Origin: Stylophora pistillata | Taxonomy: Eukaryota | Length of the DNA: 64,000 nucleotides | Direction: 5' to 3' | Assembly: GCF_002571385.2 (NCBI RefSeq) | Contig: NW_019217964.1 | Location: 1 to 64,000 of the forward strand | Shown: piece after piece, positions 1 through 64,000 of the stretch | How the letters are laid out: every line of letters starts with the position of its first letter | Position numbering within the stretch: position 1 is the stretch's first letter | Notes under the pieces: model-generated | Databases searched by the model: none | What the model was told of the DNA's origin: nothing | What the model saw: the letters and a program-made list of their open reading frames with translations, nothing else | Program-made: the position numbers and the translations under genes

Positions 1-1524
1 ATTCGGTCGAATTTACTTCCATTGCGGTCTTCCTGTAATTTGTGGGCGTTAATTCTTCCCATTAAAGCAACAACATCAAGAAGATTATAAATTTTCCTCT
101 TGCTCGGTGGTGTTTATGATTTTTCATGTTGTCTTTGCCATACCTAAAAATAATTGAAATGGTAAAAAACATACCAACAGTGTTCGTTGGCCACGTCCTG
201 CCAGGTGCAAACCTCATCAGTGGCCTGAATATAAAGCGAAAAGAAAAAGACAAGGAAACTTAAAAAAAAAAAAAAATTAGAATTTAAGTGACCTGTTTAA
301 TGTATTCACAAGTCAATGTTGACAAAAGGGGTGGAAAGAGTCGTAGTTTAATTTGCACTGAAAGACGTTTTTTTTTTCCGGCGGAAATGCTCTGCTTTTG
401 TTATTGAACACCTTTTTCATTTCAACGTTTTATTTTCATAGACTGTCATAATGATAATTATTTCATTTCAACTTTTCTTTTAGAGTTCAGCGTATTCTGT
501 GACAATTCACAATTCTGTGACAAAGTTGTCAAGTTGGTTTGTGTGTATACTTTGAGTTTAAAAAGAAAGAATTAAAATTCTGTGCTCGTCTTTTATACTT
601 TTCAAATTATTTATTTTCTCTTCTGTTGCTTTGGTTTAATTTCCGTGCTCCGCGGTTAACTGTCCTGATTTGCAAAAGGGATCTCCGACTTTTACAGCGA
701 ACTAATTACGAAAAATGCTTGGAAATGTGGCATTAAAATACTTCATTTACGTGATGATCGCGACTTCGTAAACAAACACATAAAAATTTCGTAAATTGCT
801 TTTAAACACTGGTCTTTTCCTCTTCAAGATTTGACAGATTGAATATTTTATCGAAGTGGCAAGTTTCGAAGAGTTTGTTGTTGCCAGCTCAACCTACTGT
901 GAGAAACTGAAGAGCCAGCTGCCCACCAAAAGTTCATTATATAAATTATGATCTACTGAAGAGAGAGAAGATTAAAATCATCTTTTATGTACTCATCTGC
1001 GAACCTTACATATAATTTCCCACTAGAAAAAAACCGAGCGTTTCAAAACACGAAATGAATACAAAACTAATCGTTGAGTTTCTTGCATATTTTATCCTAA
1101 TTTTCACGACACCTCCAAGCATCTTGCCACAAATTGAGATTAGTAAATTAGCGTTTAAGTATTTCTAGCACGAATTATTTAAGATCGCTGACAAAAGATG
1201 CTAATTTGGAGGGTTTTACAGACATCATACTTCGTTTTCGTTGTGTTTCATTTATAATTAAAAAATGAAAAACGCGTTTGATCTTGTATAATCTACTGCT
1301 GGAAAGTGCGGCGGATAAATTCAGGTATTATGCCATCCACTTGAAAAAAACTTTCTAAAAAAAAAAAAAAAAATCAAGCAATAAAATTTCAAATAAACGA
1401 AATTTAGCAGTACTAATCATCAATATTATAGTTGACTCGTTTGCGACTGATCTGGTATCGTTTCCAGCGGCAAAGACATTTAAAGAAATTTGTTGCAAAT
1501 GCATCAAACCCGGCCAACAGACAG

Positions 1525-1740
1525 CTAAAAAACATCAAGCTGCGAGGTAGCTCCAGCCGACACGTTTTTGTCAAATTCACTGCTATAACCCAGTTTTGAG
1601 TTTCCTCTCGCTCTATCTTTTTCCAGCTGGCGTCGCCAGTAAAGACAGCAGAGTATTAAAGTAAGAACACACAAAGCCAACACTCCGAAAACCACTCCAA
1701 CGATGAGAATGGTCTTTTCTGAAATTTCCTGACTCGCCAT
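1525..1740 (-). CDS. Small single-pass membrane protein (71 aa, MASQEISEKTILIVGVVFGVLALCVLTLILCCLYWRRQ...)
   Basis: ATG at 1740 (ttaATGG); ~23-aa hydrophobic stretch followed by CC and basic residues; a candidate 5'UTR intron ~1818-1946 (gt...cag). No family recognised. Confidence 0.45.
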   Translation of the reverse strand: MASQEISEKTILIVGVVFGVLALCVLTLILCCLYWRRQLEKDRARGNSKLGYSSEFDKNVSAGATSQLDVF

Positions 1741-2329
1741 TAATCCACTGAGCACAATTAATAAAACGGCTGCTGCTGAAGTGTAAATTTTTACGCCGTC
1801 TTCGTGCTCTTGCACTTCTGAAGCGATGATTTAGATTTGAAGAAGTATATGTTTGTTATTTTATCAAATGTTAATATATGTTACTGTTGGTTCGCGTGAA
1901 TTGAGAAACTTTGCACAATAGAGTCGGCCTTTTCCAGTTAGATACCTGAGGGTTTGTAGTTAGAATTTTAAGAGGCGTTTCAAACCAGTGATGCTNNNNN
2001 NNNNNNNNNNNNNNNNAAATTGCGTTTTTAACAATCTTTTTTTTTCTTATGTTCTCAATAGGATACATCTATTGCAATCATGATTCAAAAAGGCCTGTAT
2101 AGTGAGCTCGAGAGCAGGAAATTCAGTTTCTCAAGTTCAGTCCGTAGTCGCCCGCGATCGTTAATGACAGCTGCTGCATTAAAAGTGCACGCGCAAACAT
2201 GCACGAGTTTAAAATCACGAATAAAATTTTAAAGAATTTTAACGGATTTGTTTACTTTATTTATGTCAGCGATCGTCGGGTATTTTGGTTATCAAGTTGG
2301 CACAAACATGAACTTGAGTTTGTAGAAGA

Positions 2330-5300
2330 ATGAGAATACTTACCGTTTTGTTGCTTTTATCAAGTTCAATTCCATCCCGAAGCGATTTGATTGCGAAAAG
2401 CAGCATAACTATTTGAGAAAATTCTGGCGGCGGAGACGATCCAATGAGTGTCGTGTACGAGAAAGCATGCGAGAAAAAGCTAATTGTTACCATGTCAGTT
2501 AGAAGTGGACAGGTAAGAGCTCTTTTAAGTTCTCTCCAGCAAGTTCAGTTCACAAGAATAAAATGTATGTTTTGATTACTCTTCAGCATGGAACTGAGCT
2601 TAGCCTAAAAAGAAACTGTAGTTTCAGTAAAATGGCGATTTTGCAGCAGCTTTAGGATAAGGATTTCCTTTTCCCAATATAAATACACATATAATGGAAA
2701 GCATATTTTTTGTCAGTGATTTCAACTATAGGAAGGAACCACGTTTTCATGATCACGTTTTGATGTCTTTAAGTTCCTTCAATGGAATCATTGTTCATCT
2801 TTGCGATTGAAGACGAAGGGTACCGGGCTGATGTTTATCAAGATTTTATCAATAAGCTGAAAATAGGACGATTTACTGAGATCAATTCATTTTTGCACAT
2901 TATTTTGCGGGAAAAAATATTCTTCCATTTAGATCTCCAATATCAAAATTTGTTTACAACTAACTTTGACCATATCGCCTGGCTATAAATATCCTGTTGA
3001 TGAAAACCGTTTAAACAAAAAAACTATGTGAGAAATGTGTTGTTGATGGAAGTTTATTCACAGGTGAGCTTTGATTAAAAAGGTTCCTTTCNNNNNNNNN
3101 NNNNNNNNNTGAAAAACCTGAAATGCATTCAGAAGTTTACGCGGGAAAACTGAAGCATCTCTGTCCTGACATAGTTGGCAGAGGGAACTGGTACCAGTCC
3201 CCTCTGCTAACTATGGTCCTGATTGGTTTGAATGAGGGCTGCATGGACCAAGCACTAATGGAAAACGTTGCAGCGGTTGTAAACTGTATTGTGCCATTTT
3301 TGTTGCAGGTACACAGTGAACGAGTTGGGGCGATGGGAAATGGAATTCGGCATTCACGTGAAAACCTTTGATCAAATAACCACAAAGGAAGGGAATGTGA
3401 CAAAACCTAAGTGGATCCCTGGTGGGGAGATTGTCATAGGACCACATGTACGGAGGGGAAGGGGGAAATATGGCAGGGTAGGTATATCTCGTGACAATGA
3501 AACTGTTACGTCAGGTCAAGACAGCAGTTTGATTATGTGAGTCTTAATCAGCTGAAAAGTACCTTTCACCTTAGTCCTATAGATACCAAACTCGCATGAA
3601 GAGGATTTAAAGTTACTCCTTTTATAACTAGGAAACAGGTTAACTGAACTGTGAAATGTTGAATAATGATAAATTGTCTCGTATTCCTTACAGCTTCTTG
3701 CAAGTTATATTGGTGAGTTCCAGTCCCACAGACAGTTTCCAACCTTGACTGAGAAGTTCCTCCTCATTCCGTACGTCACCGATAAGATCGACCCTAAGAT
3801 GCATCCACAGCTGAGGGTAGGAAATTAGGCATCTGTTTTTCTCCAAATTAATTTGTATTTAGCGAATAATTTGCTAACTTGGTCTGTTTAGTTTACAACA
3901 CTATCAGCGCAAACTACCTAGGATTATCAGCGGTCACGGGTGGTCCATACGCGGCTGATCAGTCTAGTGGTCCCACGCACGCGCAACTCATGATAGTGCC
4001 TCCCAGTGGGCTGCAGTTTTTAAATCACGCAGTTCCATCTTACCGATGTTTTATAGGGATCTACGATACTGACCATCGAGACAGAAGGACAGAATAAACC
4101 AACACAATGACCTCTTTTTATTACAACATTAAAAGCACAAACTCTAAAAATGAACGCTAATCATATCACAGCTTCGCTTAGCTGTGTTTGACCAATGACT
4201 CAGTGAACACGATTCATTTTTCTAAGCCAATCAGGCAGTTTGTGCTCTGTCGTTCATCCAACTTTCTCGTGAACTTCGATTAAATTTTTCGCAGGATTGA
4301 AAGGAGTGAAAAGAGACCACTGCCATCTTTCTTTTGCAGGTTTCTTCACGTTTTAAGCCGTCGGTCTTGTCGCACTCATTGATATAATGCAGCTGGGCTG
4401 ATAAGTCATAACGGATGTTTAATAAGTGTCATGCAGACGGGATGATAAGACTAATCAATACCTATTTCTTCATGCAGGACGGACCAGCGGATTACATGAT
4501 AATAGACAAACATGAAGTAAACTACAAACCGAGCGGACCTCATGAATGTGATAAGATAGGTGTCACTTATACTGCTTTCAGGAATCAACAACCCGCTGGC
4601 TGCCAACAGAAAAAGGGCGCGTAAGTTCCGAGCTCACTGGTTATTTACTTCTTCACTTGCGATAAAAAAAATGAGGTGTTCATTCATGTTCTTTCACCAT
4701 TTGTCCCCTACGATTGACTAGAATCTAATTCCCCTTAAACCCTTTCACTCCAAGAGGTGATTAACATGAAAATTCTCCCTATTATATCCGTACATTATCC
4801 AGCAAACAGGTAACGAGAATACTCAAACTTATCAAGAAGCTGTTATCCTGATCTAAGATCAAAATTTTATAAAAGAATTATAAGGAAATGTATNNNNNNN
4901 NNNNNNNNNNNNNNNNNNNNNNNNNNNNNNNNNNNNNNNNNNNNNNNNNNNNNNNNNNNNNNNNNNNNNNNNNNNNNNNNNNNNNNNNNNNNNNNNNNNN
5001 NNNNNNNNNNNNNNNNNNNNNNNNNNNNNNNNNNNNNNNNNNNNNNNNNNNNNNNNNNNNNNNNNNNNNNNNNNNNNNNNNNNNNNNNNNNNNNNNNNNN
5101 NNNNNNNNNNNNNNNNNNNNNNNNNNNNNNNNNNNNNNNNNNNNNNNNNNNNNNNNNNNNNNNNNNNNNNNNNNNNNNNNNNNNNNNNNNNNNNNNNNNN
5201 NNNNNNNNNNNNNNNNNNNNNNNNNNNNNNNNNNNNNNNNNNNNNNNNNNNNNNNNNNNNNNNNNNNNNNNNCGCTCTATCCATTGAGCTAACTGGGAGG

Positions 5301-8300
5301 CGGTATGGAGACCAGTATGGAGAATATGAATACTGATGGTAGGATGCAAAGGAAAGTAGGGTGCTTAGAACTAGAAAACTATGGAAAGAATTGGTTGGAC
5401 TGGCCCCCATTTCTGACTGATCAGGGAGGGGAAGCTCCTTATTTTATTGCTGCAAAACAGCCTATCCATAAACTGGATAATGCTGTGCGCGCTTGGAACA
5501 AACGAGAAGAGGTACATAAGTTATATACCCCGCTGATTTCCCATTTACGAAATGATTTGAGACAATTATGTCCACGAGAGTCTCAGAAAAAGAATATAAT
5601 TGGCGCTTTTATCACTGTTTTTACAATTTTCATCTTAGATGTCTCAACAATCAGCCAAAAGATTATTTTGAAGATGATCTGGTAAGTGGCGAAGTGCGTA
5701 ACAATGCTTTGAGACGCTTGATAAGGGTTTTGCACAGGGGATCTTAGTACGTGAACCAGCGGTATATTCCACGAATGTTTTTTTTTCTTGTCATTGTTAG
5801 AGTCGTCGAACCTCAGGCAAGACACCATATTATTTTCCCGAGAAGTTTGGTAAGTTGGTCGGCGTCAAGAAACGTCCATTAAAAGACGACGAACAGCAGT
5901 TCATGCTTACTTATGAGGTTGACGAAGTTATGACAAGTATGGTGACGCTTCAAATCAGTGCAGATGACATCATTCTCATATACAACAGGTTCGTATAAGT
6001 CACAAAATCGCTTCGTTACGGAAAAGTTCGTAGAAACTTCAGAAAAATGTTCAAAGCCGATTGACGCATCAGAAAAATGCGTTCAAACTTTGAAGCCACG
6101 TCATGCTACTTGGCTGCTTAGGACTGAGAAAACAATTGCTCAGTTATCCTCCTCGCCGAGTCACGACGACATGGGAAATATTGGCGGGGACCCTTTCTTT
6201 CGAAAAAAAAATTTCCATGATCTGTAGACAAGGCCTTTTCAGTTGATAGTTTCCTTTTGCTGCACCCAATTAATAGGGGTCTTGGAAAGTGCAATGAACT
6301 ACAAGTAAACAACCGATTCCACTCTTTCAGGGCCTCTGGTAAGATATTGAAGGCGTACGCCCAGGACTTTGAAGCGGTGTCACAAGATGGTCATTTGTTT
6401 GTTGTGGTTCAAAACACGGGATATGTTACAGCTGATTTCGCTGTAAGTATGATCAATTCCGTATGTATGATCAATAATGTGTCTGGCTGGCATGCAGCTT
6501 TCTCAGTTCAGAGAACTCGATAAATGTACATTGGAATACCGTAAACTGAATCATAAACGAAAAAGTATTTGTGTTTTTTTTTTTTTACACATTCTGTGCC
6601 TTTAAGGATTATACAGATATTAAATCAATTTGTAAATGTCCATGCGCTTCTTGAATTTTTCGATCTCATTATTTATAATGTTCAGGTGGAAAAATTTCTT
6701 TTTACATTCTACAGTTTATACTAGAATTTAGGAATTAATAATGCGTACCTATCACTGCTATAATATCAAAGAATTTTGCACGTTGGGAAACAAAGTGTCT
6801 TTGAACATCACATTTAAAATCCCAATTGTTCTATAGTTTCGATTTACGTCGGTTTTCTGAGGATTCTTTATACAATTTAGAAAAAAACAGTCATGGACTT
6901 GCTAACTGTTTGCTCCGTTTTGTAGGTCGTGATATCAGAATGCTCAGGCGCAGAGGGAAAGTTCAGGGAGAAATCTTTATCAATAAATCCTCAGAAAACA
7001 CACTTGTTCTCCTTTGATGTCCACGCGTATAACATGAAAGGCGGAAACTACTACTGTGTTGGTAAGAAGGGACAGTGACTCTGAAAAATGGGTTACCTGT
7101 GTAATCTGCATTGAGAGAAAGGAAACATGGCGGATTAAAAGTCAATTATTGATTTATCTGGGATGATTGCCTCCATCGAGGCCTAGTTTAGAGTAAAGAT
7201 ATCACCTAAGGCACTCAACGTAGTAGATATTTTATGAAAGGATTGTTGCTATTTTTTCAAGAACACACAAATTTATCTTTCTTAAGCTTCTCATATGCGT
7301 TGCCTCCGGCAACAGAGCTGCTTTTATATTCTGAAACAATACATGTACAATTTGGTGGTTTAATTTGCAGTAAAGCTGTTTGATTCCCGGGACAAAATGG
7401 TCGATAGCGCCAATGTCACCTTCACCACCACAGCACCGTGTGTTTGTGCGACAGGATGCGGCTGCAGTGTATGTATTGTCGAGTTGGTTTACATGATGGG
7501 TATATACGCTACATATATCAGATTCTGTGGTTTGTTTTCCTATTCATTGCCGCCTCATAGCGGCTATGAATAAAAAAGTGAAAGATCTTTCAATTCATTT
7601 GTTCATAGTGTTATGACACTGGTTTTAAATGCGTGGAAAGAGACGAGAAAGACTGGGACGAGGAAAAACCGACCGAGAGTGGCCTGGACTTTGGTGGCGC
7701 AGTTTCTGTATGGACAAAAGTCAAAAACTTCTTCAAGAAACTGGGAAAGATTCTGAAATTCCTAATATCCCCAGGTGGCATTGCCAGCATTTTGGGGATA
7801 CTTTTGGCTCTTGGTGTTCTGAAGGCCGTCATGGGCCTCAGAAGAAAAGGGGCTGCCGTGGCACGCTTCGGAATGGGTGGTGTGAAAAAGGGTCGACATG
7901 AAAAGACAAACGATGCGGGGCAGATTGTGGTAGTAGAGTACAATAAAGAAGGAGAGCAAGTCGACCCCGTCACGTCAGTATAACGATCCATTCTTGTTTA
8001 AGGGGCAGGGTGCATGTCACTTCTACCCTGATGAAACTAGACGCATATTTGCGTGTACGCAGACGCATTTAACGGAAAAATCTGGGCACAGGCTTTAACA
8101 TTTGCAAAGGATATAAAAAAATGTCATCCCCTCAGCCCGCTTTGTACATCCACGTGCTTTTCAACTAGTTCTTTAAGCCTGTACCTTGATATGTTAAGTC
8201 TTACTGATACAGATTTTTTAATATAATATAAAGTAATTATATAGAATGTCCTAGGCTGTTAAGCATACCTTTGTAAGTGGAGCTATGTCAAACTCAAGTT

Positions 8301-10285
8301 GTTGTTGTCACTCGATAAGCTGTCAAAAAAGCTGTGTTGCAGACTACAAGTGACTACTATGCTACCTGTCTCTAAAAGAATAACCTTTCTAGCAACGAAA
8401 AGGAGTGTTTTTCCAAAATGGAAACCCTTATTTAAAGTTAGTAACTTTTATATTTTGCAGTAAGGAGGTCACCAAGCCACGAAACAAAACCAAAGAATTT
8501 CTGTTCAACCTTATNNNNNNNNNNNNATGTCACTTCTACCCTGATGAAACTAGACGCATATTTGCGTGTACGCAGACGCATTTAACGGAAAAATCTGGGC
8601 ACAGGCTTTAACATTTGCAAAGGATATAAAAAAATGTCATCCCCTCAGCCCGCTTTGTACATCCACGTGCTTTTCAACTAGTTCTTTAAGCCTGTACCTT
8701 GATATGTTAAGTCTTACTGATACAGATTTTTTAATATAATATAAAGTAATTATATAGAATGTCCTAGGCTGTTAAGCATACCTTTGTAAGTGGAGCTATG
8801 TCAAACTCAAGTTGTTGTTGTCACTCGATAAGCTGTCAAAAAAGCTGTGTTGCAGACTACAAGTGACTACTATGCTACCTGTCTCTAAAAGAATAACCTT
8901 TCTAGCAACGAAAAGGAGTGTTTTTCCAAAATGGAAACCCTTATTTAAAGTTAGTAACTTTTATATTTTGCAGTAAGGAGGTCACCAAGCCACGAAACAA
9001 AACCAAAGAATTTCTGTTCAACCTTATTTTCTTCCTTATCCTTCCTTTCTTACCGCTTTTTAAACTTGGTAGAAAGATCATAAAATGTTGTAAAAAGGAT
9101 TCTAATGCAAAGAAAGAACAAGGAAAACAAGACGAAAGTGAAGAAGACGGAAAAGTGAAAGGACCAGATGTGGACATCTTTAAAGGAGACATCATGAAAG
9201 ATGCAAGTCTGCGCGCGGAGAGTAGTCAAAGCGTGAAACTTTCCGGTGAAAAAGCGGGGGTTTCGCGAGAAAGCAAAGAGAACGTAACCACGATCAAGCA
9301 AAGCCGCACAAATAGCTTAGTGATCAAAACGAGCGAGCATGGTGAAGAAAATAACATTGCAACTGGCGGAGGTTCCCAAGGAACCAAGCGCAAAATTAGC
9401 GCACAAGGGAGTAGGCGAGCGAGTAAGGAGCACGTGACTGAACCTCTAACAAACAAACTTACCAGTAAAGGAAAGGAGGAAGATACGGGAACTTCACACG
9501 TGACTGAACCGTCAGCAGACAAACCTACCAGTGAAGGAAAGGAGCAAGATATGGGAACTTCCCACGTGACTGAACCGCTAGCAGACAAACCTACCAGTAA
9601 AGGAAAGCAGCAAGATACGGAAACTTCACACGAGACTGAACCGTCAGCAGACGAACCTACCAGCAAAAGAAAGGAGCAAGATACGGAAACTTCACAAGTG
9701 ACTAAACCGTCAGCAGACAAACTCACCAGCAAAGGAAAGGAACAAGATGCGGGAATTTCACACCAATCTAACAAACTGACTGTGAAGAAAACTGAACCCT
9801 CAGAGCCACAGGTAAGAGATAATTATGTCGGTGTCTTGGAGACTGAACGAAATTTGCTGAAATTACTTACTATTAAATTATACTTCATTCTTCGGTCGTT
9901 AGAGATGAATGGAAATTGGGGTAGATAAACAATTTCGAAGTCCTTGGTACTTCGTATTGCTCTTTTAGCCGGAAAAATTGATGGTTTTTCTTTCCGGCAA
10001 AAGCCCTATCATTTATGGGACCCCTTCCCCCCACCCCTCCACACTTCGCCCCATTTTCCAATAACTTACTCCGGATTTTGAGGGACTCATGACTAAGAAA
10101 TCATTATACAGTTTATTCAAAATTCACACCCCCCTTGTTTCATTCAGGTTCCAGAAGATATCAGACAGCTCACAGAGGCTAATCCGTTAATTTATCACAA
10201 TTACTTCGATACAGACGCTGTTGCTGATGAACTTGAGGTACGGCCTGTCTCACAGTACGAACGACTCCTCGTGGAGGCTATATAA
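2330..10285 (+). pseudogene. HAP2: HAP2/GCS1 class II gamete fusogen, apparently disabled
   Basis: Exons: 2330-2512 (signal peptide, ...SSITI*ENSGGGDDP..ACEKKLIVTMSVRSGQ), 2586-~2600 (HGTE, then breaks off), 3309-3477, 3694-3816, 4478-4620 (ECDKIGVTYTAFRNQQPAGCQQKKG = HAP2-GCS1 motif), 5639-5681 (CLNNQPKDYFEDD), 5801-5988 (SMVTLQISADDIILIYNR), 6331-6442 (FEA..G.L.V.VQNTG), 6926-7061, 7371-7468, 7609-7973 (TM), 8974-9811, 10148-10285; phases are consistent from 3309 onward. In-frame TGA at 2414-2416; exons for the PTCG/SQGFCC/AHC region not found. Family identity is confident; pseudogene status less so because of an N gap at 3092-3109. Confidence 0.85.
9431..9760 (+). repeat. 66-bp coding tandem repeat (5 x 22 aa, HVTEPSADKPTSxGKEQDxxTS) in HAP2 C-terminal region
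   Basis: cacgtgactgaacc recurs at 9431, 9497, 9563 and, diverged, at the same 66-nt spacing twice more. Confidence 0.9.
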
Positions 10286-10744
10286 TAGTAGCTAGAGTGA
10301 CGTACCTCCTGTTTTACACATAAATTCAATTTCTTGTTTTGTTTGTTTGGGCTTGTTTGTATTTATTGTTTTTCAATTGGCCTGTGAACGTTCACCCTGT
10401 CTACGAAGGGCGTTTGAAACATTAATGATGTCAACGATTTGTAAGACTCTACTCACATAATTATGTGCCTATCCTACCTCTGACCTCTGTGTCGCCGCTC
10501 AGTTTGTAGAACAGTTACAAAAGTGGAACTTGATCTGATTCGAATATCCAAGGAAACTCGGATTTCCCACACTCGTTAAAGTATTCAAACACCTTTAATT
10601 ATAGTTCATTTCAAATTACACCTCAGATTGCTCCCCCGGAATTAATCTCCACTCTCAGTAGGTTCTTCTTCTCCAGTTACTCACAATTATAACAGTCACA
10701 GATCAGAGTTACATAAACAAGTGACTTTCGTAATCTCAAACCGG

Positions 10745-11111
10745 CAGCCGGGGGTCCAGCCGGGGGTCCAGCCGGGGATCCAGCCGGGGGTCCAGCCGGG
10801 GGTCCAGCCGGGGGTCCAGCCGGGGGTCCAGCCGGGGGTCCAGCCGGGGGTCCAGCCGGGGGTCCAGCCGGGGGTCCAGCCGGGGGTCCAGCCGGGGGTC
10901 CAGCCGGGGGTCCAGCCGGGGGTCCAGCCGGGGGTCCAGCCGGGGGTCCAGCCGGGGGTCCAGCCGGGGGTCCAGCCGGGGGTCCAGCCGGGGGTCCAGC
11001 CGGGGGTCCAGCCGGGGGTCCAGCCGGGGGTCCAGCCGGGGGTCCAGCCGGGGGTCCAGCCGGGGGTCCAGCCGGGGGTCCAGCCGGGGGTCCAGCCGGG
11101 GGTCCAGCCGG
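10745..11111. repeat. 12-bp GC-rich minisatellite (CAGCCGGGGGTC)n running into an N gap
   Basis: About 30 near-perfect copies visible. Confidence 0.95.
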
Positions 11112-12600
11112 NNNNNNNNNNNNNNNNNNNNNNNNNNNNNNNNNNNNNNNNNNNNNNNNNNNNNNNNNNNNNNNNNNNNNNNNNNNNNNNNNNNNNNNNN
11201 NNNNNNNNNNNNNNNNNNNNNNNNNNNNNNNNNNNNNNNNNNNNNNNNNNNNNNNNNNNNNNNNNNNNNNNNNNNNNNNNNNNNNNNNNNNNNNNNNNNN
11301 NNNNNNNNNNNNNNNNNNNNNNNNNNNNNNNNNNNNNNNNNNNNNNNNNNNNNNNNNNNNNNNNNNNNNNNNNNNNNNNNNNNNNNNNNNNNNNNNNNNN
11401 NNNNNNNNNNNNNNNNNNNNNNNNNNNNNNNNNNNNNNNNNNNNNNNNNNNNNNNNNNNNNNNNNNNNNNNNNNNNNNNNNNNNNNNNNNNNNNNNNNNN
11501 NNNNNNNNNNNNNNNNNNNNNNNNNNNNNNNNNNNNNNNNNNNNNNNNNNNNNNNNNNNNNNNNNNNNNNNNNNNNNNNNNNNNNNNNNNNNNNNCTAGA
11601 ATTAGAATCTCTCCTGTTGACTGTTCGTAGCGTTGCCACTACGCAATCTCAACTTAAAAAATTGTAGGCATAGATGTAAAATTGACTTTTGTTATCGATC
11701 GCAGTTAACTAAAAGCGCTAAGGTCTATTAAGGTTACATCCTGGTAATTATTCCTTTGATTTTTCTTTTTTGGTAGATTTGCGGTAACCAGAATGGGGAG
11801 CAGGTCTTGTTGAATTTCCCAAAAACTCTCGACCCATATCTCTTTTCAAAGTTAATGACAGCTCAAGAAGTTCGAGAACGGATTTCTTTACAACCTAAAG
11901 CTCCCTGCCTTAATCTAAAGTAATCCTCAAACTACTATGCCTTTACTTCTCCATCGTGAAGTCTTAAAGTCACTTTTTTTGAGATGACACAGCTCATCTA
12001 CCCTTTTATTCAAAATTCTAATTACCTTTCCCATTGTAAATTTATAACAGCCCAAATGAAATGTTCGATAAGTTAAAGTAAATAAAAGCACCCTCCTTTT
12101 AAGCGCAGCTTCAAAGAGTCTTTATAAGACAAAACATTTGGCTTAGCAACATAAATGAAAGCACGACAAATGGCTTAAACTTGAAAAGAGTGAAGGACGA
12201 TCGAGGGATGTAATCACTGGACGGAGGGTAGCCTTAAAAGGGATAGATCGGAACACGTAAAAGAGGCGCGAGCGAACAAATACACGCACTCACAAACACA
12301 AAATTCACCTCAAGTAAATAGCTATCCGCTATCTGTTAGTATCATAGTTCACTTTAATTTTTAATTTAGACTTTTTTTTTCAAACACTTTCAACTCGTCT
12401 TAATTTTTTACGGCTGGACTCGCCGCTTACATATGGGCTAAAACTGTACACTTCAATCTTTCTTAAATAGTACCTACAATTAAGAAGAATATGGGCCTAA
12501 ATATTTACATTTCTTTCGTATATTCTGTAATCAAATAGTATTGAGACGTCACTATGTATCGTACCACCCATTCGCATCGAATGACTATGTGGTGTAAGCA

Positions 12601-15600
12601 TCACGAAGTGGCGACCCAGCCGCTCTCTTTGAGGAAATTCATGATGTGTTTTCTGTGTGTTTTGTCGAGATTCGGTGGATATCGAGTTTTAACCTGAACA
12701 CCTTGTCTTCTCAGGAGATTATCCTGTAGACGGAAGCAACTCATCAGGCTTCTTATATGTTAAAAACGCAAGATTATCGACAATGAATCATACATCATCT
12801 TTTGGCTGTAAGACATTACGTAATAAGGTGTAAATCAAAGCGGAAGTATATAAAAACCTCCCTATCAACGGGGAAGCTCTTTCTCTACTGTTTCCAGGTC
12901 GGCTCGCTTTAAGAATCGATATCCTTTGTTATCTAGGGAGGGGCATGGGCTCATTTACCAATCAGCAGCTGAATCTGATTTGGTGTAAGAAGCTAGGTAT
13001 CTAATGCTGCTGAGTCGGTAGGGGGGTAGGGGGGTGTTACAATATAATTTGGTTTTTACAACTGAGTTGATAATGTAAATTAGCCATCGCAAAGAGTTTC
13101 TAAGCTGAAGTTCTAGCGTTAGCCCTTCGTCGGAGCGGTCACTACATCATATTAATAGTCACATTCTTCGTTGAAAATCAAAATTAAGAACATTCTATTC
13201 TCTCTAATGTCGGAACTCACCTTTAATACAATTGTTTTGATTGTGAGATAAAATCCAGGTTTCATGTGCATAGACGCGCAGAGCTGCCATGACAGAGAAA
13301 AAAACATTTTTCAGACGGCTATTGAAGAATAGGCTTATATCAATACTTTCCAAAAGAGCAGTTTTCAAATGAGCGTCCAAGGACGGTGGCGCAGGATTAC
13401 AACACTTCGCTCAGTAATTGGTCTAGAAAGCTTGCGTCATCCTTTCGACCAATCAGATGCAAAATCAAAACTAATCGCGGCTTATTCACTGATGTTTTCC
13501 CGCGCTTGCGGCAATTTTTATTTTCAGTTCTCATTGGCTCCTTGCGATATTTTCCTTTGTTTTGATTGGCTGTTACGATTATTTTGGTTTTGGTTTTACA
13601 ACATTCATTCGAGAAGCGCTCTAATATGGACTCTAATTTGTCCAACGTAGGAGGCGCCTCCAAAGTCCAGGGAAAACATCAACGTTTACATTCCGACGTG
13701 TTTGCTAACAAGTACATCACACTACAGTGTTTTGCTTTGTCAAATGTTTTGATGAAACGTGTAGTTAAACCCCAGCCATTCTCCTTACCTGTCTCTCTAT
13801 TAATGACAGTAAATTGTAGGTGGGACAGTTTTTCATTTGATCTTCAAAACTTGGCGACGATAACGACCGATCTGCAAAGGAAAAACAAACAATTGAATTG
13901 CGTATTTTGAAATTTTAGTCTACGGACTCGAGTGATGTATACTGGCGTCCAGAATTGAGGATAGCACTTTTTATCTCATTGAAATCGTATATCTTTGGTA
14001 CCTTTTTCATCCTTATCTTCTGACGCGGCCCTACAATGGAAAAATAAAATGAACAAATAAAACACTGGGATATATTAAAGAATCTCCAAAGACGGGAAAC
14101 TCAAGCCAACAATCCATAATATTGGATTCACTTACTCGTTCTTTTTTCCCATCGACACATTCGTCCTTCTTGGTTGGGTTCCACCCTAGAGGTACCAGAA
14201 AAATACCATTTCATCACTTGCTTTATTTAGTGTGCCATTGAATATCTTAGGGTGGATCTGACTGTTAACAACAGCCACTTCAAAACACAATTTAACCACG
14301 GCCAGAACACGTATAAGAACTCACCACCATTTTCCTTTTGTTTTCTTTTCGTCTTTCTCGTCGCAATCTTTGTTCATCATATTCTTGACACTCTGAAAAG
14401 GCGTCAAACAGGTTTAGCCATTTTAGCTTTCTCGGAAGACGCCACAAATCTCTCGCAATAAGTTTCACTTAAACAATACTTTTTTTACGAATCGACTCGC
14501 TTCTCTGGAGGCTTTTCAAGGGGCTTCTTGTTCAATTAACGTTTCCCGTTAAAATCCACTATATTGCATTAACGAAAAACCATTTTAATGGTTAAAATAA
14601 TCTCCTTTGAGCCCCGTATTGCCGTTACTATATATGTCCTGCTCGTTTTAGGTAATAATGTAATAAAAGATTACCTGCTAGTTTTGTGATTCCATTCTTT
14701 CTGTACCGCGTGAGATCTTTGATTCTTGCTCTCAATTCCCTTTCTCCTGAAAGTGAATTTAAAAAAAGTGTGACAATCTAAAAGCTCACAAACCAAATGG
14801 CAAACTTTTAAACCCATAAAAAATTGTTTAAAGCTTGAGTCTCGTTGTTCCAGTTTCTGACTTAATTTCCATCGTTACTGATTGAGTACAGACAATGAAA
14901 AATTGAGATCCATTTATTAAATAGATCTGTGTTGCAACTTTCATAACTTTTCGGATAGAAAAAAAGTTTCTTCTTACGTAAATGACCATTCAGAAATTCC
15001 TCCCAATCGCTGTGGCTTTTGAATCTCGCAAAAACTCTGGTGGCGTCCCTGAACTCTCTACAAATAAAAGATGACAGTGATTGTAAAAGACTAACAAACG
15101 CATCTCTCGGTTCTGGAAGTAAGAATAATCATGATCTCGTCATCTTTTTGTTCTCAGTTGACGGTCACGGATTACTAACCTGTCCTCTTTGCTGTACTTT
15201 CTTCGAAGAGCTGGAACAAAAACAAATTCTCTAAATGAAATATGTTCATTGAGTTCCAAGAGTACGCGACTTTAAATTGACGACCTCTGAAAATATTCCC
15301 TTCCCTTTTTCCAAAATCTGCTCAAATATGACTGATGCTAATAGGAAAGATCAAAATAAACTTAACGTTTCATCAAATGTCATGGAAGTGATAAATAAGT
15401 ATAGCTTTTTATAACTGTACCTGGCAAACCACGAGGGTGCATGAACAGAATCGTTTTGGCTTATCATGATTGGCAAAGTGGCCGCAAGGCCACTGTAAAT
15501 ATAAGTAGAGCTGTAAAGACACATGTCATACCAACATTTACAACATGCTGTGTGATAAATAGGAGGTTAGTAGCTGGAATTCAGTACCTATTATTCTATG

Positions 15601-18600
15601 TTTGCTGGCAATAAGTCCATGTTGTCTTGCAATACTGAAAAGAAATGAAATGAATCGTCACCATCAATGCTATTGTACGTTAAGGGCTTTCGAACTTAAT
15701 GTCACACCAGCAATGAGGGATGAGTGCGCTATGTCGCTTTTTGTTTTATGTACAAATCAAGAACTCCTTCGAAAAAGAGAGGCGTGGTCATTTGCACCCA
15801 TAACCAACCCTCCTCCTTAAAAACAAGCTAACATCTTCTTGCCACAGACATCTTGACCAGGATAAAGTAAGAAGATAAGAGATGAGCTGCTCTCAAACAA
15901 GAACAAGCAACGTATGATGCACGATCCTCGCAGTAGAGAGCGCTATTTAAGCAATAGCGAAAATCAGACCTGAAGAAAATCAGGCCTGTACGGGATTCGA
16001 ACCACTGACCTCTGCGATACTAGTGCAGCGCTCTACCAATTGAGCTAACAAGCCAACTGGGAGCAGGCCGTTAAGTTGATTCGTAATAAACCCGTGATGA
16101 TAAATCAGATACAATGAATATATGAAGTTCATATATTTTGAACTGCGGTTGTAGATACGTATGATGCACGATCCTCGCAGTAGAGAGCGCTATTTATGCA
16201 ATAGCGAAAATCAGACCTGAAAAAAATCAGGCCTGTACGGGATTCGAACCACTGACCTCTGCGATACTAGTGCAGCGCTCTACCAATTGAGCTAACAAGC
16301 CAACTGGGAGCAGGCCGTTAAGTTGATTCGTAATAAACCCGTGATGATAAATCAGATACAATGAATATATGAAGTTCATATATTTTGAACTGCGGTTGTA
16401 GATACGTATGATGCACGATCCTCGCAGTAGAGAGCGCTATTTATGCAATAGCGAAAATCAGACCTGAAAAAAATCAGGCCTGTACGGGATTCGAACCACT
16501 GACCTCTGCGATACTAGTGCAGCGCTCTACCAATTGAGCTAACAAGCCAACTGGGAGCAGGCCGTTAAGTTGATTCGTAATAAACCCGTGATGATAAATC
16601 AGATACAATGAATATATGAAGTTCATATATTTTGAACTGCGGTTGTAGATACGTATGATGCACGATCCTCGCAGTAGAGAGCGCTATTTATGCAATAGCG
16701 AAAATCAGACCTGAAAAAAATCAGGCCTGTACGGGATTCGAACCACTGACCTCTGCGATACTAGTGCAGCGCTCTACCAATTGAGCTAACAAGCCAACTG
16801 GGAGCAGGCCGTTAAGTTGATTCGTAATAAACCCGTGATGATAAATCAGATACAATGAATATATGAAGTTCATATATTTTGAACTGCGGTTGTAGATACG
16901 TATGATGCACGATCCTCGCAGTAGAGAGCGCTATTTATGCAATAGCGAAAATCAGACCTGAAAAAAATCAGGCCTGTACGGGATTCGAACCACTGACCTC
17001 TGCGATACTAGTGCAGCGCTCTACCAATTGAGCTAACAAGCCAACTGGGAGCAGGCCGTTAAGTTGATTCGTAATAAACCCGTGATGATAAATCAGATAC
17101 AATGAATATATGAAGTTCATATATTTTTTTTTTATATATGAACTTCATATATCTATTGTATCTGATTTATACATATCCATATATCCATATATCAATATGG
17201 ATATATGGATATATGGATATGTATAAATCAGATACAATAGATATATGAAGTTCATATATAAAAAAAAAATATATGAACTTCATATATTCATTGTATCTGA
17301 TTTATCATCACGGGTTTATTACGAATCAACTTAACGGCCTGCTCCCAGTTGGCTTGTTAGCTCAATTGGTAGAGCGCTGCACTAGTATCGCAGAGGTCAG
17401 TGGTTCGAATCCCGTACAGGCCTGATTTTTTTCAGGTCTGATTTTCGCTATTGCATAAATAGCGCTCTCTACTGCGAGGATCGTGCATCATACGTATCTA
17501 CAACCGCAGTTCAAAATATATGAACTTCATATATTCATTGTATCTGAAGAACAAGCAAACAAATAGTAAACACTAAAACAGGCCAACAAATAGTGTAAAT
17601 GCATAATGAAGGTTTAAGAGACTTTGAACTAGGCCGTTTTCGATATATAAAATTCTGACAAGGCTTCTAGTCAAGAGGGGGGGGGATAAACAAAAGAGAT
17701 TATTTATTCATCCCTCAACCTCGATGCGATTGCTTTTGTTTTATTCCCCTAAGCCTGCAAGCCAAGTTTGAATTTAAATATATCGAAAATGGCCTATTAC
17801 AATCTTTCAAAACGTACCCTACTTTGATAAACAGCTTTAAGGTTACTTCCCACCTTTGCGAGTGTGTCCTTCGAGAAAAAATTCGCACGCGCGCTAGTTT
17901 CAAGAAAACCCTAACAAACTATACATAAAAAGAAAGTTTAATAAGTTTGTAAACAACTAGCGCCAAACCAGATTATCTCGCCTCTTGAAACCGCGAACCA
18001 ATGAGAAGATGGGACTTCCTGGCGTGAATGACAAGGGATCAAGATTTTCCAGAGAAAAGTATCGCATAGCACTCACGTTTTTTTATCTCGCTCTATTGAA
18101 CGTTGAGTAATGGGCAAAGTTGGCAAAGGAAAAACCCACGACAAAACTGACGGCAAAAAGGGTAAAGCTGAAAATACTGCTGAAAAGTAAAACAGCGAAT
18201 CGTTAGGTAAGATGTCTAACTTCAATCTGGTCCAATAAAAAAAAAAACGATTTTGTCGCCCTCTGAAGGTGGGAAGTAACCTTAAAAGCTGTAAGGGAAG
18301 TGTGCGTCAAAATGTTTCACAGAAAAAGTTCGTTGTACTCACTTCTTTCTGCGTTGTCTTTCCTTGAGTCTTCTTAGATACATATCTATTATACCTAGCT
18401 TTAAATCTACAAAACAAAACAGAGCCAAGATTACTGGAACTATCTGTGTACATAGTGCTGTAAGGAGATAATTACCGGATTCTTATTCACTAATTTCAAC
18501 AGGGATGGCTGTGAAACCCTTTCAGATGTCTAGCAAACACTTTTAATTACCAAGTTTGAATTTCTTCACCCTTACCTACTTCCACATCCTCATCATCATA

Positions 18601-21600
18601 ACTGAACTGTAAACCACTAACAAGAGTTTCAGCCTCGTTATCATACTCCTGCAAAAAAAAAAAAAAAACATTCAGAGTTACTCCCCAATTTCTCACATAT
18701 TGCGTCACGATGGATAGTGCTATCCAATAATGGCACATAGACCAGATCCTTTGGGCAATATTGGTCTGTATTGACTTAATGCTAGAGTGCTCAGTAAACT
18801 TCTGAGGTCAAAGAATTCTCTTGCAACAAGAATACAGAATTCTCTTGTTCAATTTTGATGGTGTAACCCTTTTCTTTTTGTTTAGACATTAAGAGTATTT
18901 TTATGTTCATTTAATCTATCCATCTGCCACTGCCCGGTCAACGAAATGTTGTACACAAGAACAATAACACCTAATTTAAACACCCAGAGTGAGTGACTCC
19001 ATTAAGGCTAAGCTCTTTGCTTGACTCTCAATGACTCTTAATTTATTCATTTTCTCATCTAATGTATATATATCTTAGTTTTGTTATTTCATTCTCACTT
19101 GATAATGACGTTCTGAAACTGTCAAAACGTCATGTAATGTTTTCCAATATTTTATTGCAGATTTTTATTGTAAAACATCTGCCATTTCGTTTCTTATTTG
19201 AAACAACTAAGCACTGGACTGATTTAAACACTGATAAGATAGCACTGTACCACCTTTTCGAAGTCATCTCTGAGTGGCATATATCCTAGCTCCTGCTGTT
19301 CAGTTACATTCATCTCCACAGGTTCAGGGGGGTGCAAAAGTGTCGGTGACAGTACCTCTGTGAGTTGGAGAGAGATACAGGCCTCTTAGATACATTACTT
19401 AATACTTTATTCCAAGGAGCTCATTGAAATATCTAGACACTTTTAAAACGACAATCATGACTAAATGATAAACAGTCCAGATTCTACATGAAACTTCAGC
19501 CAGTTCAAAGGTCATGGGCATTGTATTCTAATAACTTTATATTTTGGTACATGGGGGTATTATTGATTATTACACGACTCGGGCAGTCAGAGGGCCAATA
19601 ACTAAAATCAACCAATCAAAATGCTCTATTGCCGGTCCAATATTCTCTGAGTATTGGACCGGGCACTGTCCTGAATGGTCCGAATGATACCGCACTTGTG
19701 TCCCTTTGAACTTCAGTCGTGTAATAAATCTCTTATTAACCAAGCTTGCTCGGGACCGTACTGGAAGAATATCGGCCCTCGGTCTTTTTTGTACCGACCT
19801 CGCTGCACTCGGTCCGTACTGTCAAGACCTCGGGCCGATATTCTCCCAGTACGGCCCTCGCGCTTGGTTAATAAGATATATGTATTATTTTTTTGTTGTT
19901 GTTTGCCATACCTTGATCAGCAGATGTATGATCAACTATTTTGTTCTTAAAAGGTTCAACAGTTGCTAAAACACAAAAAACAGAAAATGATAAAATCATT
20001 TTAGAAGATCAGAGAAACTGGGTTGAAACCTATTCTGACTTTAGACACAGCACTTAGTAGCTTTGATGTGATTCAGTTGTTCTTTCTGTATCCAGCAGAA
20101 ATATCCACTAATGAGAAGTAACCTATTAACCTAGAATACCTAGGTTTTCAAGGAAAAAGAGTTTCCGAAAGAGATATTTAATTCATCAGTCATGATGTAA
20201 TACTAAATAAACATTGAGAAAACATTCTGTTGTAATATTGCCGTTCTGTTGTTAAGGCTGGGCTCCCTGTGCCCTGCCCCCATTTTGCATGACCAGCGGT
20301 TTCACTTTATGGCTATTTGTTATTGTGACCGCCATTTTGTATTTAGTCTTTAGTTAGGTTCTAAGTGAAGTAAGGCCTATTAAAGGTTCGAACTCAACAC
20401 ATTGTGCTGGTAACTCAAGTAACATTGAACCCCTTCTAAATAATGATCCAGTTTGCAAAATATTCTATTGGGGGAAACAAATGACAAACGACAAACTCAG
20501 AGAATACAAACTTACTGTATAGCCCTGAGCAACAGAAAACTCACTGTAAGATAAGCTTATGAAACAATTTCCACAAATTGTTACCTTTTCCAACAACTCC
20601 TGAGATGTAATTGTCAGCATAATGTTCACTGGTCTCTGTTGATAAAAATTAAATTTCATTGAGAAAAGGCAGTGGAAAAAGAGCAGCAGAATAATTACAA
20701 ATAACATGAAGTTCTTTACCTGATTAATAACAGCTTTTACTCCCAAATTGCCTTTGCCTCAAAAGCTAAACTAATCATCTAAAATATGTCTTGAAGAAAT
20801 ATTTGATTCTTAACATTTACTGGAAAATTTTTATCAGTAAGTTGCCTTTGGTTTCTTTACCAATCAGTATTTTGAGATTGGTTTTATGTAATTCCCTGAT
20901 GGCAAAAAAAGACTTCAAATTTTGTCGTCAATAATAAAGGTTTGAACAGATTGTAAGTAGTTAATATGTCAATTATCAGATGATTAATTAATTAATCAAC
21001 AGATTGAAGATGTGGCTGACCTTTGCCTGTTTTGGTACCAATGTGATCAGCAACATCATCCCTGAAAAAAAAAAACAAAAACAAGTTGAGAAAGAGGCAG
21101 TGTGGCCGAGTGGTTAGAGTGTCGGACTCGTAATCCGCCGCTCCCGGGTTCGAGTCCCTCCCTGACCACTAGATTTGTTTCATGGTAGCCCCATGTTCAG
21201 ATCCTTGGCCACACTTGTAAATAGCCAACTGGTTTGCCTCCGGCCGGTTGGGGTTCTTAATGATGTTCTTTTCAATTTAGACCATTTGTTTCATTTGTTT
21301 GCAAGGACCACAATGGAAACTACTGGTTCACCAGTAATTGTGTAATCCTATAAAAAGACTTTTTTTTTTTTTTTTAATAATAGGGGTAAAAGGAAAAAGC
21401 TGAAATGTATCACATCCCAATGATTATGTATTTGCCACTATCTCCTCAAAAACTGTTGGTGGTGCCAAATGTAAAACACACATTGTAAAACTATAATTAT
21501 AACATAACCAAAGTAAAGCGCGCGCTCTGATTGGTCAATTTAGCGTCCCCCATTTGCCCATTGCTGCTGACGTGAGCAAATGCAACGACTATTTTTCCGC

Positions 21601-23903
21601 GCGCGCCTGTTTTTCCTGGTCACATAAGATTTGTTAAATAAAAGGGAACTCTTTAGCTACAATGTATCAATGTTGTTATAAAACAAATGGTAAACACCAC
21701 AGCGTACACTATTGAGTTATGGATGCACTTGGGAGGTTTGCTAAGCACTCAAGAAGCTAGAGTCGCTCTTGGCTATCGCCTCGAGCGACTCTTACGCTTC
21801 TTTTGTGCTTAGCAACCTCCCGCATGCATCCATAACTCAATAGTGTATGCTGTGGTGTTTACCATTTGTTAATTACCAGTTTCCAAAACCATGCTGTTCT
21901 ATTGCATCTAAAAGTAACACTTCCTCTTCAGATGTCCAGTCCTCAGTAAATAATGGAAATGTCCCACCATCCTGCACAATACAAGTTCCATATATATAAC
22001 ACCACGATCTTTTCAGTTACCTTTAGTTACTGACGACATATTGATACTCATAAAGATACCAATAAAATGATGATGATGATGATGATGATGACGGTGATAT
22101 TGATGACAATAATTTGAGTACAGTCAAACCTCGGTTATCCAGACTTCGATTATCCGGATTTCTCGATTATTCTGACTTTTTTCTCTGGTCCCACTTTTGT
22201 CATGAATATTTTATAAGTCACGATCAAGATCCATATCCATATTCATTTTAAAACTACAGCATTGAAAAGTGAGTAGAAGCAAGTTTGTTTCCCTTTCAAA
22301 AAGCAAAAGCAGTGCTCACACATGTCATAACTAGTGAAGAACATTTGAATGACGTCTGATTGGCTTTGAGTTCCTTGTTTCTAAGTGAGATGGTTCTGTT
22401 ACCTGTAGGCCATATTTTTTTTTTCAAAATGATTTCTTATTTTAATAATTTTTTGTTCCTCATTAGTATTCATATTCTGGATTATCAAGACCCCCGATTA
22501 TCTGGACCCTCGATTATCTGGACTATTTTTTCTTGTCCCAACGAGTCCGAACAATCAAAGTTGGACTGTAGAACAAAATGGGACTTTGCAGGATAATAGC
22601 ATTTCTAGCAAGGAGGGTAATGGTATATAAAAGTACCAGATTACTGTGCAAAAAAAAAATGTATAACTTTCAAACAGAGCATCAGGTCAGGTCAAGATAA
22701 CTCTATCTCTTGGTTCTCAATAACGTGAGGAGACCTGTCAAGTAAGTAACATAATTTAGCTCTAGAAGACTGGGTACTAGTGGCAAAAGAGGAGAAAAAT
22801 GTTGACAAAGATCATGAGGTTTAGAGAGAGAATGGGAAATTGTGGAGAGGCCAAATTTCAGAAGTACCAGTGGTATTAAGGGCTATCATAGGAACATTGA
22901 TAGTAGTAGTGAAACTATCCCTCTTGGAACCATACCCTTCCTTCCCCCCAAGGAAGCTGAGGTGATGCCCTTGGCATCCCAAATGATGGCTATAAAGTAA
23001 AAAAATCTCATTCTTTGCCAGCAAATCAACTTAACAGCTCTGCATCCTACTAAAAGTAATAGTCCAAATAAAAAGTACATTTGTTAGGATGGCTGATCCT
23101 TTGAACAGTAAAAACTAAACACAAATAACCGTTACAGATACTATGGGAACAAACACTTGCATCACAAAAAGTTGAAAAATTAGAGAAGAGTTTGTAATGG
23201 ATAGGGGTGGGGGGGAGGGGAGGGGGGGAGGGCAGCTTGCAGCTTGTAACCAGAATACTGCAGAATACTGTAGATGAGCCTGTGAGAGGTTGAGGAAAGG
23301 GAGGTGGGGTGGGGAAGTATGTTTCACAAGTTTCAGTAATCAAAACCAAGTTTGGTTTTGATGTTGAGCATGTATATGTAGACCTGCTTAATATATTGAC
23401 TTAGTACTATACTCCAAACTGCAAAAACAAAATATAAGATTTCAAGGATTTTAGTTTTAATTTCACCAAAAAAAGGGAAAACGAAGACATAACATTGGAA
23501 TATTTTTGTAAGGCTCGCGATGGCGCATATGATCACGTGACCTACCATAAGTTGATAATCGTGTCCTCTTTTGTGTTTACCCATTTCCGCGCCGCAAGCG
23601 AAACACTGAAACGAAATCAGAGATGGAATAATCATAAAAACGGAGCTTAATGACAAAGATAGATCAACGAGACAACAACATCGCTACAATCCTTACTTGA
23701 AGACACAAATCGAAATCGGTGCACTCAGCACATTTCACTCGAAGTGACGTACAATCTGCTTGGCAGTAGTTACAATGGTACTCCTCTACGCCTTCAAAGA
23801 GAAGAAAAAATATAATTTTGACGAAAAAAAATATAGAAAATGCAGGATTTTGATGAAAGTAAGCAATCAAACTAACGAAATTACCGTTCCCGGCCGCCGC
23901 CAT
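12601..23903 (-). CDS. TADA2B: Transcriptional adaptor 2-beta (ADA2b, SAGA HAT module), 433 aa, 20 exons
   Basis: Exons (-): 23885-23903, 23697-23791, 23546-23605, 21877-21971, 21021-21061, 20585-20635, 19912-19965, 19254-19357, 18576-18648, 18343-18406, 15588-15634, 15180-15210, 14978-15057, 14675-14746, 14325-14392, 14136-14185, 14002-14030, 13789-13871, 13221-13283, 12601-12723; sum 1302 nt, all GT-AG, no stops. ZZ finger (CNYC..CAEC..LCLQCF..H...H), SANT (WTSEEEVLLLDAIEQHGFGNW), LGYMPLRDDFEKEYDNEAETLVSGL, RYRKNGITK, C-terminal IMNFLKESGW. Confidence 0.95.
13005..13138 (-). mobile_element. Penelope-like/hammerhead-type repeat remnant (degenerate CTGACGAAGGGCTAACGCTCGAAACGTC motif plus tail)
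   Basis: Minus strand reads cgctccgacgaagggctaacgctagaacttcagct followed by the same tail as the copies at 48412 and 63617. Confidence 0.55.
13356..13623. mobile_element. MITE-like repeat with short TIRs
   Basis: agagcagttttc ... gagaagcgctcta imperfect inverted termini; non-coding, intronic. Confidence 0.45.
15911..17546. mobile_element. tRNA-derived tandem array (about 4.9 x 247 bp) plus fold-back inverted arm, flanked by 12-bp TSD
   Basis: Units start at 15911, 16158, 16405, 16652, 16899; inverted arm ~17205-17546; AAGAACAAGCAA at 15899-15910 and 17547-17558. Lies in TADA2B intron 10. Confidence 0.9.
17351..17423 (+). ncRNA. tRNA-Thr(AGT)-like cloverleaf inside the repeat unit (probably not a functional tRNA)
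   Basis: GGCTTGT/ACAGGCC acceptor stem, GCTC/GAGC D arm, loop CTAGTAT, GGTTCGAATCC B box, followed by T7; T stem AGTGG/CCCGT has 2 mismatches. Five further copies on the - strand in the array. Confidence 0.6.
17631..17796. mobile_element. MITE with ~25-bp TIRs
   Basis: aggccgttttcgatatataaaattc ... gaatttaaatatatcgaaaatggcct. Confidence 0.7.
17841..18281. mobile_element. Non-autonomous DNA transposon, TTAA TSD, GG...CC termini (Kolobok-like)
   Basis: ttaa|ggttacttcccacctt ... aaggtgggaagtaacc|ttaa; TTAA TSD with purine-purine 5' end is the Kolobok pattern. Confidence 0.65.
19560..19884. mobile_element. Hairpin-ended repeat family A (inverted second copy at 39028-39348)
   Basis: CCAATC-containing arm plus ~150-bp imperfect palindrome tcttattaaccaagc...gcttggttaataaga. 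Confidence 0.75.
21094..21310 (+). mobile_element. tRNA-derived SINE
   Basis: A box TGGCCGAGTGG, B box GGTTCGAGTCC; no complete cloverleaf; followed by a non-tRNA body. Confidence 0.7.
21497..21872. mobile_element. Hairpin-ended repeat family B (inverted second copy at ~42469-42853)
   Basis: ttataacataaccaaag..ctgattggtcaa arm plus ~190-bp palindrome aacaaatggtaaacaccacagc...gctgtggtgtttaccatttgtt. Confidence 0.8.
22121..22568. mobile_element. Tc1/mariner-pogo type MITE, TA TSD
   Basis: ta|cagtcaaacctcggttatcc ... ccgaacaatcaaagttggactg|ta with internal cgattatccgga repeats; a right-end fragment of the same family at ~60152-60213. Confidence 0.65.
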
Positions 23904-24810
23904 TTTGATCACAAAGACAATGCTTTCAAATTATTTCCCATGATGCCCTCTAAGGCTCTTTACAGTTGGTTCGAAGTAAACCGAAAACACTTTCTTTACC
24001 TCCTGGGATCAGCCGATGTTTAGAGGAATCTCCTTCTAAATTCCCAAACAATAACAAAGGTACTAAGTTTCAACTGAACGAAGATGTATTTATAATGATT
24101 CATCGCTTAGCGAAAGCGAGGCAAAAAGGGGAGGAAGATAGTAAAAAAGAAGAAAACAGAAACGACTCATGTGAGGTTCTTGTGCTATACAAACACAGTT
24201 GACTTCCCTAACCGGCTCTCGAAGCAAACAAGTCATTATTAATTCTTACTAAAGCGAAATCTTTTTTCAAGGTAGTAAGTCCTTTCTTGGGCAAGTTTGT
24301 TTGGTCAAGGTGGACGGAAATTAGCCTGGCTTTTTTCTTTGCATTTCTATGGACCTCGACTTCGTCTTGGTCCATAAAAATGCCAAAAAAGAGAACTCGG
24401 CCAATATCCAATAACGCATATCTATTAAATACAACTGACGTTTGGACCCTTGCGGTAAGGTTTGCGAACGCATTCAGGCACACATTCTAAATCAAACTGG
24501 CTAACCTCAAGATCAAAGGATGAATCATTGATGGCAGCACTGGGAAGGGAAGTTGTGTCTAGAGCTGCAATTTAAGCAATTGTGGAAAGAAGGGTTAAAA
24601 AATCAGACTTCCAACGGGAAAGAATCCCACCAAAGGCTGATTTTTCTTTTCTTGATTCTTTCTGTAATAAATTTGCTTGAATTGAAGGTCACCTGTGAGA
24701 ATCATTGCTTTACTTGATTTTCCTACAAGGTCATATATAATTTATTTTATTCAAAATAATTAAATATATTGTTTCTTGATAGCTCAGCTAACAATCACCC
24801 AATCTTCAAG

Positions 24811-26046
24811 ATGACAACAATGTTTGATTACCTTAAGGAGGATGGTAGGGAAGTCCTTAGCCTACGTGTGGGAGCACCAAGTGAACATCTGAGAATCAAA
24901 TGTGGTGAGCTTATCCATAAAGCAACTCTAGCTCTTCATACTCCAGAAAATTATCCTCAGCTGTTTCAGTATGGGCCACATAGTGGTAGCTTAGTAGCCA
25001 AGAGTGAACTTGCCAAATTTCTCACGGAGGAGTATGGTGACACTGTCAACTGTGATGACATCTGGTTCACTGCTGGAGCTGCACAAGGCCTTGCCTGTAT
25101 AGGAAGCCTCCTCTTTCAGCCTAAAACTGTAGCTTTTGTTGAAGAACCAACTTATTTTCTTGCTCTCAAAGCATTACAAGATGACTTTGGAATGAATGTG
25201 GTTGGAGTTCCAGTAGATCAAGATGGTTTGATTGTTGATGAGTTGGAGAAATTAATGATAGAACATTTGCAGACATCACAAGTTATAACAGAGAGAAACC
25301 CATTCTCTGGTCTGTTGTTTTGCATTCCAACTTTTAACAATCCAACTGGTTCTGTGCTCTCAGCTACAAGATGTAAGCAGTTGATCAAACTGCTACGGAA
25401 GTACAATGTGCTTGCTTTCTGTGATGATGTATACAACTTGCTGTCTTATGCTGTAGAGAATCCTCCTTTTAAAGTTCCCCCAAGGCTTTTTTCATTTGAT
25501 AACAAGGCTGATCCTGATTACAAAGGAAATGTGATCTCAAATGGAACTTTTTCCAAACTGTTAGGGCCAGGGTTGCGTCTAGGCTGGATGGAGGTGCCCG
25601 AATGTATAAGGAGGATTTTGAAGACTTCTGGCTATGTTAGGAGTGGGGGTTGCTTCAACCACTACACCTCTTGTGTTGTTACCACAGCAATACAAATGGG
25701 TTTGGTAAAGGAGCATTTAGCATATGCGCGAGGGCTTTATAAGTCCCAATTGAATACACTATGCAGTGCTATGGATAAGTATTTTCCATGTCCAGTTATG
25801 TACACAAAACCTCAGGGAGGTTATTTTGTTTGGGTTATCCTTCCCACTGAGTTTGATTGTGATAAACTTTATGACATCTGTTTCAATGAGTATTCTGTTG
25901 ATTTTAACAAGGGCTCAGGGTTTTCTTGTAAAGGACAGTACAAAAATTGTATGAGACTCTCATTTGCCTTTCTTGACAGTCCTACCCTTGAACACTGTGT
26001 GAAGCAAATAGCTTTAGCAATTGAAGAAAATTTCCCAAGAAACTAA
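24811..26046 (+). CDS. PLP-dependent aminotransferase class I/II (2-aminoadipate transaminase / yeast YER152C-like), copy 1, intronless CDS
   Basis: 411-aa ORF from ATG 24811; motifs QYGP..G, TAGA.QGL, VEEPTY, PTFNNPTG, DDVY, TFSK(PLP Lys)LLGPGLRLGW, PQGGYFVW, MRLSF; splice acceptor (tag, 24780-24782) just upstream. Confidence 0.92.
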   Translation: MTTMFDYLKEDGREVLSLRVGAPSEHLRIKCGELIHKATLALHTPENYPQLFQYGPHSGSLVAKSELAKFLTEEYGDTVNCDDIWFTAGAAQGLACIGSLLFQPKTVAFVEEPTYFLALKALQDDFGMNVVGVPVDQDGLIVDELEKLMIEHLQTSQVITERNPFSGLLFCIPTFNNPTGSVLSATRCKQLIKLLRKYNVLAFCDDVYNLLSYAVENPPFKVPPRLFSFDNKADPDYKGNVISNGTFSKLLGPGLRLGWMEVPECIRRILKTSGYVRSGGCFNHYTSCVVTTAIQMGLVKEHLAYARGLYKSQLNTLCSAMDKYFPCPVMYTKPQGGYFVWVILPTEFDCDKLYDICFNEYSVDFNKGSGFSCKGQYKNCMRLSFAFLDSPTLEHCVKQIALAIEENFPRN

Positions 26047-26325
26047 TAATCATGGAGGTAAATACATCTCAAAGAAGGGGAATATGATTTTTGAATTGGT
26101 TACTGTGCTATTTGAACCAAGGGTAGCAGTTATTGAGCTGAGGTAGAAGTTATTTTTCAATGATTAATACTGAAGGTTTTGAAATCCTTTTTAAAATGGA
26201 CAGTGATAAAATTTACACAGGATTTACTGAAAGAAATGAATCCTGAAAGAGGAAAAATCATGATTATTCTCAGGGCTTTTAAATAATTAGACAGTCAGTC
26301 TATACTTATGAGTGTAATTGAGCTA

Positions 26326-26690
26326 ACCGCCTCCTGGTTAGCTCAATTGGTAGAGCGGGAGGTTGTGAGTTCAAATCTGGCCAGACCAACACTCAGGGTC
26401 TTTAAATAACTGAGAAGAAAGTGCTGCCTTTGTAATAATATCTGCAGTTATACTTTCAATAGTTATACTTTCAAGTCTTCTCGGATAGGGACGATAAATG
26501 GAGGTCCCGTCTCACAAGCCCTTGTAGGTGATAAAAAAATTTGTGGGATGTTAAAGAACCCACAAACTGTTCGAAAAGAGAAGGGCACGTAGTGCCCGGT
26601 GTTGTGATCTATCTTTGTGTAGTGTCTATCAAATTGATGGGGGGTACTGCGCCTTTGAATATTGTATAGAAAGGACACAATATAAATAAG
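26326..26690 (+). mobile_element. tRNA-derived SINE with Deu/Nin-domain-like core
   Basis: tagctcaattggtagagc ... gagttcaaatc head; core tcggatagggacgataaa..gaggtcccgtctc..gttaaagaacccac..ttcgaaaagag resembles the Deu/Nin SINE domain as I recall it. Confidence 0.6.
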
Positions 26691-28102
26691 GAATTCATTC
26701 AGTGTATTCTGAAAATTATGTTTCTCTACATTAGAAACACATATATCACAGGATTAAAGGAAGTTTTTCCATTTCTTTATTTATTTTATTGTAGGTTGTC
26801 TGGAAGTATTTATGGATGGGGTAGAACATAAACTGTAAAATGTATTAATATATTATGAGGGAGAATAAATTTTTCAGTGTATCTTATTTTTGTAGATTAA
26901 TTTTGGGGACCAATGAGGTTGTTAATATAAACATGTGTGAAAGAGTGAGTGCAATTTGTAGTTTACAATAAGTTCTTTAACAAGGAAATTGGGATTAGGT
27001 ATTATTAACATGCTTTTATCAGTAATATTGATTTGAACTGATGTCTAAAGTTTTTTGTCAGTTAAAATTGCAATAGATAGTAACCAGATGACACAATGAA
27101 ATATTGGCTTGTTCAAATTTAGCATACCTTGCATTCAGCTCATAAATAGAGAGAAGAGTTAATTAAAATTTCCCAACTCAAACTTGATTCTTGAACGTAA
27201 CTTTATGTCAATCAAATTAGGTATGTCACCTCATCACCTTCATTGCCATCTGCCAGGGAGCAGAAATAAAGATGAAAAAACTCCTGTGTCTACCACTAGT
27301 GTCTACAGTCAGACATGAATGTGTGAAATTGAACAGTAGGGTAAAAAAATTGGACAGTGGTGTCTAAAATCCGACAGTAGTATTATAAATCTGACATTTG
27401 TCTAAAATAAGACATAACTAGTGTCAACAATCAGACACTCAGTAGTGACCACAATTAGGCACTATTGTCTAAAATTGGATACTTGTGTTTAAAGTTGGAC
27501 AACCATGCTAAACCCAATAAAATGGAAATTGCAACTTCACCAAAAGAAGGGATGATGTAATTCTTAATTACCGAGTTCTGGGAAACTTTTCAGCCACACT
27601 TTAATGAATCGGAGTCCGAAACTACAGGGCAAGAACGCCTCGCGGACCTATCTGAAATCTTCTATCCCGTAATGCTTTAGTCTCTGCTTAGAGCTCCGAA
27701 TAGATCAAAGTTGTCGAGAGGTGAGGATAGACTTATTCATATTCTGTCAGTAGGCGTCGCTAAGTTGGCTGTTGAATCAAACAGATTATGTAAAAGATTA
27801 TAGCAACAAATGTCGACAAATAGAGGGAAATGCTGTGCGTGCACTTAATTATAATGAGCTTTATTTTTGCCCACCATCGCGATAGAATGTATCATGCAGT
27901 TAATAAAATTAGTAGAATTAGAGGATATAGTAATTCTGTAAAGTTTTACATAAATGTCTCGTAAGCTGATAAAATAGCGTGACACTGAAGGTCTTATTTT
28001 TACCAAAAATGTATGCCATGGGGCAAGCGCCATGTTTGTCGCTGCTTCCGGCTTTCACCTTCCATAACCCTCGTGCCCCACTATAGCCGTATCATGTTTC
28101 CA

Positions 28103-28147
28103 CATAGTTAGTAGAGGGGACCTAGAGAGTCTCCTCTACTAACTATG
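28103..28147. mobile_element. 45-bp miniature TIR element with 7-bp TSD (P-element-like CATAG termini)
   Basis: gtttcca|catagttagtagagg...cctctactaactatg|gtttcca. Confidence 0.75.
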
Positions 28148-28167
28148 GTTTCCAAAAGGAATCAATC

Positions 28168-28414
28168 TAATACCCCATTCACACCAAAGCCTAAACATGC
28201 TTTAAAGCTGTTTTGTTAAACATGGTTTAACACAACAGCTCCATAGAAGCTGCTCAAATCAATATTTGGTTAACTTCAAATGTGGCACATTGAAAATACA
28301 ATTTAGGAATTGCTTGAATCTCGTGGAAAATTTAGTTTTTCAGTTCTCTGCTTCTGATTTTTATTTAGTTAAACCTTTAACTAAACAAGTTTTCTGGTGT
28401 GAATGGGGTATTAG
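28168..28414. mobile_element. MITE (PIF/Harbinger-like)
   Basis: taataccccattcacacca ... tggtgtgaatggggtatta inverted termini. Confidence 0.65.
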
Positions 28415-28520
28415 ACTAAGGAATCCCTATCGACTACCCAAGAAACTAGTTACCAATTAGTATTTAATGGAAAATTAATATGCGATACATTTTTGCTGAT
28501 CCACAGATTTTTTTTCGAAC

Positions 28521-29750
28521 ATGTTTTCAACGCAAGCTGATTACCTAAAAGGTGGACTTAAACATATTTACAGTCTGAAAACTGGAGCTCCCAGTTCTTA
28601 TTTACGTCAGAAGTGTGCTGATCTTGTCCAGAAAGCAACACTCTCACTTCATAAGTTAGATGATTGTCCAAATGCATTCATGTATGGGGCAGAGGCAGGC
28701 TCCATAGTAATCAGGAAGGAGTTGGCCAAGTTCCTAACTGAGGAGTAGGATGATGCAGTTGATCCCGAAGATCTTTGGGTGAATGCTGGTGCCTCACAAG
28801 GACTTGCATTCATTGGAAGCTTTCTCTTTCAACCTGGTGATGTTGTTTTTGTGGAGGAGCCATCATATTTTCTTGCTCTCAAGGTCTTGCAAAATGATCT
28901 GAGAATGAAAGTCATTGGTGTTCCATCAGATAAAGATGGAATAATCGTCGATGAACTTGAAAGACAGTTGATGAAACATGTCAGTGAACTGCCGCCACCA
29001 ACGGATATGAAGCCTTACTCTGCCATGCTCTACTGTGTGCCAACATTTAACAATCCAACTGGCTCTTGTCTTCCACCAGAGCAATGCAAGAAAATGATCA
29101 ACCTGATGCGTAAATACAATGTGCTAGCCTTTTGTGATGATGTGTACAATTTGCTGTCTTACACTGGTGACAAACCACCTCCGCAAAGACTTTATGCATT
29201 TGATGACAAATCAAATGCAGATTATAAAGGGAATGTCATCTCTAATGGTTCCTTTTCAAAGTTCCTTGCTCCAGGGCTGCGTCTTGGGTGGATGGAGGTT
29301 CCTGAACGAGTTCGATGCTTGTTGCAAAAAAGTGCTTATGCCATTGGTGGTGGATGCTTTAACCACTACCTATCATGCATTATTGCTGTGGCATTGCAAG
29401 AAGGGCTAGTTAAGGATCACTTATCAATGGTGCGGAAGGTCCTTGAAGTGCAGCTCAATGCATTATGCAATGCCCTCAACAAGTATATACCTGAGGGTCA
29501 AATATCATACCAAAGACCTAAAGGAGGTTACTTTGTATGGGTTACATTTCCACCAGAAGTAGATTGTGACAAGCTGTTTAAAATCTGTCTGGAAAAGTAT
29601 CTTGTTGAGTTTAACTATGGCTCCCATTTTGCTGCTAGTTCTGGAAAATTTAAGAATTGCATGCGACTGTGTTTTGCATTTAATGAATGTGATATCATTG
29701 AACACTGTGTGAAACAAATAGCACTGAGCTTAAAAGAGTTAGTCGGTTGA
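28521..29750 (+). pseudogene. PLP aminotransferase class I/II copy 2 with one in-frame TAG
   Basis: ORFs 28521-28748 and 28779-29750 are in one frame and collinear with copy 1; GAG GAG TAG (28746-28748) aligns with GAG GAG TAT of copy 1; all catalytic motifs retained. Confidence 0.8.
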
Positions 29751-30706
29751 TGCAAGAGATATTAGGTCACAATTGGGGTACATTGATATGATTAATAATT
29801 AAAAGTGGTGGCTTGAGGGAAACGATTGCTTGAGCCATTAATATCAAACCATTTTGTTGCAAAATGGCATTTCTGAATCCACTAGTCATTACTATGGTCT
29901 TGTCAGTTGTAACTGCACAGTGCAGCAAACATATGAAGCTCCATATTGTAATTAGTCAGGAATGTTTACATTTGTATGATATTTTCAATCATATTGCACA
30001 TAATTTTTTTTATAAAATATTCTTATAGTTGACAATAAATGTTGTAGTTTTTCAATGATATGTGTACCATTCATTCTATCTTGTAACCATTCTATACAAT
30101 TTCACAAAATAGCAAGTACATATTTTTCTGAATTTCCATCAACCATTCCCTAAGAGTGTTTTAACCTTCTGAAGAGAAACTATCCTCTGGTCATTTAAAG
30201 GAGTTTAAGGGTTAGGGAAAGTTCAGGAACATAATTTCAACTGAAGTCATGACAACTTGTAGTTTATTTCGTTGTCCCAAACAACACAAATATCTTATGC
30301 TTTAAAACCCAACTAACAAATATTTAACAAAACTGGCAGTACTTTCTTCAATGCCCGCTACGTTAGAAATATTTTTTTTGGAGGTAAAATTTTGAAAAAA
30401 CTACAATGTTTGTTAAAAGCTTATTACTGAGCTAATCGGCTTCAACGGTTGACTCAGTTGGCAAACGTAGTATCTGTACTGCACGTACAGTTTACAGCTC
30501 TTGATCGTACCACTCTAAAGTAACGTTTTGCAGATCAGAGGATTTAAAGCCACTTTACAGAATATCGGGAAAAGACTACGATATTTCTCACAACAATACT
30601 ATAAATACTAAAGGAATTTACTCAAATAAAAGTAATCCACGTTGAGTTAACGATCTGTTTACATTACTTATGCCTCTAGCAACCATCATTTGCGATTCAT
30701 CATCGA

Positions 30707-30949
30707 TCATCTGCCCTTGTCCGTATCGGAAAAATCTTTGTCTGATTCAAGATCTTCTTCGTAAGGTTCCCCCATTCCAGAATGATCCATTAGATCCGTG
30801 AGTCCTTTCTCTATTTCGTCCAGTTTCTTCCCGGTCTCGGTCATTCGTTTCACGATTGAGTCTTCGACATTTTGAAACTTTTCTTGCATGTTCTGCAAGG
30901 TCGCTTGGACGAAATGCATCAATTCAGGAACACTTGTGGGGTTCTCCAT
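30707..30949 (-). CDS. HSBP1: Heat shock factor binding protein 1-like (80 aa)
   Basis: PTSVPELMHFVQATLQNMQEKFQNVEDSIVKRMTETGKKLDEIEKGLTDLM matches the HSBP1 coiled-coil pattern (LLQQMQDKFQ.MSD.I..RIDDM..RIDDLEK.I.DLM); candidate 5'UTR intron 30956-31028. Confidence 0.85.
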   Translation of the reverse strand: MENPTSVPELMHFVQATLQNMQEKFQNVEDSIVKRMTETGKKLDEIEKGLTDLMDHSGMGEPYEEDLESDKDFSDTDKGR

Positions 30950-31149
30950 GATGTCCTGTGCGAAATAAAGGGAAAAGCGAATGAATTTAAAGCCAGATTT
31001 TAGAAAATGATACTTTGTAGAAACATACCAATCTGTTCGTGTCTGTAAAACCTATCAGGACGCCAAACTATCTGCTTAAGAACTCTACAAGATAATCACT
31101 TTCTCCAAACCAAACCAAGCCAAACCGCGTCCTATCTTCGACCTGAAGA

Positions 31150-31690
31150 GCTTGCTCGTCCTCAACCAATTAGAAACAAAGAAATTATAAATATTCATTA
31201 CCGTTAGCCAATCAGAATAGACTTGAGAATTGTTCCATAGCGTGCAAAAATTAATTACTTGCTTCTTTTACTACTGTTTTGAATACAAAATTTGAATATA
31301 TATCGAACTCTGATTTTCTTCATATGCTGTTTTTAAAAATAGAAGGTTTATCAAAGAAGCAACGATACGAAATCTGTAACTTCGAATAAAATTCTCTCTC
31401 AATGTCTCGCAGAAGAAATCTGCCATGTTGATCTGCTTTACACCCGTAGTTGGAATAAAGAGTAAAGGGAAACGTACAGAAAAAAAAAAAAAGAAAAAAA
31501 AAGACGTAAAAAGTAAGTCCCCTCCCCACCCGTGTGTTTTTTTCAAAATGATGCTTGTCTTGATCGAGCGTCCCTTGTTGCTACGCAACTAAGAAAGGAC
31601 CTAAATAAACCCCCGCCATTTTGAAACTTCCCTGCAACTCTGCGTGAAAGGTTGAAGAGACTCTTTCGATTGTCGATAAAATATTAGGAT
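31150..31690. promoter_or_regulatory. Probable bidirectional promoter HSBP1 / CCDC170-like
   Basis: Head-to-head genes ~0.7 kb apart; CCAAT boxes at ~31167 and ~31208; YY1-like CCGCCATTTT at ~31613. Confidence 0.45.
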
Positions 31691-31693
31691 GTG

Positions 31694-34600
31694 ATGGCAT
31701 CCTTACACTCAGAAAGATCAGAGCATTTTCCTAAAATTCCAAAGCAGAGGCTTGTAGAAGCAAAACCCGGTACACAACTCACCCATTTCGAAGACTCTGG
31801 TGTTGATGTGCGCGAGCTTTGGAGAGATCATGGCAATGAGAGACAGTTGTATAGAAATTCTCCACCGATGATCATAGGGCACAGGAAATCTGGCAGTCAG
31901 AATAGTTCTCGAACGAGTTCACCGGTTCCCAGACGAAATGAGGTATTTATGACATCTCCAGGAGTTAATAAGCACTGTCTACACAAGTGATTAGAAGAAA
32001 CTGTCTGTAACTAATGATCATTCGAGTCATTTAGATCATTATTACCGAAAAAATTTTCATTAGAACTCTAACATTATTTTTAGATGTATGATAAGATTTT
32101 CCCTGTTCGAAGTTTTGAATTGGCTTTAGTGAAGTTGGAAGAAAAATGTTGGATAGAATTTCATTCGTTTTTACTAAGGTAGAGGCTACAGTACGTAACT
32201 TTTGCTAGCGGTGCATGAACTTAAAGAATGATTTAAATATTTCCAAGCATTATAGAGAGCAGCAGCTTTAGTATTAAACCTTTTAAAGTAAAGAGTCGTA
32301 AGAAAGAATCGGTGCACGTGCATGATTTACTATCGAAATTATCAATGAATTTTTTTTAGTCAAAATTACCAGTGCAATTTTTGTATTTTAATTAAGCTTT
32401 ATATATCTGTCTTACAGATAACTATAGTTAAAGACTTATCTGGAAGCAAGTTTGAAATGGCTTGTACTTTTTATTTCATCAGTATCACATCTTTTTACAA
32501 ACCTACAGTGTGGTACACATAGATGCAATTCACAGTATGTTCTAAAATTTCCCCTAAACTAATCAATTATTTAAACTTAATTGCAAGAACAGAGAAAGTT
32601 CTTTAGCAACCGGATACTGTAAACAGTGCTGGGAGATGGTGTTTGTAAAGGTTTTGGATGTTGTTTACTTTGGCAAAAAATTCAAGGACCCCTCCACAAA
32701 TCAAGTTTTAATCATGAAGATTCACTTTGCATTGATAAGACTTTTTACAAAAATTTTTGCCCCAATATCTGTAGTTTTTTTAATGGTTGATGCAGTATGA
32801 TAAAGGATATTAAATAAGTTATTTCTCATGGAAAGTTAAAGTAAATTCAATTAGCTTCTGTCAATCATCGACAATTCTATTTTGTTTTGCTATTGAAAGT
32901 AGGGTTCACTTGAATTTCTTTTTTTGTAGAATTACCTCCAAAGTAATCCAAGAATCACTATAATTTGGTTTTATCAACTGGGTTGATTAGTAATTAAATT
33001 GGCCACCATATAGAATTTGTAAAGTTGATGTTTTGACACTGATGCTCCAGGGCGAATTTATTTTTGCTCCTGTAGTGTATGCAACTGATCATATGAAATG
33101 TATCCCACTTGCTCCTCATATTTAATGCTGCAGTAAAGAAAGGTTAAGCCAAGTTCTTTTGGAGCATGACATAATACCAATACATCACTTTTTAATACGG
33201 CTTTCTTTTTTGTAATGGTTTTCATTTTTTGATGAATTCTTGACTCATATTTTTTTAACTAGCCTGAAGTCCCCAAGATAGATAACACTATTTTGGGATT
33301 TATATGAACTACAGGTTGAATCAGGAGCCCTTGCCTGCCGCAGTCCTTCCATTTCATTGGAACTTGGATCATCTTTGGATGAAAGTCAGCTTTTCAGAGA
33401 TAAGATTTCAAGACTTCAGCAGGAAAGAGAACATCTAACTTCACAGGTATTGAAGTATGCCACTGCCGTTAACACATCCTTGTTTACGTTTTGTGCTTGT
33501 TGTCCCCCCAAAAAAACATCGGTAATAGAGGGTTTTTTAGCTCCTTAAAACCTATGTATGATCCAATTTAACTCTTTGCATTCCTAAAAGATACGTTCCC
33601 TAAATTTATAGCTGACCTTTACTTCTGAGGCGCTTTGTGCAGACTAATTACTTAGCTGGACTCAAACAGCTCTGTATTTTGGTTCTAGCCAGATTTTTGA
33701 GTTTTGTCTGCGCTTAAGATAGTTTACTCTCACATATGTGCTCTTCACCTAGGCTGAGATAAGCTTTGGCAAGTGTCAGGCCTATCAGTAGAAAGAAGTT
33801 GAATAAATTAGTCATTTATTTACAGATTGGAGTAACATTCATGATGGTATGTTTCTTCAAAACAGTTATCACACTATAGGCAAGCTGCAGAAACTGCACA
33901 AACAGACCTTGCTGCTGAAAAAGTGATATCATCTGGTTTACAGCAAGAGGTATGTCTTTTCGGCAAGTTCTACAAAAGTATGTAAGATTGGTTGGTCGAT
34001 ACATTTAGGGAAAATTTATATCTTATTTTTTTTATAAATATTTTAACAGCTTAGAGAATCTCAGCAAAAAAATTCAGAGAAGGATCAACAAATTATTGAG
34101 TTCAAGGTAAATGACAATATTAATTACTTGTTTGAATTTATTTGATGACTAATATTTATAGATTGATAACTAGCAGGCATGANNNNNNNNNNNNNNNNNN
34201 NNNNNNNNNNNNNNNNNNNNNNNNNNNNNNNNNNNNNNNNNNNNNNNNNNNNNNNNNNNNNNNNNNNNNNNNNNNNNNNNNNNNNNNNNNNNNNNNNNNN
34301 NNNNNNNNNNNNNNNNNNNNNNNNNNNNNNNNNNNNNNNNNNNNNNNNNNNNNNNNCAGTGGGATAAACTTCTAACTGGTTCGAATTTAGATTCAATTTC
34401 AATGATGATTGTTTGATACTTTTTGAACTCCCTTTTGCAGTGTGAAATTGAAAGTAACAAACAAAATGCTGCCAGGCAGACAGCACTGGTGCAGTCACTC
34501 CGTGACAGAATACGAGAAGCTGAAGATGAAGCAACAGAGAAGGAAAATTTTGCAAACCGTAGTGATGTCACCATATCATCTTTGAAAAAAGAAATACAAA

Positions 34601-37600
34601 CTCAGCAAGATCGTCTACAGCAGGTAGAGTCATCACTCAAGCACCACATTGCTGCAGAGGAGGAAGCTTCCAGCAGAGCTGCCAAATGGGAGAGTAAGGT
34701 ATGTGTTGAAGCTTTAGCATGGGTGCAAGACATTGTTGAATTAGCTCTTTCATTGGACCTGGGTTGGGCTGGATCTCATCAGAAGTAACTGGAGTACAAA
34801 TGGATATCAATAAAATGTCAGGCAAAATCAAGAGATTAAATTTTTTTCAAGAAATGGGAAATATACTCTTCAAGGAAAGAGTTGCACACTTTGCTAAAAA
34901 ATTCTTTGTCTACAGCTATATCTGTGGTCCAATGTATATGCAAACTAACTATGGCAATATGACCTGTAAACCAATCAAACCTTTGGAATTGTGATATATT
35001 ATCACAGCTTGTCACAGGATCAGATCACTAAAATTTAGTTAAATAATTTGTTAATCTGCAGTATGGTGAGATGAAAACCCAGTTGACTCAAGCTTTGCAG
35101 CTGGATGCATCTGAAGCTTTGTCTGCGTCTCTGCACTCTCTTCTTGGAAGGGTGAGTTTGTTGTTAGTGGTTTGGTCATTTACGCTTTAATTCCTCTGAA
35201 AATTAGAAATGTTAAGTATAATGTGCATATTTTATTTAATACCTAGACACCAGACTTTTCTGGCTATAAGCTAGACCTCAGTCTTAAAATAAGAACTTGT
35301 GGAATAAAAATTAACATGCTTTTATTTTACAGTATATGTGTATTGTCAACATTGGTCTATTGCACAGTTTGTTCTAATTAAATTTTTGTCTTTAGATTTC
35401 AGAAATAGCCAGAGAGAGGAACAGCTTGCGGGAAAAAGCAAGTGCATTGTCTCGTAATTTACATGAAAGTAACTTGGAGTCTAAAGCAAGCAGGTTTGTT
35501 CCTTCTGGATTGAATTGTGACTTATTAGTTTGGTGCATTTGTAGCCAGAGACTACCATAAATCCTCTAATATCTCCCTGGGGGGGCTTATTCATTTCAGG
35601 TACTTTGAACTGAAATTACAGTACTTGAATAAATTTATCCTACTTACTGACATGGGGTCTTATTATGAATTTTTTGCTCTTTGAGCGGGAGGGGTGGGCC
35701 GGGGCTTAATAAATTTCTTCCTCCAAAAAGGGGAGGCTTATTAGAGGGGGGCTTATTAATTTAGCCCAATGTTCACCACCAGGATACACAAGAAGCTGGA
35801 AGTCAAGCAGCCAACAGTAAAGAACTCAAGTTATGATCTAATTCTTTGAACAGACCTTGTTTAGCCATGTTATATTTTTAGCATCGATCTGTAATTTCTG
35901 TATACCGTATTCTATTGATGCCAACATGATAATATCAATCAATCAATCACCATAATCAATTTTAAATGACAAACTGAAATTACAGTACTTGAATAAATTT
36001 ATTGTACTTACTGACATGGGGTCTAATTATGAATTTTTTGCTCTTTGAGGGGGAGGGGTGGGGGGCTTAATAAATTTCTTCCTCCAAAAAGGGGAGGCTT
36101 GTTAGAGAGGGGGGGCTTATTAGGGTGGGGCTTATTAGGGAGGGGTGGCTTATTAGGGAGGGGGCTTATTAGGGAGGGGTGGCTTATTAGAGGGGGACTG
36201 GGGGGCTTATTAGGGAGAGGTGGTTTATTAGAGGGGGGCTTTTTAGGGAGGGGTGGCTTATTACAGGGGGGGCTTATTAGGGAGGGGTGGCTTATTAGAG
36301 GGGGGCTTGTTACGGAGGGGTGGCTTTTTAGCGGGGGGCTTATTAAGGGAGGGGTGGCTTATTAGAGGGGTGCTTAGTAGAGGATTTACGGTATATTACA
36401 TTATTTTATTTGTGGGTCTTTGAAGCAGCAAGGCTTACAGTATTGTTTGGGTTATTACTGTCAGACGGTTTGAATTTTTAAGACTTTTCCAGCAATGCAA
36501 TTTTACTGTTTCTGACCTTAGTACTAAAGCAATGACATGTGGCTGATGGGAGGTTGTCTATAAGGTCTACAATCTTTGCTACAAAAAGACCATAGACAAG
36601 AAGTTAGCTCAATTTTTATTGAATTGTTATGTTTATGGTATTTCAGGGAAACCATAATGAGATTGGTGTCAGAAGTAGGACAAGAGAAAAAGAGTTCTGG
36701 TCAAAGCCAACAGACCATTAATGGCTTAACCAGAGAAAGGGACACTTTGCAACAAAAGATCAGAGAAATGGAGATAGAAGTTGATCGAATGAAACATCAG
36801 CTAGCAGCAAGTCAAGATGCTTGGGGGGTCACCAAAAAACAACTTGATGAAAAGGAAAATAAGTAAGTCAACTTTAGATTAAATTCATGGCAACTGCCTG
36901 TTTGAAGCACGAATCCTTAGCGGCAAAGGACACTGGATTTCAGAAGAAGAAGGAGCACAGGGGGAGGGGCATATGGTAAATTAATGACTTTTCAAGATAA
37001 AGTGAGACTGATTTTTGTTTGCATGGAAACCCAAGATTTTCTTAGCCATCATAAATAACAAATGATTCTTAGAAGTCTTCCCCCAAAAATGAAACTTTAA
37101 AACCTGGAACATATGAGGCCATACTCATTTCACCCCTTGACTTCAGATGGTGTCTGTAGGGTCAGATAAGTGGTATATGTGGTTACAAGGCTTCTCTGAT
37201 TTTTGAATATTAAATTAATAGCTAACAACTGACAGAGTACACATTGTTACTTTATTGCAGGCTGCAGGAAATGGAGCAAACGTTACAAACAAGTGCATAC
37301 ACCGGCCAGTCAGCTCAATCAAAGGTTTGTAGTTTGTAAAGAAGATTTTTTTTTCCTTTCAAGCTCAGTCCCAAAACAGGTTGATGCAACAAATAGGATG
37401 TACGTTTAGGAGAGGTACTGGGTAAAGTATATGCATGAGTATGAAGTGGACTCTTACTTGGTCAGCCTAAGCTTTTCGAATGTGTGTTAAAAACCGAAAG
37501 CGAAGATATCACTGAGACCAATCAAATTGGAGAAATGGCTTTTTTGGTTCTCTCTGCAGCTGCACAACTTCAAGCGGCATCTGGCGCAGTTGATTGGAGA

Positions 37601-40600
37601 CTTAGATGATTCTATTGCTGCTGAAGAAGATGCCATCATTTCTTAAGTAAAGAATGTTGTGAGAGATTACAAGGATGTCAAATCGGTAGGTGCATTTGTT
37701 ACAGCCGGTAACAATCTTGTTCATAAATACTAAAACAGGAGCATAGCCAGCCTATAGGCTCACAATTTTTTTTCTGCCCGTTTGACTTTTATAATATAAC
37801 TCTTACAAATGTTGAAACAAATATCGACTTTTCTAAGTAAACAGTCTTACAGCATTTTAAGTCAAGAAAGCTGACCACCTCCCTATAAACCTTCGACAAA
37901 TTTGATCGAAAGTGACGAGTGTCCCGAATTCCATATAGGTTCTTTGTTTGTATCTGCCTGTGCCGGAACTTTTTCCTCTACTTTGATTGGTTAATCTTAC
38001 ATTAGTACACCAACGAAGTCCTACAAACATGTAATGTTACAAACATGTGATGTTACAAACATGTGATGTTACAAACATGTGATGTTACAAACATGTGATG
38101 TTACAAACATGTGATGTTACAAACATGTGATGTAACAAAACTTTTAATTTAAGAGACTGCATTACAGGGTAGTAAATTGAATACGTTCCTTACAGTTATT
38201 GAATCTAATTGGCTCACTTTTTCGCTGTGTCCAGAGAGAGGAATCATTGAAGGTCCAGTTCAAAAACCTATCAGAGGAACTAGAAAGCCAAAGGAACCTT
38301 CACCGCACCACTCTAAAACGAGCCAACGAGGCAGAAACCCAACTGAAAGAGAACCAGCAACGTGTGACTGGACTTGAAGGAGAACTTCTTACGTCTGATG
38401 TAGAGAGAGATCAACTGAAAGACGCCAAGAGAAAGGTGAGACTGGAAGATTGGTACTTTGAAGGCTTTGTGTCTAGGAGGCGGTCAGCGTTGCATGTGCG
38501 TGATAACGGAACATAAGGGGTCATAACGCAATCAGCGTTTCGTTAACGGGAGAAATTTCCAAGATTCTGAGATATTAGAATGCTTTGAACCTTTCGCAAG
38601 TGCATTGTTGGTGGAATAGAGTCACAAAGTATTCAGCTGACGCTGAAAGCGTGAACCTTTTTCTTTGGCATTTTTTTCAGTGTTTTGTCTTTATGTGTTA
38701 TTTTTTAGTTTGTAACCTTCTGTGAAAAACTGGCCCGTGTCATGAAACTGGATGAAATCGCTGATGATGTGGGTTTGGATGTAAACGGTGAGGCTTTGTT
38801 GGCGAGAGGAGAACAACTAGTCAAGTTGGAGGTTAGTGTCCTTTAAGCTTACTCCCTGAAAGTGCTAATAAATTTGTGGCGCAGAACAAACCTTTTGAAA
38901 ATTCGTAGAAGCGTTATTTGTTTTAGTCTCGGCTTCTTTTGAAACTAAGTTGGAGAGCTAATCGAAAATGGCCAATAGTTATTAGCTTAAGGTCCTTTAA
39001 GAGACTAAATTCGGTTTGAATGTGAACTACATATATCTTATTAACCAAGCCCCGAGGGCCGTGATGGGAGAATATCGGCCCGAGGTCTTGACAGTAAGGA
39101 CCGAGCACAGCGAGGTCCGTACAAAAAAGACCGAGGGCCGATATTCTTCCAGTACGGTCCCGAGCAAGCTTGGTTAATAAGAGATTTATTATACGACTGA
39201 AGTTCAAAGAGACCCAAGTGCGGTATCATTCGGGACCATTCGGGACAGTTCCCGGTCCAATACTGAGAGAATATTGACGGGCAATAGAGCATTTTGATTG
39301 TTTGATTTTAGTTATTGGGCCTCTGACTGCCCAAGTCGTGTAATAATTTTCTCTTTTACACAGGCGGATGCTTTGGATGATAGGAGGACAACAATTTATA
39401 ATCTGCAAAGACGACTGAAATGGTCCAAACAACAGATGGAGAGCAAAGATCTGCATCTGGGGTTACTGAAAAAGAAAGTCTCCGAACTTGAAGAACTTTT
39501 GCGTGAGAAAGGTCGAGTCGAAGTCGAGAGAGACGAGAACTCGCTCAGATACAAGAAACTTGTCAAACACAACGATAAACTGCAGAGAGAATTGCTAGAT
39601 TACAAACAACAGGTGACCAATCTAAAGGCAAAGTTACTGGAGGCTAGCGAACTCAGGGTAAGTAAAGTAAGATTATTAGTTCTCGTACTTGAGTCAGTGT
39701 ACATGTAGGTTAGCTTGGTATAAGTAAGGCCGCGACAAAATATAACATAGCAAAATGTGAACAGCTCCTGGCTGTCAATGATATCCATTGAGCTGTTAGG
39801 TGAAGGTCTTGTATCTCAGTGCTTCACCAGTAACACGAGAATTCATGGTATTGTGATTCACATCTACCTTAAACTTTAATTAAACTAAAGAATTCAAGTT
39901 ACAGCGGAACGATGAGCAACTCATAAATGCAACTAAAAGCCCCAAAAAGATCAAGGATTTGTAAGGATGGAGAACACGGATGCCAATGAAAAACTCGAAA
40001 AATTTCCACACTTTTCAATTCGCACAAACTGTTACTTTAGCCCCTTCAAAGAACTCTTTCTTCTCGGCCATGCAATGATCTGTATCTAATAACTTATTCT
40101 CCTTATGTAGGTGAGAACTTTGGAGCAAGGAAAAACAATCGAAGAACTAGAAAATGCAATAAACAAACTTGCTAAGAGTAAGCACAAGACTTCAGCTGAA
40201 CTGCACGACTTGAAGAACGAAATGGAAATGACGGAGAACGAGCATCGTGAAAAAAAAGCGCGATCTTCCGAGACTGTACAGCAACTAAACAGTGAACTAC
40301 AAACAACGAAACGGGCTTTGGAAGAGAGCAGAGTAAGAGAAAAGCAGGTAGATACACCCAATCTGGTTCATTTTTATTCTTAATTTTTGTTTAACTTTGT
40401 TCTCAATACAAGTTGCTAAGCGTTCAGTGATTCAAACTTCTCTTGTGAATTTTATTCTTCTCACAATAAAAAGGGCAAGATTTTTCGGATCAAGGTCAGT
40501 TCCTAAGCAACCGTGCACCTACCCACCCTTCCCCTGTGTGGCAACAATAGCAACAATGTTAGGGTTTATTTTGGGTTAGGAGAGGAGTAGGTGCGCAGGT

Positions 40601-41025
40601 AATCAGACACTGACACTGATCCATATTCAATTCTTAATACTCCAAACAGCTCAACGCTAACGGAGCCGAAAGAAAAACTTGAATTTGTAAATATTTTATC
40701 ACATGTTTTTTCGTAAAATTTACGAGTTGTGATTTTTCAGTTTCCACCAATGTCAAAATTAACCTTCCTTCTTTTCATTCTATTGCAGTTGCTGGATTTC
40801 CGTCAAGTCTTAGCTCGCCTTCTTGGTCTCGACATCAACACGCTTTCGGTCCCAGACTACGAAATCATTTCACGGCTGGAACGTCTGGTCCAGGCCCATC
40901 ACGCGCACTCGATCACCACACACAGTCTGGAGGCTAGTCTCCAGGACATGGAGAGTGGCTTCCGCACGGGTTACGATGATGCTGTTGCCATCCTAAGAAC
41001 GCCATCGCCTGTAAAAGCCTCGTAA
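31694..41025 (+). CDS. CCDC170: Coiled-coil domain-containing protein 170-like, 14 exons, with in-frame TAA in exon 9
   Basis: Exons 31694-31942, 33315-33446, 34050-34106, 34441-34698, 35062-35151, 35396-35493, 36647-36862, 37261-37324, 37560-37685, 38235-38435, 38709-38831, 39364-39657, 40111-40347, 40789-41025, phases consistent; signature KASRETIMRLVSEV, ESKDLHLGLLKKK, LLDFRQVLARLLGL..PDYEII.RLERLV. TAA at 37644-37646. Confidence 0.88.
35555..36391. mobile_element. TA-flanked MITE with internal (GGGGGGCTTATTAGA)-like tandem repeats
   Basis: ta|ccataaatcctctaata ... tagtagaggatttacgg|ta; G-rich repeats 36090-36380; internal duplication ~35610-35757 / ~35973-36123. Confidence 0.7.
38023..38138. 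repeat. 16-bp minisatellite (ACAAACATGTGATGTT) x ~7
   Basis: Direct inspection. Confidence 0.9.
39028..39348. mobile_element. Hairpin-ended repeat family A, inverted copy
   Basis: Reverse complement of 19560-19884 with scattered substitutions. Confidence 0.75.
40488..40622. mobile_element. Small palindromic MITE
   Basis: ggatcaaggtcagt..gtgcacctacc ... gtaggtgcgc..actgacactgatcc imperfect inverted arms. Confidence 0.5.
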
Positions 41026-42468
41026 CACAAGCTATGGACTACATGTTAGATATGTACATAATAATACAACGAAATACTATAAAATTTATAGGAAGGATCT
41101 AACTTTGGGATTTATATACTTAATATAGATTACACCCATGGGACAGTCGTCTCTTTTGCCCGGAACTCACTTTCAGAAACACAAGCTGTTGCTTTACATG
41201 ACATTTTAATCACCAAAGTGGGTACCAACGTCAAGACTCAGCTTCTAGTGATTCTGCAGAGAAGCTAAGGAAAGAATCCTTCGAAATTCCCAGCTGTCGA
41301 TCCTAAAGAAAATTTTGAATTTTGAGTTTTAAAAAATCAGTCACTCTTAATAATTTGTCAGATTATCCGAAACATTTCGAACGTAAAGAGTGGCTCTCTT
41401 TTCCTTTATCTTAGAAGAAAACCTTTTTTTACAAGCAGTGGAATTACACAGTCAGTCAATTGAAGATTTTGAGATTAAGCAGAATGAAGAGACTTTTCTG
41501 ATATTTTAAATAGTTTCAAGCTTGCCACATATGTGAGTGAAATTTTGGTTTCTTCGTCTTTGGTTAGTGTCTAATTGCTGGTAGAACTCTTTCTTAACTC
41601 TGATAAAAGGTTTTTAATTGGCCGCAAAATATATTGCTGCCACCTCCCTCGGTGACTGCTACCAAGTGAACGAAGTTACATAATAAAGTAAAGGAGTAAT
41701 AAGGAGCAAAACATTTTCAAATTAACAAATGGTAAACACCACAGCGTACACTATTGAGTTATGGATGCACGCGGGAGGTTGCTAAGCACGAAAGAAGCGT
41801 AAGAGTCGCGCGAGGCGATAGCCCAGAGCGACTCTAGCTTCTTGAGTGCTTAGCAAACCTCCCAAGTGCATCCATAACTCAATAGTGTACGCTGTGGTGT
41901 TTACCATTTGTTAATTTGAAAATGTTTTGCTCCTNNNNNNNNNNNNNNNNNNNNNNNNNNNNNNNNNNNNNNNNNNNNNNNNNNNNNNNNNNNNNNNNNN
42001 NNNNNNNNNNNNNNNNNNNNNNNNNNNNNNNNNNNNNNNNNNNNNNNNNNNNNNNNNNNNNNNNNNNNNNNNNNNNNNNNNNNNNNNNNNNNNNNNNNNN
42101 NNNNNNNNNNNNNNNNNNNNNNNNNNNNNNNNNNNNNNNNNNNNNNNNNNNNNNNNNNNNNNNNNNNNNNNNNNNNNNNNNNNNNNNNNNNNNNNNNNNN
42201 NNNNNNNNNNNNNNNNNNNNNNNNNNNNNNNNNNNNNNNNNNNNNNNNNNNNNNNNNNNNNNNNNNNNNNNNNNNNNNNNNNNNNNNNNNNNNNNNNNNN
42301 NNNNNNNNNNNNNNNNNNNNNNNNNNNNNNNNNNNNNNNNNNNNNNNNNNNNNNNNNNNNNNNNNNNNNNNNNNNNNNNNNNNNNNNNNNNNNNNNNNNN
42401 NNNNNNNNNNNNNNNNNNNNNNNNNNNNNNNNNNNNNNNNNNNNNNNNAGGAGCAAAACATTTTCAAA

Positions 42469-42853
42469 TTAACAAATGGTAAACACCACAGCGTACACTA
42501 TTGAGTTATGGATGCACGCGGGAGGTTGCTAAGCACGAAAGAAGCGTAAGAGTCGCGCGAGGCGATAGCCGAGAGCGACTCTAGCTTCTTGAGTGCTTAG
42601 CAAACCTCCCAAGTGCATCCATAACTCAATAGTGTACGCTGTGATGTTTACCATTTGTTTTATAACATAACACTGATACATTGTAGCAAAAGAGTTCCCT
42701 TTTATTTAACAAATCTTACGTGACCAGAAAAAACAAGCGCGCGCGGAAAAATAGTCTTTGCATTTGCTCACGTCAGCAGCGTACACCCATGGGCAAATGG
42801 CAGACGCTGAATTGACCAATCAGATCGCGCGCTTTGCTTTGGTTATGTTATAA
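42469..42853. mobile_element. Hairpin-ended repeat family B, inverted copy (its hairpin is also assembled at 41702-41934 across the gap)
   Basis: Reverse complement similarity to 21497-21872. Confidence 0.8.
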
Positions 42854-44870
42854 TATGAGATTTTCAGGGGTTTAAACGTCGCGGGAGCATTTTTAAGGGT
42901 GTGGTAATTTCCTTTTAAACCGATCAACTACATCTAATTTTGAAACAAATTTTAGATTACGTGTTTTCATGTTAATCTTAATCTGTTGCGAGTTAATTGA
43001 AAAAGTATAAATAGTTTATTTGTGACCAAGTCAAAGGCTTTATTTGTGAACGCAGTAAGGTAGAAATATCCATAACACATTTTTCTGTGTGTGTCAAGTT
43101 TATTTGCAGTTTCGTGTGCATTTTGTTGATTTAAATTATGTCTTTCCTTAAAGCAAAATAAAAACATTTTGTGTTCAAAACATTTAGACGTAAATTGTGC
43201 TTATTAGCTATAAATTCACTGACTCCATACTTCCTTTCAAATTGCATCCTAAATCGTGTTCACATATGAAAGTCTTATTCCATAAGTCAGACCAAACAAC
43301 AGAAGTCCTTTGATACAACTTTATGCTGTAACATCATTTATTCAGACCTGATGGTGAGATTCCTTGTCCAAGTTATCAAAGCAAGAATGGTTTGAACCCA
43401 GAATTTCATTCATATAAAATAGGTTAGTCAGTAAAACGGAACTTTTTCTATGATCGAAATCAAGTCAGTGAAAGACTCTTGGCGGTATTAAACTGGCCTC
43501 AAACGGTCGATAAGTGCCTGATCAATTACGAGAACTTCATCTTGAATACAAAAACCCCCAGAGGCCGATTCACCTGTCGTGCATATATGAATATTATTTC
43601 GTCCAAGTTGTCATTAAATTCGTGACAGCATCGTCTTGTTTGGTGTTTCAAGAATGGTAATAGTTAATTTCATCTTGGGGGGGGGGGATAAATGAGAACA
43701 AAGCCGACATATTGAAATTACTCATGTTTGTAAGCGACTCGAATGACATATCCAAAAATTAAGCCTTCAATTGAAGGTTAATTTCATTCTAGATGACAGG
43801 AATTTTTTTAGAATTGGACAACAATTGGACTGTTTTATGTGGCTAGAAACTTCCCTCGCAAAGTATTGTTTTTCGTTTTCGATTTTCACTTCGACCAATC
43901 GCACGGTTATCAGTGTGAAACATCAAATACACAGCCTTTTTTGGCCTCAGTCAGAAGGCCAAGTGTGATGAGTTTGTCCGTAATTTTGATGTCTCTAATA
44001 GGTGTCGAACTAGCGAATCAACGAGGTTTGGCTGGTTTCCAAGAAATTAAAATCACCTGTAGGCACAAAATGGTAATCAGGATTGTACCGTGTAATAATG
44101 AATCTTAGAGCAGTGTTTAGACTGACGCACAGAACACTAATGGACTAAAGAAGGCCAGAATCATGCGCTCGAACATGTCCTTAATAGCCAGTTGTTCGTT
44201 TCAACAAAGGTGACGAAATATTCTTAGCAAGCAAACACGAAACGGTCTGATTGACCAATACAGCCCGAATAAAGTGAATTAATTCCATAGTTAGCCGGAT
44301 TTTTGTGCTTAGCCGGAATAAACTGCGAAAACGAAACCAGTAAAAAGTTTTATTAGATAAAATATCAAAAAGGCGGCTGCCAAAAGAGATATCTTTTTCC
44401 TTTCACTTTCAAAAAGGTGAATAAATAGATAAATAAAATAAAAAGACAGGAAGAATACCAAAATAGGATTGGAGTGTAAACTGAAATGATGAATTTTTTG
44501 GATTAACGTTAAGCTTCCTTTTGAGACCCGGCAAACTTACAAAATTCATGGATTTTCGTTGTTCGTCATTTTTGAAATCCTGTTTTCAAATTTTAAACAT
44601 TTCGAGGCCATGTTAATGTCAACAATAAATTGTTCTTATCGTCCGAGCTAATAGCTGCAAGTCCACCGGAGGTGACTCTTCAACGACCAATCAAAAGGCT
44701 TCAAAGTTCCTTTGTAAACTTTTTATTTGTACGAATCCTATTAAGAATGTCAGAAAAAAGTGAGTTCTTTGATGAAATGACCGAATTAATTATTTTCCTT
44801 CCTGTGACAATTGCCAAGCTCTCATGCGATCGGTCAAAGCCACACTCACCGTCCATTTCACAAGCTCGCA

Positions 44871-45059
44871 ATGTTATCATCGATATCGATCATCGTAATA
44901 TTCCTTGGAGTTCTCATTTTTGTCGTGGCTGCTTTAGTTCTGTGTTGTCTCTGCTGTCATCTTCGTTCGCGAACAAAAAACCAGCAAGGAAAATCTGTTA
45001 ATTACACGGTTCACAATAGAGGGAGAAGCGAAAAAGAAACGTCAGTTACTGAGCTGTAA
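44871..45059 (+). CDS. Small single-pass membrane protein (62 aa, MLSSISIIVIFLGVLIFVVAALVLCCLCCHLRSR...)
   Basis: ATG, hydrophobic helix, CCLCC cluster, basic juxtamembrane segment; the 3' end is uncertain. Confidence 0.4.
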   Translation: MLSSISIIVIFLGVLIFVVAALVLCCLCCHLRSRTKNQQGKSVNYTVHNRGRSEKETSVTEL

Positions 45060-46844
45060 GATAAACGCCTCCTGGACTCACTTGACACTGCACTGAGAGA
45101 CCGGCAAAATATAACTCGACCCATGATATACAGAAAGATGAAAGTGTTAGGCTTGCAGTTGCTTGGAAATCATTCCATGTATGCCTCATGCACAGATGAC
45201 ATGCGAAAATACAGGAAAAGAAGCATCGATTTCGACTAACAGTAAAAAACCGACCAAGGATTTCAGCAAACGTTGACAAAAACAATTTTTATCATCTATT
45301 CCACTCTCCTCGAGGATCGGCTTCGTTTGAATAATGAAGTGTGTTGGGAACAAGGTTTTTTTCCATTACACAGGTTCGACCAAGACATTTTGAGGAAAAC
45401 AAACTTAAACACGATCGTGTTTGGACAACAAAGAAACCTCTCATATGCGATCATCGGACTCAACTCACTATAACGACAATAGTGTGTAGGACTTAACATT
45501 TGGATTGCAGCAAAATAACTTTTACCATGTACTACAGATTCATCAAGCGCATTGACAATATAGCTCGCTTGCTTTATTTGTTTGTAATACAATAAACACC
45601 AACTTTATGGTCGCCGCCGAAAACAAAATAATTAAGTGAGAAGCTATTACATGAAATTATCATACAGTCGACGAAGTAACATGATGAAGCATTTTTTTTT
45701 TTTTTTTGAAAATCATCAGGGTCGTTATCAATCCCTGGAACCATACAATAAAATGGTAATGTTAATTCAGCTCGGATGTACCGTTAAAAATTTGCCTAAA
45801 GCTTTTGTGCAGCGGTCAGGTAGTTTGCGTTTCTATAAAACAGAGTCGCAGTTTTAATCATGTTTCATGCTGTGTTTCCTTTCTTTTCTATTTTTTTCAG
45901 TATTCTATTTACATCAGATGGAGGAAAGATTCTTATAGAAGATATCTTAAATTACGAACTATAAGACTTGCGTTATTGCTGCGGTAAAAGCGAACTATGG
46001 ATTGACTTTTTACTGATACGATATGCTTGGTATCTCGATTAAATTATGCTTCTCAACACTTATTTCTATCATGAAATAATCTTAAAAAATATATGTATTA
46101 GTACTTTTCGTTCACCACATGATTTTAATAACAAGGGAGCTGAAAGGTTGCACATGATAAACTAGATCGTTTAGCAGAGAAATAGAATTTTTAAGACGTA
46201 CTATGTGTCTTTAATTAATTTTGGACAATTGATGTTTCCTTCAAAAAAGTGAAATTCAAAGTCAGAAACAAAGGAACAGAGGAGGAAGCCATAAACGAAT
46301 CCGAGAGCCGCATTGCACTTCTTGTTATGAATTATTTTGAATAATGGCGATCTGTGAAAGGATAATAAAAGACCACTTTCTTTCTTTGTCACGTACAAAT
46401 TCGTATTTGATGGCGAGTCTTCTGTTGGGTACGTCACTCAAAATAAAGAGTGCTTTAATCAACACACGCGCCATCTCTTATTCATTCTCAGCCATTATTT
46501 ATATGTGACTAGCAAGAACATTGAAGTAATACAAATCCTGTTAAAGTCCTGATTTACATTCAGGCTTCTTTACAAAAGCTTGAAATATAATTTGCATGTG
46601 TCGCCGGGTGGATTGTGAATTATTTCAAGTCGTCATCGCGTTCAAACATTATTTCAATTCATCAGCCCCTTCCTTCCTTGTCATTATCAAGCCCTCCCAT
46701 GACCAAGACCTTCCATGACTTGGCGCACAGTTGAAGACTCTTTAGGGATTTATGTTCTAAACATGAACGATGCTGGATAAAAAATAAATCTGGGTGACTC
46801 ATGAAATAATGATGAAGTTTTCCATAATGTTTGCTTAATGAAAG

Positions 46845-47013
46845 ATATTCTATATACAAGGCTAAAAGATCAGGAAAAAAATTAAAATGTTTAAACCAAA
46901 CGTTTTCGGCTGTTTGCCATCATCAGAGCTGATGATGGCAAGCAGCCGAAAACGTTTGGTTTAAACATTTTAATAATTTTTTTCCTATTCTTTTAGCTTT
47001 GTATATAGAATAT
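46845..47013. mobile_element. ~170-bp palindrome of two tail-out arms, each with a minimal type I hammerhead-like core (Penelope-like remnant)
   Basis: CTGATGA-t-GGC aagca GCC-GAAA-ACGTTT at 46929-46957 and its mirror at ~46898-46926. Confidence 0.6.
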
Positions 47014-47353
47014 AATGATGAAGTTGATTTCCAGCTTTGCATAAGGTATCTTTGCGGCGCTTTACAACAGCCCGCAAATGACTAAAAGTAGTGGGAACAC
47101 ACAACTTAAGGCCGTACTCTCTTGCAAACTACCAAAATGTGAACCAGTTTCCCTGATTTCTCTGTTCCGGCTACTCTGTCCTGTCGCTAAAGACTAGGAA
47201 CTAGTAGATCGAAGACTTTTGCATCATGAGATCAAGGCGGGAGAAAGGGTGAGTTTTAAGGAAAACAACATTGCTGTTGTATTGTTTGAAAGGATTTAAA
47301 GAGAAACCTTTTGACTTTGGACGAGACTACTGCTCTAAAGTGACATTTGTAAA

Positions 47354-50027
47354 ATGCCAAACGAGCGGCGTGATCGACGGCTACACGAAAACGAGCGGGA
47401 GTCACGGACGCCTAAGTCTCCCTCACACAGACATCGTTCAAACGAAAGCCATAAACTTGATCGAAGACATCGAAGACATCATCACCGACGCAGAATACAT
47501 CACCGACAAACGGGGCTTCGGTCTTCTACACATATATACGTTAATGGATCGACAGATACAGTGCCTTCCGTTTCAGTTCACACTGATCATGTTACTTTGG
47601 CTTCGAGTTTGAACTCGTTTAATGATGGAATGGAGACATTGCTTGGTAATTGCTTTGAACTACTGGGTCGTCTGCGAAACAATCCCCTTGTTCATCCCCA
47701 AAATTCACAACAATCCATTTCTAATGTGAAACGTGGGGTTAACCATTCTAATTTAACAGCCGTGCTGACATCTCAAAAAACAAAACCTGCAGTGAGGTAA
47801 ATTTAATAGTTCGTTAGAACAATGTTTATACGCAGCCATGTCGGGACTTTCCCAGACTATTACGTAAACCACTCGACTGTGAGCTCAAAATACAACAAAA
47901 TTTAAGTTTGATTAATAATTCGTCGATTCCTCGTGCAGTCATTCAAAACCTATCCAGTAGCTATTAAAGGTAATTAGTTCATTAATCTTGTTAGAAAAAG
48001 TTAACAACAATTTGTCTGAGAATGGCGTTAGAATCAAAGAATTAAAACACTTAAAATGACAATTTAACTGTAAGATTTGGTAATTTGATGGTTTTTTTTG
48101 GGAACATGGTTCCCTCATTCTTCAATAGAAAGGCTTTTTCTAGTAATTTCAGTAGGATGATATTTTAAAAATATGAAAAAATTATTATTAGGATTAATTA
48201 GAAAGCTAAAATAGATGTTCAAAGTTTTCTGCATAAGCATGAAAATGAAAGCCTGAGAAAAGTCACACCATCAGAAAGTTCTACAAGACAAATACACTCC
48301 ATCAGAAGGCTTTTCAAGAATATTCTAGATATACGTATTCATGGCATTTGTGGGGGTTCACAAATACCGAATTGGATTTTTCCAAACCATCCTCCTACCC
48401 ACCTCTCTTAGCAACGCTCGAAACATCAGCTTTTTCAATAATTACGGTGGCCAATTTACCATTTCAACTTTGTTGATATATCCAAATTATTTCGTTACCC
48501 CCACCGACGCAGCCCCAAACAGTTTCTTTCGAAACTATCAGCCTTTATCTCTTAGTAAGGTTACATAAATTTTATGCTCTGTGTTTTTCTTCTTTTCTTT
48601 TCAGTTTTAGCGGGATATTGGATACCTACAAGATGTGCAGTACTGTTCCAGCATCAAAAACTAAAGCTCGGTTACAGCAGAGCTTAGTTTCTCACACTGA
48701 AGCCAAACTCGATGTAATTGATGTCTCACTGACATGCCCCCTTACACAATCACAAATGGTAACTCCAGTGCGTGGAAGGAACTGTGCACACATCAGCTGC
48801 TTTGATGGAGCAGCATATCTTCAGCTTATGTGGGAAAAGCGAGTGGAAAAATGGAAATGCCCTGTAAGTTAATGTGGAATTTGATTCTTTACCTGCTTCA
48901 TTATGGTTTTGAAAATAATTTGAAAAGGAGCTAGATTATAACGTAGAAATACCCTCAACTTGATAGTGATTATTCAGGCATATTATCACCTAAGGTGAGA
49001 TGAATGCTGTTTTATAATTCTGAGATGAAGTTACTGGATTAATTGGGCAAAATTTTCAGAGTGTGAAGCAAATAAATTTTTAGTGGATTTATCAGGGAAA
49101 ATTTAATTTATCAGAAACTTCTACAGTGGTGATACTGCAATTAGTGCATCAGTATTGTGATTACCTCACACAGGGTAGAAAAAAATTTGGATAAAAGTTT
49201 GGGGCAACATAATTCATGCATCAACTAAGGAAGATTTTAATCTTCAAATTTCAAGTTTCAATTTAGAGGGGCAACTAATGGAATTAATAGTGTACTCTTA
49301 AAAACCCTACCAGTACCTAACCCTACTCAACCCTACCCCACCCCATCAGAGTGCCCCAAGTTAATATTCTCCTTACTCAACCCTACCCCACCCCATCAGA
49401 GTGTCCCAAGTTAATATTCTTCAATTTCAAAATGGTGATTGAAAATTTGAGACAGAGAAGAGGACTGATATTCAGTTAGCCTCATTAACATGATAATAAT
49501 AACAATGTAATAATTTATTACTTATGTAGCACAAAATACATGTGGATATGATCTAATGCGCTAGACAATAAGACTAAGCAAAATAAAATATGAAATACAA
49601 TATGATAAGGAGGCTTCATCATTCAATCTGAATAATTAGTACTCGCCTGCCAGAGAATAAGCCTGCTGGGTTGGCTAACATTTAGCTTGCATACTCTTTT
49701 CAGATTTGCAAAACTCTTACACCTCTGTCTGAGTTAGTGATAGATGGATTTATCCAGGGGATTTTAGAATCAGTGCCGGAAGATTTGAAGAGTGTGGAGT
49801 TTACTCCTGATGGATTCTGGAGAATCAAAGAAGGAAATGATTCATTCCCGTCAATCAAAAAGTCTCCTGTCGACTGTTACAGTAACTCCAGCCAAGGAAA
49901 TACTGTTATTGACCTGACATTTGATACGCCACAAAAAATTATACCAAAGAAAATATCTAATGCTGATAGAAATTATAATGGAAGTAATCTGGAAATTCAA
50001 GTCATTGATCTCACTCTATCTCCTTAG
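47354..50027 (+). CDS. SP-RING (MIZ zinc finger) SUMO E3 ligase-like protein with two SIM motifs, ~341 aa
   Basis: Exons 47354-47796, 48605-48863, 49704-50027, phases fit; VSLTCPLT..MVTPVRGRNCAHISCFD...WKCPICK, L.IDGF..IL, V.FTPDG.W, and VIDLT twice. First exon less certain. Confidence 0.8.
48412..48548 (+). mobile_element. Penelope-like/hammerhead-type repeat remnant (5'-truncated)
   Basis: aacgctcgaaacatcagct...cccccaccgacgcagc...agtttctttcgaaact, same family as 13005 and 63617. Confidence 0.55.
49321..49420. repeat. Tandem duplication of a 50-bp unit
   Basis: cc(c/t)tactcaaccctaccccaccccatcagagtg(c/t)cccaagttaatattct twice. Confidence 0.85.
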
Positions 50028-50212
50028 AATACAAGTACCTTTATTTTACTTCTTTCAACTTCTGTGATGAGATGACAACAACTTACAGACTTGCCTTGAA
50101 GAAATGAATATTTTCATATGTGATAAACATAAACATTTTGTGGTTTGCTATGTTTGCAGACTAGGTGGATTTTCACTGATTGGCAAAACCAACTTAATTT
50201 TACTTTAACACA

Positions 50213-50672
50213 ACTAATAATATAAATGAAAAAATTATTCAGTTCTGATTGGTTAAGATAAATGTAGTTTTCAGGTAGTTCAGTGCAGATGAGAGTTAAT
50301 TCAGTGTAGAAGAGGGTTAATTCAGTGCAAAGAAAGTAACAAACCAGACATTCTGATTGGTCAGAATGATTGGTCAATGTCAAGGTCAATGTCACTTGCC
50401 GGGTTTAAATAAATTATTTTTGCATGTGATGCGTACGCTTTTCTTCTGCCTAATTATGATAAGCTACCTGGTATTTTTTTTATCTTTATTATTAATACAT
50501 AATCACATGATTTTTCTCATGCAATTTGGAATAAATAAACACTCGTAAACTTTTTCAAAGACCACAAATTGCACTTGCCCTATGGGCTCATGCAATTTTG
50601 TTATTCTTTGAAAAAATTTGCTCGTGCTTATTTATTCCAAATTGCACTCGAAATCATGTGATTACCTATACG
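50213..50672. mobile_element. Hairpin-ended repeat family C
   Basis: ctgattggtt-containing arm plus palindrome aatcacatgattt..tgcaatttggaataaataa ... ttatttattccaaattgca..aaatcatgtgatt. Confidence 0.7.
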
Positions 50673-51078
50673 AATATATAAAACTTGTATATCTGAACTG
50701 CGGTTATAGAAACGTATTTGTGCACGATTCTCGCAGTAAAGAAATGGAGGAAACATAACATTATACACTTGAAACAAAGTAAAGTTAAAAACGTATTTAT
50801 GCACGATCCTCGCAGTAGAGAACACTATTAAACCGCTAGTTAAAATCAGACCTGATTTTAATTTGATGACCTGCTCTCAGTTGGCTTGTTAGCTCAATTG
50901 GTAGAGTGCTGCACTAGTATTGCAGAGGTCAGTGGTTCAAATCTTGTACAGGCCTGAATTTTTTCAGGTCTGATTTTCACTAGCGGTTAAATAGTGTTCT
51001 CTACTGCGAGGATCGTGCATAAATACGTTTTTAACTTTACTTTGTTATCAAGTGTATAATGTTATGTTTCCTCCATTT
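50673..51078. mobile_element. tRNA-derived element of the same family, monomer with tail-out inverted arms
   Basis: tRNA-like 50883-50955 (+); ~50742-50855 is the reverse complement of ~50964-51078. Confidence 0.75.
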
Positions 51079-52062
51079 TTTAACGTCATGCTGCTTGAAA
51101 AGTAAATGGCAAAAGGTTAGTTCATAGCAGGAATGTCTGTCATGTTAAACAGTGTAGGTGATGTAAATTCCTGCCAAATGCAAAAGATCTTTAAGGTACA
51201 AAATGACACTCCCGCAAACTTTCATGCTAAAAGGCATGTAATTTGTACCGGTATATGCTGGTTGTAGACGTTTTTGTACTTTGTAGTTTTACTCAATCAA
51301 TTTGTTTTGTTTGAATAAAGATGTAAAAAACCTTTATCTTTGTAGTGGAGGAGGGCTTCATCATGGTTATCTTTACTCTGGCCCAGCCTTGGTTGTCCTT
51401 GTTTACAAACCACTGTAACTTTACGTTACAGTACTTCATTTGTACAAGTTTTACATATTGTTGGGAAAGTGATGGTTGCCTTTTAATGTGTCTCTAGTTT
51501 TTCTCTTTTCCTAATTTGTTTAAACAAATCTTCATCACTCTTGGTACCCAGTAGGAATCAAATAATAGCTCCTTATGAAGCTTAAGGTTGAACCAAAATT
51601 AAAGTGGGAAGAAGCTTGAGCCACTTTTAACTCTTCAATTTCTGTACTGAATAACATGTAACTCCCCTTTTGTTGCTTATATTACACAGAAAACAGGTAG
51701 TGAGAAAAACAAAAGAGAAGCCTACCACCAGATTGGTAAATGTAAAGGGAACGAGGTGGAAACTTAATGTGTTGTTATTTACAGCACCTTGGTTTGACAT
51801 TATTGGTGGCTGCCATTGGTGTAAGACTCCAAGCACCTCGTGTGCCACTTGTTTGTTCTTTAACAGCACATTTTGAGGTCGTATTTTTAGTGGATAGACC
51901 CCAGGGATATGAAATCTTTTTTTTTAACTTAACCAACAGGTATCTTCCTTTTCTTTCATCATCCTTGACCCAGTCTCACTCGTCTTCACGCGTTGCACAA
52001 GTAACTTTTCGTCGACTTACTGTTCCTATCGCGTGCGGCGTATGGCCAAAGTAACGGAAGTA

Positions 52063-54043
52063 ATGGTGTTGCTTTACTTCTTCGATTCTAGAGCGAAATT
52101 TTCTTCAACGGCTTACGACTGCTTCTGTTGCCATTTCTTTAAAACTTTCTTTGAGACAAGATTGAGTGAGAAATGAGAGGAACCATCAAACAGTTCTGGA
52201 AGGTCTGATGATACTATTTATTTGAATTCTGAGCCGTTGACTTCTCTTCTCAGGTTATTGTTTCCATATTTGTCGTTCTTTTAACACATTAAAAATAAAG
52301 CAGCTCCCTGGATGAACGACAGTGAGGTTTTATCTTCATTACATTTTGGCTCCTTTCATTGCAGTTTTGAAGCTTTTATGACGAGTGAATAGAACAAAGA
52401 ACTTTTCCTTATCCTTTTCTTCTTTCTTTTCTTTTCTCACCCTTTTTTCCAGTTTCGGGAGGACAAACAAAGTAAAACTGTAGAGCTTATCTGAGAAGTT
52501 TCGTAGCTCACTACAAAGATAAATTTTTTACTTCCGAGAATTCCCTTTGAAAAGGGATTTTTTGGTTCTATTTATTTATTGCTTGAATGTTTTTTCTCTT
52601 TGAAACTCATGAACGTTTTCACATGCTGATTGCGTTTCCGAACAATTCTTATGTCCTTTTTAGTCGTCAGTGTGGATTCCCCAGGAGAGCTGGATGCATT
52701 TTCTAAGTCTGCTACTTGGATTCGAAGTGCTTCCATCGATATTTCTAGGGTGTTTACCCATTTGAGGACACATGAAGATTTTGCTGCTCATGTTGGAGAC
52801 AGGCTGAGGGAAGAAACCAATATGGATCTGGTAGAGTGTGTACCAAGAACTGGCCTGCACCATTTTCTCACATTTTCTGTGGAATATGAGGGTAACGGTG
52901 AAATTATCTTAAAGGGGTACTTAGATCTCACGAAACATCTGAGCAACAAGATTCTTCTCTTACGCAAACCTCATTTCAAGAGAGAAACCTTTGCTATGTG
53001 CGATTCTTACTATATTCTACCCCCAAGTAACGCTTTCGCTATTCGTGCATTTTGGTCATTTCTTCGTATGTTGTGTAATCATACCGGTCAGTCCTTTTAC
53101 AGAATGAAAGATTGTCACCTGACACCTGGATGTCGTTTAGTCTTACTCTGACCTGATGGTGAGGAGGGAGGGGGGGAGGGGTCCAGAACCATCCCGGACC
53201 TCCCCCCCCCCCATTTATCTGCCACATACGGTCGGTACACTGGAAATTAAACTCTCCAAATGCAGGGACTGATTCAGCGAGTTCCGACTATCTTCACGGT
53301 TGTGGCCTGTCCATAGCTCGATTTTTTTTTACAATAGCAATCACTTCTGCATTGAATCAACATTCACCAGGCCAGTTCCTAGAAGCGATAGAAAGAATGG
53401 TTTCGGTTGTTCAGCCTTAAGTTGATCTGAGTCTGTAGTTTTCTGAATTCTTATTCTTCTTCAGGTATGACTCAGGAAGACCTCTTTAGCATCTGGAGTG
53501 AAGAAGCAAAAGCTGCTCTGGAAGCAAAAAAAGTCTGGAACCGTGTTGGACTTGTGGAAAGTGGTGGCAGAACGAAAGGTGATTTAATCTGTCTTGCTGT
53601 CAGTGTGGATTTTGTCAAGCGGGGATTGAGACAGAGAGGGTGGGTTAGGGCTTTCCATTGGCTGCTAACTTGCAAACAAAACACACAAACCGCCTTTAAC
53701 TGAAGGTTCAACTTGTTTTGTCGAACACTTAAAATCGCTAAATCCACGAACTCGCTCGTATTTTTTTCTTTAGAAACCGGGTGGATTTGTGTCAAATTGC
53801 TTTTATGTTTGCATGCGTCGTTTAGCTTTGTATGTCGCAACCGACTAAACGATATTGCTGTTATTTTGCAGATTTTTGCCATTATGTGTGTTGAAAAACC
53901 AGGAGATCTGGACCAGATATCATTTCAATTGCCAATCATGAAGAAGATGGGCGACAAAGTCTATTCGACAAGCTGACGACTGGATCAAAGAAGTTGACAG
54001 AAATATTTATAATTCAATTTGCCTACCAGAGAGTTCTAAATAA
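52063..54043 (+). pseudogene. Muconolactone isomerase-like tandem-domain gene, copy 1 (frameshifted)
   Basis: Collinear with 55233-57894. Exon 1 (52063-52202) is 140 nt with an in-frame TGA; extra A in the run at ~53526-53532; 17-nt deletion (CATATCACATGCAAATC) at ~53961; exon 2 not recognisable. Confidence 0.8.
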
Positions 54044-55232
54044 AACGAAAATAAGACAGTTGAAATAACTGACCGACGGATTAAAAATCAAGTATAGAAA
54101 TAACCTTCACTGGTGAGCTGCAGTTAAGCAGAAGAGACACCTGAAAAAATTAGGCTCGGACGGATGTTTGACAAATAACACGCACGAACGTTTTGTGCGA
54201 TAAGAAATATAAGCAGTAAGCAAAATTTCCGTTCGCGTTATATGATAACCAATAATCTAAGGACTTTTATCATTCCATGACTTCTATGTAATAAACTATT
54301 ACACCATTATTACACTCGTAACCGATTGGTATAATATAATATATAAATGTTATTTTTAACTTACTGCTTACTACCAAGGTTCCTATATTTTTTCGGTTCT
54401 ACGTGGCGTGGAGATTAAAAAAAAAAAAGAAATAAAGAAAGGTGTGTGTAGCAATCAAATCATGTTCAAGCAGCAGACATCACTTTCTATCGGTTTCCAG
54501 GAAAATAAACCGCACCTCGCATCTCACTAGTCACGTGAAGAGTCAGTAATATTTAAAATGCCTCGTCTTCGTTCGTCATTTAGAAACTTTGCTCATTTCA
54601 TACCAATTTTCCAAGTGGTCTAATAGCCCGATAAACCGATAGAAAAAGCTTCCGATTGTCGTCATAAGAAAGTAATGAGTTTATCTTTACAATAGAAAAT
54701 GGGTTTTTGACCAACCAGAACGAGTATATTGACTCAGTTTTTTCATAAAGGCTAATATAGAGTAATGGTTTCCTCTTCGATCGATTTTGATGACTGAAAC
54801 AAGAACTGAGCGAACAAATACATGGAAAAGGATATGTTCAGACTTGGGAAAGATCTGAGCTGCAACTATCATAGAGAACAACATTAACAAAAAAGCAAAA
54901 ATGTTTTCAGAACGGACCACAAATATTGTTCTATTTTTTCCGTTTTGGCTGAATGAATAGGCTACCTATTCAAAATTACGAGATTGACAAAAGCCGATGG
55001 CATAAAAAAAAAAAATCACAATTAGCCTAAATAATAATTAGCAAGTAAGATTAAGCATATTTAGCAAACGGACAGTTAAAACTGGAGGTGATGATTAAAT
55101 TCTCAACAACACGCAGCTCAGCAGCACTGAGTGTTAGTGTCGAATTTGAGACCACTTCCTGTTGCTCCAATTCCTGCATAAGAACTTGTACGGAGTAGTA
55201 TTCTTTGTAACCGAAATTCCATCACAGAAGTA

Positions 55233-57894
55233 ATGGAATTGCTCTATTTTTTTGAATCTACTGCGCAGCTTGATGATGACTATCATGATTCGTGTTTATC
55301 TCTCTACAATGCTTTCAAGTCCTCTCACACGGGAGAGATTTGGAAGATCAGAGAGATTTGGAAGGTCAGTTGCAACTATTAACCTGCTCTCTCTTTCGTG
55401 TGTGATTGCTTGTTTGTAGTTCGTCTTTTCTTAACGGCATAACGGAGTGATGTACGAGTTCAGCGGATCTGTGCGAGATTCTGATGTTTGGTTCAGCGTG
55501 ACATGCACGCACACACGAAACGAACCGCGTCTTTAATTCGATTAGAAGGACTCCGAGTTGTGCGTTTCCGGATATCCTGATATGATGAAATTCGAATATC
55601 ACTGATATTTTGTCGAGCTCGTAGTCGCATAAACTAAGATGTGTAATTAAAGGCTTATAGCATTAAGGATATGCTGCACTGTGTGGTTTAAGTCGCTTAA
55701 CGGTCTTTAATATTAAAGTAAGGGTTATTTGACGAACGTCACAATATGTGATGCACTCTACCTGTAACGTCTCATACACTTGTTGTACTCTATTGTTGCA
55801 GATTCCTGGCGAACACAAGTTGATAGGAGGTTAGAATTTAAGACTGTAAATCGATGGAGTTTTCAATTGCCAAGAAACATTCATAGTAATCTGTGAAAGG
55901 TGACAAAAGTAGGTAGAGAAAAGGAAAGTAGAGGCTTCTCGAAAATACGGTTTATTAACTTATGGGTATCCCATTGGTTTACCAGCTTAATTTTTTGCTG
56001 TGGAATTCAATTCCATTTTTTCACCTACTGATAGATCGCTCTTCTGAACGATTCGTTTCGTCATTTTTCTACAGTCATCAGTGTAGATTCGCCAGGAAGA
56101 CTGGATTCTTGGGCTGAGTCTTCTTGGGAGCATTTGGTAAATGGAATTTCTACTGTTTTCACCCCATTGCGGCCTTACGAAGATTTTGCCGCCAATGTTA
56201 GGGACTGGCTGAAGGAAGATGTCAATATCAGTCCTGAGTATTGTCCATCAAAAAGCGGTCTACATTATTTTCTCACATTTACAGTGGAATATGAAGGTAA
56301 AGATAAAACGTTCTGCACCAAAAATCTTCCATTGACGAGCCTCTCACGTCTTCCCCGCTCATCAATTCAGCGCACACAAAACCTCCAACTACAAAAAGTC
56401 AGTCATTCAGTCAGGCAATCAGGCAGTGAACATTGTCATTCGTCCGTCAGTCTGATTTGAAAGGTTGTTTAAAAGGATGGGGTTTCCCTTGATTTTAAAC
56501 TAGGGCACTCGCAGCGACAGAGGCCCTCTTGTCTACGCGCAGGATAACATTATTAAAATTAAGTTTTTCGAATTATGTTCCTTCTACTAGGCATGACACA
56601 AGAAGAGCTCTTCAAAGTCTGGATTGATGAAGCAAAAGCTGCTCTGGAAGCGAAGAAATCTGGAACTATATTGGACTTGTGGAAAGTGGTGGCACAACGA
56701 AAGGTGATGTCAGTCAGACTCAGTTCCACTCGCTGTTTTTTATTTTATCTAATTTATATTTTGTTTGTTTGTTTTTTTTATTTTTAAGGAGGAGGGACTA
56801 CAACTGGGGTTCAGAACTTTGCATGGGTTTAAGAGCTGTTTCAGATGATACAGCATAAATTGCTCTACTGAACAGCGATTGATCACAAATTAGGCTTAAG
56901 ATACAATGAAATATATGAAGTTCATATATTTTGAACTGCGGTATTAGATACATATGATGCACGATCCTCGCAGTAGATAGCGCTATTTAAGCAATAGCGA
57001 AAATCAGACCTGAAAAAAATCAGGCCTGTACGGGACTCAAACCACTGACCTCTGCGATACTAGTGCAGCGCTCTACCAATTGAGCTAACAAGCCAACTGG
57101 GAGCGGGCCGTTAAGTTGATTCGTAATAAACCCGTGAAAGTGATAAATGAGATACAATGAAATATATGAAGTTCATATATTTTGAACTGCGGTGTTAGAT
57201 ACATATGATGCACGATCCTCGCAGTAGATAGCGCTATTTAAGCAATAGCGAAAATCAGACCTGAAAAAAATCAGGCCTGTACGGGACTCGAACCACTGAC
57301 CTCTGCGATACTAGTGCAGCGCTCTACCAATTGAGCTAACAAGCCAACTGGGAGCCGGCCGTTAAGTTGGTTCGCAATAAACCCGTGAAAATGATAAATG
57401 AGATACAATTAAATATATGAAGAGGTCAGTGGTTCGAGTCCCGTACAGGCCTGATTTTTTTCAGGTCTGATTTTCGCTATTGCTTAAATAGCGCTAACTA
57501 CTGCGAGGATCGTGCATCATATGTAAATTAGGCTTACTACACAATACAGGCCCAACCCGCTAAAGCGGAGACTAAGTTTTTCCCTCTTTTACGCTTATTT
57601 AGTTTACATTTAATTAATATAAAATTTTGTTTCCTTTGGAAATGTGTACTGGTAAAAGTTACACGGCAGCGGGATTGTTGGCTAAAATATCTGATCCGGT
57701 ATTTACAGGTTTTTGCCATCGTGTGTGTTGAAAAACCAGGAGACCTGGACCAGATATCATTTGAATTGCCAATCATGAAGAAGATAGGCGATAAAGTCCA
57801 TATCACATGCAAATCTATTCGACAAGCTGATGACTGGATGAAAGAAGTCGAAGAGAAGATTTTTATCGCGAAATCGACGACAGCCAGCGGTTGA
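55233..57894 (+). CDS. Muconolactone delta-isomerase (CatC/MIase)-like protein with two tandem domains, 226 aa
   Basis: Exons 55233-55364, 55802-55829, 56075-56296, 56591-56703, 57709-57894 (681 nt, open). Domain 2 HYFLTFTVEYEGMTQEELFKVWIDEAKAALEAKKSGTILDLWKVVAQRKVFAIVCVEKPGDLDQISFELPIMKK resembles bacterial MIase-family proteins; domain 1 repeats the WK..G.HK.I.VISVDSP..LD...TPLRPYEDFA pattern. Family assignment is from recall. Confidence 0.75.
56899..57524. mobile_element. tRNA-derived tandem array (about 2.1 x 251 bp) plus inverted arm, flanked by 12-bp TSD
   Basis: Units at 56899, 57150, 57401; inverted piece ~57422-57524; AAATTAGGCTTA at 56887-56898 and 57525-57536. Confidence 0.9.
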
Positions 57895-58812
57895 TGCCGG
57901 GGGCACTGCATATACTAATGAGAGACTTTCAATTCTCAATTCTCTCTTAAAAATGCTTCTAATAGGGGTCTATCCGACATTTTTCAATCGAAATTAGCGT
58001 TTCTACATTAAAGGATTACTATGTTTTGGAAGTCAAAGGACTTGAAAGATATTATTGAGCAACAGGAAATGTAATTAACTGGAATTATGTTACTCATGCG
58101 TAATTCATAAGATCGGAATCAAAATTAGCACAACACTCCATGCGATGAACAGCTTCAGTACAGCGAAAATCCGCTAAAAAACTAGGTTACAAAGCCCTTC
58201 GACTTATTTTTTTTCTTACACAAGCACTCGTTTCCCCAAAGAGGTCAATACTTGGAAAAACATGAAATACGGGATTTTGTCAGCTATTTCGGCCGAGCAT
58301 AAACGACTCTCTATGCCTTGAAATATGTCTCAAATGGACGATCGATCGTCGTAGAAGACGTTCATCGATCTGACGTGGGCAATTTGAAAACACTACCTTA
58401 CATCAGCGTGGTGAGACATGGATAATCATTAATGGTAAACACAGGCGGAGTTAAAGCGTCAGAGAGGCCTTAAGAAGTAAAAAAAAATACCGTCCGGGGC
58501 CGAACTTAGGTACATCGGGGGATCGTAGGAATTCTTGTGAGTGTTGCTTACGTTGTTTTTTAATGATTTAGACGTGGGCATTTTGACTATCCACTTTATC
58601 TTCAAACATATAGCCGCATTTTATTCATTTCTCACATAAAGCTTTGCATATCAAACTGTTTCCCCACTGCGATGGACATTTGTTTTTGTCGGTTCCAGCC
58701 TGGCGAGGCCGCTAACCCAGATGCCCTCCTGAGCAAATTTTCAAAATGGCGGACAAGCCAAAGAGAGAGATAAGAGAATCAAAGCGATTCTGCAACGAAT
58801 ACTCAGCATACA

Positions 58813-58912
58813 CCCCNCTTTCCGAGCTACCCGATTCTTCTCCCACTGCTTTCACGCTTATAAAACAGGAAACGAGCAAAAGGAGGAAGGTGTGGCTGTT
58901 TTGACTAGCCAT
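58813..58912 (-). CDS. Possible first exon of a secreted/membrane protein (signal peptide MASQNSHTFLLLLVSCFISVKA)
   Basis: caaATGG context, hydrophobic core and VKA cleavage-like site, GT donor nearby; downstream exons not found. Confidence 0.3.
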
Positions 58913-59552
58913 TTGACGAGGTTCAATCTGCTCCTTGTTCGACAATTTACATATCAAAACAAAGGAAATTTGTTCCTCTCTTTGATTTTGGCGGTACATT
59001 TTCAATTTGCGCTTGCGTAAGAGAGAAATCGCCCAAGACTCCTTGCTCGGTCTTGTTTTGACCACGAACGCCTTCTTAATTTTGACGGACCCGCTCGGGA
59101 AAAGGTGAAAATGACGAGGGAAAAACTTTACTTTGTAGTACGAAAATACACAAAATGGAAAGCCATGATATTATAGTTCAATATTTCGGTGGTACATTGT
59201 TAACTTTTAATACAGAGAGTCGGCAAGATGATATAACATCCAAAAATCGCACTCGATTTGAGTGGGCCGATGAAGTGGGCGTGGTCACGAAATTCAGTAA
59301 GAGACTTTTTGTACCACGTGAGTTTGATATGGTACGGCAATCATGATTTAAGGTCAGCAAATCTTTCACACTGCGCATGTTCCCCCGCCATTTCGTATTA
59401 GATTTCTCGGCATGCGTAGCGAACTAATAAGATCTGGATTTTTTTCAGGACTTAAAAATAAAATATAAAATACTTGTGAAAACTAGAGAGTCAATCCTTT
59501 TTATTCTTTAAATAAAAAAAAATTACACCTATTAGAACAGCTGGGATTGAAT

Positions 59553-59725
59553 AGCCCATTTCCGAATTACCCTTAACCTCATTATCAAAACGAGTCCTGG
59601 TGCTCATCCTTTCATATGATTATAAGTTTTCATTCACATGCAAATTAAACTCATTTTCACAAGAATGGCCGAGCACCAAGCCTCGTTTTGAAAAAGAGGC
59701 CAAAAGTAATTCGGAAGTTGCCGTT
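59553..59725. mobile_element. Palindromic MITE (partial second copy ~60225-60330)
   Basis: ttccgaattaccctt..cctc..aaaacgag..tggtgctc ... gagcacca..ctcgtttt..gaggcc..gtaattcggaa. Confidence 0.65.
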
Positions 59726-61944
59726 TTAACTAAAGGAAAGAAAGATCGTCGTAGGACCTTCTAGTGAAGGACCAAAAAAAGAATGATGTAAAATATCCAG
59801 GTTATGAATCTCATCTCTCAGATTATTTATCTATTTTCAGTACTTAGTAGAGAAATATTTCAAATCGTTGTTCCTTTAATTCGCCAAACTCCCGACTCAC
59901 GGAGATCCTTCCATGGAGGCCTGGTTTTAAATACCGTCTGAGCCAAAAACCCAGTCAGATCTGAATTCGTTTCGCATCAAAAGACAATTTTGGGCTAGGT
60001 TATTGCCCGAGTGATCTTAAACGCGCCTAATACGCACGGCAGTAAGTTGTAGTCAGAAATGGCTTGTGATTGTGGTTCATTCTTGCATGATTCTCGACTA
60101 AATGTTACGGTTTACAAATGTATTCATTGTTGACTCATTAATATTCATATTTTCGATTATCCGGACTATTCGGGCCAGTCCCCAGTGGTCCGGATAATCG
60201 AGGTTCGACTGTAACCCTAAAGGTCGTTCCCGAATTACCTTTGGCCTCTTTTTCAAAACGAGGCGTGGTACTCAACCATCATTTGCACGTGAATAAAATT
60301 TATAATCATTTGAAAGGATGAGCACCAGGAATATAAGGAAAAATAAAGCATTTATTATTTATTATGTAACTGCGCGAGCGTTTCCCATAAAGCCTTTGGA
60401 TCTCATTGTTTATGAATCATATTTTTCAGGTGTCAAGGTTTTTGCGATCGAGTGTTTACTTTGCAATATTGCTCCGTGATTTAGTACCTACCACGATACG
60501 CAAATGGCAAGTTAAGCATGGGATCGATGATAGGCCCAGACTTCCCTGAGTTACCTCGATTAAAAATGCGCTTTTCATGAGCCGGCGGCTAAGGTAACTA
60601 TCAAGCTGTATGCAGGATGGTTCGGGGAAGGTGTCGTTCACCTGGAAAAATCTCAGCTCTTATTGTCTTAAGCTGCAAACCATGCAAGTTTTGATCCACT
60701 TATGATCATGCCTTATTCATTTCAAATTGCAATGAAAATCCATTTGATTACTTGGTAAAACTTAACATTTTGTTTCCAGTGCAGTTCGTTTTAAGCTTTT
60801 TGTTAGCCCCATTTCAGCTTTTAGCTCTGTTTAGAATAAAAAAAAAAGCTAGTCAGCCGATGGACATGCTGGAATTTTTGCATGAAAGGCTTGAGTGCGA
60901 TTTTTCAAAACCGCCCTCTTGTGCATTCAACTGTTGACAAGTGGTGAACCATTAAATGATAAATAAAAAAAAATACATGAAAACTCAGTATAAAAAACTC
61001 AATATCGTATCCATGAGAACACCGTTCGGGTGGCGAGCTAAAGTTAAAAGTACGACCATTCACGCAAGTTCCGAGAGAAACTTAATAATACTCAGCTTTA
61101 AGCGTTGCCGAAATGCATTACGATGAATGGTCCACTTTTACAGTACATACAGTTGTTTATGTAAATTGTTTGGAGCAAAAAGTACGTTTTAGCATAATCA
61201 TCGAATGCAGATAATTGAAAAGCGTTGATCGGACACGCCGCTCGGACGCAAGGTTGCCAGACCACTCACGACCTTTAGCAAGTGCTTACAGTTACAACTT
61301 TGTTCCAGAGGAGGTCACAAGTTTACTGACGGCGCCATGGCACTTCTATACTACTTTGAGACCACCATTGACTTCTGCGGGAAAGACCAAAACAGTTTTT
61401 TCAAAAAATGGCTTGAAATAGCCCAGAAGTTCATTGCTTATCCATCCAAAGCGACGGGAGTGGAAATCAAGCAGTTCTGGAAGGTAATTTATGAATAGAA
61501 ATCGCTTCTGATCTAAGTGTTGACGACCAAGTTATTTTGCAGTTTGAACAAGCTTGGAAAATTTGTCCTCCTAAGAAACAAAAAAATAAAATTTTGGAAT
61601 CGCTTAACATTTCTAAACAAGCATCTGATACTATGAAGAAGTTTGAAAGAACCTTACAGTAGAAATTCAGTGAACATTTCTGATTGTGAAGAGTTTGACG
61701 ACCGCCTTGTTGGTGTTAATCAATAGCTGACATGGTGGGTATAAAATAAAAGAAGAGTAGTTTGTAACAATGCCAGACTTGCAAAAGGTAACCGAATCTT
61801 ACAACGTTTTAGTATGTTACTTTTACTGCCCCTTTCGATCGGATCGTGTGGGTTAAGAATTTGCGATCAAAAGCGAAGGAGATGACATTCTGTGTACCCG
61901 TGAAAAGAATAGAGCCGTAGTTATGTACTTTGTATTTTTGCGCT

Positions 61945-62814
61945 CTTTGGAGCTGTTGTCTTTCTCATGACACTACGGCTTGGTTAATAACGTGCATATA
62001 TCATAACTGTTTCCTAAAGCAAGAAGGTACTAAGATTGTGAAGTCAGGCTTAAAATTCCACTGTTTTACTAATCGAGTATCTTTTAACATATTTATTTTT
62101 CATTTTGAGCTCCTGGTCGGCATGGAAGACATGGAACGGAGAAACCTTTAAATCTCAAAGCTCATGTACGGTTAAACTGATCGAGGACTTTCAAATTAAT
62201 CGCAGAGGAAATATTTTAGAGCGAGGCATTTGTCTGCCGACGTCATAAGCGTGCACAATAAGACTGGAATACGAGGTACAATCGCGCATATTGAATTTTG
62301 TTTTAATGTCATTTTCATTGTTTGAAGCAACGTTGCGTGACAACCACACATCCAAAAAAAAAAATGCACCTTTCTTTTTGCTTTCCACATTTCTTCTAGC
62401 CTACAAGCAGGCCCTCTTAGGCAAAAGCATTTCTTCGCTTACACTGCAGGGGATCAAGCCAGTTAAAAAAAAATCGATATGCGCGATTGTACCTCATATT
62501 CCAGTCCTATTGTGCACGCTTATGACGACAGTAGACAAATGCCTCGCGCTAAAATATTACCTCCGCGATTAATTCGAAAGTCCTCGTTCAGTTTAACCGT
62601 ACATGAGCTTTGGGGTTTAAAGGTTTCTCCGTTCCATGCCGACCAGGAGCTCAAAATGGAAAGTAAATATGTTAATAGATACTTGATTAGGAAAACAGTG
62701 GAATTTTAAGCCCGACTTCATAATCTTAGTACCTTCTTGCTTTAGGAAACAGTCATGATATATGCGCATTATCAACCAAGCGTAGTGTCATGATAAAGAC
62801 AACAGCTCCAAAAA
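61945..62814. repeat. Long inverted repeat (~350-bp arms, ~170-bp spacer), foldback-like element
   Basis: ~61945-62299 is the reverse complement of ~62469-62814 with scattered mismatches and small indels. Confidence 0.85.
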
Positions 62815-63616
62815 GACTAAAGGGGCCGATACTTGACCATCCTGACACTACTCCTGGTCCAATACTAGATTTATTACACGATTAAAGAGACTCCTGAAAA
62901 ATTAATTACTTACAAGGGACCAAAACGGGCGATCCCGAACTTGTAAATCCCGAGCGGGCAATCCCGGGCGACCACAACAGGTGCATCATCCCGCTGCTCA
63001 GGTGACCATTCAGAACTTAGCATACGCCCGCATACGCGGTTTAATCGGATTGTCTGCGTATGAAGCCTGTCGCGTTAGAAACAACCTTAACACCTCGGGC
63101 GCCCTTCTTCAAGAGATGCCCCAGAAAATTACAATAAAAGTTTTCTATGATCATGAACAATATCAGTGTCTCAGAAGATTGCACGCTCCCAAACGGGGGG
63201 ACGCTCATTTTAGAATGTAAGCATGTCTTTCTTATTATGATCTCATATTTTTAGATATGCGGAGAAAATAAACTGATTGGAGGTGAGTGCGTTGGATTGG
63301 TCTTTTGTCACATTGTATCATAGAGAAAGTTTTTTCATATGATTCCTGCATCCTGACTGATTTTTTTTTTTTTTTTCAATTTTGGTCTGTTTTTTTTTTT
63401 CTTTTTTTTTTGGCTTGTTATTAATGAAGTCAGATTCTGAAGTGAGTGTGATTTAGGAAATGCTAGTTCTGAATATTTCTTTTTTTTTCAATATGCCTCA
63501 AGTGGCTGGATGGGATTGATATATTACAACCTCTAACAAAGTTTGTCCTTGAACAGGAGTTTTGAACCAAGTTCATAACTTAATTTGGCCACCGTTAAGA
63601 GTTTCTCAAGTGTACT

Positions 63617-63737
63617 TTTCGAGCGTTAGCCCCTCGTTTGACGAATTCACATTATCAACTCGGTTTATAAAACCAAATTATCTTGTAATACCCCCACCGA
63701 CGCAGCACCGCAGCTTTATTTAGAAACTTACCTCCTC
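63617..63737. mobile_element. Penelope-like/hammerhead-type repeat remnant with inverted piece
   Basis: tttcgagcgttagcccctcg (reverse of the hammerhead-type motif) joined to the forward tail attatcaactc..cccccaccgacgcagcac..tagaaacttac. Confidence 0.55.
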
Positions 63738-64000
63738 AATTGATTTTATCCTTAAATAACTCAGCGTAATAAAAGCGTAATAACTCAGCGTAATAAAAGA
63801 ATATCTTCGTTAAAAGGGTCCGTCTCCAGGGTTTCACAGCTTCTGAGGCACACTTCTACCCAGTACTACTCGTTTATCGCCCCGTCCCAGTCCTCCGCTT
63901 TCCGGCGGTTCTTCCTGTACGTTGCTTAAGATTAAAATTTTATGCTTTTCGAATCTAACTTGCTATTTTGTATGTTGTATAATGTCAGTGCTCAGTGTGG

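What the first reader, a model, noticed from the sequence alone, without database searches (positions are those of the whole stretch)
15899..17558. tRNA-like ~250-bp unit moves as tandem arrays with an inverted arm and 12-bp TSDs: candidate ribozyme-free retrozyme-like / Penelope-mobilised element
Seen: two independent intronic insertions (15911-17546 and 56899-57524) share one architecture: head-to-tail units (247 or 251 bp), then an inverted arm, all bounded by a perfect 12-bp direct repeat (AAGAACAAGCAA; AAATTAGGCTTA). Both outer ends are 3' ends of the tRNA-sense strand (tail-out). In both insertions the outer ends fall at the same two positions of the unit, one at AGATACAATG and one at C(G/A)TATGATGC, about 55 nt apart, swapped between long and short arm. 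Both long arms stop at the ATATATGAAGTTCATATAT hairpin. Units are near-identical within an array but differ between arrays. Known: tail-out inverted arms, an optional 3' tail and variable TSDs typify Penelope-like elements; metazoan non-LTR retrozymes are 170-400-nt tandem units with hammerheads that form circular RNAs. Inference: I find no hammerhead core in this unit; a tRNA-like fold (Pol III A/B boxes, possible RNase P/Z substrate) may take that role, giving a circular or multimeric RNA that is reverse-transcribed at the target.
Basis: partly seen in the sequence, partly recalled or inferred. Interest (0 to 1): 0.85.

Follow-up and report, generated by a model that had tools for sequence, protein, structure and literature searches.

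The report
tRNA-carrying repeat inserted the Penelope way
A ~250-bp coral repeat built around a tRNA-Thr-like gene has copied itself into hundreds of sites with the insertion pattern typical of Penelope-like retrotransposons, so it looks like a hammerhead-free, tRNA-bearing passenger of those elements.

Summary
Window 15911-17546 and 56899-57524 are two insertions of one family. Each has head-to-tail 247/251-bp units with a tRNA-Thr-like gene, an inverted arm and perfect 12-bp TSDs. Both outer ends are 3' ends of the tRNA-sense strand.

The genome is Stylophora pistillata and holds at least 743 candidate places. In 12 of 12 gap-free two-armed copies there, and 5 of 5 in a related ~80%-identical family from coral-host metagenome contigs, one end lies at site A and the other at site B, about 50 nt further on. 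TSDs are 9-14 bp and AT-rich. Inner ends are variable, and 5'-truncated single-arm copies exist.

This matches published Penelope-like element (PLE) behaviour: both target strands extended, two RT start sites, and a tail at one end only. No hammerhead or other ribozyme is present. Stem-loops around sites A and B are conserved with compensatory changes. The tRNA core and a T-run after it are the most conserved parts.

The PLE reading is well supported by geometry, but the autonomous partner was not found. The circular-RNA or RNase P/Z idea has no support so far.

The scan's first stage noted this family on several other pieces of this genome; none was followed up. I class it as a new variant of a known kind.

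The parts
15899..15910 (.). left target-site duplication of insertion 1 (12 bp)
   Evidence: Identical 12-mer at 17547-17558.
15911..17127 (-). Long arm of insertion 1: 4.9 head-to-tail 247-bp units, tRNA-sense on the minus strand. The outer end is site A (unit position 247) and the inner end is unit position 19.
   Evidence: TRF; BLAST to the unit. Units 2-5 are 100% identical; the outermost unit has 2 differences.
15982..16054 (-). tRNA-Thr(AGT)-like gene of the first unit. Further copies at 16229-16301, 16476-16548, 16723-16795 and 16970-17042 (minus strand) and at 17351-17423 (plus strand).
   Evidence: ARAGORN; Rfam tRNA 48.9 bits. A box at unit 111-122, B box at 155-165, T7 run at 179-185.
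17128..17265 (.). Palindromic junction between the arms. It holds a T-run, a unit 22-58 fragment, an AT-rich palindrome, the inverted 22-58 fragment and an A-run. The centre is at 17196/17197.
   Evidence: the repeat finder I1, I10, I11; BLAST. Its origin is unexplained, and the sequence is also repeated elsewhere in the genome (depth).
17266..17547 (+). Short arm of insertion 1: unit positions 19-247 followed by the tail 1-53. The outer end is site B.
   Evidence: BLAST; 100% identical to the unit.
17446..17464 (+). Hairpin 2 (unit 199-217).
   Evidence: 7-bp stem with compensatory changes in 3 pairs across families.
17471..17510 (+). Stem-loop A: stem formed by unit 224-229 with 11-16. The loop contains site A (17494|17495), which is read through in this arm.
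   Evidence: Stem kept in 13 of 15 diverged sequences; C-G changed to T-A in L069, L073 and L131. Also part of the MFE fold.
17516..17534 (+). Hairpin 3 (unit 22-40), about 10 nt upstream of site B.
   Evidence: 94% of cells paired across 15 sequences.
17547..17558 (.). Right target-site duplication of insertion 1.
   Evidence: The first A can belong either to the element or to the TSD.
56887..56898 (.). Left TSD of insertion 2 (12 bp).
   Evidence: Identical 12-mer at 57525-57536.
56899..57422 (-). Long arm of insertion 2: 2.1 units of a 251-bp subfamily (94-96% identical to the main unit). The outer end is site B (position 51) and the inner end is position 31, inside hairpin 3.
57421..57524 (+). 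Short inverted arm of insertion 2: unit positions 145 to 248. The outer end is site A.
57525..57536 (.). Right TSD of insertion 2.
50690..51075 (.). Older, CpG-decayed relative. A tRNA-Thr-like gene (50883-50955, plus strand) is flanked by inverted copies of the post-tRNA region and of a different ~50-nt tail.
   Evidence: 84-91% identity to the unit.

Best explanation
This is a non-autonomous retroelement family of scleractinian corals. Its ~250-nt unit is a tRNA-Thr-derived Pol III gene module (A and B boxes, T-run) joined to a structured spacer. It is copied into the genome by the machinery of a Penelope-like element (PLE).

Inferred mechanism:
1. A tRNA-sense transcript longer than one unit is bound by a PLE RT/GIY-YIG protein, probably a dimer. 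The transcript cannot be an ordinary Pol III transcript, because it must run through the T-run.
2. Binding is at stem-loop A and hairpin 3.
3. The protein nicks both strands of an AT-rich target about 12-13 bp apart.
4. Each 3' OH primes cDNA on the RNA. One strand starts at site A, in the loop of stem A. The other starts at site B, about 50 nt downstream and just after hairpin 3.
5. Both cDNAs run towards the RNA 5' end for variable distances.
6. They are then joined, often at the palindromic hairpins, where two antisense cDNAs can anneal.

The result is two arms of head-to-tail units with 3' ends outward, a ~50-nt tail at one end only, and a TSD.

What is shown: the geometry, the two fixed end sites and their strict pairing, the TSDs, the conserved structures, and the presence of many PLE genes in the genome.

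What is inferred: the identity of the enzyme, the polymerase that makes the template, the dimer model, and the role of the tRNA module.
For: Geometry and ends
- Two-armed, 3'-ends-out insertions occur at many loci; units are 97-100% identical at 743 candidate places.
- One A end and one B end in 12 of 12 gap-free copies in this genome and 5 of 5 in the related family M from coral-host metagenome contigs. The chance is 7.6e-6 if the ends were independent and equally likely.
- End positions scatter by a few nt with microhomology to the target: A at 237-248, B at 44-57.
- Inner ends are variable. Thirteen of 30 lie at the two palindromic hairpins against 6.6 expected, P=0.007, with windows chosen after seeing the data.
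- Single-arm, 5'-truncated copies have 10-11-bp TSDs (L073, L125).
- TSDs are 9-14 bp, mean 11.9, with AT content 0.79 against 0.60 for the window.

Agreement with the PLE literature
- Partial tandems, an inverted 5'-truncated copy, and a tail at only one end (PMC8557442).
- Both strands cleaved and extended, two internal RT start sites whose spacing equals the tail, start in a stem-loop, AT-rich targets (PMC11167929).

Conserved RNA signals and PLE genes
- Stem A, hairpin 2 and hairpin 3 are conserved with compensatory changes. The unit RNA folds with z = -6.1.
- PLE genes are abundant: 1590 GIY-YIG candidates, with several families of identical scores and long open frames. One is an RT plus C-terminal GIY-YIG ORF.
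Against: - No autonomous PLE sharing the unit's 3' region was found. The one PLE family I could read (L064) has no similarity to the unit.
- No RT ORF lies within 2-10 kb of any of about 110 unit loci.
- The tail is ~50 nt rather than the published 30-40.
[quoted passage not shown] The strict A/B pairing seen here is therefore not explained by published biochemistry.
- RNA-seq shows no strand bias and no RNA ends at A or B.
- The conserved T-run means the template cannot be an ordinary Pol III transcript, so the source of the template is unknown.
Confidence: 0.75

Rival explanations
1. A PLE-mobilised element whose template is a unit-length circular RNA or a processed monomer. The tRNA fold is cut by RNase P and/or RNase Z in place of a hammerhead, the RNA is ligated, and it is copied by rolling-circle reverse transcription.
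For: - Arrays of up to 7 units identical to each other (L031, L034).
- The tRNA core, A/B boxes and T-run are the most conserved parts across 16 diverged families.
- Coral hammerhead retrozymes of similar size do form circles (PMC7229834).
- Four of 30 inner ends lie exactly 3' of site A or site B, which could mark defined RNA 5' ends.
Against: - Inner ends do not cluster at the tRNA ends 104/176.
- Arrays such as L036, L042, L055 and L056 are mosaics of subfamily variants.
- Identical inner units may come from short-read gap filling.
- Both RNA strands are equally covered, and no unit-length ends are seen.
- Cutting at both tRNA ends would remove the tRNA from the template.
- RNase P/Z products carry 5'-phosphate and 3'-OH ends, not the ends used by the RtcB route shown for retrozymes (established enzymology; PMC7229834).
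Confidence: 0.12
2. An ordinary tRNA-derived SINE mobilised by a LINE. The inverted arms would arise by twin priming, and the tandem units by template switching or later duplication.
For: - A tRNA-derived head with A/B boxes.
- 5' truncation and TSDs of 9-14 bp are also typical of LINE target-primed reverse transcription.
- Twin priming is known to give 3'-ends-out inversions (established knowledge of L1).
Against: - No poly(A) or microsatellite tail at any end.
- A conserved Pol III terminator lies directly after the tRNA.
- The outer end of the inverted arm is fixed at one of two sites rather than at random internal positions, and A and B are always paired.
- The inverted arm is the rule rather than a minority of copies.
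- No LINE ORF or shared LINE tail is seen in the held DNA.
Confidence: 0.08
3. A foldback-type or MITE-like DNA transposon. Its long inverted arms would be made of tandem subrepeats and it would move by cut-and-paste.
For: Long inverted arms built of tandem repeats, a perfect central palindrome in insertion 1, and a fairly narrow TSD range.
Against: - The two termini are not inverted copies of each other; one is ~50 nt longer.
- Ends vary by several nt.
- Arm lengths and inner junctions differ in every copy.
- 5'-truncated single-arm copies have TSDs.
- TSD length varies from 9 to 14 bp.
Confidence: 0.03
4. The architecture is an assembly artefact of a collapsed satellite.
For: Many arrays abut N gaps. 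Inner units equal the genome consensus while outer units carry private CpG-type changes. A perfect 351-nt palindrome is suspicious.
Against: The same geometry with TSDs is found inside contigs of independent metagenome assemblies from other coral material. Contigs of two other DNA runs continue from both flanks into the element.
Confidence: 0.02

Closest known systems
Penelope-like elements (canonical EN+ clades and Naiad/Chlamys): insertion architecture and mechanism
   Same: Partial or full tandems; an inverted 5'-truncated copy with 3' ends outward; a short tail at one end only; palindromes at the inverted junction; short AT-rich TSDs; two internal RT start sites near a stem-loop; both target strands used as primers (PMC8557442, PMC3846280, PMC11167929).
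   Different: There is no RT/EN ORF; the whole element is a ~250-nt unit. The tail is ~50 nt rather than 30-40. The unit carries a tRNA gene module. There is no hammerhead, as in Naiads. A/B pairing is strict in the 17 resolved copies. No sequence link to an autonomous PLE has been shown yet.
Metazoan non-LTR retrozymes (tandem 170-400-nt hammerhead repeats, described in corals, mussels and amphibians; proposed PLE passengers)
   Same: Unit size; tandem multimers; low GC content; TSDs longer than 4 bp; the coral host; highly structured unit RNA; presumed dependence on PLEs (PMC7229834; bioRxiv 10.64898/2026.07.22.740005).
   Different: The defining type I hammerhead is absent on both strands, so self-cleavage and RtcB circularisation cannot be assumed. 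A tRNA-Thr-like Pol III unit is present instead.
Non-autonomous Chlamys elements of Chlamydomonas (for example MRC1) and pLTR-mediated trans-mobilisation of host genes in Adineta vaga
   Same: Hammerhead-free non-autonomous sequences moved by PLE machinery, with pLTR-like repeats and multicopy head-to-tail insertions (PMC8557442, PMC3846280).
   Different: In those cases similarity to the 3' end of an autonomous family was shown. None of them carries a tRNA gene, and the hosts differ.
tRNA-derived SINEs (LINE-dependent)
   Same: A tRNA-derived module with A and B boxes; non-autonomous; hundreds to thousands of copies; frequent in introns.
   Different: A terminator lies right after the tRNA, so Pol III cannot transcribe the tail. 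There is no A-rich or microsatellite 3' end. Insertions are multimeric and two-armed with two alternative 3' ends.
L1 twin priming
   Same: The second target strand primes on the RNA and yields an inverted 5' segment with its 3' side outward, inside one TSD pair.
   Different: In L1 the second priming site is an arbitrary internal position chosen by microhomology. Here it is one of two fixed sites and is always the complement of the site used on the other strand.

Membership tests
PLE-type insertion (non-autonomous derivative of a Penelope-like element) | Head-to-tail tandem or partial-tandem copies | tested here: met
PLE-type insertion (non-autonomous derivative of a Penelope-like element) | Adjacent inverted 5'-truncated copy, with 3' ends facing the flanks | tested here: met
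   Present in every gap-free multi-unit copy; optional in family M.
PLE-type insertion (non-autonomous derivative of a Penelope-like element) | Short 3' extension (tail) at only one end of the insertion | tested here: met
   17 of 17 two-armed copies have one A end and one B end. The tail is 49-53 nt, longer than the published 30-40.
PLE-type insertion (non-autonomous derivative of a Penelope-like element) | Short TSDs at AT-rich targets | tested here: met
   9-14 bp, AT content 0.79 against 0.60.
PLE-type insertion (non-autonomous derivative of a Penelope-like element) | The 3' region or pLTR is shared with an autonomous PLE of the same genome | tested here: inconclusive
   The L064 family shows no similarity. 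The other GIY-YIG families listed could not be fetched, and the window's own genome is left out of the look-up of encoding contigs.
PLE-type insertion (non-autonomous derivative of a Penelope-like element) | RT + GIY-YIG genes present and apparently recent in the host genome | tested here: met
Metazoan non-LTR retrozyme | Type I hammerhead ribozyme in each unit | tested here: not met
   No hammerhead in Rfam at E<=10. None at the gathering score in about 300 kb. No CUGANGA box on either strand of either family.
Metazoan non-LTR retrozyme | Tandem units of 170-400 nt | tested here: met
   247-251 nt.
Metazoan non-LTR retrozyme | Abundant unit-length circular RNA | not testable with these tools
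   Short RNA-seq reads cannot tell circles from tandem transcripts. Both strands are covered equally.
tRNA-derived SINE | tRNA-derived head with internal Pol III promoter | tested here: met
tRNA-derived SINE | A Pol III transcript spans the whole element up to a LINE-type 3' tail (A-rich, microsatellite or LINE-derived) | tested here: not met
   A T5-T13 run lies directly after the tRNA in all 16 family representatives. No A-rich or simple-repeat end is present.
Foldback / TIR DNA transposon | Both termini are inverted copies of each other, with precise ends | tested here: not met
   The termini are offset by ~50 nt and scatter by several nt.

The most novel reading that the evidence does not exclude
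Corals carry a second kind of Penelope passenger in which a working tRNA-Thr-type Pol III module does the job that the hammerhead does in retrozymes. It would define unit-length RNA through RNase P/Z-type processing or Pol III start and stop, and feed a circular or multimeric template to the PLE enzyme. If so, small tRNA genes can be recruited as processing modules of retroelements, and PLE-dependent, SINE-like elements form a class of their own.
Probability: 0.12. Interest if true: 0.85.

Novelty: new variant of a known kind. Interest (0 to 1): 0.62.

Why it matters
PLE integration is the least understood retrotransposition pathway, and PLE enzymes are now being studied as insertion tools.

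A 250-nt natural substrate with hundreds of young copies gives a compact map of the cis signals: two start sites, stem-loop A and hairpins 2 and 3. It also shows a strict rule, one A start and one B start per insertion, that the published biochemistry does not yet explain. These predictions can be tested directly in the existing in vitro system.

The element also shows that PLE passengers need not carry a hammerhead. That widens the search for such elements, which repeat annotators are likely to file as tRNA genes, SINEs or satellites.

The conserved tRNA-plus-terminator module inside a retroelement that Pol III cannot transcribe in full is an open question.

Tried and rejected
Searching for the autonomous partner
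- I listed GIY-YIG places in the genome and fetched one of them (L064). It is an RT plus GIY-YIG ORF with no similarity to the unit.
- Three other S. pistillata PLE proteins could not be located, because records of the window's own genome are left out of the look-up of encoding contigs.
- tblastn with the PLE ORF against all held DNA found nothing near any unit.
- Long ORFs beside metagenome copies are host genes or a Helitron.
- A relaxed BLAST of the unit against masked held DNA found no tail-only relatives.
- Repeats in L064 were uninformative about its pLTR.

Ribozymes
- Rfam gathering scans of the window and 40 loci found only tRNA hits.

Structure of stem A
- RNAalifold did not predict stem A, and the MAFFT alignment put its 3' strand one column out of register, so undercounts it.
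- I recounted it per sequence.

RNA evidence
- RNA-seq gave no strand bias and no processing ends.
- A pile of read starts at 15991 (unit position 167) is best read as host tRNA-Thr reads clipped at a differing acceptor stem, not as an element RNA end.

Readings rejected
- DNA transposon, LINE-type SINE and pure assembly artefact; see the rival explanations.
Full report
**What is in the window**

TRF reports 4.9 copies of a 247-bp unit at 15910-17127 and 2.1 copies of a 251-bp unit at 56899-57422. Every unit holds a tRNA-Thr(AGT)-like gene by ARAGORN and by Rfam (48.9 bits, gathering score 29).

I use unit coordinates in tRNA sense, defined as the reverse complement of window 16158-16404. The landmarks are:
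- stem A 3' strand: 11-16
- hairpin 3: 22-40
- tRNA: 104-176 (A box 111-122, B box 155-165)
- T7 run: 179-185
- hairpin 2: 199-217
- stem A 5' strand: 224-229

Insertion 1 is built as follows:
- a minus-strand arm at 15911-17127, running from unit position 247 inward to position 19;
- a 138-bp palindromic centre;
- a plus-strand arm at 17266-17547, covering positions 19-247 and then 1-53.

Insertion 2 is a minus-strand arm from position 51 inward to position 31, then a plus-strand arm covering positions 145-248. Both insertions are bounded by perfect 12-bp repeats.

**Genome-wide behaviour**

The genome is Stylophora pistillata. The PLE ORF of L064 is 100% identical to an annotated S. pistillata protein on a contig of the same length as C89. 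The unit has 743 candidate places, and the scored ones are 97-100% identical.

I fetched 33 loci. The assembly is gapped. All copies that look single-armed, and all apparent exceptions to the rule below, end at N runs.

In the 12 two-armed copies without gaps:
- One outer end is at site A (positions 237-248) and the other at site B (positions 44-57). Either site can be on the long arm.
- The TSDs are 9-14 bp.
- The ends scatter by a few nt and often overlap the target by microhomology.
- The inner ends differ in every copy.

This is the behaviour of target-primed reverse transcription, not of a cut-and-paste element.

**A second lineage**

A scan of metagenome contigs with the peptide read from the unit returned 80 contigs that carry animal genes (GPCRs, kelch, TRIM-NHL). 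These are coral host DNA. They hold a ~250-nt family M, about 80% identical to the unit, plus more distant relatives.

Family M shows the same geometry:
- 5 of 5 two-armed copies inside contigs have one A and one B end, with TSDs of 8 bp or more (cut by a contig end) up to 13 bp.
- Two single-arm, 5'-truncated copies have 10- and 11-bp TSDs.

Together that is 17 of 17 A+B. The chance is 7.6e-6 if the ends were chosen independently. Over 19 insertions the TSDs average 11.9 bp and are 79% A+T, against 60% for the window. Because these contigs come from other assemblies, the architecture is not an artefact of this assembly.

**Comparison with the literature**

PLE insertions are described as 5'-truncated and organised in partial tandems. 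[quoted passage not shown] The purified Anolis PLE protein behaves as follows (PMC11167929):
- it cleaves and extends both target strands;
- it prefers AT-rich DNA;
- it starts reverse transcription at two internal RNA sites, in and near a stem-loop, whose spacing corresponds to the tail;
- it needs RNA 3' of those sites.

Every one of these points has a counterpart here. Sites A and B are the two starts. The 49-53-nt piece between them is the tail. The arms are the two primed strands. The need for downstream RNA explains why a template longer than one unit would be required.

**Cis signals**

The unit RNA is strongly structured: -79.7 kcal/mol, z = -6.1. Across 15 diverged junction sequences (alignment A1):
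- Hairpin 2 keeps 93% pairing, with double-sided changes in three pairs.
- Hairpin 3 keeps 94% pairing.
- Stem A encloses site A in a 24-33-nt loop. It is kept in 13 of 15 sequences, with C-G changed to T-A in three of them and several G-U changes.

The letters at sites A and B themselves differ between families, while the flanking stems are kept.

Thirteen of 30 inner arm ends fall at hairpins 2 and 3, against 6.6 expected (P=0.007; the windows were chosen after seeing the data). This fits the idea that two antisense cDNAs anneal at self-complementary sequences. Four inner ends lie exactly 3' of A or B, which I cannot explain.

**The tRNA module**

Across 16 family representatives the tRNA core is the most conserved region: 0.87 identical to the main unit, against 0.58-0.79 elsewhere. 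About 12 nt upstream of it and a T5-T13 run downstream are kept in all of them. The anticodon stays Thr-type.

This pattern points to a conserved Pol III unit, not just a fold. Yet the orientation of the arms shows that the template is tRNA-sense and passes through the T-run. An ordinary Pol III transcript therefore cannot be the template.

Possible roles are keeping chromatin open, binding a host factor, or RNA processing. None was tested.

**No ribozyme**

- Rfam at E<=10 over 15800-17700 gives only tRNA hits and chance microRNA-like hits on the AT palindrome.
- Gathering-level scans of the window and 40 loci give only tRNA.
- Neither strand of either family has a CUGANGA box.

**RNA and DNA reads**

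Two stranded RNA runs cover the units at depths of hundreds, while the intron flanks are near zero. Sense and antisense are about 1.1:1, and no molecule ends pile up at A, B or the tRNA boundaries.

Many reads diverge into varied AT-rich sequence exactly at site A, and others diverge near site B. This agrees with these being insertion termini genome-wide (table 7). Contigs of two 2024 DNA runs continue from both flanks into the element, and no empty-site joint was listed.

**Open points**

- The autonomous partner was not identified. See Tried and rejected for the routes that failed.
- Outer units carry private, mostly CpG-type changes, while inner units equal the genome consensus. Either young copies home into old ones, as PLEs are thought to do, or the short-read assembler filled the interiors from pooled reads. 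I cannot tell which.
- Positions 7, 8 and 45, close to A and B, are hypervariable and define subfamilies.
- The centre of insertion 1, with its T10 and A10 runs and two extra 22-58 fragments, is not explained.

**Verdict**

This is a real, recently active, non-autonomous retroelement family with the PLE insertion signature, a tRNA-Thr module and no hammerhead.

I found no description of such an element in the searchable literature. Hammerhead retrozymes and Chlamys passengers are the nearest known cases. I rate it a new variant of a known kind.

The first stage of this scan noted the same family on several other pieces of this genome. None of those notes had been followed up.

Noticed in passing
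window 50690-51075: Older, CpG-decayed member of the same superfamily. A tRNA-Thr-like gene is flanked by inverted copies of the post-tRNA region and of a different ~50-nt tail, and a further minus-strand fragment spanning site A lies to its left.
   Followed up: partly
window 21096-21167: ARAGORN calls a tRNA-Thr(CGT)-like sequence that does not reach the Rfam tRNA gathering score. The sequence after it looks like the body of a different tRNA-derived SINE.
   Followed up: no
window 10745-11111: 30.6 copies of a 12-bp GC-rich tandem repeat at 99% identity. A 66-bp x 5 repeat lies nearby at 9431-9763, inside the region another note assigns to a HAP2-like gene.
   Followed up: no
loci L031-L063 (for example L035, L036, L038, L048, L057): Within arrays the outermost units carry private, mostly CpG-type changes or deletions around the T-run, while inner units are identical to the genome-wide consensus. 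Either young copies insert into old ones or the short-read assembly filled the interiors.
   Followed up: partly
unit positions 7, 8 and 45 (for example window 17501-17502 and 17539): Three hypervariable positions close to the two end sites define subfamilies, and different states alternate within single arrays (L036, L042, L056).
   Followed up: partly
window 15991 (unit position 167): A fifth to a third of RNA read pairs in two runs start exactly at the border between the T stem and the acceptor stem. This most likely reflects host tRNA-Thr reads clipped where the acceptor stem differs from the element's.
   Followed up: no
L064 (G000 C89:137000-142000), ORF 1609-3597: Penelope-like ORF with RT and C-terminal GIY-YIG, 100% identical to an annotated S. 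pistillata protein. Its 5' part is lost in an N gap. One search indicates at least three multi-copy GIY-YIG families with identical scores in this genome.
   Followed up: partly
L090:7743-9230: Helitron-like N-terminal domain ORF in a coral-host metagenome contig, about 7.5 kb from a unit copy. It is probably unrelated.
   Followed up: no
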